Below, piece after piece: positions 1 to 64,000 of a DNA stretch of 64,000 nucleotides. Source of the stretch: Squalus acanthias (taxonomy: Eukaryota); the NCBI GenBank assembly GCA_030390025.1, contig CM059432.1:59274001-59338000 (forward strand). The letters run 5' to 3'. Made by a program: the position numbers and the translations under genes. Below the pieces are notes generated by a model that was given only the letters and a program-made list of their open reading frames with translations, did no database searches and was not told where the DNA came from. Numbering within the stretch: the first letter of the stretch is position 1; each line of letters opens with the position of its first letter.

Positions 1-790
1 TGAGCCGCACATTTAACTCTCTGATCTGCTTGTCCCTATGCCAGTTTGCACGTGGCTCAGGTAACAAGCCAGAGATTATTACCTTTGAGGTTCTGCTTTT
101 TAATTTGAACCCTAGCTCCTCACACTCTCTCAGCCAGAACCTCATTCCTAGTTCTGCCTATGTCCTGTTCCTACGTGGACCACGACAACTGGATCCTCCC
201 CCTCCCACTCCAAATTCTTCTCCAGCCACGAGGAGATATCCTTAACCCAGGCAACACAACCTTCGGAACTATCGGTTGTGACTGCAGAGAACAGTATCTA
301 TCCCTATGACTATACTGTCCCCTACCACAACTACATTCCCTTTCACTCCCCCCACTTGAATGGTCTCCTGTACCATGGTGCCATGGTCAGTTTGTGCATC
401 CAACCTGCAGACTTTGCCCTCAACCACACAGGCAGCAAAAACCTCGTACCTGTTGGATAAGGGCAAAGACCACGGCTCCTCCAGCACGGCACCTGGGATC
501 CTCTTAACTGCCTGAGTCGCAGTTACACTCTCCTGTCCCTGACCACTAACCAGACCTGTACCACTACCTAACTTAAGGGGTGTGACTGCCTCCTGAATCA
601 AAGTGTCCAGGTAACTCTCCCCCTTCCTGATGTCCCGCAATGTCTGCATCTCAGACTTCAGCTCAACAACTCTGAGCTGAAGTTCCCTGAGATGCAGACA
701 CTTACTGCAGACGTGGTCATCCAGGATCGCAATGCTCTCTACACACTCCCACATGCTGCAGTTGTGGCACACCACCTGCACTGCCATCCC
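1..790 (-). pseudogene. CR1 LINE ORF1 (zinc finger/coiled-coil + SGNH esterase), disrupted, running off the window edge
   Basis: ORF 269..856 from MAVQVV: CxxC...HxCxxC zinc motif, heptad stretch LRELQLRVVELKSEMQTLR and the esterase motif VVVVGDSIV. The frameshifted esterase continuation (VVVHVG-type block) lies in 1-268. Confidence 0.85.
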
Positions 791-795
791 TATAT

Positions 796-1411
796 ATTTT
801 TTTAATTCGTATATGGGATGTGAGCGTCGCTGGCAAGGCCAGCATTTATTGCCCATCCCTAACTGCCCTCGAGAAGGTGGTGGTGAGCTGCCTTCTTGAA
901 CTGCTGCAGTCCGTGTGGTGAAGGTACTCCCACAGTGCTGTTAGGTAGGGAGTTCCAGGATTTTGACCCAGTGACGGTGAAGGAACGGCGATATACTTCT
1001 AAGTCAGGATGGTGTGCAACTTGGAGGGGAAGGTGTTCCCATGCACCTGCTGCCCTTGTTCTTCTAGGTGGAAGAGGTCGCGAGTTTGGGAGGTGCTGCC
1101 GAAGAAGCCTTGGCGAGTTGCTGCAGTGCATCTTGTAGATGGTACACACTACAGCCACGGTACGCCAGTGATGGAGGGAGTGAATGTTTAAGGTGGTAGA
1201 TGGGGTGCCAATCAAGCGGGCTGCTTTGTCCTGTATGGTGTCAAGCTTCTTGAGTGTTGTTGGAGCTGCACTCATCCAGGCAAGTGGAGAGTATTCCATC
1301 ACACTCCTTACTTGTGCCTTGTAGATGATAGAAATGCTTTGGGGAGTCAGGAGGTGAGACACTCGCCGCAGAATACCTAGCCTCTGACCTGCTCTTGTTG
1401 CTACAGTATTT
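796..1411 (-). mobile_element. CR1-group LINE lineage B, 3' fragment inserted just upstream of the CR1 ORF1 start
   Basis: RT C-terminus YKAQVRSVMEYSPLAW...IQDKAARLIG (ORF 859..1362) and a 3' UTR GGGATGGGCAATAAATGCTGGCC shared with other copies in the window. Confidence 0.85.
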
Positions 1412-1744
1412 ACGTTGTTTTATTTATTTAATTAATTAAAGTTTATGTATTTAATTAACTTAGCTTACAGTTTAGTTTTTTAACTAATTACTAGATCTAG
1501 TTTAAGTTATAGGTAGATTAAAATAAATATTTACCTGTAACACAAAGTACTACAAATACTGGAAGCAAAAAGCAGCACCTCCTTCCCCCTCTGCTCCGAA
1601 TTCCCACTCTCTCCAAATTCCCAACTTTAACACTTTGTTTAGAAGCACTCCATTTAAGACCACTCTGTGCTGACCATTATGGTGAACTGCAGCCCTTTAT
1701 AGGCTGCATCATCTCCAGATTTTGTGTTTTCCCAGTCAAGTGAC

Positions 1745-1985
1745 TAAGCACTCTGGATCACCCCTGTCCTCGCTAACCTGCATTGGCTCAACTCCCCCAG
1801 CACCTCTAGTTTAAAATTGTTATCCTTGTGTTTAAATCCTTTTATGGCCTCAACTCTACATACCTCTGTAATTTCCGCGAACCGTTCAACCCTCCCGAAC
1901 TCTCTGTCCCTCTGACTCTGACCTTTTGTGCATTCCACCCCTTTCCTTCTACTCATAATTGGTGGCTGTGCCTTCAGCCTACGCT
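1745..1985 (+). mobile_element. L2 LINE 3' relic
   Basis: Decayed ITPVLANLHWL-type L2 C-terminal coding sequence, similar to the copies at 33.5, 34.8, 51.3 and 58.3 kb. Confidence 0.65.
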
Positions 1986-3914
1986 ACCAATATATTTAGT
2001 GTTGTCTATATCCAAACACATAATCTGGTGCTGGAAACCTCCCTTAACTCACCCAGGTCTTTGAAAACACAGCTGGCATGATCAAGCCTTCCTTTGGATA
2101 ATATTGCTGTGAATAACAGCTTGCCACATCTGTCAAGTGCTCCAAGTTTAATGGAGTGGTCCAACTGTGAGCAGGAATTTTATTTTATTCCCCCCCCCAC
2201 CCCGCCCCCACACACAAAAGCATACACACTTTGCAACTGAATGCCCCATAACATCTCCAGCAAATTTTTTCCCCCCAATTTTTTTTTGAAATGATGGCTT
2301 CAGATGATGGTTTCATAGTTGAATCCTTTATCAGTTTACTTATAAACTAAGAAATTCTGCTTGCTAATTTCTTTCATTCTTTCTGCTCTTACTTGACAAT
2401 GAGCTCCAACAAAATAATCAGCACGTATTATTTCATGGATATTAAATGCACAATGAATTTAAATGCCACTTTTGTGAAAGATGTGCACTGCAAGTTGTGC
2501 TATGTGTTTTGCTCCACATGAGGCCCTCTACTTTTAATAGAGTCCTTTCAGTTCAGCTATGGATGTTCTAAATTATGTCCTCTTGTTGGAGAGCAGGAGT
2601 GAGAAAAGGAAAACAACATCTGGCTGATAAAACCAGAAATTACAGGAACAGTCAGTGCAAGTAGGTTAAGCAATTCTTTTCACCGCTTAAATAGGCCATC
2701 TTGCACATTCCAAGGCACTGCACAGGCATCATTGCGTGACATCTATAAAAGTAAGCACATACATCCAATTTTACCTTAATTTAAAATTCTTTTAACCTTA
2801 AGAGTTATTTTGGGATCTGCTTTTAAATTGAATAGAAAATGTTGTGGGTATTCTTCTGTCACGTTTTCAGCTCTTTTGAGCCAGTTATTCTGCACAAATA
2901 CCTTTCTCATTTACTGGGGTTGGACAACATTCTACTGGTGTAGATCCCAATTTCAGCCACTTGGTGCTGCTGAGCACCACTGCGACTGCAATTGTGAACA
3001 CCCGCAATAGCCTGGAATACAGATCGTGATCTGTCGCAATTGGGGGAATATCACTCCTTTTGGCCTTTCCCTAAAAGCACTGGGTCTTTGTCAGAGCAAC
3101 TGAATTTATTCTCCTGCTGTATGTTTCTTCAAAAGCAGCATGTAATTTCTGGTGCTAGAAACATGTTCACTTAAATACAAACTAAAAATAAAACTGGAGC
3201 AGATTATCCTTTCAGCTCACCCACATTTAGAATGTTGCATCTGACACTTACTGTAAATCATAATTTTTTTTTAACTTGGGCCTTTTTTTGGGCAGATTTT
3301 GCCTTGCCTTTTTAATCACCAAAATGAAATCAGTGCAAATGTCTTGCATGACAGAAAATCAAAAGTCAGAAAGTGGCCAGACGCAACGATAAAGCTGTAC
3401 AACTTTTTCATTAAACTGAGTGTCATGAAAATAACCCGATTCACAGCATGTTGTCTATTAACCATGGCCATAAAAATTGTATCTCCATGGTTTCAACAAC
3501 ATCAACCTCTTTATGGCTACCAGTTTGCTCATGAGAAAATAAAATAGGATGACTGCTGCTGTGCCTATATTCAGTCACTCTATATTATACTTTACATAGA
3601 CAAAGGCAATAAACAGGCTGCAGTATGTTACAAGGCAGCAACTATGTAAGGAACGCTGAAGAGGTTTATTAATGATGTCTCAACTCTGAGGTGCTTAGCA
3701 TCCCCAGAAGGCACCGCAACCTGTTGCTAATATTTATAATATACACAGACCCAGCTTATGGGGAATGGTAATCTTCCACATTGAGTTACTTTTTTTTGCT
3801 GGCAGCTGATGTCATGGTGAGATAGACAGACAGCAGTTCCTGTGACTGAATGATGCAATTTCAACTGTAGAAGTATTCTACAGTGGTATTTGCACTACAA
3901 TGACAGCTGATATT

Positions 3915-4709
3915 GGCTCGGAATTTGCGGTCCTGATGACGGTGAACTGGCAGCGTTCGCTGTCATTTCACCTTTCAAACTGACGGCAACTCCAGGATTT
4001 AGCACATGCACAGCCTAATGCAGAAATCCTGAAGCTGTGGTCTGTCATTCACTGCTCCTCCGCAGGCTGCGCTGTGCGCCCACCACCACCGCCACCCCAC
4101 CCCACCCCTCAGAGCCGGCAATTAGTGTAATCCCTCATATCAGGGAAACTGATGAAAACACTTCAGCTCTTCCGCGGTAATACCGCTGTTAAATACCCCA
4201 TTAAAAGTTAGATCCTTTTGGATTAGGTGCAAATGGGGATTTAACAGTGCATTGACTGCTAAACAAAGGTTATGGCCCTGAAAAACTAATTTTAATTTTG
4301 TGGAGTGTCAAATTTATCCACTTCAATAAAAATTAAAATTAAGAAACTTAAAAAAAAGTTAAATTTTTCTTAAGTTTGTTCATCTTTATTTCAGGTTTGC
4401 CTTTTCCCCCTGTGAGAGCCCCAATCTTTGTTCTGCTCTCTCTAACATTTTTAAATAGTTAGAATCAAAGGAGCTTATCTACTGCCTGGTTCGCCATCTG
4501 AGAATTCTGCGTTTTGATTGGTTGCTTAGGCAGCTTGTTGACATCATAGCAGCTCTTCGCTGGGAATCCCCATTAACTTGCGTTGATTTCAATTATGCAT
4601 CAGACAAGCCGAACTTCTCGCCACAGAGATCGCGAGATCTTTGTGGGAAGTTTACTTCAGGGCCAGTGGTGAACGCCTTTGCTTCGCCGCTCACTGCAAA
4701 TTATGGGCC
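3915..4709. mobile_element. Non-autonomous DNA transposon (PIF/Harbinger-type MITE)
   Basis: Imperfect TIRs GGCTCGGAATTTGC / GCAAATTATGGGCC, flanked by ATT on both sides (3912-3914, 4710-4712), a 3-bp TSD. Confidence 0.65.
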
Positions 4710-5724
4710 ATTACTTCATTGCACACCAGAGGCCAACATGTCCTGTATGTATTAGTGATACTCACATCCTGATGTACAGAACTGAAGGACTAAAATTTGC
4801 AACGTGGCCAATAGAAATTTTATTCATTTTCTGTTTACATCGACCAGAAAATTCCTCAGAGCTATTCCCACTCCACTGACGGTACTTCACCGGAGTTGCG
4901 GAAAAAACCCTGCTTATCCGTGTAAATGAGGTTTCCACTACACTTCCAACAAAGTAATGCCAATGGAGAAACATTTATCTGCAAATAGGGGGCCTAATGC
5001 CTGTTAGAGGCTCCCTTTGCAAAATTAGGCTGCCAATTGGGCTGAAAAAGTGGTCTACGTGCAGCCTAACCAGCGGACCTTATAGGGATCACTGGAGGCC
5101 AGCACCAAAAAAAAGTAGAATCATAGAATCGTTACAGCACAGTAGGAGGTCATTCAGCCCATCGAGCCCGTGCCGGCTCTCTGCAAGAGCACTTTAGCTA
5201 GTCCCAATCCCCCGCCCTTTCTCTGTAGCCCTGCAATTTTTTTTTCTTTCAGGTACTTATCTAATTCCCTTTTGAAAGCTACGATTGAATCTGCCTTCAC
5301 CAACCTTTCAGGCAGTGCATTCCAGATCATAACCACTCGCTGCGTAAAAAAGTTTTCCTCATGTCGCCTTTGGACCTTCTGCCAATCACCTTAAATCTGT
5401 GCCCTCTGGTTCTTGACTCTTCTGCCAATGGAAACAGTTTCTCTCTATCTACTCTGTCTAAACCCCTATGACTTTGAACACCTCTATCAAATCTCCTCTC
5501 AGTCTTCTCTGCTCTGAGGAGAACGACCCCAGGTTCTCCAGTCTATCCACGTAACTGAAGTCCCTCATCCCTGGAATCATTCTTCTAAATCTTTTCTGCA
5601 CCCTCTCTAAAGCCTTCACATCCTTCCTAAAGTGCAGTGCTCAGAATTGGACACAATACTCCAGTTGAGGCTGAACCAGTGTTTTATAAAGGTTCATCAT
5701 AACTTCCTTGCTTTTGCACTCTAT

Positions 5725-7496
5725 GGGCTGAATTTTGCCAGTGCTCAGAGTGCAGGTTTTGAGGTGGGTCCATTGTCAAAATCAAAATGATTGACAGCGG
5801 GTTGGGAACCCTCTGCAAACTCACCTCCATGTAAGTTTCCAAAGTGTCAGGTCTGCGATTTCAGAACAGATCCGACACCAAGCGGCGGCGGAGGCATTTG
5901 AGATACTTAACTGCATGTTAAGTGCTTGTCAACCATTATTTTGCCAGCCTTTTTCTATTTTACCACATTTTTAACGGGGTTCACGTCGTTCGGAGATCAC
6001 GTCAGGTAAGTAGGTCGGGTTCTCTGTCTCCCCATTGCTGTGAATAGGTGACAGCTGCAAAAGTGGTATGAAAGCTACCATTTCACAGCTGCTCACTTTC
6101 CAATGTCAGAAGCTTGAGCCTCAGGACTTGGAAGACACTTATGAGCTGTATGCAGTTTGGAAGTGTTTGGAGTAAACTCTCTATCAACTGTCACCTCCTT
6201 GGAGCAAGCTCTCTCACCACTGACAGATCGCTTCTGTCATCTCAACTTCAGCTGCCATCTATTCCAACAACATCAGTGCCCTTGAAAAAATCTCACCTTA
6301 GTCCTCTGAATCCCTCCACGATCGGCCCCAACACCAACATCACCAGGCACACCAACATCACCAACAACACCAACCGTCTCCGCAATCACCTGATGCTGCA
6401 CAGGACACAGGGCATCAGCACCCGAGCACATTGCTGCCCAGGAGGCCAGCGATGGCATCACCATGGCCAGATTTACTTCACTTGACGCTGTACACCCTGG
6501 CTGCCACATGATGCACCAGGCTGGCACCACCCCACACCAGCACCATAAAGCATCCCCTACAATGTCCAAGCGATTCCTTTCACACTCATCACAATTGCGG
6601 GGGATACAGTTATGTCTCACCATTCACTGCAACTCACTAAGACACTTCTAAAGGTGAGCACAGATCTGTACAATAAGGCAAAGTGTTGAAAATAAAGATT
6701 TCAATGTTTGACAACACATTAACAGAAAATTTACATGAAACACCCAAGTGGCCCCGTTGTGTGTTGTTAGTTGGTATGATTGCATTAGGATGAGGGTGAG
6801 TGTGAGGGGTGGCTAGTGAGATGGGGATGTGATAATGTAGATAGAGAGGGGTAGGTGGAGGTGCAAGGTAAGTTGGTGTGAGTAAGGATGTGCAGGAGTA
6901 GGGCAGGGAAGGCAGAGTGATGGGGATATGATAAGTGTCACAGCAGGATGAGGTTGAGTGTGGTTTTGTAGTAATGTTTCGTGATCTACTGAGATCATTG
7001 AAAGGTTTGCGCCACTGCAGCCTGGTCGTCCTGACGACATCCCTGCTTTTGCCCTCCTGTGCAATGTGCAACTGGGCTGCGTTGGTGTCCTGGGGAGGTC
7101 TCTACTGCCCATGGGAAGGGAAGAGAACCTCCCTGCGTTCTGTGACTCCCTGCATAAGCGTATGGAGGGAGTCATGCGAGAGCCTAGGTGCAGCCATGCA
7201 CCTCTGTGCAGTGCTAGTCAGTGTTTGCAGCACCTCAATGCTGCAGAACACTGACAGCACAACTGTCAAAATGAATGCAGCCATGGTCTCTTTAAGGAAA
7301 CCGGCTGATGACGCGTCATCAAATGACGTCATCTGACCTGCTTCCTTTTAATTGGCCGGGAACCCCGCAGGGCGGGCTTAACAAGCCCTATTAACGGAAA
7401 CTCCTTTTGACAGAGCGGCTGCAGCCGGGAATGGGACCGGAACCCGCCAACCACCTCTCCTGCCACGATCCAGCCTCCGCTGGCGAAATCGCGGCC
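5725..7496. mobile_element. Internally deleted PIF/Harbinger DNA transposon
   Basis: TIRs GGGCTGAATTTTGCCA / TGGCGAAATCGCGGCC, TSD TAT (5722-5724, 7497-7499). Removing it restores CR1 sequence CTCTATGCCTCTA. It carries a Myb/SANT-like gene relic. Confidence 0.85.
6976..7197 (-). pseudogene. Myb/SANT-like DNA-binding domain (Harbinger accessory protein), one in-frame stop
   Basis: MAAPRLSHDSLHTLMQGVTERREVLFPSHGQ*RPPQDTNAAQLHIAQEGKSRDVVRTTRLQWRKPFNDL matches the Harbinger trihelix/Myb-SANT pattern (PRFS..L..L......R..LF...W..IA...RT..Q.RK.FNDL). ORFs 7102..7332 and 6637..7071 share a frame. Confidence 0.75.
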
Positions 7497-7567
7497 TATG
7501 CCTCTACTTATAAAGCCCAGGATCCCGTATGCTTTTTTAACCGCTTTCTCAACCTCTCCTGCCACCT

Positions 7568-9668
7568 TCAACGATTTGTGCACATATACCCCAGGTCTCT
7601 CTGTACCTGCAACCCCTTTAGAATTTTATTCTTTAGTTTATATAGCCTCGCCTCGTACTTCCTACCAAAATGTATCACTTCGCACTTTTCTGCATTAAAC
7701 TTCATCTGCCACATGTCCACCAGTCTGTCTATGTCCTCTTGAAATCTATCCCTATCCTCCTCACTGTTCACTATACTTCCAAGTTTTGTGTCATCTGCAA
7801 ATTTTGAAATAGTGCCCTGTACACCTTCGTCCAAATCATTAATATATATCAAGAAAAGCAGTAGTGCTAGTGCCAATCCCTGGGGAACACCACTGTATAC
7901 CTTCCTCCAGTCCGAAAGACAACCGTTCACTACTACTCTCCATTTCCTGTCACTTAGCTAATTTTGTATCCATGCTGCCACTGTCCCCTTTATTCCATGG
8001 GCTTCAACTTTGCTGGCAAACCTATTATGTGGCACTTTATTAAATGCCTTTTGGAAATCCATGTACACCACATCAACTGCAGTGCTCTCATCAACCCTCT
8101 CTGTTACCTCATCAATAAATTCAAACAAGTTGGTTAAACACGATTTGCCTTTAACAAATCCGTGCTGGCTTTCCTTAATTAATCCACACTTGTCTAAGTG
8201 ACTGCTAATTTTGTCCCGGATTATCGTTCCTAAAAGCTTCTCCATCACCGAGGTTAAGCTGACTGGTCTGTAGTTGCTGGGTTTATCCTTGCACTCTTTT
8301 TTGAACAAGGGTGTAACATTTGCAATTCTCCACTCCTCTAACACCACCCCCGTATCTAAGGAGGATTGGAAGATTATGGATAGTACCTCTGCAATTATCA
8401 CCTTTACTTCCCTCAGCATCCTAGGATGCATTCCATCCGGTCCTGGTGACTTATCTACTTTAAGTACAGACAGCCTTTCGAGCACCTCCTCTTTATCAAC
8501 TTTTATCCCATCCAATGTCTCAACTACCTCCTCTTTCACTATGACTTTGGCAGCATCTTCTTCCTTGGTAAAGACAGATGTAAAGTACTCATTTAGTGCC
8601 TCAGCTATGCCCTCTGCCTCCATGTGTAGATCTCCTTTTTGGTCCCTAATCGGCCCCACCCCTCCTCTTACTACCCGTTTACTATGTATATGCCTATAGA
8701 AGACTTTTCGATTTCTTTTTATGTTAGCTGCCAGTCTATTCTCATACTCTCTCTTTGCCCCTCTTATTTCCTTTTTCACTTCCCTTCTGAACTTTCTGTA
8801 TTCAATATGGTTCTCACTTGTATTCTCAACCTGACATCTGTCATAGGCACTCTTTTTCTGCTTCATCTTACTCTCTATCTCTTTCTTCATCCAGGGAGCT
8901 CTGGCTTTGGTTGCCCTACCTTTCCCCCTCATGGGAATGTACCTCGACTGTACCTGAACCATCTCCTCTTTAAAGGCAGCCCATTGTTCGATTACAGTTT
9001 TGCCTGCCAATCCTTGATTCCAGTTTACCCGGGCCAGATCCATTCTCAACCCACTGAAATTGGCCCTCCTCCAGTTAAGTATTTTGACTCTAGATTGCTT
9101 TTTGTCCTTTTCCGTAGCTAACCTAAACATTATGATCACTGTTCCCTAAATGTCCCCCTACTGAAACTTGATCCACCTGACCCACCTCATTCCCCAGAAC
9201 CAGATCCAGCAATGCTTCCTTCCTCGTTGGGCCAGAAACATACTGATCAAGAAAGTTCTCCTGAACACACTTCAGAAATTCTTCCCCCTCTCTACCATTT
9301 ACACTATTACTATCCCAGTCTATATTAGGATAATTGAAGTCCCCCATTATCATTACTCTATAATTCTTGCATCTCTCTGTAATTTCCCTGAAAATTTGCT
9401 CCTCTATATCTTTCCCACTAGTTGGCAGCCTATAGAATACACCTGGTAGTGTAATGGCACCTCTATTGTTTCTTAACTCTAACCAAATAGATTCTGTCCT
9501 TGACCCATCCAAGAAATCCTTTCTCTCCAGCACTGTAATATTGTCCTTAATTAATACTGCCACACCACCTCCTTTCTTTCCTCCCCTATCTTTCCTGAAC
9601 ACCTTATAGCCAGAAATATTTAGTACCCAATCCTGCCCTTTTTTGAGCCAGGTCTCCGTTATCGCCAC
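7568..9668 (-). pseudogene. CR1 ORF2 (apurinic endonuclease + reverse transcriptase), frameshifted
   Basis: ITETWL, MGDFN and SDHN endonuclease motifs; KSPGPDG, NYRPVSLTS, QHGF, DFQKAF, GVPQG and FADD RT motifs across ORFs 9123..9668, 7958..9139 and 7568..7930. Confidence 0.93.
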
Positions 9669-9799
9669 ATCATCATATTCTCATGTGGCTATTTGCGTCT
9701 GCAGCTCACCAACCTTATTTAACACACTTTGTGCATTTACACACATGCACTGTAAACCTATCTTAGACTTTCTTGTATTTTCTCTTAGTCTGACCCCAA

Positions 9800-10964
9800 T
9801 TAATTTTTAAAAATTAATTTATGGGATGTGGGCGTCGCAGGCAAGGCCAGCATGTATTGCCCTTCCCTAATTGCCCTTGAGAAGGTGGTGGTGAGCCGCC
9901 TTCTTGAACCGCTGCAGTCGGTGTGGTGAAGGTACTCCCACAGTGCTGTTAGGTAGAGAGTTCCAGGATTTTGACCCAGCAACGATGAAGGATCGGCGAT
10001 ATACTTCTAAGTCAGGATGGTGTATGACTTGGAGGGGAATTTGGAGGTGGTGGTGTTCCCATGTGCCTGCTGCCCTTGTCCTTCTAGGTGGAAGAGGCTG
10101 CGGGTTTGGGAGGTGCTGTCGAAGAAGCCTTGGCGAGTTGCTGCAGTGCATCTTGTAGATGGTACACACTGCAGCCACGGTACACCAGTGGTGGAGGGAT
10201 TGAATGTTTAAGGTGGTGGATGGGGTGCCAATTAAGCGGGCTGCTTTGTCTTGGATGATGTCGAGCTTCTTGAGTGTTGTTGGAGCTGCACTCATCCAGG
10301 CAAGTGGAGAGTATTCCATCACACTCCTTACTTGTGCCTTGTAGATGGTGGAAAGGATTTGGGGAGTCAGGAGGTGAGACACTCGCTGCAGAATACCTAG
10401 CCTCTGACCTGTTCTTGTTGCCACAGTATGTGGCTGGTCCAGTTAAGTATCTGGTCAATGGTGACCCCCAGGATGTTGATGGTGGAGGATTCGGCGATGG
10501 TAATGCCGTTGAATGTCAAGGGGCGGTGGTTAGAATCTTGCTTGTTGGAGATAGTCATTGCCTGGCACTTGTGGGGCGCAAATGTTACCTGCCACTTATC
10601 AGCCCAAGCCTGAACGTCATCCAGGTCTTGTTGCATGCGGGCATGGACTGCTTCATTATCTGAGGAGTTGTGAATGGCACTAAACACTGTGCTGCCATCA
10701 GCGAACATCCCCGTTTCTGACCTTATGTTGGAGGGAAGGTCATTGATGAAGTAGCTGAAGATGCTTGCGCCTAGGACACTGCCCTGAGGAACGCCTGCAG
10801 CGATGTCCTGGGACTGTGATGATTGACCTCAAACCACCACAACCATCTTCCTTTGTGCTAGGTATGACTCCAGCCAGTGGAGAGTTTTCCCCCCGATTCC
10901 CATTGACTTCAGTTTTACTAGGGCTCCTTGATGCCACACTCGGTCAAATGCTGCCTTGTTGTCA
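9800..10964 (-). mobile_element. CR1-group LINE lineage B, 5'-truncated, nested in the CR1
   Basis: ORFs 9867..10424 and 10397..10708 (MFADG, WADKWQVTF, YKAQVRSVMEY) with the same 3' UTR as 796-1411. Confidence 0.88.
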
Positions 10965-12240
10965 ATACCGTATTATCGCTTACTCTAGTGCTATCTGTAA
11001 CTCCCACTCTTTTGTGCACCATGTTTCTCCTTTCTAATGCTACATCCTGGTGCCCATCCCCCTGCCAAATTAGTTTAAGCAAGTTAAAAAATGTGGAGCC
11101 AGGAGGAGGAGTGCTCCTCCCGGCTCCTCTGCAGTGCTGAAAACCGTTGCCATTCCCCCTCCCTCACCACCCCCACCCCCGCCCCCGATAACTTCCCCAC
11201 CTCTCCCAAGACCGGCAAAGCAATGGCCCAAAATTGAAAACCTCTTCGCCGGTGAGCTGCCTGGGGACACCCAGCTGGTGTCTGCAACTCACTGCCCTCA
11301 TGTAAAGGAGGCCGGAGGCCCAATATCAAGTGCGCCTCAGGCCTACCCATTCCAGCACAGGCATTGTTCCCTACACCCAGTTCATGCAGTCTTGGCTGGT
11401 TCTTAGGCCCATGTACTGTTCGGAAAAAAAATTCTCAAAAAAGAAAAAAATATAGAAAATATAGATGGTTTTTTTCCCCCCATAAAAATGCCCACAAAAT
11501 TCAATTAAAATAAGACTGAAAAAGGTACTGAAAAACAGTAAAATAAAATGAAAATGACTAATAAAGCATTGGACCTTTTAGAGCATCAGCACTCGCAGAG
11601 CTTCCCTTAGGTCCAGACAGGTGAAGAGAACTCTCAATGCAATCTGCCATAAGCTGATGGAGAACATTTACATGTATCGTAGTATTTTATTGAGAATATG
11701 GGTCACTTTCAGCACAATCACTTTAAACCAGTTCAAACGGCCTACTGGAAGATCCTGCTCTGTACTAACTGGACATAGATCAGGTTAGATGGATTGTTTT
11801 TCTGATCTCTCAGCACCCATTTTGCTCCTGCGCCACTGATCATGGCGATTGGAAAATAGTCTCTCTCATTTCATCTTAGCACAAAAATAAAACAGATTAA
11901 TCAATGTCAAGCCACAACATGTTTTCCTGTTGTACTCTTTGAGGAATTCATACTTCAACCTGACAGATTTTTGCAGTGACCCGCTCATACCACATCTCAT
12001 TTATTTCAGATGCTGACAAAACCGCATTGTGAATAACCCCTCTGAAAGCCAGTGCATTTCAACTACTATTTAGATCCTGCCTTAACTGTCAGAACTTCTA
12101 GCATGTTTTTGCCTTTGAAAACTAAAGAGCATAGTAGACTCGGTTCGGCAGAAATGCCCGATTTACTGACGTTTAACTCTTCCCTAATTACATACAGCAA
12201 AAAAAAAAATCCTGCACCACAGCGACCAACAGATCAAAAG

Positions 12241-13137
12241 GAACTTGAGACTAAATCCCCTATTCACAGACATTGCTTTTTGCTGCAATGTTTTGCCACT
12301 GTGCAGATAATACCCTGTTGTCAAACACTGACCCTATCCACGATAAATTGGTTAACCAATGTAACATCAAGTTACATTTAAATAATTTTGCTATGTAAAG
12401 GAATCATTTAGAGCACTTTAGGAGGAGAGCGGCCACTACAGTAAAAGGACCAATTTGAGGCGAGGAGAGGGAGGCGGGGAAGACCAAAAGCACAGGGAGT
12501 TGGGTTTTAAGGGGTTTTTCAAGGCTGTGAGAGGTAGCAATGGGGTGAGTGATGTTGAGAATAGTGCAGTAGAGAGATTGGGAAACAAGCAGTAGTCTGG
12601 AGACAGAGGAACAAAAGCTGCAGACTGGGATTTATAAATGTAATGACATGACTGGGCTGCCATCTACAGCATCATGCCTATATTGACCTTATGGTCAGCC
12701 ATTAGATGAAACATTATAAGAACACCCTAATCCAAATCAAATGCTAAGAAATAACGAAATGGATATACAACCTGCCAGGATCTATCCAAGATCTGGAGCT
12801 CACCATGTGGGGAATTGAAACTGCCAGCAACAGTAACTCATGTTTTTGCATAGTTTAAAGGATTCAAGGATAGATTTTTGTCTTCACCACCTGGGTGGTA
12901 ATCTGGCCCGCCCTTTATAGAACCCGCATGATTTCAGGAGTCAACTTTTCTTACAGTAGTTTATTTTACTCACTAAAAACAGCCAAGTGAATAAACATCA
13001 CCTAATACTCAAAAGAATCCTACTGTTAATATAGGATGAAAATTGCACTCACAACTTCAACAGGGTATTATCTACACAGTGGCAAAACATTGCAGCAAAA
13101 AGCAATGTCTGTGAATAGGGGATTTAGTCTCAATTTC
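12241..13137. repeat. 80-bp inverted repeat pair (12241-12320 / 13058-13137)
   Basis: The reverse complement of arm 1 matches arm 2 at 78 of 80 positions by eye; the spacer is 737 bp. Confidence 0.92.
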
Positions 13138-13204
13138 TTAGCAATTTGTCAAAAAGTGTACATTTATCAGTCACCCTAATGACTTAGCAACTTTATCCAA
13201 TGAA

Positions 13205-13463
13205 TACATACAGATCAGAAGGTTCCATATTGGATGCCTCTCGTGTTGAGTTAGCTGATCTCAACTGAGGTTATAGTAAGTGCATTACAATTGGCCTGAG
13301 TGGCCTTTGACTAGGGGGTGGGGAAGAAATCGGCCAGCGTTCCAACTGTTGATTGCTAACCAATGGCCCCTGCTGGAAGTGTACAAGTGTGGACATTGTG
13401 TGAGGATAGGATCAGGATTGGTTAGGATGCCCACACTCTCCATGATTGATAGCTTGACACTCA
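13205..13463 (+). mobile_element. tRNA-derived SINE-like repeat (old)
   Basis: Contains GTTGAGTTAGCTGATCTCA...ACAATTGGCCT...CCCTGCTGGAAG. Reverse-strand relatives are at ~48230-48470 and ~63460-63700, and a 3' part is at ~59290-59430. Confidence 0.55.
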
Positions 13464-13725
13464 GGGCTGGATTTCCCTCTGTTATCCTGCCTCAAATTCT
13501 AAATGAAAGACGAAGGCCTAGTTGAGGCCTCTTCTCCCTCCAGTTTGGTCCCCAAACACTTACTGAGGTCTACAAAGGCGGTAGGTTTATTCATCTTCGA
13601 GGTTCTTCTACTCCTTCAAGGTCTCTTGCCACCACTTCGGGTATTGCAAATGCTGTCCTACTGCAGTGCCACCTCATCGCCACTGGCGGACTCTCTCATA
13701 GCAACAGGAATCCTGCCATGCATCC

Positions 13726-13848
13726 TGTAATCTATTATCACGTGGTTTTGTATGAGCATGTGCAGTTCGCGCTGGCCTAATAAACAAGCACATGGACTAG
13801 CAACTCATCATGTCCTATCCCTCATTTGTTCTACCCAAATATATTACA
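13726..13848 (+). repeat. 5' LTR (123 bp)
   Basis: TGTAA...TTACA with an internal AATAAA; direct repeat of 19516-19640. Confidence 0.95.
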
Positions 13849-14104
13849 TTTTGGTGACGACGATGGAATCCTAAAGCCATTTTTAGGGATCATGGAAGGA
13901 CACAGTGTTCAACCTTCGAGTGGGCAAGTTTAAGGTGAATTTGTGACACCTAAACTGAATTTTTGCAATGTTTTACCGTTAATGCTCATGCAGAATCATT
14001 TGTGCTTCGACTTTGCGTGTATATATACACAACAATAGCGGCTTTGATTTGCACATGTACACAGGTAGCGTGCTGAGTCACTGTTCGATGGGATTGGGAC
14101 AATC

Positions 14105-14956
14105 ATGGCCACGCCTACGGGATTCATCGGAAGCCTCGCCACATATGACCGAGCTCGTGAACCATTCAGTTCTTATATTGAGCGGATGGACATGTTTTTT
14201 TAGGGCCAATAACATTATTGAGACCCAAGGTGCAGATGAGAATGTTTGAGCTCAAAATAAAGTAATTCTTCAATGGAAAAAAACAATTTTTCTAACAGAG
14301 ATCGGGCCAGATGTTTATGGAACGTTAACAAACCTACTCGCGCCAGGGAAAGCGAAGGGTGTGTCGGTTAAAGACACAATGTCATGAAACCCAAGGGCCA
14401 TTTCGACCCAAAGCCTTTAGAAATAGCAGAGAGCTGTAAGTTTGGTACCAGAAACCAAAAACAAAGTAAAACCATCAGTGAGTATATCACAGCTCTTAAG
14501 AACATGTCTTTGCATTGTAATTTCGTCACATTTTTGGATCGTGCGTTGCGCAATATGTTTGTGTGTAGACTGGTGGATGAGCACACACAGTCCAAGTTAC
14601 TGAACACTCAGAACCTAACGTTCCTATCTATGGAGATGGTGTCTAAGAATGCTAGGGAACTCTGTCCAACTCAAGTGACTAATGCAGCTGAGGTCTACAG
14701 TCAAAAAGCCACCACCGAACCTAAAGCTGTGAGACCGAGTCAAAAGCATGTCGGTGACAGCAGTTCAGTGAATTGTTTTCACTGCAATGGAAATCACTCA
14801 CCACAGTCCTGCCAATACAGTAATGCAAAGTGTTTTCACTGCCAGAAGAAAGGTCATATTTCAACAACTTGCAGAGCTAGATCTAAAGCAAGAACTATTC
14901 CAGTGGAAATGCAAAGCAGCAACAACAAAAGGGAGGACTTTACAAACTTGAAATGA
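14105..14956 (+). pseudogene. gag: Gypsy gag with two zinc knuckles, disrupted
   Basis: MATPTGFIGSLATYDRAREPFSSYIERM... N-terminus; CFHCNGNHSPQSC and CFHCQKKGHISTTC knuckles in ORF 14384..14956. Confidence 0.85.
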
Positions 14957-14989
14957 ACACACCTGATGCTGAATAACTAGGCATCTACT

Positions 14990-17900
14990 GTATCTATGCA
15001 GCAGTCGTGAGAAAGACTTCCGTACAAAACTTTTGATCAACGAGCAATACATTGATATGTGTATCGGCACGGCGGCGAACTGCTCTATCATGAGTAAAGA
15101 CGCATATGAGAGTAAGTTTAATCAAATACCACTTACAAAAAGTACAGTGGAGTTAAAAATCTATTCCGGAGAAATCCTAGAGACATGTGGACAAATGGAA
15201 TGTACAGTTCAACATAATGGCCAGTCAGTAAAGCTGCCTATTATTGTAGCGAGCTACAACAACAGGCTAACTCGTATGGGCAAAGACTGGTTGAGAAAGT
15301 TAAAACTAGACTAGAAAAACATCTTCAGTGTAGATGCTTCAAAGAAGCAACTCGACACAATGTTGAACAAGTACGAAAGCATGTTCACAGACAGTTATGA
15401 GAGCATCACTGTGTATGACGCCATATCCGTATCAAGTCCACACGAAGCCTGTCTATTGGTCCCCAAGGCGTTGAAAAGTCAGGTGGAGGAAGAGCTAGCG
15501 AAACTCAGAGAATGGAGTGCTAGTAAAAACTGACACAAGTGAATGGGCTACCCCGATTGTGGTAGTGCCCAAAGCAGACAAAAGTGTGTACTTGTGCGCT
15601 GGCTACAAAGTTACTATCAACCAAGCAGTTGACGATGAGCAGTACCCGTTACCTACATCGGAAGATTTGTATGCAGCACTCTTGGGGGTCAAAGGTCTTT
15701 TCTAAGCTTGACCTGTCGCATGCTTATGCTCAACTGAATGTTGACAAAGAGTCAACAGCATCTCGTCATCAACACACACAAGGGACTGTACTCATACACC
15801 AAGCTGCCGTATGGTGTAAAGTCCTCCCCCAAAATCTTCCAGGCTACGATCAATAAGATTTTGCAAGGAGTTCCAAACTGCTTATACAATCAAGACAATG
15901 TGCTGATCGCAACAAGCTGTGAGGAAGAAAATCTAGATGTGCTAGATATAGTGCTTCAAAGGTTGAATGCCCACGACGTCAAATTAAAAAGGAGCAAATG
16001 TGCTTTTGTGCAGCCTGAGGTTGTGTACTTTGATCTGAAAGTTGATGCAAATGACTTGCAACCAGTGAAGGAAAAGTGTCATCAATGCTCCAAAGCCACA
16101 GAACGTGTCTAAGTTAAGATCTTTCCCTGGAATGGTCCAGTACTACATGCGTTTCTTACCTGAGTTAGCGACCATGTTAGCTCCATTGCGTGAGCTCCTC
16201 AAGAAGGATGTCCAGTGGAAATGGATGAAAGCGCAACAGGAAGCTTATGATGGTTGTAAGAGAAGTCTCTCCAGCGATGCTCTACTTGTGCACTACGACA
16301 GAGCGTGAGCTTAAGTTAGCGTGTGATGCTTCCAGCTACGGTGTAGGAGCTGTCATAAGCCACGTAATGGATGACGGCCAAGAGAAACCAATCATGTTTG
16401 CGTCGTGAACCCTCACAAAGAGCGAAAGAAACTACGCGCAAATTGAAAAGGAAGCACCTGCCATAGTGTTTGGAGTCAAGAAATTCCAACAGTTCCTGAT
16501 CGCAGAACGTTTACCCCGATAACCGATCACAAACTGCTCCTAGCAATATTGGGGCTCAAATCTTCCATCCCTACAATGGCCGCATCAAGAATGCAACATA
16601 GGACAGTGTTGTTGTCATAATAGGACTACGCGATTGAATATTGCACTTCAAAGCAAAACGTTATCACAGATGCCTTGTCCAGTTTGCCACGAGGACTCGT
16701 ATGTTGGGAGTGAAGGTGCGATCTTCATGCTAGGTGCAGTCGACGAAGACTTTCCTGTGACTGCAACTGAGATTGCAGATGAGACTCAAAAGGACTCAGT
16801 ACTGAAAAGAGTGTATGGAAACACCTTGAATGGATGGACTGGTCAGTGGATGGACACAGAATTGAAACCATTCCATAACCATCTTACATAGAACATAGAA
16901 CAGTACAGCACAGTACAGGCCCTTCGGCCCTCGATGTTGTGCCGAGCATTGTCCGAGACCAAGATCAAGCTATCACACTCCCTATCACTCTGGTGTGCTC
17001 CATGTGCTTATCCAATAACCGCTTGAAAGTTCCTAAAGTGTCCGACTCCACTATCACAGCAGGCAGTCCATTCCACACCCCAACCACTCTCTGAGTAAAG
17101 AATCTACCTCGGACATCCCTTCTATATCTCCCCCCATGCACCTTATAGTTATGCCCCCTTGTAACAGCTGCCTCTACCCGAGGAAATAGTCTCTGAACAT
17201 CCACTCTATCTATCCCCCTCATCATCTTATAAACCTCTATTAAGTCGCCTCTCATCCTCCTCCGCTCTAAAGAGAAAAGCCCCAACTCCCTCAATCTTTC
17301 CTCATAAGACCTCCCCCCCAAACCAGGCAGCATCCTGGTAAATCTCCTTTGCACTCTTTCCAATGCTTCTACGTCCTTCCTATAGTGAGGTGACCAGAAC
17401 TGCACACAATATTCCAAATGTGGTCTCACCAAGGTCCTGTACAGTTGCAGCATAACCTCACGGTTCTTAAACTCAAACCCTCTGTTAATAAACGCCAACA
17501 CACCATAGGCCTTCTTTACTGCTCTATCCACTTGAGTGGCAACCTTCAGAGATCTGTGGATATGAACCCCCAGATCCCTCTGCTCCTCCACGTTCCTCAG
17601 AACCCTGCCGTTGACCCTGTAATCCTTATTCAAATTTGCCCTACCAAAATGAATCACCTCGCACTTATCAGGGTTAAATTCCATCTGCCATTTTTCGGCC
17701 CAGCTCTGCATCCTATCAATGTCTCTTTGCAGCCTACAACAGCCCTCCACCTCATCCACTGCTCCACCCATCTTGGTGTCATCAGCAAATTTACTGATCC
17801 ACCCTTCAGTCCCCTCCTCCAAGTCATTGATAAAAATCACAAACAGCAGAGGACCCAGCACCGACCCCTGTGGCACACCGCTGGTAACTGGTCTCCAGTC

Positions 17901-18950
17901 CGAAAATGTTCCATCCACCACCACCCTCTGCCTTCTATGAGATAGCCAGTTACTTATCCAATCGGCCAAATTTCCCTCTATCCCACAACTCCTTACTAAA
18001 TTGTCTCGTGAGCAAGGTCGTATCAAGTGGGGAAACAGAGTGGTGTTACCTGCTTCTTTGAGAGATAGAATTCTGGTCGAACTTGATACTGAACATCCAG
18101 GGACCGTCAGTATGAAATCAATTGCAAGAAGCTTTGTTTACTGGCCTGGATTGGACAGTGATCTTGAATCACTTTCCAGCAAATGCAGCGTTTGCCAAAA
18201 TTGCAGAAACAAACCACCCAAAACTCCACTACAACCCTGGTCATGGCCAAGTAGACCTTTTCAAAGAGTACATGTAGACTTCTGTGAGAAAGCAAATGAT
18301 TATTTCCTGGTACTTGTAGATAGTTACTCAAAGTGGATTAAAGTGAAATACATGGGTTCAAATACTACAACTAAACGTACCATAGATGAGTTGAGGTCTA
18401 TCTTTGCATGTCATGGCTTACCTGAAGAGCTTGTTTCTAACAATGGCCCTCAGTTTCGTTCTGTTCTGTTACAAGAATTCATGAAACGGAACGGAATCAA
18501 ACACACTCACGTTCCACTATATCATCCAGCTTCAAATGGAGCAGCCGAAAGATCAGTCAGAATAGTGAAAGGAGCTCTCAAAAAGCAAGTTTTGCAGGGT
18601 TTTTCGGGACTCAGCATGAAGCAACGTTTGGCAAATTTCTTGCTGAAGTACAGAACTGCTCCGCACACTACAACTGGACATACCCCAGCAGAACTCTTGA
18701 TGAAGAGGAGATTGAGAACATGATTGAGGCTTGTTCAACCGAATTTGGCCTCAAGAGTTGAACAGAAACAGTTGAGTCAGAAACGTCATTATGACACCAA
18801 TTAGAAAGAACGCAGGTTCAAACAAAACGAGTGCGTTCATGTTCTCAGTTCGTGTGTCAGGTCGAGTTCACACAAGTGAGATGTAGAAACCATAGTAGAG
18901 TTTGGTGAAACCAAGAGATATTTGGTTGAAATTGGTGACAACATCTAAGT
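14990..18950 (+). pseudogene. pol: Gypsy pol (protease, RT, RNase H, integrase), multiply frameshifted and interrupted by a CR1
   Basis: WATPIVVVPK, FSKLDLSHAYAQL, LPYGVKSSPKIFQ and ACDASSYGVGAVI motifs; integrase HPG...CSVC, RVHVDF and HPASNGAAER (ORF 18001..18723). Confidence 0.92.
16888..17991 (-). mobile_element. Young 5'-truncated CR1 inserted in Gypsy pol
   Basis: Uninterrupted RT C-terminal frame (ORF 16965..18026: [21 protein letters not shown]), (CTATGTT)n tail and CTTAC at both junctions. Confidence 0.93.
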
Positions 18951-19515
18951 GTTCATGTAAATCAAATGATCTCTGCTAGAGATGAACCAAGATATGATCA
19001 TGAACCACTTGATCATGAACTCATACATGGGTTTGACTCAGTTCAGACTTCAATAACTGAAATACCAGGTTCAAACAAGTCTGAGATGGAAACAGGATCA
19101 TCTTTGAGTTCGGAACCAAAACAACAGTCCAAAAATTGGTTCAACAACGCAACCTTCTGTAAGGAGATCAGGAAGGCTCCACAAACCTGTTATTAAACTG
19201 GATTTGTAGTCCATCTAAAAGAAAAAAAGCCAGGAGTCTTTGTTATGTGGTAGATGTACTATTGAAGAAAGATATTTACTTTATATATGTACCTTATATT
19301 ATATGTTTAAAAACAAAAGAGAATAAGTAAAGCCAACAATATATTAAGGCATATTAATGCTGGAATGTTTGGATATTTGATTGATATTATCTTAAGGTGC
19401 ATATACATCCAAAATTATGCAGTATGATTAAACAGATATACTGAGAAAAATAAGAGCATAGTTTTGTTATATTGGAGAAAAGAATGCAAACACTTTTTAT
19501 TAAGGGGGAAAGCAG

Positions 19516-19640
19516 TGTAATGTATTAACACGAGGTTTTGTATGAGCATGCACAGTTCGTGCTGGCCTAATAAACAAGCACCTGGAACTAGCAACTCATC
19601 ATGTCACTGTCCCTCATTTGTTCGACCCAAATATATTACA
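19516..19640 (+). repeat. 3' LTR (125 bp)
   Basis: Differs from the 5' LTR by 9 substitutions and 2 single-base indels (manual alignment). Confidence 0.95.
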
Positions 19641-19779
19641 CATCCCAAATTACCCTTGACTCAGGAAATTAGGGCAGGGTCAGGTCAAAATCATTCCACC
19701 CCAAAAGGGAAAATCCAGCCTCTCTGCCAGGTACTAACAGTAACTATCTTACACTAATAACTCTTGTCATTCTATCGCA

Positions 19780-19870
19780 GGGGAGTGGGACTAATTGGTA
19801 GCTCTTTCAGAGAGCCAGCACAGGCACATTGGGCTAAGTGGCCTCCTTCTGTGTTGTATGATTCTATAAT
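19780..19870 (+). mobile_element. CR1 3' UTR fragment
   Basis: GGGAGTGGGACTAATTGG...TGGCCTCCTTCTGTGTTGTATGATTCTA. Confidence 0.75.
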
Positions 19871-20523
19871 TCTCTAAACTCCTTGCCTAGATTCAAGGGA
19901 AATGCTCGGATACTAAAATACTGTTCAGAAAGTGAAGACTTCATGTTTTGATTTGCTGCAGTGACAAATGTTTGAAACAAATTTTGAAATGAACATGGTA
20001 GATACAAAGTATCCTGAATGTTACAGATTATTTAAACTCTTGTTGCTTCTCGACAGACAATCAATTATCAGTTGGACAGCACTTCAATGTTTCAACACAT
20101 AGCACCTGCTCATTCCGCTGACGCTATTATAAGTTACTTTTCACATCGTGGAGTGAAGCCTCGCATTTATCAACATCAGCTGTCAATGCAAAAACGACAG
20201 AGCAATGGAAATTGCAGTACAGCATTAATTATAGTGCTGTACATATGGACATCTTGCATCCACATTTAAACAGACATAGCTAGGTGCTCATATGTTAGTT
20301 TGTGTTGCTGGCTGAAGGATCCAGGACACTGGGAAACTTTGTCTACCTGAATGCCAGCTGTCGGATCAGTCATTTCCTTAGTTGCCTTACTGCATCAAAT
20401 CCAAGATACCTGCTAGAATCAATTTAATCAGGGCTCAAAATTAATTGAATTGGTTAGAGCCCTATAAAAAAGTATGTGTGTATGTTGCTGCTTGTTTCAA
20501 GTGTCTCAAAATAATATAACAAT

Positions 20524-21270
20524 GGGCCAAATTTTGCTGAAAAAATAACGGTGTGTGAACAACGCACACCGTTATTAATATGCAAATCAACCAGCAACTT
20601 GTATCAAGGGAGAGACACCCCGTGAATTGAGAATCGCCACAATTTGATGGCCGATTTGCGCCGCTCCACCGTTAGCTTCGCAAAAGCGGCATCTAGCGTT
20701 TAAATTCCCCGTGTGTTTCATGAAGTTGCTAAATTTGCACATTAATTACCTATCAAACGCACCACATAAAGTTAAGTCTAGTAATTAACAGTGTAAGTAC
20801 CCATTTAATGATGTGATTACTGTTAATGACTGTCAATCAACCTCTCTTCCTCCAGAAAGGTGAACAATTAAAAGTGTAGAGTCTCATTCCTTCAGGTTGT
20901 AAATTGTTTTATGAATTTTAAAAATGTCAATTTTTTTTACCTGTCTCTTTTTTTCTCTCTCTTAATCCATTCTTTTTCCCCCCTCTAATTTTTTACTTTC
21001 TGCATCTGATTTGACATTGAATTCAGCCACTCTAATTCACCCTCCTTCTCAGTCCTTACTCTGTTTATTTCTCAAACTTTAGCTGTCAGTGGTTATGGAC
21101 TGTTTGTCCATTTGTTCACCAAGGTCCCAGATGCCCTGTTGCCCTCCCTACTCCGTTATCAGCCCGCATGTCCAGCAACTTGGTGGGCAAAAAAATCTTA
21201 AAACCTAAACATGCATGAACAAGTCTAATGGGCACGCCACAAGATGCCCCGTTCCAGCAAATTCTGGCCC
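20524..21270. mobile_element. Harbinger-type MITE
   Basis: TIRs GGGCCAAATTTTGCTG / CAGCAAATTCTGGCCC (14 of 16 match); TSD not cleanly preserved. A diverged relative lies at ~29080-30260. Confidence 0.65.
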
Positions 21271-21779
21271 ATAAATTTCCTCAGAGTTGCTCTCGCCATT
21301 ACTAAACACTGTCGTAACTTGGCCGACAGTGCAGCAGAAACCGCGTTTACTCTTGTCAACAGTGTTTCCGCCGCAATTCTTGGGAAGTAACGCCAGCTGA
21401 GCGGCTTCAAGGAATTTCCTGGGCCTAGCACCTATACGTTCAAGGAACATTACTATTTCAAGGCCTTATATCAGTGTGATGGGGGTGGAGGAATAGCTGC
21501 TGCTGTAGGAGACCAACACCTACACTGCCTGGTGCATTGTCCCAACAGTAACATCAATGATTTTTTTTTGTGATGGTAACTGCTCAAATCTCTTCAGAGA
21601 TTTAACACATTTTTGCTTATATACAGAATTTGATTTAATAATGTACTCTGCAACAAACAATAAAATGCTGGCTTTTTTAAACATTAAACAGCTGGGTGCA
21701 AAAATTCTCATCCAGTTGGTTGTGGCTCATGCTGGTAGCCAGCATCCTATATGGCTCATTGCTTGACTTGTGTGTAGAT

Positions 21780-22773
21780 TCCAATTACACAAGATATCAA
21801 TAAATTGGTCAGGTGGGCAGAACAGTGGCAAATGGAATTCAATCCGGAGAAGTGTGAGGTAATGCATTTGGGGAGGGCTAACAAGGAAAGGGAATACACA
21901 TTAAATGGTAGGACACTGAGTAGTGTAGAGGAACACAGGGACCTTGGAGTGCATGTCTACAGATCCCTGAAGGTAGCAGGCCAAGTAGATAAGGTGGTTA
22001 AGAAGGCATACAGAATGCTTGCCTTTATTAGCCGTGACATAGAATACAAGAGCAGGAGGGTTATGCTTCACAAAAAGAAAATACTGCAGATGCTGGAAAT
22101 CTGAAATAAAAACAGAAAATGCTGGAGATACTCAGCAGGTCAGGCAGCATCTGTGAAGAGAGAAACAGAGTTAACATTGCAGGGGTTATGCTTCAACTGT
22201 ATAAAACACTAGTTAGGCCTCAGCTAGAGTACTGCGTGCAGTTCTGGTCACCACATTACAGGAAAGATGTGATTGCACTTAGAGAGGGTACAGAGGAGAT
22301 TTACAAGGATGTTGCTGGGAGTAGAGAATCTTAGCTATGAGGAAAGACTGGATAGGCTGGGTCTGTTTTCCTTGGAACAGAGGAGGCTGAGGGGAGACCT
22401 TATTGAGGTGTATAAAATTATGAGGGGCATAGATAAAGTGGATAGAAAGGACCTATTTCCCTTAGCAGAGGGGTCAAAAACCAGGGGGCACAGATTTAAA
22501 AGTAATTGGGGGAAGGTTTAAAGGGGATTTGAGGGGAAATTTCTTCACCCAGAGGGTTGTGGGGGTCTGGAATTCGCTGCCTGAAATGGTGGTAGAGGCA
22601 GGAACCCTAACCACATTTAAAAAGTACTTGGATGTGCACTTGGGATGCTCTGATCTGCAGGGTTACGGACCAAGAGCTGGGAAGTGGGATTAGGCTGGAT
22701 AGCTCTTTGTTGGCCAACGCGGACACGATGGGCCGAAATGGCCTCCTTCCGTGCTGTAACTTTCTATGATTCT
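21780..22773 (+). mobile_element. CR1 3' portion
   Basis: ORFs 21805..22521 (WQMEFNPEKC, RPQLEYC, RRLRGDLI) and tail TTCTATGATTCT. Confidence 0.9.
22071..22178 (-). mobile_element. Penelope-like element terminal repeat fragment inserted in CR1
   Basis: Same sequence as 34226-34363, flanked by duplicated CR1 target GCAGG(A)GGGTTATGCTTCA (22052-22070, 22179-22195). Confidence 0.75.
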
Positions 22774-24114
22774 AATTCTGCAGAGAAAAGCCAATCGTCC
22801 ACTTGTGATTGCTGGTGAGTGGAGGTTTCTTACAATTAACCTACTTATTGTTTCCAAATGTACATCCAATTAGGTTTAGGCTTCTTTTAAAACACACTAA
22901 AAGGACGTAATACAAATGACGCGAAGAGACTCAAAGACAGAGTGCAACACTCTCCTGAATCACAAATTTGCAATTGATAGTAAAAATATTTCAATATGAC
23001 TTTCAGGGAAAAGCAGAACAAAGAAGCAGCAATGTGCAGTTCAGACCTGCGCATCTTTATTAAAACATTTAATCTCATTTGCAAAGTTGGGCACCTCACT
23101 TACAGTGTGAGCTGATTGGTAACAAATGAACAATTAGGTTATCACCAAATAAAACTGGAATAACATTCAATTAATATTGAGTTATGGTAAAAAAAAAGTG
23201 TCGTCATGTTTTACATAAGGATGGTTTATATGTGCAGCGTGATTGTTTCCAACTATCTGTGTGGCTGGATAATCAAATGGCTGATTTTATAGTATAGACC
23301 AGTAATATCTGGTCCAGGAATTTCTTCAGGGCTTCTTTGGCGGAAGTTTGGCAGAAACTCTGGAGTGGGAGAAGCTCCAGGTGTCGGCCTTTTCACTTTG
23401 TTTGCATGTAAGGATATGCCAAATAGAACAAAAATAATTATATTGTGTAACTGCCAGTTGTGAAAAGCTCAGCCTGTTATATAAAAAAAAGCAAGAAAAG
23501 AAACAGAAAAAAGGCAAAATAAATGTGTATGTTTTAGACTACAGGCAAGTAATTATGGTAAACACATATTTTATATAAATATCAGTTCTAAAGGGCTACA
23601 CATTGCAGTGTCGGCTGCAAAATGAGGAAGCTATAAAGATTAAATGCTTTTTTCACACACCTGGTCCTCTTTGGGGATGAAAAACAAGGCACTATGTATT
23701 AGTGGCACATAATAAACAAAATGGTCACATGTCACATCTAATCCAAGAAAGTTTATGGTGAAAGGAGAGGGAAATGGAAACTGTCTTCATTATATGGAAT
23801 GGAAATATTAACAAGCACATAAAAAGAGCCCAAAGAATAAGCAAATTCAACCTATTATAAACTGTACATTGGAATCTTTCCATACAAATAACTTGGATAG
23901 ATGTTGGTTTGGGAAAGTCACAAGCAGCATAATTCAAAAAGTAGGGCATTGTTTTTAAGAAGTAAATCCAATGTTAAAGGGTGCGAGCTCTTTGGAGTCA
24001 AGACAACAAGTGAGTGGTGGCTCACCTGTGACTTATAGAGGAATTCATTGGTAATGTCTATGGCTCAAACCTTATTACTATCCACTCCTTGGCCTTGGTT
24101 CAGTTTGAGACACT

Positions 24115-24833
24115 GGGCTGGATTTTCAATGACCCATGGAGTTGGGTTTGGAGGCGTGTGGGGGGTTAAAGTTGCGGGGTCGGGGGTCCCGACCCCATCC
24201 CGACTCCAACACGCCTCCATGCAATTTTGACAAAATCGGTCGTGGGGTTCCCGACTCCGTCCCGCCTCCAAGAGGTGGGAGAGGCCATTAAAGCCCTTAA
24301 CGAGCCCTAAATTGGCTCTGTAATGCCATTTTGAAACGTTTTAACTAGTTTAACCCTTTTCCGACGTGAAGTACGCCTGATGTGAAACACTCCAGTGAAA
24401 CCTGGCGGGAGCACAAGTGGATAGCTGACTATCAGCTGGAGGTCCACTATTACAACGGAGATGTGATGAAGGTAGTAGTAGTATTGTGATGGGTAGTAGT
24501 ATTAGGTCTGAAAGTCACCTCTGATGATGCTGCTGCATTGTTTTCTCTCTCTCTCTCCACTCACAGCAAAGGCCAGACAGGTCCACTCACAGCAAAGGCC
24601 AGACAGGTCCACTCACAGCAAAGGCCAGGCAATCTCTGAGACCAGGCAGCCTGCAATGATGACATCATCAGAGGCGACTTTCCCACTGAAACCACTAATT
24701 GGTTCATGGGTTCCCACATGCTGGAACTCAATTGCCCAATTAAGTGAAAATTGCATCATTCATCCACGTTAATCTGGAGTCGGGGGGGAAACACGAAATG
24801 CGGCTAACACGACCCCAAGACAAAATCCAGCCC
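24115..24833. mobile_element. Harbinger-type MITE, copy 1
   Basis: Perfect 12-bp TIR GGGCTGGATTTT, TSD ACT (24112-24114, 24834-24836); near-identical inverted copy at 44408-45293. Confidence 0.88.
24557..24628 (+). repeat. 26-bp tandem repeat (~2.8 copies) inside the MITE
   Basis: Unit CCACTCACAGCAAAGGCCAGACAGGT starts at 24557, 24583 and 24609. Confidence 0.9.
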
Positions 24834-25139
24834 ACTACTTCTAATTTGGGATTGGAATGTAGACAAAGTAGGAGCTCCTTGTGATAAAGATGAAGAAAAC
24901 CTCTATCTGCTGCTTCTGGTTTCATTCCTTACAGAATTGTTCCAGTGATGGTAATTAGAGGCAGAGGCAGTAAGATAATGGTGTGGATGACAGAACACAT
25001 CCTGTACATAGGGAATATACTTTTAGAACATCCAATATTCAGTCTAAATATGTTAAGTGTATCAAAACAATGTTTCTCCTTTTTCAAATCTCCAACATAT
25101 ATGTCTATGGTTTATAAGGTGCCCAACTTAGCCCACCAC

Positions 25140-26393
25140 TGTTTTACGTACCCAAGCCAGAATATTTTCAGCCAATCAATATAGAGATGCACTACAGTCC
25201 AAGTAGAATCAGTTAACTCCTTGCCAGAGTCCTCAAGAATGAAGCCAGACTGTATGAACTAATATTACTTTATTCAAGCATCTAAGTTAACACAGCTAAT
25301 AGTGTCAGAAGGTTAAGCAGTGAAAATACAATAGGCAGTTAGGTTAAGTATTGAGGTTACATTACGCATTAAGGTAGAGGTTATTAATTAAGATTATAAA
25401 TCATTATCGGCACAAAAGTAAGTGTATTGCAGTATCAAAATTGTAGCTGGTTCTCTTGATTATGGCAGAGCAAAGATATGTCCAAAGGCCAAGATTGCTA
25501 AACAATTTAGTACGGTTAAATTTACAGATTGTGTTCAATGCTGTTGACAAGTTAACAGCTTACATATAACTTGGTTCTTCAGATCGATCAACTTTGTATT
25601 CCCATCCGTTTCATTTCCTCTTGGAAGCTTGTGGTGAATCACTGTCTGTGGCTGTTGTCTTCTTTCTTCTGACACGTATCTTCTGGTCCTGGCTAGCTCA
25701 CCTTTCTTGATACTGCTATACTATATATAAGCTCTTACACTACACTTGGAGGCATGTGCGATTAAATACCACACCAATACACTTTAAAAATTTACTATCA
25801 GTTAAACACTTAGCCGGTCTTAACTTTACAATTTCAGCTCTTAAAACTCCTTCTGCACAACTCTTTTGAAGGCTCTTTAATAACTCGTCTAATTTCTTAA
25901 AACAACTTCCTAAAACCTTCAGGCTCTGAACATTTTCTTCTTACTCTTTCTTGATCTTATTCTTCTGACTGCTCTTGTGACCATGGTATTGATATTGCTG
26001 GTTCAATTCAGCTTCTGAACAATGGTGATCCCCAAGATGTTGACAGTGGGAGACTCAGTGATGGTGGTGCCATTGAAGGTCAAGAAGAAATGGCTGGGAT
26101 TTCTCTTGTTTGAAATAGACATTACGTGGTGCGAATGTTACCTGCCACTTGTCAGTCCAAGCCTGGATGTTGTCTAGATCCTGCTGTAGGCTGGCATGAA
26201 CTGCTCCATTATTGGGGAAGTTGCGAATGGAGCCAAAAACTGTGGAATCATCACTCCTGACCGTATGACATAGGGAAGATCATTGATGAAGCAACTGATG
26301 ATGGTTGGGCCAAGGACACTTCCCTGAAGAGTTACAATGTACTGGAGTTGCAATGATTGGCCTCCGACCATCAAGCTTCATAGATCATCCACA
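25140..26393 (-). mobile_element. Possible solo LTR interrupted by a LINE fragment
   Basis: TG at 25140 and CA at 26392, flanks CCAC/CCGC; minus-strand TATATA (~25729) followed by AATAAA (25274-25269). Confidence 0.35.
25980..26372 (-). mobile_element. CR1-group lineage B internal fragment (old)
   Basis: ORF 26174..26374 contains QGSVLGPTIISCFINDLP. Confidence 0.75.
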
Positions 26394-27749
26394 CCGCCTT
26401 GGAAATATCAATTGCTGGCACAGAGTTGGGCTATTTGCCCATTAACTGCCCAGCAATTACGGTTCGTGAAAGCAGGCGCAGGAGCCTATTTCACATCTTA
26501 AAAGATCAATGTAAATGTGATTACTGCAAGTGGTGACACAGCAGGCTGTTATTTGCGCTGCAGTTGTAAAATCACCACTTTGCATTTCCCCAACAAACAC
26601 AGGACAGCATCATTTACAATCTTATCAATCGATTTTGATTGCAAATGCATTGCAAAATGATTAGTCAGCAGCCTGTTTCTGGTTCACAGAATTTACAATG
26701 TGTATTAAGAAAACATGTAAGAAGGAACTTAACAATGCTACAAAGCAATTTCAGGAAAAAAGAGAAAATATCTGTCACTAGCATTAAAAAAGGTTCATGA
26801 ATATTGGTGGAGAAAATGTGGCAAACAGACCACTCAGTTAACAGGAACTGACTGCAGAGCTGTTTGAATTGATTTTATGGATATACAGAGGAACTAATCT
26901 CATTCATCCTGTGAGGTTTGTGTGTGATGAGTAAAGCTTTTTGTGATGATGTTTTATGTTAGAACAAAGAATCCAGCACACAGACGATTAGACGGTTTTA
27001 GGCTGATTTATTAAGAGCAGATGTATATTGTGTACGTTTTGGTGGAGGAACCTTTTTTTGTCAGTCGAGTTTCATTTTAATTGTTTGGGAAGTTGAATAA
27101 GAAAGTTAAATAAAGTGAACATCTATCAGATTTCAATGACCAATCCTGTCCTTTCAAGTCAAAAATGAACAACACAACAAACAATATAATGCATCTACAA
27201 CAAGGAAAACAGATTTATCTATTACCAGTCTAAATGAGGTCTGAATAATATATTTTAATCCTGAAACTAACATTGACTATATGGCTGGGAATCTCTTTCC
27301 GAAGTTCAACATTACTTGTAGGAGTGTTGGACCTTTATTGGAGTATCAAAACAGGAAGTTGTATACATAGGGAATAATACATTGTGAGTTTGAATGAAAA
27401 AATAACCAAAATGCTGATATATGAAATAAGTCCAAGTACCAGTTTCAATAAAAGTTTTTAAAATGTAATTTCAATGTAAAAGACTGAGGGAAGTTTCTGT
27501 GGGTGTGGCTTAGTTTAGACAGCTTTTGTGGGTGTGTCTTCCCTTACGCATAGGCTGTACACTGCGCTCCTGGCCTTCTTGATGTAACATGCTGCGCACA
27601 ACTCTGCAGCGCTGAAGAGCAAGTCTTCGTTCTGGGCTTCGCATAAGGTAAGTACGTATTCATTTCATAGGTCGGCAGTGTACTCCGGAGCTACATCGCC
27701 GACTGCAATTTTTGGGCTAATCTCTTTAAATGTGCAATATCATTCTATT

Positions 27750-28768
27750 TTTTTTTTATTAGTTTATGGGACATGGGTGTCACTGGCAAGGCCAGCATTT
27801 ATTGCCCATCCCTAATTGCCCTTGAGAAGGTGGTGGCGAGCCGCCTTCTTGAACCGCTGCAGTGCTGTTAGGGAGGGAGTTCCAGGATTTTGACCCAACG
27901 ACGATGAAGGAACGGCGATATACTTCTAAGTCAGGATGGTGTGTCACTTGGAGGGGAACTTGGAGGTGGTGGTGTTCCCATGCGCATGCTGCCCTTGTCC
28001 TTCTAGGTGGAAGAGGTCGCGGGTTTAGGAGGTGCTGCCGAAGAAGCCTTGGCGAGTTGTTGCTGTGCATCTTGTAGATGGTACACACTGCAGCCACAGT
28101 ACGCCGGTAGTGGAGGGAGTGAATGTTTAAGGTGGTGGATGGGGTGCCAATCAAGCGGGCTGCTTTATTCTGGATGGTTTCGAGCTTCCTGAGTGTTGTT
28201 GGAGCTGCACTCATCCAGCCAAGTGGAGAGTATTCCATCACACTTCTTACTTGTGTCTTGTAGACGATGCAAGGGCTTTGGGGAGACAGGAGGTGAGACA
28301 CTCACCACAGAATACCTAGCTTCTGACCTGCTCTTGTTGCCACAGTATTTATGTGGCTGGTCCAGTTAAGTTTCAGGTCAATGGTGACCCCCCCCAGGAT
28401 GTTGATGGCAGGGGATTCGGCGATGGTAATGCCGTTGAATGTCAAGGGGCGGTGGTTAGACTCTCGCTTGTTGGAGATAGTCATTGCCTGGCACTTGTGT
28501 GGCACGAATGTTACCTGCCACTTATCAGCCCAAGCCTGAACATCGTCCAAGTCTTGTTGCATGCGGGCATGGACTGCTTCATTATCTGAGGAGTTGTGAA
28601 TGGCACTGAACACTGCGCAGTCATCAGCGAACAACCCCATTTCTGACCTTATGTTGGAGGGAAGGTCATTGATGAAACAGCTGAAGATGGTTGGGCCTAG
28701 GACACTGCCTTAAGGAACTCCTGCAGCGATGTCCTGGGGCTGTGATGATTGACCTTCAACCACCACAA
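27750..28768 (-). mobile_element. CR1-group LINE lineage B, 5'-truncated
   Basis: ORFs 28302..28640 (LFADD) and 27780..28301, the shared 3' UTR and an A-rich tail. Confidence 0.88.
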
Positions 28769-29454
28769 TTCAACCACTGTTCAAGGGTTTTCAAGCAGCC
28801 TGAACAGACTTTTCCAAAAACTGAATTTTGGAGTTGCCACATTGTAGAAACCTGGTGCAGTGGAAAATTTACAATGAACTTTGGAGGCATTGTGAAGTTT
28901 CTAACATACTCTTGCCTTGTAGAGATGTTATTATGAAGCTGATGGTGCCATTGCATCATAAAAGACATCAGGCCAGAAACTGCTGGAAAAATAAAAACGA
29001 ATTAACGGTGTTCACCATTATTAGTTTGTAAAAAATCCAGCAATTTGTGATGAAGAAGAGATATAACATGAGTTCTAATTCTCCACAAACTACTGGACGA
29101 TTGCATCACTCCACCGTTAACCTCACGAAAACCGGAAAAATCATCTCACCGTGAGCCTTTCCATTGAAATTAATTATGTGTTATGAAATTGCTGGATTTA
29201 CACCATTTATGCCAATTATTCTCACCGCAGTCATTTAGGGCTGGTAATTCATGTCGTAAAGTCACTTGGAGTCCCAGAAAGGGAACAATGAAGCTGTGGA
29301 GTCTCACTCCAACAAGTAGTGAAATGTTCCTAGAGGTTTCTTAAACTTTTTACCTGTCATGGCAGTATTTTTGTGCTAGTCTTGCCATCCACATTACTGT
29401 TAGTGTCAGAAGTAATAATTTTCAGGATGCAAAGCTGTTTTGACACTCAGATAT

Positions 29455-29761
29455 GCAAACTAGATAGATTTCTTTCAGAAAATAACATTTTGGGTTACAG
29501 TATATGAGTAATTTGAGACATGATGTGGTAAGTGTAGCATGGGAGCACAAAGGTGACTTAGGACTTATGATTCAGAAAGCTCTCCACCACTAATGTTTTC
29601 CTCGTGTAATTTTGGGGTCTGTTGCACACTAATTGAGAGATTAATTACTTATGATTAGTCAAGAACTCCATTATCATTGTATCATAATAGTATCAGGATG
29701 GTAGAAGTCAAACTAGATAGCCCTTGGTCTTTTTGCGCCTAGTAATTCCTATGTTCCTATG
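29455..29761 (+). mobile_element. CR1-type 3' UTR fragment
   Basis: Begins with LDRFL-type coding end and finishes with TTCCTATGTTCCTATG tail. Confidence 0.5.
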
Positions 29762-30265
29762 AAAGCAGTTCCACTGTTCCTGATCATGCTGGATGGCGAT
29801 GCTGGTTATATACTTCATGGGTCAAGAATGTTTGCACATTTCACATGCCTACACCGCAATTAATTCATTAACTTCTCAAAGACCAATGCAACAATTCCCA
29901 AACACAACTGGGTTGCAAATTCCTCCTCTTCTGCTTGTTCTTTTTTAAAAAATCTTTTTCTTCCTTTGTCTTTTTTTTAATCACTCTCTTAATCCCCTCT
30001 CTTTCTTTCCCTCCCTTCGTTTTTCTTACTGCATCTAATTTACCCTATTTACTTCTCCATCGTTCGCTGTTTCTTTCTCTATTCTTTTCTTTCATTAGTT
30101 AAGGAGATAAGACCATTATGCACAATGTTCATAAGTTCCCAGATGTGACAATAACATCACTGTGCCATTATAAATTTGCATTTCCAGAAATTTGTGATGC
30201 AAATATATTGCGATCTGAAAGGTGAGGTAAAAAGTCAAATTAACGTTGTTCACCGTGAGATCACT

Positions 30266-32706
30266 GAATCAGAGAATCATAGAATGATACAGCACAGAAG
30301 GCAGCCATTCGGCCCAGTGTCAGTGCCAGCTCTTTCAAAGAGTTATTCAAATAGTCCCATTCCCCTGCTCTTTCCCCATATCCCTGCAATTTTTTCCTTT
30401 AAGTATTTATTCAATTCCCTTTTGAAAGTTATTAGTGAATCTGCTTCCACCACCCTTTCAGGCAGTGCATTCCACATCATAATAACTCTCTGCGTAAATT
30501 TTGTTTTCCTCATGTTGCCTCTGACCTTGAATCTGTGTCCACTGGTTAACAACCATTCTGCCACTGGAAACAGTTTCTCCTTATTTACTCTATCAAAAAC
30601 CTTCATAATTTTGAACAACTCTATTAAATCACCCCTTACTTTTCTCTGTTCTAAGGAGAACAACCCCAGTTTTTCTAGTCTCTCGAAGTAACTGAAGTCT
30701 TTCATCATTGGTACCATTCTAATAAATCTTCTCTACATGCTCTCCAAGGTCTTGACATCCTTCCAAAAGTGTGGTGCCCAGAACTGGCCACAATATTCCA
30801 GCTGAGGCCTAACCAGTGTTTTATAAAGGTTTAGCATAACCGCTTTGCTTTTGTACTCTTATGCCTTCTCAACTGGTCTTGCTACCTTCAAAGACTTGTG
30901 TACGTGCATCCCCAGGTCTCTCTGTTCCTGCACCTCCTTTAAAATTGTACCATGTGATTTATATTGCCTCTCCTCATTCTTCCTACCAAAATGTATCATA
31001 TCACACTTCTCTGCATTAAATTTCATCTGCCATGTGTCTGCCCATTTCACCAGTCTGTCTACGTCCTCCTGAAGTCTGTTACTATCCTCCTCATTGTTTA
31101 CTACATTTCCGAGTTTTGTGTCATTTGCAAATTTTGAAATTATGCTCTTTAGACCCAAGTCCAGATCATTAATATATATCAAAAAGAGCAGTGGTCCTAA
31201 TACCGACACCTGGGGAACACCACTGTATACCTACCTCCAGTCTGAAAAACAACCGTTCACCACTACTCTCTGCGTTCTGTCCCTAAGCCAATTTTGTAAC
31301 TGTGTTGCCAATGTTCCTTTAATCCCTTAGGCTTTAATTTTGCTATCAACCACACTACCCTCATCAACCCTCACCATTACTTCATCAAAGAACTCGATTA
31401 AGTTAGTCAAATACGATTTGCCTTTAACAAATCCATGTTGACTTTCATTTATTAGCCCATACTTTTCCAAATGCCAATTAATTGTGTCTTGGATTATTGT
31501 CTCTAAAGTTTCCCCGCCACCAACATTAGGCTGACTGACCTGTAGTTGGCGGGTGTTTCTCGCTCCCCTTTTTTAAACAAGGGTGTAACATTTGCAATCC
31601 TCCCGTCCTCTGGCACCAACCCCATATCCAAGGAGGTTGGAAGATTGTGGCCAGAGCCTCCGCAATTTCTACCCTTACTTCCCTCAGTAAACTAGGATGC
31701 ATCCCATCCATACTGGGTGACTTTTCTACTTTGAGGGCTGCCATCCTTTTAAGTTCATCCTCTTTATCGATTGAAGACAGATGCAAAGTAATCATTTCGT
31801 ACCTCAGCCATGCCCTCTGCCTCCACAAGAATATCTCCTTTTTGGTCCCTAATGGCTCCCACCCTTCCTTTGACTATGCTGTTCACAGAATCATAGAATA
31901 GAATAATACAGCACAGAAGGAGGCCATTCGGCCCATCGAGTCTGCACCGTCTCTTTCGAAGAGCAATTCAGCTCGTCCCACTCCCCCGCTCTTATCCCAT
32001 ATCCATGCAATTTTTTCTCCTTCAAACTTTTATCCAATTCCCTTTTGAAGGCTACTATTGAATCTGTATGTACCACCCTATCAGGCAGCGCATTCCAAAT
32101 CCTAACCACTTGTTGAGTTTACTATTTATGTATTAATAAAAGCTGCTAATCTATTTTCATACTTCCTCTTTGCCCCGCTTATTTTAGATCTCCTCGGTAC
32201 TTTCTATTTTCAGCTTGGTTCTCTACTGTATTACGAACCTTACTTTTGTAATAAGCCTCCTTTTTCTGTCTCATTTTAACCTCTATATCCTTAGTCATCT
32301 AGGGAGCTCTAGGTATGCCATTCCTTTCCCCCTCATGGGAATGTGTCTACTCTGTAGCCACACTATCTCCTCTGTGAAGGCCTCCCATTGTTCAATTACT
32401 GTTTTGCCTACCAATTTTTGATTCCAATCCACCTGGCCCAGATCCCTTTTCAACTCACTGAAGTTAGCCTCCTCCAGTTAAGTATTTTTACACTTGATTA
32501 TTCCTTCTCCTTTTCCATAACTATTCTGAACCTGATATTATGATCACTGTTCCCCAAATGCTCGACCACTGAAACATGCTCCACTTCATTCCCCAGAACT
32601 AGTTCCAGCACTGCATCCTTCCTTGTTGGGCTGGAAATACACTGATTAAGTTTTCTTGTTCAAATTTCAGGAATTCCTCCCCCTTTTTACCCTTTACACT
32701 GTTACT
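30266..32706 (-). mobile_element. CR1 ORF2 relic with a nested CR1 3' fragment (31885-32110)
   Basis: ORFs 30343..30717, 30859..31209 and 31526..31828; two (CTATGATT)n tails. Confidence 0.88.
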
Positions 32707-33537
32707 GTGCTGTATTATTCTATTCTACGATTCTGTGTCTGTGTCCTGAACCTGTGCCCTCTTGTCCTGTTGCTCCGGTGTCTATGAAATGAATGTTCAG
32801 GGTTTCTTTCTCCCATAATATATTTCTAGAACATACTTCCTGAGACACAACTGAAAAAAGTTCAAACATTTTTCAGTGGGAGCATGGTCCCTTTAAACAG
32901 GTTCAGAGTTTATCTGTTACCATCTGGGCATTCATTTATCGTGATTTAAGGAAAAAGAACATGAAAGCAACCATTTTACTGGAAAGTTGTCTCTTCAATG
33001 AATGCTATTATGGACCACAGGAAATAGAACTGCCTTCAGAAACTTTCTTAAAGTGTAATTAAGCAGCTGTGTATTTAATTTTGTATTAAATTGCAGCCTT
33101 CTCCCATCCAATGAATGGGAGACAACTATTATCGATGGTACTCTCCATTAAGATGTACAATAGCTGGACTGTCTCATGAAAGGACTGCAATGTTCTTTTT
33201 CAAACAGTATACCGTGTGATATTAATTAGCTTTTTATTGAATTTAATATCAATTACAACACGTCCTTGCAATCAGTATGGCAAGATTTCACTGGCCTAGA
33301 AACTGAAAAATTGAAGCTGACCAGCAACTTGCAAGTAATATCTGTGTAATCTATCTCTTTACCTCCAATCTACCTGCACCCCTTTAGTCTCTCTCCCACC
33401 CCCCTCATTTTTTCTGCTATATATGATGCTTTCTGCTGTATTGTTGCTTTTCCTTGTGTATTTGTCTTGTAGTGGTTATAATTTTGTATAAAACATCCAT
33501 GTTCTATTAGAAAACATGATTAATGCATACTTTGCAA

Positions 33538-33887
33538 ACTCTATCTCTGTAATCTCCTCCAGCCCTACAAGCCTTTGAGATCTCGGCGCTCCTCCAATTC
33601 TGGCATCTTGTGCATTCCCACTTTTAATCGCTCCACCATTGGCGGCTGTGCTTTCAGCTGCCTTGGCCCGAAGCTCTGGAATTCCCTCCCTAAACCTCTC
33701 CGCCTCTCTACCTCTCTCTAAGTTGCTCCTTAAAACCTACCTCTTTGACCAAGCTTTTGGTCATCTGTCCTGATATCTCCTTCTGTGGCTCGGTGTCAAA
33801 AAAACTTATTGATAACGCTCTTGTTAAGCGCCTTGGACGTTTTGCTACGTTAAAGGCGCTGTATAAATGCAAGTTGTTGTTGCTGTT
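33538..33887 (+). mobile_element. L2 LINE 3' end
   Basis: YLCNLLQPY...STIGGCAFS...LWNSLP coding end, 3' UTR AAAGGCGCTGTATAAATGCAAG and (TTG)n tail. Confidence 0.85.
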
Positions 33888-34225
33888 GAATATCACGGGT
33901 CCTGCAAAAACAGCCAACATCAGAGACATTCTGGTTTATTATTTGTATCATGAATATTCAAATATCTAATTTTTTTTTTAATTATTTACATTCTTCTATT
34001 GAATTTATCCAATATTATGGTTTGCACAAATCTAAATACAAAAATCCCCAGTATGTAGGGGAGAAGGCCATAAATGGACGTACATATTAAAAAGACAATT
34101 ACAATAAAACGAACATCAATTCGGATTTATAGTAAATGAAGCACATTCCAAACCAAAATTGCCTGGGAGTTCCATTCTGGATTGTTTAGTATTGCCTTTC
34201 TCAAGCAGGATTGATTAACACCTTA

Positions 34226-34363
34226 ATCTGACGAAAGGTAAACGATCTGAAACGTTAACTCTGTTTCTCTCTCCGCAGATGCTGTCTGACCTGCTGAGTA
34301 TTTCCAGCATTTTCTGTTTTTATTTCAGATTTCCAACATCCGCAGTATTTTGGTTTTGTATTA
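34226..34363 (+). mobile_element. Penelope-like terminal repeat with truncated hammerhead motif
   Basis: 13-bp TSD GATTAACACCTTA (34213-34225, 34364-34376). Begins at CTGACGA-A-AGGT/ATCT-GAAACGTT-AACT. Confidence 0.8.
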
Positions 34364-34384
34364 GATTAACACCTTATTGTTTTT

Positions 34385-34699
34385 TAAATAAAAATGGAAA
34401 ATGCTGAAAACCCTCAGCAGGTCAGGCAGCACCTGTGAAGGGAGAAACAGAGTTAACGTTTCAGGTTGATGACCTTTCATCAGAACTGGGAGAGGTTAGA
34501 GATTTAACAGTTCATAAGCAAGTACAGAGCCGGGGGTAAAATGGGGGTGGGTGGAAAGAACAAAGGCAATATCTGCGATAGGGTGGAGGGCAGGAGAGAT
34601 TAAATGACAAAAGGGATGATGGTACAATGCAAAAGGGAGTGGTAATGTGACAGTATAAAAACAAAAGATGGGTCTAGAGGAGGTATAAATGGCAACAGT
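34385..34699 (-). mobile_element. Penelope-like element 3' fragment
   Basis: 11-bp TSD TTATTGTTTTT (34374-34384, 34700-34710); opposite-strand copy of the neighbouring repeat. Confidence 0.8.
34451..34487 (-). ncRNA. Minimal type I hammerhead ribozyme motif
   Basis: Minus strand reads AGTT-CTGATGA-A-AGGT(CATCA)ACCT-GAAACGTT-AACT: stem I AGUU/AACU, core CUGAUGA and GAAA, stem II, palindromic ACGU in place of stem III, and a UH site. Confidence 0.75.
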
Positions 34700-34777
34700 T
34701 TATTGTTTTTGATGCTTCTTAGTCTTAATCCATGAAACACAAGCACAATACAGTGTTAATCAATGATGTAACATGGA

Positions 34778-35368
34778 CACAACAACTTGCATTTATGTCG
34801 TGCCTTTAATGTACTAAAACGTCCCACGGTGCTTCACAGGAGCGTTATCAAACAAAATTCGACAACAAGCAATATAAGGAGATAGTAGGACAGGTGACAT
34901 AAAACTTAGTCAAAGAGGTAGGTTTTAAGGAGCATCTTAAAGGAGGAGAGGTAGAGAGGCGGAGAGGTAGAGAGGCGGAGAGGTAGAGGCGGAGAGGTTT
35001 CGGGGGGCCTAGGCAGCTGAAGGCACGGCCGTCAATGGTGGAATGATTAAAATCGAGGATGCGCAAGTGGCCAGAATTGGAGGAGCGCAAAGATCTCAGC
35101 GAGTTGTAGGGCTGGAGGAGGGTACAAAGATAGGGAGGGGTGAGGCCATGGAGGGATTTGAAAACAAGGATGAGAATTTTTAAATCGAGGTGTTGCTGAA
35201 CCGGGAACCAATGTAGGTCAGTGAACATAGGGGTGATGGGTAAGCGGGACTTGGTGCGAGTTAGGATATAGGCAGCAGGGTTTTGGTTGAGGTCAAGTTT
35301 ATGAAGGGTGGAAAATGAGATGCCGGCCAGGAGAGCATTGGAATAGTCAAGTCTAGAGGTAACAAACA
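34778..35368 (-). mobile_element. L2 LINE 3' portion
   Basis: ORF 34848..35369 FVTSRLDYSNALL...ITPMFTDLHWFP, plus the L2 3' UTR. Confidence 0.88.
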
Positions 35369-36674
35369 CATTTAAGACTTGCTTTAACTCCCAACATGTG
35401 TATCACCAAAATATCAACTTAGACTTGGAAAACAATTAACAAACAGAGAATAGTGCTGCAAAATTGAGTCAATGGGATAGAATTAAGATTCACCTGCAAA
35501 ATCTGGATGTTCCAATTAAATCAAGACGATATCACCAACAGACTATTTAAATACACACTTGCTGCAAATACTAAGCAAACAACTCCAACAATATACAAAG
35601 CAATGTAATATTCTGGGGGAAAACAGTAAAGAAGACAGAGGTAGTTTATTAGAAGAAATGTATTTAAAGAGCTGGGCCCTCCACACCCCAGATCAGATTT
35701 TGGCATCTAAACAATTTATTTTAGGGAACTGCCTTCTTAACAAAATGTCATATTTGTAGAGCTTATCATTGTTTTAAAAAGTGCCAAAACGATGATTCTT
35801 TATGTTTCAGTGATTGCAGGAAGAGATCACAGTGCATCAACGTGTAGAGGGTAATTGCCAACATTGACTGGTTGGGCCATACAGCCCATTATAACTTTTA
35901 TGCATTTATATGTAAATCCAATTTCAAACACCTGGATTTCATCAAGACATCCATCTGTCCCACTTCATATTTTAAGCAGCTGGTGCCTGTCTGGTCTCAG
36001 ACCCTCAGGCTTGTATGCAGATCCTCCCTTTTAAACTGAGGGACTCCATGTTAATCTCACTCTTCAATACCAAGTCTTATCTCAGATTACATAATCTAAA
36101 TTATTAAATGAAGTACAGCAACTTTTAATGGACAACAGATGGATAGGATCTTGGCACACATTTCCAAACATCTTTTATTTTTAATAAAACATATGCAATT
36201 GATTTTTTTTAAATCGTGTATAAAACATTGCTGAGCTACTACACGTATAGGTTATGCATTTTTTGTAACATTCAGTGAAGCAATGTCCATAGCCTAGAAA
36301 TTACTATCAGCGAAAAGGATTATACTGGCAGTAATAGGAGGAGAAGGAGCAGCAAATTCGGAAGTGCACATTTCCCAGTCGGTGATCATTCCAATCCATA
36401 TTGCTGGCAGCAGAAGATGGATTCTGTAAGTGCACAATGGCAGCAACAGAGCAATTATAGATATCATTATCTTTTAAGGGAGCGTGAACTACACAGCTGA
36501 GTTTGTGCATCACACATACAATACATTTTTGCTGTCCATATAATTCAGGAATTGAAACAGAGACATCATCTGTAGCAATAGGGAGTCCCAAGTAAGCAAC
36601 AGATTCTTGCACCAGTGGGACGTCTCCAGGAAGGAGCTGTTTTTGACTGAAGTTCGTTCTGTATAGACAGCACA

Positions 36675-36892
36675 ATGGGGATAGCATTCAGTGCTCTCCT
36701 GGTATGGAACTGAGCTGAAAAAGATAAGAAGGAACAGGAACAGGCTGCCAGATGTGTCGGATGGTACCAAAGGCATACTGTGTGGGCACGCCACTATTGG
36801 GTGCACCATCTGAGGCAGAGCTACCTGGCATTGACTGAATAGCAATGCCTTGGGAGGTACAGCTTAGCAGAGAGGCAGTGACTAAGTTGTGC
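36675..36892 (+). pseudogene. Harbinger (HARBI1-like) transposase N-terminal relic
   Basis: RHYWVHHLRQSYLALTE*QCLGR, then after a frameshift LSREAVTKLC, resembles the HARBI1-family motif R.SYL..SE.QCLRR.R.SR..V..LC. Confidence 0.55.
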
Positions 36893-36962
36893 TATATCTT
36901 ACATGAAGTGCTATGTCCTACATGAAAATGCACGAGCTAAAATACAAACATACCACCTAGCT

Positions 36963-39733
36963 TTAAGAACATAAGAAATAGGAGCTGGAGTAGGCCATTT
37001 GGCCCTTCAAGCCTGCTCCGCCGTTCAATAAGATCATGGTTGATCTTCTACCTCAATTCCACCTTCCCGCACTATCCCCATATCCCTTAATTCCCTTTGT
37101 TCCCAAAAATGTATCGACTTCTGTCTTGAATATACATGAATATACTCAACAACTGAGCATCCACAGCTATCAGGGGTAGAGAATTCCAAAGATTCACAAC
37201 ACTTTGAGTGAAGAAATTTCTCCTCATCTCAGTCCTAAATGGCATATCCCTTATTCTGGTGACCCTGTGTTCTAGATTCCCCAGCCAGGGGAAACATTTT
37301 CCCAGCATTAACCCTGTCACGCCCCTTAAGAATTTTATATGTTTCAATTAGATCTCCTCTCATTCTTCTAAACTCTAGGGAATATAGGCCTAGTCTACTC
37401 AATCTCTCCTCATAGGGCAATCCTGTCATCTCAGGAACCAGTCTAGTGAACCTTCGTTGCACTCCCTCTAAGGCAAGTATGTCTTTCCTTAGGTAAGGAG
37501 ACCAGAACTATACACAGTACTCCAGGTGTGGCCTCACCAATGCCCTGTATAATTGTAGTAAGACTTCTTTACTCTAATACTCTAATCCCTTTGCAACAAA
37601 AGCTAACGTACCATTTGCTTTCCTAATTGCTTGCTGTACCTGCATGTTAACTTTCTGTGAGTCATGTACAAGTACACCCAGGTCCCACTGAGTGCAAACA
37701 AATCCCAGTCTCTCACCATTCAAAAAATATTCTGCTTTTTTGTTTTTCCTACCAAAGTGGATAACTTCACACATCCCCACATTGTATTCCATTTGCCATG
37801 TTCTTGCCCACTCAGTCAACCTCTATGTCTCTCTGCAGCCTCTTTGCGTCCTCCTCACAGCTTACTTTCCCACATAACTTTGTATCGTCAGCAAACTTGG
37901 ATACGTTACACTCCCTTCATCTTAGTCATTAATATAGATTGTAAATAGCTGAGGCCCAAGCACTGATCCTTGCGGTACCCCACTTGTTGCAGCCTGCCAA
38001 CGTGAAAAAGTCCCGTTTATTCCTACTCCCTTTTTTCTGTCCATTAGCCAATCCTCAATCCATGTTAATATATTACCCCCAATACCACGAGTCCTAATTT
38101 TGTGTTATAACCTCTTGTGTGGCACCTTATCGAATGCTTTTTGAAAATCCAATTACGCTACATCCACTGGTTCCCCCTTATCCATCCTACTAGTTATATA
38201 AGAACATAAGAAATAGGAGCAGGAGTAGGCCATTTGGCCCCTCGAGCCTGCTCCGCCATTCAATAAGACCATGGCTGATCTTCTACCTCAACTCCACTTT
38301 CCTGCATATCCCTTGATTCCCTTAATATCCAAAAATTTATCGATCTCTGTCTTAAATATACTCAACGACTGAGCCTCCACAGCCCTCTGGGGTAGAGAAT
38401 TCCAAAGATTCACCACCCTCTGAGTGAAGAAGTTTCTCCTCATCTGAGGCTTAAATGGCCGACCCCTTATTCGGAGACATCTTCAAAAAACTCTTACAGA
38501 TTTGTCAAACACAATTTCCCTTTCATAAAGCCATATTGACTCTGTCTAATCATATTATTTTCTAAGTGCCCGGTTACCATGTCCCTAATAATAGATTCTA
38601 GCATTTTGCCTACTACTGATAGTGGCTAACTGGCCTATAGTTCCCTGTTTTTTCTCTTCCTCCTTTCTTAAATAGCGGGGTTATGTTCGCTACCTTCCAA
38701 TCCTTGGGGAGTGTTCTAGAATCTAGGGAATTCTGCAGGATTAATACCAGTGCATCCACTATCTCTGCAGATACCTCTTTTAAAACCCTAGGATGCAGAT
38801 CGTCAGGTCCAGGGGATTTGTCACCACTTGGTCCCATTAATTTCTCCAGTACTATGTCTTTACTTATACTGGTTTCTTTAAGTTCCTCATTCTCTCTAGA
38901 CCCTTGGTTCCCCATTATTTCCGGAATGTTTTTTGTGTCTTCTACCGTGAAGACAGATACAAAGTAATTGTCTAATGTTTCTGCCATTTCCTTATTGCCC
39001 ATTATAATTTCTCCTGTCTCTGACTCTAATGGGCCCACATTTACTTTCACTAATCTCTTCCTATTTACATACCTATAGAAACGTTTACAATCTGTTTTTA
39101 TGTCACTTGCTAATTTACTCTCATTCTTTTTTCTCTTTCCTTATCAATTTCTTGGTCCTCCTTTGCTGAATTCTAAAATCCTCCCAATCCTCAGGCTTAC
39201 TACTTTTTTTGGCAACATTATAAGCCTCTTCTTTTGATCTAATACTATCTTTAACTTCTCTTGTTAGCCACGGTTGGACCACTTTTCCTGTGGCGTTTTT
39301 GTGCCTTAAAGGAATGTATATTTGTTGTAAATTATGTATTAATTCTTTAAATGCTAGCCATTGCTTGTCTACCATCATACCTTTTAATGTAGTTTCCCAA
39401 TCTACCTTACCAACTCGCCCCTCATACCTATGTAGTTTGCTTTGTTTAGATTGAAGACCCTAGTTTGGGATTTAACTAAATCACTTTCAAACTCAATATA
39501 AAATTGTATCATATTATGGTCACTCTTCCCTAAAGGCCCCTTTACTACAAAGGTTATTAATTAACCCTTTCTCATTGCACAATACTAGATCTAAAATAGC
39601 CTGTTCTCTAGTTGGTTCCTCAGCATACTGATCTAGAAAACTATCTTGTATACATTCCATGAATTCATCCTCCACACTATTACTGCAAATTTGGTTTGCC
39701 CAGTCTATGTGTAGATTAAAGTCCCCCATGATT
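36963..39733 (-). mobile_element. CR1 ORF2 relic with a nested CR1 3' fragment (38199-38475)
   Basis: MGDFN, KSPGPD, NYRPVS and RT C-terminal ORFs; (CTTATGTT)n tails at 36963 and 38199. Confidence 0.9.
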
Positions 39734-41639
39734 AGTGTATCTACTGATATTCATAAAATGTTGCATATTATATATGCAATAGTAAATATAGGAGTGTGCT
39801 TCAAGGCAGCAGCTCATGCCACAACTCTGATGATAGCGAAGAACCATTCAACGTTCAGTCTCATAGGTTATGATGCCGTCCATAACCCTCTCTGCATTAA
39901 ACGTTGTAACACACTGTTATCATGTGTCATCCTCTATGTAGCACAATCCTATCTCTGTGTGTGACACACTTTCACTTATGGTATCTTTCTTATTCTCTTT
40001 CTTTGCTCCTTCCACTCAATCAAATGACACCCCTTCAGCAACCTACCCCATCCCTGAAACACTGTCCCTCAACATCTCCGCTTTGTCGCCTCCCTCCCCG
40101 TTTTCAAGACCCTTAGTTATGCTGTGCACCCCACCCCCCACAACCCAACCACCTTTTCCCTTTCTCCCCTACTGTTCAGTGTCTACTTGTCATCCCCCTT
40201 GTAAAAGAACTCTGAATTATCTCTCTACACATGAGGAGCGCTACTGAAATACAAGATGTTTTGCTGTATATGACATACTTTTACCTATGTTATCCTATGT
40301 GACACACTGTCACTTATGTTATCCTGTGTTTGCTCAGGCTTACATATGTAGTATTCAGTATGTAACACAGTTGTTGGTTAGTAGATTTATGGGTGGCTGA
40401 GCTACTGTCAGCATGTTTTAGCAGTGTGCTGTCTTTCCATTGGAGTTCGCTTTTGTGGGTTCCAGCTCTTGCTGGAAAGGTGTCTACCAGAGTTTTGAAT
40501 GACATGTAGGGTCAGTGTGGTTGGTTTTATCATGGGCAATGTAGAACTCGGACTTTCTGCAGCTTCTATTATATTTTTCAAAAACTAGACTATGACTAGG
40601 GAAACAATTGTATCAAACCGATCGGATTTTCTATTTAAATCACGGCTTATATATGACAGGTAGAAAAGATCAAGTGTTGCTATGTTTCCTCCCTCAGTTT
40701 TGAGATAAAAAATGCATTACTGAGCATTATACAGAGAGCACTTTGTCCCTCAGTGGCTGTAAAATATTGCAGCAAGACCTCAACTGTAACATTACCAGAA
40801 AAAAAACCTGATATTCAAACAGCCATTCTCAGCATTTTAACTTGTGCAGATTTCAATGCTTATTAAAGATTTAGAAGCTATAATCTTACTAACTCTTGGG
40901 ATTAAATCAATTAGATACCACAGACAGAAAGTCACATGGCTTTGTGAAAATATCGGTTTCTCCACTGGGAGGGGCTCACTTTAATGAAGCTGCTGACTCT
41001 GCAAATGGTCCGAGTTCCGCAGACATATCTTTGAGAAACTTTCTGCAGGATCAGCCGGGATAGTGTCTGTTTTCAAAAAATAAATCAGGCTTCAACCAAT
41101 GTGTTTTTAATAGAGGCAATATGCCTATAATATCTCATTACCAGCAGGAATTCAATTTTGACTCTTTTAAACTTTTGGTAAATTTTGTGCTCATCTAAGA
41201 TGTGGAATGTTTACAACAGGTTAGATGCAGAATAAAGTACCCTCTACTCTGCACAAACAATTTGCCTGATCCCCGACTTCAGAAGAGCAGCCATTATTCC
41301 ACTATTATGGCATTTTCCATTTCCTACACCAGCTATCCTTGTGCCCTTGTTGAGCAATTGCCAATTAGTGTTAAAGAGAGAATATTTTTGAACTGTAAAG
41401 TCACATGCTTTAAGAGCTGGATTAAGACTGGCCAAAACCATTTCACATAGGACTCTTACAGACAGCAGAATGTGGCAGCTTTCACCCCAAAAGTTCAGTG
41501 TGCCTTTATTATTGTTCTTGCACATAAAAAAGTATATATAATGAGAAGCCATTGTTTTTATAGGATGCAATTAAATCACATTAAGGGTTAGACTGACACC
41601 ACCAATGAGATACAGATGGTATCTGAAGACTGCTCACCA

Positions 41640-41742
41640 ATCTATTACAACAGTGATTTCACTTGGAAAGTACTTTATTGGCTGTAAAGTCCTTTGGAAC
41701 ATTGAGGTTTTGAAAGGCACTATATAATTGCAAGTTCTTTCA
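41640..41742 (+). mobile_element. DeuSINE/AmnSINE1-like 3' tail fragment
   Basis: TTACAACAGTGA...AAAGTACTTTATTGGCTGTAAAG...GAAAGGCACTATATAATTGCAAG resembles the L2-derived tail of that SINE group (recalled consensus, not searched). Confidence 0.5.
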
Positions 41743-42368
41743 TTCTGATAAAAATCAAATGTAAGCAAGTAAATTGATTGAAGTCAATTTCAATTTTAAA
41801 TGGTAATGAAATTGGCATTCAAATTATGGCGTGGGTCTGGTGAGGTCACTAATCACATAGAAGAAGATATAGATCTGCCTTCGTAAGGCATAATAGTTCA
41901 TAATAAATGTGTTCTCTATACTGAACTGGTTTTACCTAAAGCCTGAAATCTCCATTTAACATGATTTCTGCTAATTAAATATTTAGTGCTAGAAAAGGGA
42001 ATACAACTTTAGATATTTAAACTTACTCAGTGCTTACCAAAGATGTTCCACTTATTAATGAGGACAGTGAACTGGACATTCTGAAGCATATTCTCAGGTC
42101 TGACTTCTTTTCTGATCCACAATGAAGTTGGGACACTAAAACAACACCAGGTTTTAGTGTCAGGAGTGAACATGTTGACAGTGACCGACCATTTTTATTT
42201 TGTGCTCAACATAAACATGTTAATAGGGAAGAGATATTTCACTTTTCAACAGCATTAGGAAAATTTAAGTTATGGGAGTAATGTAATGATTGACTTAATA
42301 TTTTGTGTTACACAAACATAATCTTAGCTGCTAATTTGTAGTGTTTCAGCTGTTCTAAACTAAAAACT

Positions 42369-43733
42369 TAAGAACATAAGAAATAGGAGCAGGAGTAGGC
42401 CATTCGGCCCTTCGAGCCCACTCCGCCATTCAATGAGATTATGGCTGATCTTCTGCATCAACTCCATTCACCGGCCTTATCGCCATATCCCTTGATGCCT
42501 TTACTAATCAGAAATCTATCAACTTCTGTTCTGAATATACCCAATGACTGAGCCTCCACAGCCCTCTGAGGTAGAGAATTCCAAAGATTCACCACCCTCT
42601 GTGTGAAGAAATTTCTTCTCATCTCAGTACTGAATGGCCTACCCTTTATCCTGAAGCTGTGGAACCCGGTTCTCGACTCCCCAGCCAAGGGAAACATTCT
42701 CCCAGCATCCACTCTATCAAGCCCTGTAATAATTTTGTATGCTTCAATGAGATCACCTCTCATTCTTCTGAATTCAAGAGAATACAGGCCTAGTTTACTC
42801 AATCTCTTCTCATACGACAGTCCCGCCATCCCAGGAATCAATCTCGTGAACCTTCGTTGCACTTCCTCTATGGCAAGTATATCCTTCCTTAGGTAAGGAG
42901 ACCAAAATTGTACACAGTACTCCAGGTGTGGTCTCACCAAGGTCCTATATAATTAGAGTAAGACTTCTTTACTCCTGTACTCAAATCCTCTTGTAATGAA
43001 GGCCAGCATACCATTTGCCTTCCTAATGGCTTGCTGCACCTGCACATTTACTTTCAGTGACTCATGTACAAGGACACCCAGGTCCCTTTGAGCATCTGCA
43101 TTCCCCAATCTTTCACCATTTAGGAAATACTCTGCCTTTCTGTTTTTTTTAAACCAAAGTGGATAACTTCACATTTATCTACATTATATTCCATCTGCCG
43201 TGTTCTCGCCCACTCACTGAGCCTGTCGAGATCCCCTTGAAGCCTCTTCACATCCTCTTCGCAACTGACACTGCCGCCTAGCTTTGTATCATCAGCAAAT
43301 TTGGAAATGTTACATTTAGTCCCCTCATCCAAATCATTGACATAGATTGTGAATAGCTGGGGCCCAAGCACCGATCCTTGCGGTACCCCACTAGTCACAG
43401 CCTGCCATCCTGAAAAAGACCCGTTTATCCCTACTATTTGTTTTCTGTCTGTTAACCAATTCTCAATCCATGCTAGTATATTACCCCCAATTCCATGTGC
43501 CCTAATTTTGTTCACCAAACTTTGTGTGGGACCTTATCGAAGGCCTTCTGAAAATCCAGATACACCACATCTACCGGTTCCCCTTTGTCTACTCCACTAG
43601 TTACATCCTCAAAGAACGCCAATAGGTTTGTCAAACAGAATTTCCCTTTCATAAATCCATGTTGACTCTGCCCAATCTTACTATTAGTTTCTAAGTGCCC
43701 AGTTATTGCATCCTTTATAATAGATTATAATAG
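42369..43733 (-). mobile_element. CR1, 5'-truncated
   Basis: ORFs 43120..43518 ([14 protein letters not shown]) and 42458..42940, with a (CTTATGTT)n tail. Confidence 0.92.
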
Positions 43734-44407
43734 ATAACTGTGTAAATTTTGCACTCATCAGATGAGGCGTATGTTGGGGAATGCATCAAACATATGTTAG
43801 AAACTAAAGATGCCTAAAAATGTATATGGTTATGCGATTAAAACTGTGACGCGAAAAATGCTGTGTTTAAATGGTTATGTTCAAATTGCAGACGGAAAGT
43901 CTCCTCGGACCAGATAAATGCTTAGAAGTGCTAATGTTTTGGTTTCCTACGGAGGGTATAGTCATTCTCCCTGTTGCTAAGCGATTATCTGTTGTTTTTA
44001 AGTTAAAACTTGAGCCTTGTTTATGTATTTTATGGATAATGCTAAGCTAGGATTTGAAGTTAGCTTAACAGAACTGCTTGCGAAGATAATGGAAGGAAGT
44101 ATGGGGAAGTTAATGTAAACATTTGCTATGTCATAAAGGAGGTAACACTCTGAGGCGAACAGGTTTCTGGTTGGGCCTCATGAGATCAAAGAAGGATATG
44201 GACAAAAGAGATAAGGCACGAATTCCACCGGAAGGAAACCCTAAAAGTAGAATAAAAGTGACCTCTCGAAAGCTTGTACTCACAGACGGAAGAGAGAGAG
44301 ACGAAAGGAAGAGGAGAATTGCTCACGTGTGTCAACCGTCTGTCCGATCGGATCGGTATCAGCTTCTTGTCATGGTTGTATGTTTTTAAACTCTGATTAA
44401 ACACTAC

Positions 44408-44819
44408 GGGCTGGATTTTGTCTTGGGGTCGGGTTGGGGTCGTGTCATCCGCATTTCGTGTTCCCCCCTGGCTCCAGATTAATGTGGATGAATGATGCAA
44501 TTTTCACTTAATTGGGCAATTGAGTTCCAGCATGTGGGAACCCATGAACCAATTAGTGGTTTCAGTCTGAAAGTCGCCTCTGATGATGTCATCATTCCTG
44601 CTGCATTGCAGGTCAGAGACTGTCTGACTGGTCTCAGAGACTGCCTGCCTGTTGGTGAGAGAGGACCTGCCTGGCTTTTGCTGTGAGTGGACCTGGATGC
44701 AAAATTTATAAGAGTAAGAGAGTAAGAGAGTAAGAGAGTAAGAGAGTAAGAGTGTAAGAGTGTAAGAGTGTAAGAGTGTAAGAGAGTAAGAGAGTAAGAG
44801 AGAGAGAGAGAAAAAGAGA

Positions 44820-44872
<53 letters not shown>

Positions 44873-45293
44873 TCTAAAGATATCCAATGCAGCAGCATCA
44901 GAGGCGACTTTCAGACCTAATACTACTACTACTACCTTCATCACATCTCCGTTGCAATAGTGGACCTGCAGCTCATAGTCAGCTATCCACTTGTGCTCCC
45001 GCCAGGTTTCACTGGAGTGTTTCACACCAGGCGTACTTCACGCCAGAAAAGGGTTAAACTAGCTAAAACGTTTCAAAATGGCATTACAGAGCCAATTTAG
45101 GGCTTGTTAAGGGCTTTAATAGCCTCTCCCGCCTCTTGGAGGCGGGACGGAGTCAGGAACACCGCGACTGATTTTGTCAAAATTGCGTGGAGGTGGGATG
45201 GAGTCGGGATGGGGTCGGGACCCCCGACCCCGCAAATTTAACCCCCCCACACGCCTCCAAACCCGACTCCATGGGTCATTCAAAATCCAGCCC
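44408..45293. mobile_element. Harbinger-type MITE, copy 2 (inverted relative to 24115-24833)
   Basis: TIR GGGCTGGATTTTG / CAAAATCCAGCCC; collinear with copy 1. Flanks TAC/AAT do not match as a TSD. Confidence 0.88.
44708..44870 (+). repeat. Compound microsatellite (TAAGAGAG/TAAGAGTG)n + (GA)n
   Basis: Directly visible inside MITE copy 2. Confidence 0.95.
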
Positions 45294-45989
45294 AATATAC
45301 CCACCATATTGGTTTGCACTTGAACCTGATTATTTAAAGTGATCAGAGATAGCCATAACTTGGCTATTTCTAAAACATAGGATCATACTGCTGAATTAAT
45401 ACTAATTCCAGTGTGTTCATTTTTGGCACACTTTCACTTCAGCATGCTGGAATGAAGGTTGTCCAATATGGAGGAATTGACACTGGAACTGTAAAGTGGT
45501 AATGTATTTCACTGAATTGTCATGCAATCTTAAATGTCAATGTGAAATATGTATCCACATACTGATGTTCTTCAGCCAACTGTCGTTCCCATCTTTTAAA
45601 ACTCCACCTCCCATGACATCCTGAAGTTCTGCTCCAGTGACTTCAATGGAAATGAAAATAGGGAGAGATGTACAACGGGTGGCTGATCCGATATTGTCCA
45701 TTTTACCATATCACCCAAAGTCAAAATTACCGTCCAGTGGATTGTAGATGGCATTCCTCATTCACGATGTCACTGGAACTGCATTTCATAGTCTTGTAGA
45801 AGGGGGGTCTAACAAAATGTTTGCTTCCTGGCTGCCCAGCTCTTTCTCTCTCACTCTCTCTGCCACCACCCTCAACTATACAACTACCACTGTGCTGTCT
45901 AGTGCCAAGTCATGTTCGGCTCCTTCCAAAATCTCAGCAACCGAAGACCTGATCTATCCTCCTCCCCGCTGCTCACTCAGACTGGACTC

Positions 45990-46430
45990 AAGGGTGCTCT
46001 ATTTCGCAAAGCTGATCTTCAAATCCCATAACCTGCTCATCACCAAGACTGCCTATCTTTGCCTCAAGAACATCACCCACTTCTGCCCTTATCCCTCCTC
46101 CACTGCTGCTGGCTTCCAAAGCTCCACCAGACATAAATTTTGCCCAGCACATCCTATCCTGCCCTAAATCCTGCTCTCGTCACCCTTTCTGTTGCCAACT
46201 TCCATGGCTCCCCATTTCCTACCACATTGATCATTATCCTCACTTGCAAATCCCTCCATGGCTTTAATTCTCCTTTCCAATCTTCTCCAGTCTTACATGC
46301 CCACACACAGCACCCCCTCTTCTGACTCTGGCACCCTGTACTACCTCCCGTCCATTGCTATAGCCTTCAGCTATTTTTGTCCTACACTCTGTAATTCTCT
46401 CCCTAAAGTCCTCTGCTTTGCTATTTCTGC
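45990..46430 (+). mobile_element. Old L2 fragments
   Basis: Decayed ITKTAY..L.NI and CNSLPK-type L2 C-terminal segments. Confidence 0.55.
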
Positions 46431-46509
46431 ATATTCCAAGTTGATATTATACTCAAGGGTCCAAGATTGACATAAATTCAGCAAGGTTCGTTTAGATCAG
46501 GCTCCATGC

Positions 46510-47165
46510 ATGTATGAATGAACATGCAAACAGATGGACAGGAAAAGACCAGCTGGTCCACCAAGCCTGTCCCAAACAGTGACAGCACAACTAAGCATCA
46601 TAATCCCCAGTGTTCCCTCCCACTAGCAGTCCTGGGAGAGGCAAAAAAATCAGATACAAAAAACCCTAGCCCAATTTCAGGGGCAAAAACCTGGAAAATT
46701 CCTCTCTAAAGGTGATCAAAACATGTTCAGGAGATCAAATGACCAGGAGGTCATCCCACCTACTTTTTGTACACCATGATATTTGCTACAGCAAGGAACT
46801 CATCCAGTTCCTTTGAGAACTGGTGGAGCAAATCTACACTCACCACACATACTGGTAACGTATTCCAAGTGTCAATAACCCTCTGAGTAAAGAGAAATCT
46901 TCTGGTATCTAACCTAGTTCTAAGCTTAGATAGCTTATATGCATGACCCCTTATTTTCCCTAACCTATACATATTCAAAATAGTCTGGCCACACAAACAC
47001 AATTTTAAGTACTTCAATTAAATCGCCCCAAAGTCTACACTTTTCCAGTATAAAAAGACCAAGCTCTCTACACCTATTGTGATAACTAAAGGCTTTTAAC
47101 CTAGGGAGCATTCTAGTGGTTTTTCATTGAAACTTTTCCAGGGCCTCTATATCACTCACCATCTG
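46510..47165 (-). mobile_element. CR1-type 3' portion (different subfamily)
   Basis: ORF 46760..47017 RGHAYKL...RRFLFTQRVIDTWNTLP...ELDEFL. Confidence 0.75.
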
Positions 47166-47906
47166 ACAATTTAGCAGCTTTAAATAGCCAGTCTATTGGA
47201 TATATTAAAAGTCTAGTTAGTTCGGTTAATTGCTGATAAGCTTGCAGCTTTAGTAAAGAATTCCGGACCTTATACAAGCTCATTCTCCCGAGCTGGTACA
47301 GTAGGATTGGTTGTCTCATCTCCCTCTGGGATGCTCGGGTCCACTATGCACACTGCGGCGTATTCTCATAGGTTCTCCAGCAAATTTTGGCGTACATTTG
47401 CCAATGGAGAACTGGTGCCTGCAACAATCTAATTTATGATGTCCGTCGCCAATATTGCCATTGAAGCGAATTCCAGGTCATTGTGGCCAGTTTTTCTCTA
47501 CTGGTGCAAATCACGTCTAAGGTTAAGAATTGATGCTAATCTTGCCTGAATGGTAATGTGCTAATTAACTCAAATTTCCTGATTCAGTTGATTTGCATCT
47601 TTATTCAGAAATCCAGCTGCAGACGGAGGCAAGTGTAAGGAGCACATTTTTTGGTGGAATTGTAATTTAAGAGGATGGGACAATTAAAAGGGAGTGTCAC
47701 AACGGAAGGACACAAATTCTGAAAGCTCTAAAGGCATCTGTATCCATTAGCAGCCTAAGATGTGACACTCAAAAATAATGGGAAAGGAAGCTCCACATAC
47801 AGGCTTTAGGATCAGTTCTGTCACTAGCTGTGCCAGCTCCATGGTGCATTTTAGCAATTGCTGTCCTTATAACAGATAGCACAACTCTGCAGAGCTGGAC
47901 CCTTGT

Positions 47907-49899
47907 ATGACAGTGGGGAACAGGTAGCATGCTGATGTTGAGGCTTAGGGCTAGGAGTGCCATCTCTCCCCTGTGCCCTCCACCCTCACCTCCAACAAGT
48001 GCAAGGAGCTCGTAGACTTCTTTATCACTAAGATTGAGACTATCCGTTTCAGTTGAGAAGTGTCCCTTTAACCAAGCACGCATTACAGGTCTCTGCCTCT
48101 ATTTTCCTTTGCCCAACACCTGGGAATTGGTGCACACCTGCCATTCGGCAGGAAAAATCGGTCCCACTGACGGTTACTGGGATACAATTTCAAGGCACCC
48201 ATTATCCTCCTTTATGGCCATTTTTCACTTTAGCCTTGGCACGGTCAGCAGGGTATTTGATTGTAGAGAGGAATTACAGCCAAATCAAATCCTGATCTTA
48301 TTTGACAGCCGTACCTACACACCACTAGCCAGGATTGCTGGATAGTGATCAGGAACCCTGGACACTTTTCTCCTCTCCAACAGAAGGGGTCAAGTGTAGG
48401 ATCCCTACTGCCAAAATAATTGAGATCAGCTACCTCAGCACAAACGGAGATCAGACTTGGGACCTTTGTGCCTCATTGATAAATTAAAAATCAGACCCTT
48501 GATAACTTAATGGGGTAGATTTTGACTATGTGTGATAGTGTAAAACTGGTGAAAGTAATCGGCAGCCCGTTTTACACTGCTCCAGATTTTTATTTCTATT
48601 AAAGTCAATTTTTTGCTTCTCTTCTTACAGCTCTGCTCTCCCATTACACTGCTTATGCTTCTTACATGGCCATCCTCTCTTTTTCCTAATTTTTGATTGG
48701 TCACAATACCTTAGCAACACAGTAAAAACTTCAGTATTGGACAGTTCTGTCTCATGCAAATTATCAAATGCAATTGCGTCCTACTTTACCCAGCTAAAGG
48801 CAGCTTCATCTGCTATGCAAATAACCTATTACTGTGTGTTGATTTAAATAAACGCTGCATATTACAGTTGGAGTTTATTAAAATCAGTTACAATTATGTT
48901 TGCCATCTTTTGCCAAGTCCAAAATTGATGAGGGACAGTGCATGTGATTCGATCACAGCTTGAGTTTTAATACATGTTTTGCGGAAGGTGAAAATAATTT
49001 GAAAACCTTTTTAAATCAATCAGTTAATAACAAATGCCTCCACATCAAAGGTCACACAAATTGAAAAATAGATTAATTAAAATTTTAAAAAAGGTCACTT
49101 TTTTGGTCAAGTTTACTTTCCAAAAATCCTCCAAACAGTTCACTCAAAAACCAGACGGAGGTAACTTTCACCTTCACCGCTTGGGCAGTCAACAATGGAG
49201 CGGATCACCCGTCCGCTATAGAACCTGCCCGATTTTTTGACATCCTCCGGGATTTAAGGATCTTTCCAATTCCTTGAGGATTGTTCTCCCATCGATTCCT
49301 GGTAACCAAATCCCTTTCCCAGTACCAGTGGAGAAGCTGGTGTGCGTGCCTTAGCAACTGCCTCCCTCACGGCAGCAGCACAGAGGAACACTCTATCAGC
49401 AGAAACCTTTACCTTTGCAGGACCAGGCTGTCAAGGAGCCCATAACAGAGTTAATCTGTCCTGTGTCCATCTCAGAACTTGGGGGCCCTGAGAAAGGGGT
49501 CACCTCCATCCCAGGAGGTTTGTAATATTTTGCTGCAGCTGTTTATATCTCAGACCCCAGACCCTCAGGTAGCACGTAGAAGAAGTGTTAGAATAGAGCA
49601 GAGAAAAGTTTGAATGGTCATGGGGGTGTGCACGGTGACAAAACCAAGTCATATTTTTGTAAACATTTGCAATAATTTAATGGAATATTGGATGTAAGGG
49701 CTGGTTGATGTTTTGTTCTCTTGAATGACAATGGGGAACAGGTAGCATGCTGATGTGTGGCTTATGGTTAGGAGTGCTAGCTCTCCCCTGAGCCCTCCAC
49801 CCTCACCTCCAACAACAAGTGCAAGGAGCTCATGAAATTCTTTATCACCAAGACTGAGACCATCCATTTCATCTGAGAAGTGTCTCTTTAACCAAGCAC
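47907..49899 (+). repeat. ~173-bp direct repeat pair (47907-48079, 49725-49899) containing an internal L2 ORF2 piece
   Basis: Collinear copies; the core encodes PSTLTSN(N)KCKELxxFFITK.ETI. Confidence 0.8.
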
Positions 49900-50391
49900 T
49901 TCTGCCTTGATGAATGGGTCTTGTAGAAATGCGCCTTCTAAACAGTGGCACATATTGTCAAGGGCGGGTAAAAAGATGGAAGTCATGGACTTTAGGATGG
50001 GCGACATCACCCCATCCTAGCTCCTTCATTTGCATGTGGCTTCCACTGGGAGAATGTGTGCTTCTTCAGCGCACCCCGACACTGTAGGGAATTTATGCTA
50101 AGGCACTTCTCCAACAGAACCCTGGCAGATATTGACACGGTCAAAAATTCCTGGCCCCGCAAAGGCGCAATTGTCAAATTACATGTTCCCCACCCCAAGA
50201 ATTTTTGGGCTAATATATTTGCTGTTACTCCCCTTCTATTGTTCCATGAGTTAATTCAATTCAATTCATTGTAAACTAATGTTTACAATTGGTTGCAGTT
50301 GAGAAGTAATAGGGATCCAAAATATTGATCCTTATGAACTCCACTCAACATTTTAATGAATACAGTACTGTAATGGTTACAGTACTGGACT

Positions 50392-51050
50392 ATCTGAGGA
50401 GTTGCGAATGGAACTGAACACTGTGCAATCATCAGCGAACATCCCCATTTCTGACCTTATGATGGAGGGAAGATCATTGCTGAAGCAGCTGAAGATGGTT
50501 GGGTCTAGAACACTATCTGAGGAACTCCTGCAGCGATGTCCTGGGGATGAAATGATTGGCCTCCAACCACCACAACCAGCTTCCTTTGTGCTAGGTATGA
50601 CTCCAGCCAGTGGAGAGTTTCCCCCCTGATTCCCACTGACTTCAATTTTACTAGGGATCCTTGATGCCACACTCAGCCAAATGCTGCCTTGATGTCAAGG
50701 GCAGTCACTCTCACCTTACCTCTGGAATTCAGCTCTTTTGTCCATGTTTGGACTAAGGCTGTAATGAGGTCTGGAGTGGAGTGGTCCTGCCAGAACCCAA
50801 ACTGAGCATCGGTGAGCAGGTTGTTGGTAAGTAAGTGCCGCATGATAGCACTGTCAACGACACCTTCCATCACTTTGCTGATGATTGACAGTAGACTGAT
50901 GGGGCGGTAACTGGCTGGATTGGATTTGTCCTGCTTTTTGTGGACAGGACATACCTGGGCAGTTTTCCACATTGTTGGCCAATTTTGTAGCTGTACTGGA
51001 ACAGCTTGGCTAGAGGCGAGGCTAGTTCTGGAGTACGGTCTTCAGCACAT
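50392..51050 (-). mobile_element. CR1-group lineage B internal RT fragment
   Basis: WKTAQVCPVHKK, YRPISLL, LDIKAAF and MFADD motifs. Confidence 0.85.
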
Positions 51051-51314
51051 CCCAGACTCTGCGAGTGCAAATCCTACTGTGGCAAGTTGCGATACTAAAT
51101 CAGTAAACCTGCTAATTGTAGATAGCACCAGAAAAAGCGATGAAAACTGCTGGATTTCTGTAAAAGTTAAACTTGTTAACTCTTGTCTTTAACCTGCCAC
51201 CCATGCCTAGTCTGGCCTACATTTGACTTCAATCCACACTACCCCTGAACTCCCACCTTTCCATAGTTTCTCTCCCATCTCTCCCCATGCCCCATATCCT
51301 TTCTATCACAAAAC

Positions 51315-51920
51315 TTCCACATCCATAACATCACCTGCCTCCACCCCACCTTCTGCTTAAACTCTCACCCATGCTTTTGACCCCTCCAGCCTTGACTATT
51401 CCAATATTCTGTTGGCTGGCCGCCCATCATCCACCCTCTATAAACTTCAGCTCATCCAAAACTCTACTGCCCATATCCTATCCTGCATGATTCTGAGCAC
51501 CCTCAACCCTGTCCTTGCTGACCTACATTGGCTCCTTGTCCCACAATGTCACAATGACAAAAATCTCATCCTAGTGTTAAATCTCTTCATGGCTTTTCTC
51601 CTCCCTATCGATGCAAGATGCTCCATCTTACACAACCACCCCGCCAACTCTTCGTTCTTCTGACTCTGGCCTCTTGTGCATCACTCCTCCCTTTGCCTCA
51701 CCATTGGTAGCTGTTGGAATTCCCTCCCTAAATCTCTCCACCTCCCTCTCCTCCTTTAAGACCCTCAATAAAACCCACCTCTTTGACTAAGCGTTTGGTT
51801 AACCTTCCCAAAAGCTCCTTCGTTGGCTCACCGTTCACTTTTGTCTGATTATGCCTCTATGTTGGGAGGTTTTGCAACTTTACCGGTGCTTGTATAAATG
51901 CAAGTTGTTGCTATTGATGA
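51315..51920 (+). mobile_element. L2 3' portion
   Basis: LQLIQNSTAHIL...PVLADLHWL and tail TATAAATGCAAGTTGTTG. Confidence 0.8.
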
Positions 51921-52929
51921 TGTTGACCGCCAGTGGTCTTTTATGCTCCCTCTTAGCCTTCCTTCCTCTAATTCTGCTTCCTTTCTATGCCATTGATAAT
52001 TCTCAGTTTTCTTTTAGATTATTACCCCTACATTTATCAAATGTCACTTTAATAAAAAATCTTATTTCTGCTCTACCTTCTCTATTTATTCATGGAAACC
52101 CTGACTTTGATGTAGCCCCTTCATTCCTAGTGGGAATACATTTAACCCATGTCCGTTATCCATCTCTTATTTAAATATCTTCCACTGCTGGTTCACTGTT
52201 AGATCTGTCATTTTTTTTCCTGACTAGTTAAACTGGGCTAGGTCCCCTTTCATGCTACTGAAGTTAAGCTCATTTGCAGTCCAATACTTTTATTTGAACT
52301 TCTCTTTATCTATTTTTAATGTAAACCTAATTAGGTAATGTTCGTTATTTCCCAAGTGTTCGCATTCAGGCTTCTCCTGCTTGGTCAGCCAGAACTAGAT
52401 CTAGCACGGAATCTTTCCCTGTTGAACCTACTGCACACTGCTTAAAGATGCATGCCTGAATGCATTCCAAGGACTTCTCTTAATTTTGACCACAGACTTT
52501 AGTCTTTTCTCTAATTGCCATCGAGAAGGTGGTGGTGAGCTGTCTTCTTGAATCGTTGCAGTCCGTGTGGTAAAGGTACTCCCACAGTGCTGTTAGGGAG
52601 GGAGTTCCAAGATTTTGACCCAGCGACGATGAAGGAACGGCGATATATTTCCAAGACAGGATGGTGTGTGACTTGGAGGGGAACTTGGAGGTGGCGGTGT
52701 TCCCATGTGCCTGCTGCCCTTGTCCTTCTAGCTGGTAGAGGTCGTGGGTTTAGAAGGTGCTATCGAAGAAGCCTTGGCGAGTTGTTGCAGTGCATCTTGT
52801 AGATGGTGCACACTGCAGCCACGGTGCGCCGGTGGTGGAGGGAGTGAATGTTTATGGTGGTGGATGGGGTGCCAATCAAGCGGGCTGCTTGGTGTTGAGG
52901 TTCTTGAGTATTGTTGGAGCTGCACTCAT

Positions 52930-55110
52930 TCGACGAGAACAACCAGGAGATCCACGAGCGAATAAGCCGCAAGCGCAAGGCATTCCTGATCTGGAAACAG
53001 CAACAGAACTCGAGAGCAAGAAAGCAGCTCTACAGACGCGCGACCTAAAGAACAGATGGTGGGTGGAGAAAGCGCAGGAGATCCAGCAGCTAGCCGACAA
53101 CCACGACGTGCGTGGATTCTTAAAACGCAGTCAAGACCACCTACGGCCCAAGCACCCAAGGCCCTACCCCACTGCGGGCCAAGAACGGAGAGGTACTCAT
53201 CAAGGACAGAGAGGCAGTCAGTGCCCGCTGGAAGGAGCACTTCGAAGATCTCCTTAACCGAGACTCTGTCTTCGACGCGAGTGTCCTCAACTCCATTCCG
53301 CAGCATGCTACCCACCACCACCTCAGCACAACCCCAGCCCGACATGAGGTTGAAAAGGCCATCTGACAACTGAAGAACAACAAGGCCTCAGGAGCAGATG
53401 GAATCCCCGCCGAGGCACTAAAGCATGGCGGAGAAGCACTACTGGCACGAATTCATGAACTAATTTCTCTTATCTGGAAGGAGGAGAGCATGCCAGGGGA
53501 TCTGAGAGACGCCGTAATTGTGACCATCTTCAAGAAAAGTGACAAGTCCGATTGTGGTAATTACAGAGGAGTTTCCCTGCTGTCTGCCACAGGGAAAGTC
53601 ATCGCAAGAATCCTCCTCAATCACCTTCTCCCAGTGGCCGAAGAGCTCCTCCCAGAGTCGCAATGCAGATTCCGCCCACTAAGGGGCACAATGGACATGA
53701 TCTTCACCGCACGTCAATTACAAGAGAAATGCAGGGAACAGCACCAACCGCTGTACATGGCCTTCTTTGATCGCACAAAGGCCTTCGACACTGTCAACCG
53801 TGAGGAATTATGGAGTGTCCTCCTCAAATTCGGCTGCCCTCAAAAGTTTGTCACGATCCTCTGCCTGCTTCACGACGACATGCAAGCCGTGATTCTGACC
53901 AACGGTTCCACCACAGACCCAATTCACGTACGAACCAGGGTCAAGCAAGGCTGTGTCACTGCACCAACGCTCTTCTCGATCTTCCTTGCTGCAATGCTCC
54001 ATCTCACCCTCAGTAAGCTCCCCACTGGAGTGGAGCTAATTTACAGAACAAACGGGAAACTGTTCAACCTCCGTCGCCTCTAGTCCAGATCCAAGGTCGT
54101 CCCATCCTCTGTCGTCGAATTACAGTATGCAGACGACGCTTGCGTCTGCGCTCACTCGGAGGTCGAACTCCAAACCATCGTCAACACCTTCACCGAAGCG
54201 TACGAGAGCATGGGCTTTACGTAAGACAAAGGTCCTCTACCAACCTGCCCCCGCCACACAGTACTGCCCCCTGATTATCAAAATCCACGACAAGGCCTTG
54301 GACAACGTGGACCACTTTCCATACCTCGGGAGCCTACTGTCAACAAGGGCAGACGTCGATGACGAAGTTCAACACCGCCTTCAGTGTGCCAGTGCAGCCT
54401 TCGGTCGCCTGAGGAAGAGAGTGTTTGAAGACCAGGACCTCAAACCCGGCACTATGCTCATGGTCTACAGAGCAGCAGTGATACCCGCCCTGCTGTATGC
54501 CAGAGACATGGACCATGTACAGCAGGCACCTCAAAGCACTGGAGAGGTACCACCAATGCTGCCTCCGCAAGATCCTGCAAATCCATTGGCAGGATAGGCG
54601 CACCAACGTCAGTGTTCTTGCTCAGGCCAACATCCCCAGCATCGAAGCTTTGACCACGCTCGATCAGCTCCGATGGACGGGTCACATTGTCCGCATGCCC
54701 GATACGAGACTCCCAAAACAAGCGCTCTACTCAGAGCTCCGGCACGGCAAGAGAGCCCCAGGTGGGCAGAGGAAACGCTTCAAGGACACCCTCAAAGCCT
54801 CCTTGAAAAAGTGTAACATCCCCACCAACACCTGGGAATCCCTGGCCCAAGACCACACAAAGTGGAGGAGAAGCATCCGGGAAGGCGCCGAACACCTCGA
54901 GTCTCTTCGCCGGGAGCAAGCGGAAGCCAAGCGCAGGCAGCGCAAGGAGCGCACGTCAACCCAAGCACCCCGCCCACCCGCCCCTTCAACCACCGTCTGC
55001 CCCACCTGTGACAGAGACTGTAGGTCCCGCATTGGACTCATCAGTCACCTGCGAACTCATTTTTAATGTGGAAGCAAGTCATCCTCGGTTCCGAGGGACT
55101 GCCTAAGAAG
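52930..55110 (+). mobile_element. RTE-clade LINE, 5'-truncated, few disruptions
   Basis: TSD ACTCAT (52924-52929, 55111-55116); NYRGVSLL, VKQGC, YADD (54126-54137), QLRWTGHIVRM and C-terminal CPTC...HLRTH zinc finger; short 3' UTR with hairpin and TAAGAAG end. Confidence 0.92.
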
Positions 55111-56654
55111 ACTCATCCAGGCAAGTGGAGAGTATTTCATCACATTCTTGACTTGTGCCTTGTAAATGGTGGAAAGATTTGGGGGAGTCAGGGGGTGAGA
55201 CACTTGCCACAGAATACCCAGCTTCTGACCTGCTCTTGTAGCCACAGTAATTATGTGGCTGGTCCAGTTAAATTTCTGGTCAATGGTGACCCCCCCAGGA
55301 TGTTGATGGTGGAGGATTCGGTGAAGGTCATGCCATTGAATGTCAAAGGGCAGTGTTTAGACACTTTCTTGTTGGAGATAGTCATTGCCTGGCACTTATG
55401 TTACTTACCACATAGCAGTCCAAGCCTGAATGTCGTCCAGGTCTGAATGGTACTGAACACTGTGCAATCATCAGCGAACATCCCCATTTCTGACCTTATG
55501 ATGGAGGGAAGATCATTGCTGAAGATGGTTGGGCCTAGGAACCTGCCCTGAGGAACTCCTGCAGCGATGTCCTGGGGATGAAATGATTGGCCTCCAACCA
55601 CCACAACCAGCTTCCTTTGTGCTAGGTATGACTCCAGCCAATGGAGAGTTTTCCCCCTGATTCCCATGGACTCCTCGATACCATACTCGGTCAAATGCTG
55701 CCTTGATGTCAAGGGCAGTCACTCTCACCTTACAGCTCTTTTGTCCATGTTTGGACTAAGGCTGTAATGTGGCAGAACCTAAACTGAGCATCAGTGAGCA
55801 GGTTGTTGGTGAGTAAGTGCCGCTTGATAGCACTGTCAACGACACCTTCCATCACTTTGCTGATGATTGACAGTAGACTGATGGGGTAGTAATTGGCCGG
55901 ATTGGATTTGTCCTGCTTTTTGTGGACAGGACATACCTGGCCAGTTTTCCACATTGTTGGCCAATTTTGCAGCTGTACTGGAACAGCTTGACTAGAAGCG
56001 AGGCTAGTTCAGGAGCACAGGTCTTCAGCACAACAGCCAGGATGTTGTTGGGGCCCACAGTCTTTGCTGTATCCAGTGCACTCAGCCGTTTCTTGATATC
56101 ATGTGGAGTGAATCAAATTGGCTGAAGACTGGCTTCTGTGATGGTGGGGACCTCAAGAGAAGGCCGAGATGGATCATCCACTCGGCACTTCTGGCTGAAG
56201 ATGGTTGCAAACGATTCAGCCTTGGCTTTTGCACTCATGTGTTGGGATCCGCCATCATTGAGGATGGGGATATTAATGGAGCCTCCTCCTCCCATTAATT
56301 GTCCACCACCATTTATGACTGGATGTGGCAGGATTGCAGTCCTTTGATCTGATCCGTTAGTTGTGGGATCGCTTAACTCTATAGCATGCTGTTTCCGCTG
56401 TTTAGCATGTATGTAGTCCTGTGCTGTAACTTCACCAGGTTGGCACTTCATTTTTAGGTACCCCGGTGTTGCTCCTGGCATGCTCTTCTACACTGCTCAT
56501 TGAACCAGAGTTGGTCCCCTGGCTTGATGGTAATGGTAGAGTGAGGGATATGCCGGGCCATGAGGTTACAGATTGTGGTGAAATATAATTCTGCTGCTGC
56601 TGATGGCCCACAGCGCCTCATGGATGCCCAGTTTTGAGCTGCTGGATCTGTTCT

Positions 56655-57668
56655 GAACATAGGAACAGGAGTAGACCATTCAGCCCCTTGAGCCTGTTCC
56701 GTCATTTAATGAGGTCATGGCTGATATGCGACCTATTTTCATATATCCGCCTTTGGCCCATATCCCTTAATACTTTTGGTTAACAAAAAGTTTTCAATCT
56801 CCGATTTAAAATTAACAATTGATCTAGCATCAATTGCAGTTTGTGGAAGAGAGTTCTAAACTTCTACCACCATGTGTAGAAGTGTTTCCTAATTTCACTC
56901 CTGAAAGGTCTGGTTCTAAGTTTTAGACTATACCTCCCTATAGTCCTAGAATCCCCAACCAGCGGAAATTGTTTCTCCCTATCTACCCGATCAGTTCCCC
57001 TGAATATCCTGAAAACTTTGATCAGATCACCCCTTAACCTTCTAAATTCTAGGGAATACAACCCTAATTTGTGTAATCTCACTTCGTAATTTAACCCTTG
57101 AAGTGCAAGTATCATTCTGGTAAACCTACGGTGCACTCTCTCCAAGGCCAATATATCCTTAGTAAGGTGTGGTGCCCAGAACTGCTCACATTACTCAAGG
57201 AGTGGTCTAACCAGGGTTTTGTATAGCTGTAGCATAACTTCTACCCCCTTGTACTCTAGTCCTTTAGATATAAAGGCCAGCATTCTTTTTGATTATTTTC
57301 TGTACCTGTTCATAACATTTTAATGATCTATGTACCTGGACCCCCAAGTCTCTTCGGACATCCACTGTTTTTAGCTTTTCATCATTTAGAAAGTACCCTG
57401 TTCTATCCTTTTTAGGTCCAAAGTGGATGACCTCACATTTGCTTACATTGAATTCCATTTGCCACAGTTTGCCAATTCACTTAATCTGTCGATATCCCAT
57501 TGTAATTTTATGCTTTCATCTACACTGCCTACAATGCCGCCTATCTTTGTGTCATCGGCAAATCTGGATATATGACTTTCTATGCCATCACCTAAGTCAT
57601 TAATAAATATTGTGAATAGTTGAGGCCCCAACACAGATCCCTGCGGGACACCACTAGTCACCTCCTGC
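56655..57668 (-). mobile_element. CR1, 5'-truncated, nested in the lineage B copy
   Basis: [14 protein letters not shown] and RRLRGDLI in ORFs 56864..57766, with a CR1 3' tail. Confidence 0.9.
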
Positions 57669-58274
57669 TGATCATTTAGCACGGTGGTAGTGCCACACAA
57701 CACAATGGAGGATGCCCTCAGTGGAAGATGGGTGTATCTGTACTTACCTTTGTGATAAGAAAGCATGGAATGAGAAATAGCTATTCAATCATACTCCTTC
57801 TATAGACTATGTACAATCTGCCCTACATTGAACTCTATCCCACCCATTTAGTATCCTTATGACGGAAACAAAAGTCTGTCCTATTTCAAGTGATAAAATT
57901 TCTGTGATATTGATTCATTAAATTGTAGCAATGCAAGGGCTCTGGGCTTTTTAAAATGCAAGACAGTGTTGCTGCTGCTTCTGTCTTCTTTTCTTTTGTC
58001 TTCTGTCAGAGAAGTCTCACAGAATTATCAGATGGATGTGTCAAATGGCGATCCCATGGAAGGGCTTTAATGCCTGGAAAGCTGTTGAAGTCTCAAATTA
58101 ACAACTGTGACCTGAAAATCTTTTTTGCCTTAAAGGGTTTGCAATCTCTGCTCACCTTTGGTTCACTGAATTCATAATATTAGGTAAGATAGAACTCGAG
58201 TGCTAATGCACGCACTTACGTAAAGAGCTCAGGTTAATGTACTCTGAAAAGAGACTACAGTATTTTGGTATCAG

Positions 58275-58785
58275 GAAATCTACTGCTGAAACCCTCATCC
58301 ATCCTTTTGTCACCTACAGACTCAACTATTTGAATACTTCCCTGGCCAGCCTCCCATCCTCCACCCTCCATAAAACTTCATCTTATCCAAAACTCACCCT
58401 TATGCTCGCTGACCTACATTAGCTCCTGGCCCCCCAATGCCTTGTGTTTATCTCCCTTCAAGGCCTTGGCCCTCCCTATCTCTTTAACTTTCTAAATCCT
58501 TAAAACCCTCTGAGAATTTTCCTCCAACTCTGGCTTCTTGTGCCCCCCAAATCCTTTGCCCCACCATTGGCAGCCAATCTTTCAGTCATCTAGGCCCTAC
58601 ATTCTGGGATTCCGTCTTTAAACCTCTTCTTCTTGAAGACCCACCTTTTGACCAAGCTTTTAGTCAATCTTCCTAATATCGCCTTCTTTGGCTCAAAGTC
58701 CATTATTGTCTGATTACACTTCTGTGCAGCAACTTGGGATATTTTTCTATATTAAAGCTGCTCTATAAATGCAGGCTGTTGCTGC
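58275..58785 (+). mobile_element. L2 3' portion
   Basis: AETLIHPFVTYRLNY...LADLH and tail ATAAATGCAGGCTGTTG. Confidence 0.78.
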
Positions 58786-61089
58786 ACTGCAGCGTTACCT
58801 GCTGAGTTAATTTGCTTCTGTATATATTATTTTCTTGTTATAAACAATTCATAGCCTGAAACATATGGTCCATCAGCATATTGGTTTTCTGTCTCCTGGA
58901 AGACTAGGAACATGGAATGGGCAAACCGTACTATTTCCAATGGCAAAATTAAAAGAGAAAAAGGAAAATGAATAAAACCAATGTCAAATTTCCACAACTT
59001 CACTTCTCAACTCATCACCAGCGTCATAAGAACCACCATAAATAAAGTTTTTAAAAATTAAGGGAGGGGATTAAGCTATTAATTTGGTTTTTTAAATCTT
59101 AATAAATGCATTTACATGTCATTCAGTTTATCATTCAAATGTGATTCACTTCAAGTTTGACTGGTATTGTTGCTACCATCAATAGTATGCATGCACACAA
59201 TAAACCTGTACTGGCAGTAGGACCTACACAATGGACGTGTACTGGCAGAACGACCTATACAGTAGGCACGTACTGTGATGCAACTGTTATCAAATAGCTT
59301 GTTGACACTCACCATCAAGACTCACACATGAATAATGGTCACTTGGCTGAGTCACAAAAGGGTGACCAGGCTCTGAGGAATCATGCTGAAGCAAAGAGCC
59401 TTCAGAAGAGGAGGGAGTAGAGAAAGTTGGTGAAAAACAGACTTTAAAAATCTAAAAACGAACCCATTCTATACTAATGTTATTTTATGTTACTGGGAAT
59501 AATTTCACAAAAAAATCAGAATAAAACGAATCTTTGATTTAGATTACAAAGGGGTAGTTTTACAAAATGGTACTCCCAGTACACAAGGCACGTGTTCAAA
59601 TTTATAATATGCAATTCTAGCCAGCAAAGCTCTCCACCAACAATACTAATACAGAAAATTACCCCTACAGGGAATTCTGGACATTACGGAAGGAAAATCA
59701 TAAAAACACGTGTCTGAATGATCGATATGTACCCCCAGAAGGCAAGGCATGGTACTAGCAGCGTATTTATGTAAAATTACCTTTTATATGTATATCACGA
59801 TATTATTATAGACGGGAGTGTATCTTTATTTAAGCATAAGACACAATAATGGTAACTTCTGATTTTAGATTGCCCACTGCAGCCTCGAGGAGATTGTGTA
59901 TCCTGTTTGACTTTTACTTGGTTGTATTTTCTTTTAAGATCAATCTTAATCTGAAAACACAAGCTTTGAAAAATTGGTTACGTGGAATCATTGCTTCAGC
60001 GCCAATTGGAGAGATTTTCAATTTATATGCAATTGGAATTGTACCACAAGAAATCTGTTGTCTGGGTGCTTATTTTGTGAGAAACAGTCCATCATCTTTC
60101 TCACAGACTTAAAGCCTTGTTTATACTTACACGTTTAACCCATACATACTTGGTAGGTCTATTTGTTAAACTTTTTCTAATTTTAGTATATCTTACTTTC
60201 CTTTTTCCTCCTGGCTTCCATTTTGGTTTGGGAGTAACTTTAAAAAATAAAACCTGGGTTTTCATTAACTGGAGGATTAGACACAAGTCAAAGAACTGCA
60301 GGAGACCCACATCATCACCAAAATACAAGCCTGGAAAAATAGGCTGGAACATCAGGTTTCCCATCATTTATTGTCATGCACTTTCTCTACAAACCAAAAG
60401 GTCTTCGAAAACAATAGACTTTTAAATAAATATTGAAATTGTTCTGTGGCCAACCAGAAGGTCCATCTTACTCAGCTTAATGCCAATCATTTACATTTAG
60501 CTGCTGAGCATAGCAGACATATAGTTGTCCAACTATGGCACATATTTTACAATAGGGATGAATATCCTGACCCTTGTCCTCAGAGAATGCTCAGTTCTCT
60601 TGTCACAAAGGTCTGAAAAAAAAGGGCAGAGACCTGATCACAGAATCTCCACCTTCTTACATTGCCTTGGCATTTCTGGGGCTATCCTAGGAGGCTGAGC
60701 ATGACCTTCAAGCAACACAAATGCATTTAAATGAGGCGGGAGGGAACATTACCAGACTTCAGGCTCATTATAATTAGTACTCTAATAAAGACGAAGCTGT
60801 GTCCCATCCCCAAAACCCCCACTAACCCACAGGGGTCCCGAGTAGGGTTGGAGGCATTTCTGAAGGTTTGATCATGTGACATCTGACCACATGACATCTA
60901 CAAATGTTATTGCATTTACCTTATAAATGTTGGGTCCCCTGTAGTTGAGAATCTTTACTCGTGGTTTCGCACCAGCACCTGCGGTACGAGAAGTTCAAGA
61001 ACCAGGAGACCACCTGTGAGCAGGCGAAGAGGGGAGCCCAAGGGCGGGAACGAGGGGAGCCTGAGGGGCGCCCGAGGTTGGGAACGATT

Positions 61090-61520
61090 CCCATTCCCCA
61101 GTCTCCATCTCTCCCCGAGCCCCCATTCCCCAGTCTCCCCGAGCCCCCATTCCCCAGTCTCCCCGAGCCCCCATTCCCCAGTCTCCCCCTCTCCCGAGCC
61201 CCCATTCCCCAGTCTCCCCCTCTCCCGAGCCCCCATTCCCCCCCTCTCCCAGAGGCCCCATTCCCCATCTCTCCCCGAGGCCCCATTCCCCAGTCTCCAT
61301 CTCTCCCCGAGCCCCCATTCCCCAGTCTCCATCTCTCCCCGAGCCCCCAATCCCAGTCTCCCCCTCTCCCTGAGCCCCCATTCCCCAGTCTCCCCCTCTC
61401 TGAGCCCCCATTCCCCAGTATCCATCTCTCCCCGAGCCCTCATTCCCCAGTCTCCCCCCTCTCCCTGAGCCCCAATTCCAGTCTCCCTCTTTACCCCCAA
61501 CTCTCAAGCATCCCCCCATT
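61090..61520. repeat. C-rich/G-rich minisatellite, 23-31-bp units
   Basis: Repeats of CCCCATTCCCCAGTCTCC(ATCTCTCC/CCCTCT)CCGAG. Confidence 0.95.
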
Positions 61521-61559
61521 TCAGGGCCCCTCCACCACCACCCTAACAATTCCTTAGCA

Positions 61560-61722
61560 CCCCCCAAAAGCTTAGTCAAAAAGATAGGTCTGAAGGAACG
61601 TCGTAAAGGAGCAGAGAGAAGCGGAGAGGTTTAGGGAAGGAATGCAGACCTTAGGGCCTAGGCAGTTGAAGGCTCAGCCACCGATGGTGGAGCAAAGAAA
61701 ATCGGGGATACACAAGAGGCCA
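61560..61722 (-). mobile_element. L2 3' fragment
   Basis: Matches the reverse complement of the 33600-33760 L2 segment. Confidence 0.65.
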
Positions 61723-63713
61723 TAAACATATTGGGAAAACTCCTGTAATTCCAGGAGGGTTGGGAACCCTAGTCCCGAGGGCAGGCTGAAGAATTGCAGG
61801 TAGACCTCCAGATTTGATTTTAAACAACTTCCCCTGCAGAATGCTCAAGTCCTATCAGGATCTCCGTTGCCAATCTGCATCAGCATCCAGCACATCCCAA
61901 TCACCCATGCCAGACTTAAAGTTGCAGACCTTAGTTCCCGCCCCTACAGCCAGTGCTAGGCTCTGCGAGGGGGCAGGCCTGCACTAGGCGTGCTGCTCTT
62001 GGCTAGCACCTGGGAAGGGTCTTGGAAAAGCAGCCACAATAAATTTCTAATTTGCTCCAAATTTGCAAAACACAAGAAATTCATTCTTTTCTTGTTACGC
62101 AGCTTTGCCTGTTGCTACTTCCCTGTGATTTTGTTTCTGTTCATCTTGTGGTCTGAAAGCGGGGGCCAGTTTAAACCCTGGCAGGCTTATTTCTGATGGA
62201 CCTCCAAGCCATCCAGCCTGACCGAGATCGCCACCAGGATTTATAGCAGCAGCTGTGGAAGTCGGGACAAGTGCTCACACTGAACTACTAAATCATGTCA
62301 AGAACTACAGAACTACTCCCACAAAAACCTGGTCAACCAGAACGCGAATATTACTCACCAAACAAAGCTGATTAGCCTAGAATATGACATAACTTCGACA
62401 TTTATATACATGGGCTATTGACATCCTGTCACAGTCCAATAATCAAAATTGACTCCTGTAATAGATAAAAGCTAGAAGCCTCATACAGCAGTGCCTAAAA
62501 GAAGCAGTACATTAGCCTTCTTCATCCACATGGCAGTTACATCACTGGGGAATACCAATCACCAATAACTATGTGTGAGTCAACAATATCAATCTCTGTG
62601 AAACATTACTGGAACCTCACTGTTAGAATTCCAAATTTGTAGCAGTTACTCAATTACTTTTTTTCAGTACAATTAGCTTATATTAAAATGTTCATTAAAA
62701 ATAATCATGTATATTATTGGGGTGCCAAATTTGTGGAAAAGCATGTGGTGGATCTCATTTTTTTTTTTAATTTGTTTTCCAAGTATTCAATGCCATTACA
62801 TAAATAATGCTACAATACTTCACAGCATTACAAAAACATTACCTCGCTGGGCATGAGATTAGAATGATGAAATGAAGGTGGCATCAATGGCAATCTCAGT
62901 ATAAACATATCTGACTATCCGCTGACCAACTGCAACAGTGTGATTCTTGGGCTCAAATTCCACAATCCCACTGGGAAAGCTGCTATGCTTGTACGGAGAC
63001 GAGACTACAACTTTCTAGCACCAATTATTCCCCAATCTGCACTCTCTATGCACATGGCTCCCCACTAAAAGTGCAGGATTGCAGAATTAGCCCAGTCTTC
63101 TTTGAGTGTAGGGTGTTCATCTAATCGAGGATTTCACCCAAGAGATTATTTTTAAAGTGTATGTGAGGAGTGTAAAAGGGGGAATGGTAGTAATTTGCAT
63201 GGGAAGTACATGCACTGCCCCTTTAAATGTGACAGCAGCATAATGATTCCAAGTTTAACAAGAATCTCTGCATAAGCTCAATTATTTAAAGAATGATTCT
63301 CCCCCCGCTCCGGCTTCTCCCTTCTGCTTCTGCAGGGGTTGACTTTTGCCGGGACATGGTTCCGTGAGTGTTGGCCAGCTGATACCTCAACATGTGGCCA
63401 TTTTTCACAAGTCAGCCTCGGAAATGATTGTTGCCACATTACTTGACTGTGGGGGTATAATAGCCAGGCCAGTCCACAGTGTCCACATATGTGCACTTTT
63501 AAGCAGAGGTTACTGGCTAATGGTCAAGAGCAGAAAATCTAGCAAGCTTTTCTCCTTCCTAGCCCAGAGGTCAATTGTCAGACCCCCAACTATTACCCCA
63601 GCTGACAACAGCTAACTCAGCATAGACTGGAATTTAAATCTAGATCCTTACGGTCTGTATGCTTCTGTATCATGCCAGGTGGACCTTTTGCACACTAGGC
63701 CGCCAGCAGACCT

Positions 63714-64000
63714 GGGGGGAAAAATTTGGTTGCTTTGCACCTCCCGTTAGAGCACTAAGAGGGCGCTAATGGGGCGCAAAGCAACTAGCGCCCGGGTGCG
63801 GCGATGTTTGCGCCGCTCGCGAAATTGACCATTTTGCGGCGGCGCTAAACACTACCGCCACGATTTCCTGTGCCCGCAGATCGGTGACGTCAGTCGAGCG
63901 TGCAATGCCCCGGATATTGAGTGGCGCCCCCTGCCTTTTCGCCTGCCACTAGCAACGACAGGTTGAGAGGACTGTTTTGCAGTCTGGAAAGGACTGGGGG
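63714..64000. mobile_element. Start of a CpG-rich MITE-like element, cut by the window end
   Basis: GGGGGAAAAATTTGG terminus similar to the other MITE ends, with an abrupt rise in CpG. The other end is not visible. Confidence 0.4.

What the first reader, a model, noticed from the sequence alone, without database searches (positions are those of the whole stretch)
34213..34710. Two adjacent, opposite-strand Penelope-like insertions each carrying a minimal hammerhead ribozyme
Seen: a complete motif on the minus strand at 34487-34451 (AGUU CUGAUGA A AGGU-CAUCA-ACCU GAA ACGU U AACU) and a second on the plus strand at 34228-34260 lacking most of the 5' strand of stem I. Each insert has its own TSD (13 and 11 bp) and the TSDs overlap at 34374-34376. 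Established: Penelope-like elements carry minimal type I hammerheads in their terminal repeats, with a palindrome replacing stem III, proposed to cleave as dimers. Inference: a non-coding, ribozyme-bearing short retroelement family (retrozyme-like) that hit the same site twice, suggesting target preference. A third copy is at 22071-22178.
Basis: partly seen in the sequence, partly recalled or inferred. Interest (0 to 1): 0.75.

Follow-up and report, generated by a model that had tools for sequence, protein, structure and literature searches.

The report
Tail-to-tail Penelope stubs with hammerheads
Two short, old, mutated end-pieces of a very abundant repeat, likely a Penelope-type jumping gene, sit tail to tail around one 21-base landing site, each with a tiny hammerhead RNA motif of a published kind that is predicted to be inactive here, so this is likely ordinary debris rather than a new ribozyme element.

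Summary
In detail: two opposite-strand inserts (138 and 315 bp), 13- and 11-bp target duplications overlapping by 3 bases, and a minimal type I hammerhead core in each.

They belong to a very abundant family in four organisms' sequencing runs. Its copies end at two 3' points about 33 nt apart, the published Penelope 'tail' signature. They are best read as 5'-truncated Penelope pseudo-LTR ends, not retrozymes: no tandem units, no canonical hammerhead. I could not link them to an RT/GIY-YIG frame (no genome held).

Both ribozymes are predicted dead here. Copy 1 has 1 bp of stem I, copy 2 has a stem II mismatch, and opposite strands cannot give a cis dimer. The third copy has no hammerhead. A second species appears to carry both inserts; no single-insert allele was seen.

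One double hit does not show target preference. Most likely two successive insertions; one event primed on both strands is not excluded. Opposite-strand motif pairs are published (PMC4209133), and this scan has noted Penelope hammerheads in shark-type genomes in hundreds of findings on other DNA.

The parts
34213..34225 (.). TSD1, left copy (13 bp)
   Evidence: identical to 34364-34376
34226..34363 (+). Insert 1: 138-bp stub, from 2 nt before the hammerhead core to the end of the optional tail
   Evidence: 85% identical to insert 2 over 99 nt, 91% to copy 3 over 113 nt
34228..34260 (+). Hammerhead core 1; stem II 4 bp with one G-U; stem I 1 bp; predicted cut 34256/34257; predicted inactive
34326..34363 (+). 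Optional 3' 'tail', present in insert 1 and copy 3, absent in insert 2
   Evidence: family 3' ends pile at 34324-34327 and 34357-34359; alignment
34364..34384 (.). 21-bp target stretch between the two 3' ends: TSD1 right copy (34364-34376) overlapping TSD2 left copy (34374-34384); 76% A+T
34385..34699 (-). Insert 2: 315-bp 5'-truncated pseudo-LTR-like end without tail
   Evidence: its 3' end is equivalent to 34325 of insert 1
34451..34487 (-). Hammerhead 2: stem I 4 bp, core, extra A after position 9, stem II 4 bp plus a C-A mismatch, AACGUU palindrome; predicted cut 34455/34454
   Evidence: 85-89% of family depth carries the pairing letter at 34467
34483..34517 (-). Inferred promoter: initiator-like heptamer at 34489-34483 and a TATA-like box about 30 nt upstream, mutated at 2 positions in this copy
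   Evidence: sequence; family letters at 34513/34514 and 5'-end pile-up at 34486 in 1 of 4 runs; motif consensus recalled; function untested
34700..34710 (.). TSD2, right copy (11 bp)
   Evidence: identical to 34374-34384
22071..22182 (-). Copy 3: tailed stub without a hammerhead core, interrupting a LINE RT frame; 13-bp TSD at 22058-22070 / 22183-22195

Best explanation
Two inserts with their own target duplications face each other across a 21-bp A+T-rich site; they are likely 5'-truncated pseudo-LTR ends of one abundant Penelope-like retrotransposon, likely inserted one after the other, and their hammerheads are predicted to be inactive passengers. Inferred mechanism: the parent's GIY-YIG endonuclease nicks A+T-rich DNA and its RT primes cDNA from the nick at one of two internal start points in the RNA, giving a tailed end (insert 1) or a tail-less end (insert 2). 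Insert 1 likely ran off the 5' end of a transcript that starts at the first bases of the hammerhead. Insert 2 likely came from a longer transcript and stopped about 210 nt further upstream. The second insertion cut within 8-10 bp of the first cut, on the other strand; the order cannot be read. Both then decayed neutrally.
For: Shown: separate exact TSDs. Motif has the core, the extra base after position 9, the palindrome and a 4-bp stem I, as described in PMC4209133. Very abundant family: 43,291 / 87,586 / 83,332 / 108,776 contigs laid on the 1,021-base stretch in 4 of 4 runs, depth concentrated on the inserts; these are not copy numbers and include a LINE end. Two 3' end clusters with unrelated flanks (agreement 0.35-0.40): 34324-34327 in all four runs, 34357-34359 in two, among the 24 rows shown of 2,876. 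This matches the optional 30-40-bp tail and two RT start sites of PMC11167929. A 5' pile-up at 34486 (124 contigs, run X1) is equivalent to 34225, one base from the start of insert 1. At the 5 listed positions where the two inserts differ, one has the family-majority letter and the other does not: one master sequence, private decay. A review states that PLEs tend to insert into or next to existing copies (PMC6765202); the anole PLE protein prefers A+T-rich DNA in vitro.
Against: No RT or GIY-YIG is linked to these stubs: none by motif search in the window, none among 13 protein hits to the 44-aa open frame (0 of 13 with a Pfam family). No allele with only one insert was seen. The pair has one tailed and one tail-less end and similar decay, which also fits a single two-sided event. 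The 5' pile-up appeared for only 1 of 4 runs in the rows shown. Position 10.1-11.1 is A-U rather than the usual G-C.
Confidence: 0.62

Rival explanations
1. One event: a dimeric PLE protein nicked both strands 21 nt apart and primed cDNA on both, as proposed for head-to-head units, but the 21-bp duplex did not come apart. Each cDNA was then resolved in turn by a second nick and fill-in, giving two tail-to-tail inserts with overlapping TSDs.
For: Nick polarity (top-strand primer to the right of the bottom-strand primer) is the same as in head-to-head units (inference). One end has the tail and one does not, as published for whole insertion units (PMC8557442). The anole protein cuts and extends both strands and is predicted to be a dimer. 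Both inserts appear in the second species and show similar decay.
Against: Four simultaneous nicks cannot give this product: neither central primer piece would hold the 3 overlapping bases, so resolution must be staged, with one piece held by only 8-10 bp (strand bookkeeping). Chance adjacency alone gives about 0.2% per copy. It is a single case; no tail-to-tail joints were among the rows shown (15 of 1,246 joints shown).
Confidence: 0.25
2. One reading: a separate non-coding, ribozyme-driven short retroelement (retrozyme-like) with a preferred target.
For: All three copies in the window are short, non-coding and TSD-flanked. A 2026 preprint derives animal retrozymes from PLE pLTRs and lists them in one chondrichthyan.
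Against: Retrozymes are head-to-tail repeats with a hammerhead in each unit; none here. The three copies have three different 5' ends and copy 3 lacks the hammerhead, as expected of truncation products. The three target sites share no obvious sequence.
Confidence: 0.07
3. The pair was kept by selection because the inverted repeat or the ribozymes do something for the host, such as a dsRNA hairpin or a cleavage switch.
For: A read-through transcript is predicted to fold a ~100-bp hairpin (-145 kcal/mol). The junctions appear shared with a second species.
Against: Both hammerheads carry disrupting changes relative to the family; the inserts differ from each other by 15%, so the hairpin is decaying.
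Confidence: 0.03
4. Assembly artefact.
For: Inverted repeats can mis-assemble; no laid contig spans the whole stretch.
Against: The arms are only 85% identical; both TSDs are exact; a contig of a same-species run matches the left flank and the start of insert 1 with 0 substitutions and one 1-base gap over 363 bases (that run may be the window's source); a second species shows both outer junctions.
Confidence: 0.03

Closest known systems
Minimal hammerheads (min-HHR) in pLTRs of metazoan Penelope-like elements, Cervera and De la Pena 2014 (PMC4209133; parts 1-2 of 4 read)
   Same: Type I core, extra base between 9 and 10.1, palindrome instead of helix III, short helix I, mostly single motifs from truncated elements; the paper also reports pairs on opposite strands about 100-700 bp apart in Schistosoma (here 255 bp between cores).
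   Different: Helix II is 4-5 bp rather than 7-8 bp; A-U at 10.1-11.1; cleavage triplet GUU; the searched text and 2 of 3 supplements name no shark and do not hold this motif.
PAc, Poseidon element of Anolis carolinensis, Frangieh et al. 2024 (PMC11167929; parts 1-2 of 4 read)
   Same: Two RT start points giving an optional tail; A+T-rich targets; hammerhead overlapping the start of a reading frame (here an ATG in the core of copy 2 and a 44-codon open frame in insert 1).
   Different: No protein is linked here; the clade of the parent is not determined; the 44-aa frame has no RT-bearing homologue in my searches.
Complex insertion units of endonuclease-positive PLEs (PMC8557442, PMC3846280; passages read)
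   Same: Inverted partner copy, tail at one end only, TSDs of about 8-13 bp.
   Different: Published units are mostly head to head inside one TSD pair; this pair is tail to tail with target DNA between and two TSD pairs. PMC3846280 mentions tail-to-tail only as the predicted outcome of self-priming, which would not leave 21 bp of target in the middle.
Non-LTR retrozymes (PMC7229834, passages; bioRxiv 10.64898/2026.07.22.740005, part 1 of 5 and passages)
   Same: Short, non-coding, type I hammerhead, probably moved by PLE enzymes.
   Different: Retrozymes are tandem repeats, mostly with canonical hammerheads, expressed as circles; here no tandem, minimal motif, variable 5' ends.

Membership tests
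min-HHR of metazoan PLEs | Conserved core CUGANGA ... GAAA ... UH | tested here: met
   both inserts; absent in copy 3
min-HHR of metazoan PLEs | Unpaired base between positions 9 and 10.1 | tested here: met
   extra A in both
min-HHR of metazoan PLEs | Palindromic 15.2-16.2, no loop 3 | tested here: met
   AACGUU in both
min-HHR of metazoan PLEs | Helix I of 4-5 bp | tested here: inconclusive
   4 bp in copy 2, 1 bp in the truncated copy 1
min-HHR of metazoan PLEs | G10.1-C11.1 pair (described as highly conserved, not as required) | tested here: not met
   A-U in both copies
min-HHR of metazoan PLEs | Covariation in stems across copies | not testable with these tools
   only two copies in hand; one G-C to G-U change, no two-sided change; family majority keeps a fifth stem II pair
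min-HHR of metazoan PLEs | Self-cleavage as a dimer | not testable with these tools
   needs an in vitro assay; folding predicts neither copy is active in place
Endonuclease-positive Penelope-like element | RT + GIY-YIG frame flanked by this repeat | tested here: inconclusive
   not in the window; no genome held; protein and contig searches gave no parent; unchecked scan notes report parents in this genome
Endonuclease-positive Penelope-like element | Optional 30-40-bp 3' tail | tested here: met
   two 3' end clusters about 33 nt apart; tail in 2 of 3 window copies
Endonuclease-positive Penelope-like element | Variable 5' truncation with TSDs | tested here: met
   three different 5' ends; TSDs of 13, 11, 13 bp
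Endonuclease-positive Penelope-like element | Intron in or near the pLTR | not tested
   acceptor-like sequence seen at 34255-34281; no RNA laid
Non-LTR retrozyme | Head-to-tail repeat units, each with a complete hammerhead | tested here: not met
   copies are single or inverted
Non-LTR retrozyme | Canonical type I hammerhead (6-bp helix I, small helix III) | tested here: not met
   minimal motif; no Rfam hit; the 2026 preprint also admits minimal models
Non-LTR retrozyme | Circular RNA of unit length | not testable with these tools
   only contigs available

The most novel reading that the evidence does not exclude
The pair is the footprint of one Penelope complex that nicked and primed both DNA strands 21 bases apart without the ends separating, so that each cDNA was resolved as its own insertion. 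Tail-to-tail pairs with overlapping TSDs would then be a second, undescribed outcome of two-sided priming, and counting them by spacer length would test directly how these elements make inverted repeats and one-sided tails.
Probability: 0.25. Interest if true: 0.5.

Novelty: new member of a known kind. Interest (0 to 1): 0.2.

Why it matters
As best explained it matters little: decayed ends of a common element, with a ribozyme type published in 2014. The one open point is the geometry. The insertion mechanism of Penelope-like elements is unsettled, and a genome-wide excess of tail-to-tail pairs with overlapping TSDs would be in vivo evidence for priming on both strands. This single locus cannot show that.

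Tried and rejected
Own genome: none held, so no copy alignment, covariation test, pair census or parent search.

Rfam: no hammerhead match; miRNA-model hits come from the inverted repeat and were rejected.

Parent search: two DNA patterns gave 0 hits in viral contigs and 0 in metagenome contigs. Prokaryote genomes gave 1 hit, a 23-base chance match with unrelated flanks. The 44-aa frame of insert 1 gave 0 of 8 candidates among longer proteins and 13 short hits by phmmer. None had a Pfam family; the 10 of 13 looked up were unnamed clusters of 1-3 members. I read them as gene calls across other repeat copies. Recalled PLE protein motifs gave 5 weak matches in the window's six frames, none convincing.

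Alleles: organisms C and D gave no contig of the orthologous left flank; a hole proves nothing. No RNA holder listed, and no RNA run was laid.

Papers: the motif was not found in library full text, in 2 of 3 supplements of PMC4209133 (file 1 unreadable) or in the supplement of PMC8557442. The dimer paper by Lunse et al. is not held; I know it only from the review's citation. bioRxiv supplements were not seen and may list the chondrichthyan retrozyme families. A search for 'Penelope-like' + 'tail-to-tail' + 'target site duplication' listed 5 papers; I read passages of one.

The bacterial promoter scan is not applicable. My early idea that the inserts are different subfamilies was dropped: the listed differences fit private decay. 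My early idea that overlapping TSDs exclude a single event was softened: they exclude only four simultaneous nicks.

Full report
Observation. The sequence shows insert 1 at 34226-34363 (+) between two copies of a 13-mer, and insert 2 at 34385-34699 (-) between two copies of an 11-mer; the inner copies overlap at 34374-34376. Shared words of 11 nt or more arise in about 0.015% of random window pairs and 0.13% of AT-rich pairs. The inserts are 85% identical over 99 nt. A third copy (22071-22182, -) has a 13-bp TSD and interrupts a LINE RT frame. Their 3' ends face each other across 21 bp of target DNA, so the layout is tail to tail.

The motif. Both inserts carry CUGANGA, one extra A, a 4-bp stem II, GAAAC, GUU and AACU. 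The bare core pattern is not above chance. With stem II and the palindrome required, 2 are found against 0.04 expected, and the full motif with a 4-bp stem I appeared in 0 of 200 simulated windows. Rfam has no hammerhead match. The layout is that of the minimal hammerheads in Penelope pseudo-LTRs, whose paper also reports pairs on opposite strands 100-700 bp apart (PMC4209133). Copy 3 begins after stem II and has no hammerhead.

Activity here. Copy 1 has 1 bp of stem I. Copy 2 has a C-A mismatch where 85-89% of family depth in four runs carries the pairing letter. In folding, stem II of copy 2 forms with probability about 0.34 and a rival hairpin that traps the core with about 0.65; with the majority letter stem II reaches 0.96-0.97. 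The two motifs cannot lie in sense on one RNA, so no cis dimer is possible, and a read-through RNA is predicted to pair them into a ~100-bp hairpin of -145 kcal/mol. These are predictions, not assays.

The family. No genome is held, so I used public runs. On the 1,021-base stretch 43,291 to 108,776 contigs were laid per run in 4 of 4 runs from four organisms, with depth concentrated on the inserts (not copy numbers). Loose ends with unrelated flanks pile at 34324-34327 (all four runs) and 34357-34359 (two runs) in the 24 of 2,876 rows shown. Two ends about 33 nt apart match the optional 30-40-bp tail that PMC11167929 traces to two RT start sites. Insert 2 stops at the first end; insert 1 and copy 3 run to the second. 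A 5' pile-up at 34486 (124 contigs, one run) is one base from the equivalent start of insert 1. An initiator-like heptamer lies there, and family letters at 34513/34514 give a TATA-like box 30 nt upstream (consensus motifs recalled). I took the reading of this point as a transcription start from earlier scan notes and tested it only this far. The host is likely a cartilaginous fish; this rests on my recall of the repeats and on those notes, not on a tool result. Penelope-like elements are reported as expanded in the whale shark (passages).

Parent. I found no RT or GIY-YIG joined to this end: none in the window, none through the 44-codon open frame of insert 1, none in contig collections. Membership therefore rests on motif, tail, truncation pattern and TSDs. 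Unchecked scan notes report RT/GIY-YIG parents with hammerheads in the same genome; I could not confirm that they are this family.

Age. A run of organism A matches the left flank and the first 17 bases of insert 1 with no substitution. Two samples of organism B show the same junction with 24 other letters in 363-374 bases. They reach only 28 and 17 bases into the insert, below the tool's 31-base bridging rule, but show no loose end there. One B contig bridges the outer junction of insert 2 (34618-34840, 6 other letters, 25 gap letters, depth 5.8). Organisms C and D gave no orthologous contig. No empty or single-insert allele was seen. At the 5 listed positions where the inserts differ, one has the majority letter, so both look like decayed copies of one master, older than the A/B split.

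One event or two. Two successive insertions give this product in either order. Four simultaneous nicks cannot, because neither central primer piece would hold the 3 overlapping bases. Priming on both strands followed by staged resolution can. In favour of that rival: one tail only (PMC8557442), similar decay, and the anole protein's activity on both strands. Against it: a piece held by 8-10 bp during resolution, and the chance rate. At 3 copies per 64 kb, about 0.2% of copies have a neighbour within 21 bp, and PLEs are said to insert next to earlier copies (PMC6765202). I put two events at about 0.62 and one event at 0.25. Neither needs a specific target sequence, and the three target sites share only moderate A+T richness (58-76%).

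Retrozyme test. Retrozymes are head-to-tail repeats with a hammerhead in each unit, expressed as circles. Tandem structure and canonical motif are not met; circles are untestable here.

Novelty. The ribozyme type, opposite-strand pairs and tails are in print. The scan's index holds 770 findings with the words Penelope, hammerhead, shark, pLTR, minimal, ribozyme. Searches for the tail-to-tail layout returned no note describing it among the 8 listed each time, and 5 papers, of which I read passages of one. Verdict: new member of a known kind, interest 0.2.

Noticed in passing
window 34255-34281 (+); equivalents at 34456-34430 (-) and in copy 3: Just 3' of the predicted cut site the sequence reads like a 3' splice site: UUAAC, a pyrimidine tract, then CAG followed by AUG. 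The predicted cut falls inside the branch-point-like word, so cleavage and splicing would exclude each other. Consensus recalled; none of the 3 scan notes listed describes this.
   Followed up: no
window 34292-34309 (+), 34419-34402 (-), and copy 3: A small hairpin with a 5-bp stem is kept in all three copies while its loop varies; it lies 16-33 nt before the first 3' end and could be a protein-binding site.
   Followed up: no
window 33541-33880 and 34779-35135: The pair sits in a ~890-bp spacer between two oppositely oriented repeat ends, 77% identical, which I read as L2-type LINE 3' ends from recall.
   Followed up: partly
joints 34322-34327 to 34779: Dozens of contigs per run (31 in X1, 77 in X7 in the rows shown) hold a tail-less family end followed at unknown distance by the same LINE end; may be chance between two abundant repeats or a liking for LINE tails.
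   Followed up: no
joint 34486 to 34248: In 4 of 4 runs a few contigs (2-4 each) join an antisense arm ending at the 5' pile-up point to a sense arm, the head-to-head layout.
   Followed up: no
window 14372-18723: Decayed LTR-retrotransposon frames with an integrase core and zinc-binding domain, interrupted by a LINE RT frame at 16965-18137 (-).
   Followed up: partly
window 60887-61630: Long G+C-rich repetitive stretch with open frames on both strands.
   Followed up: no
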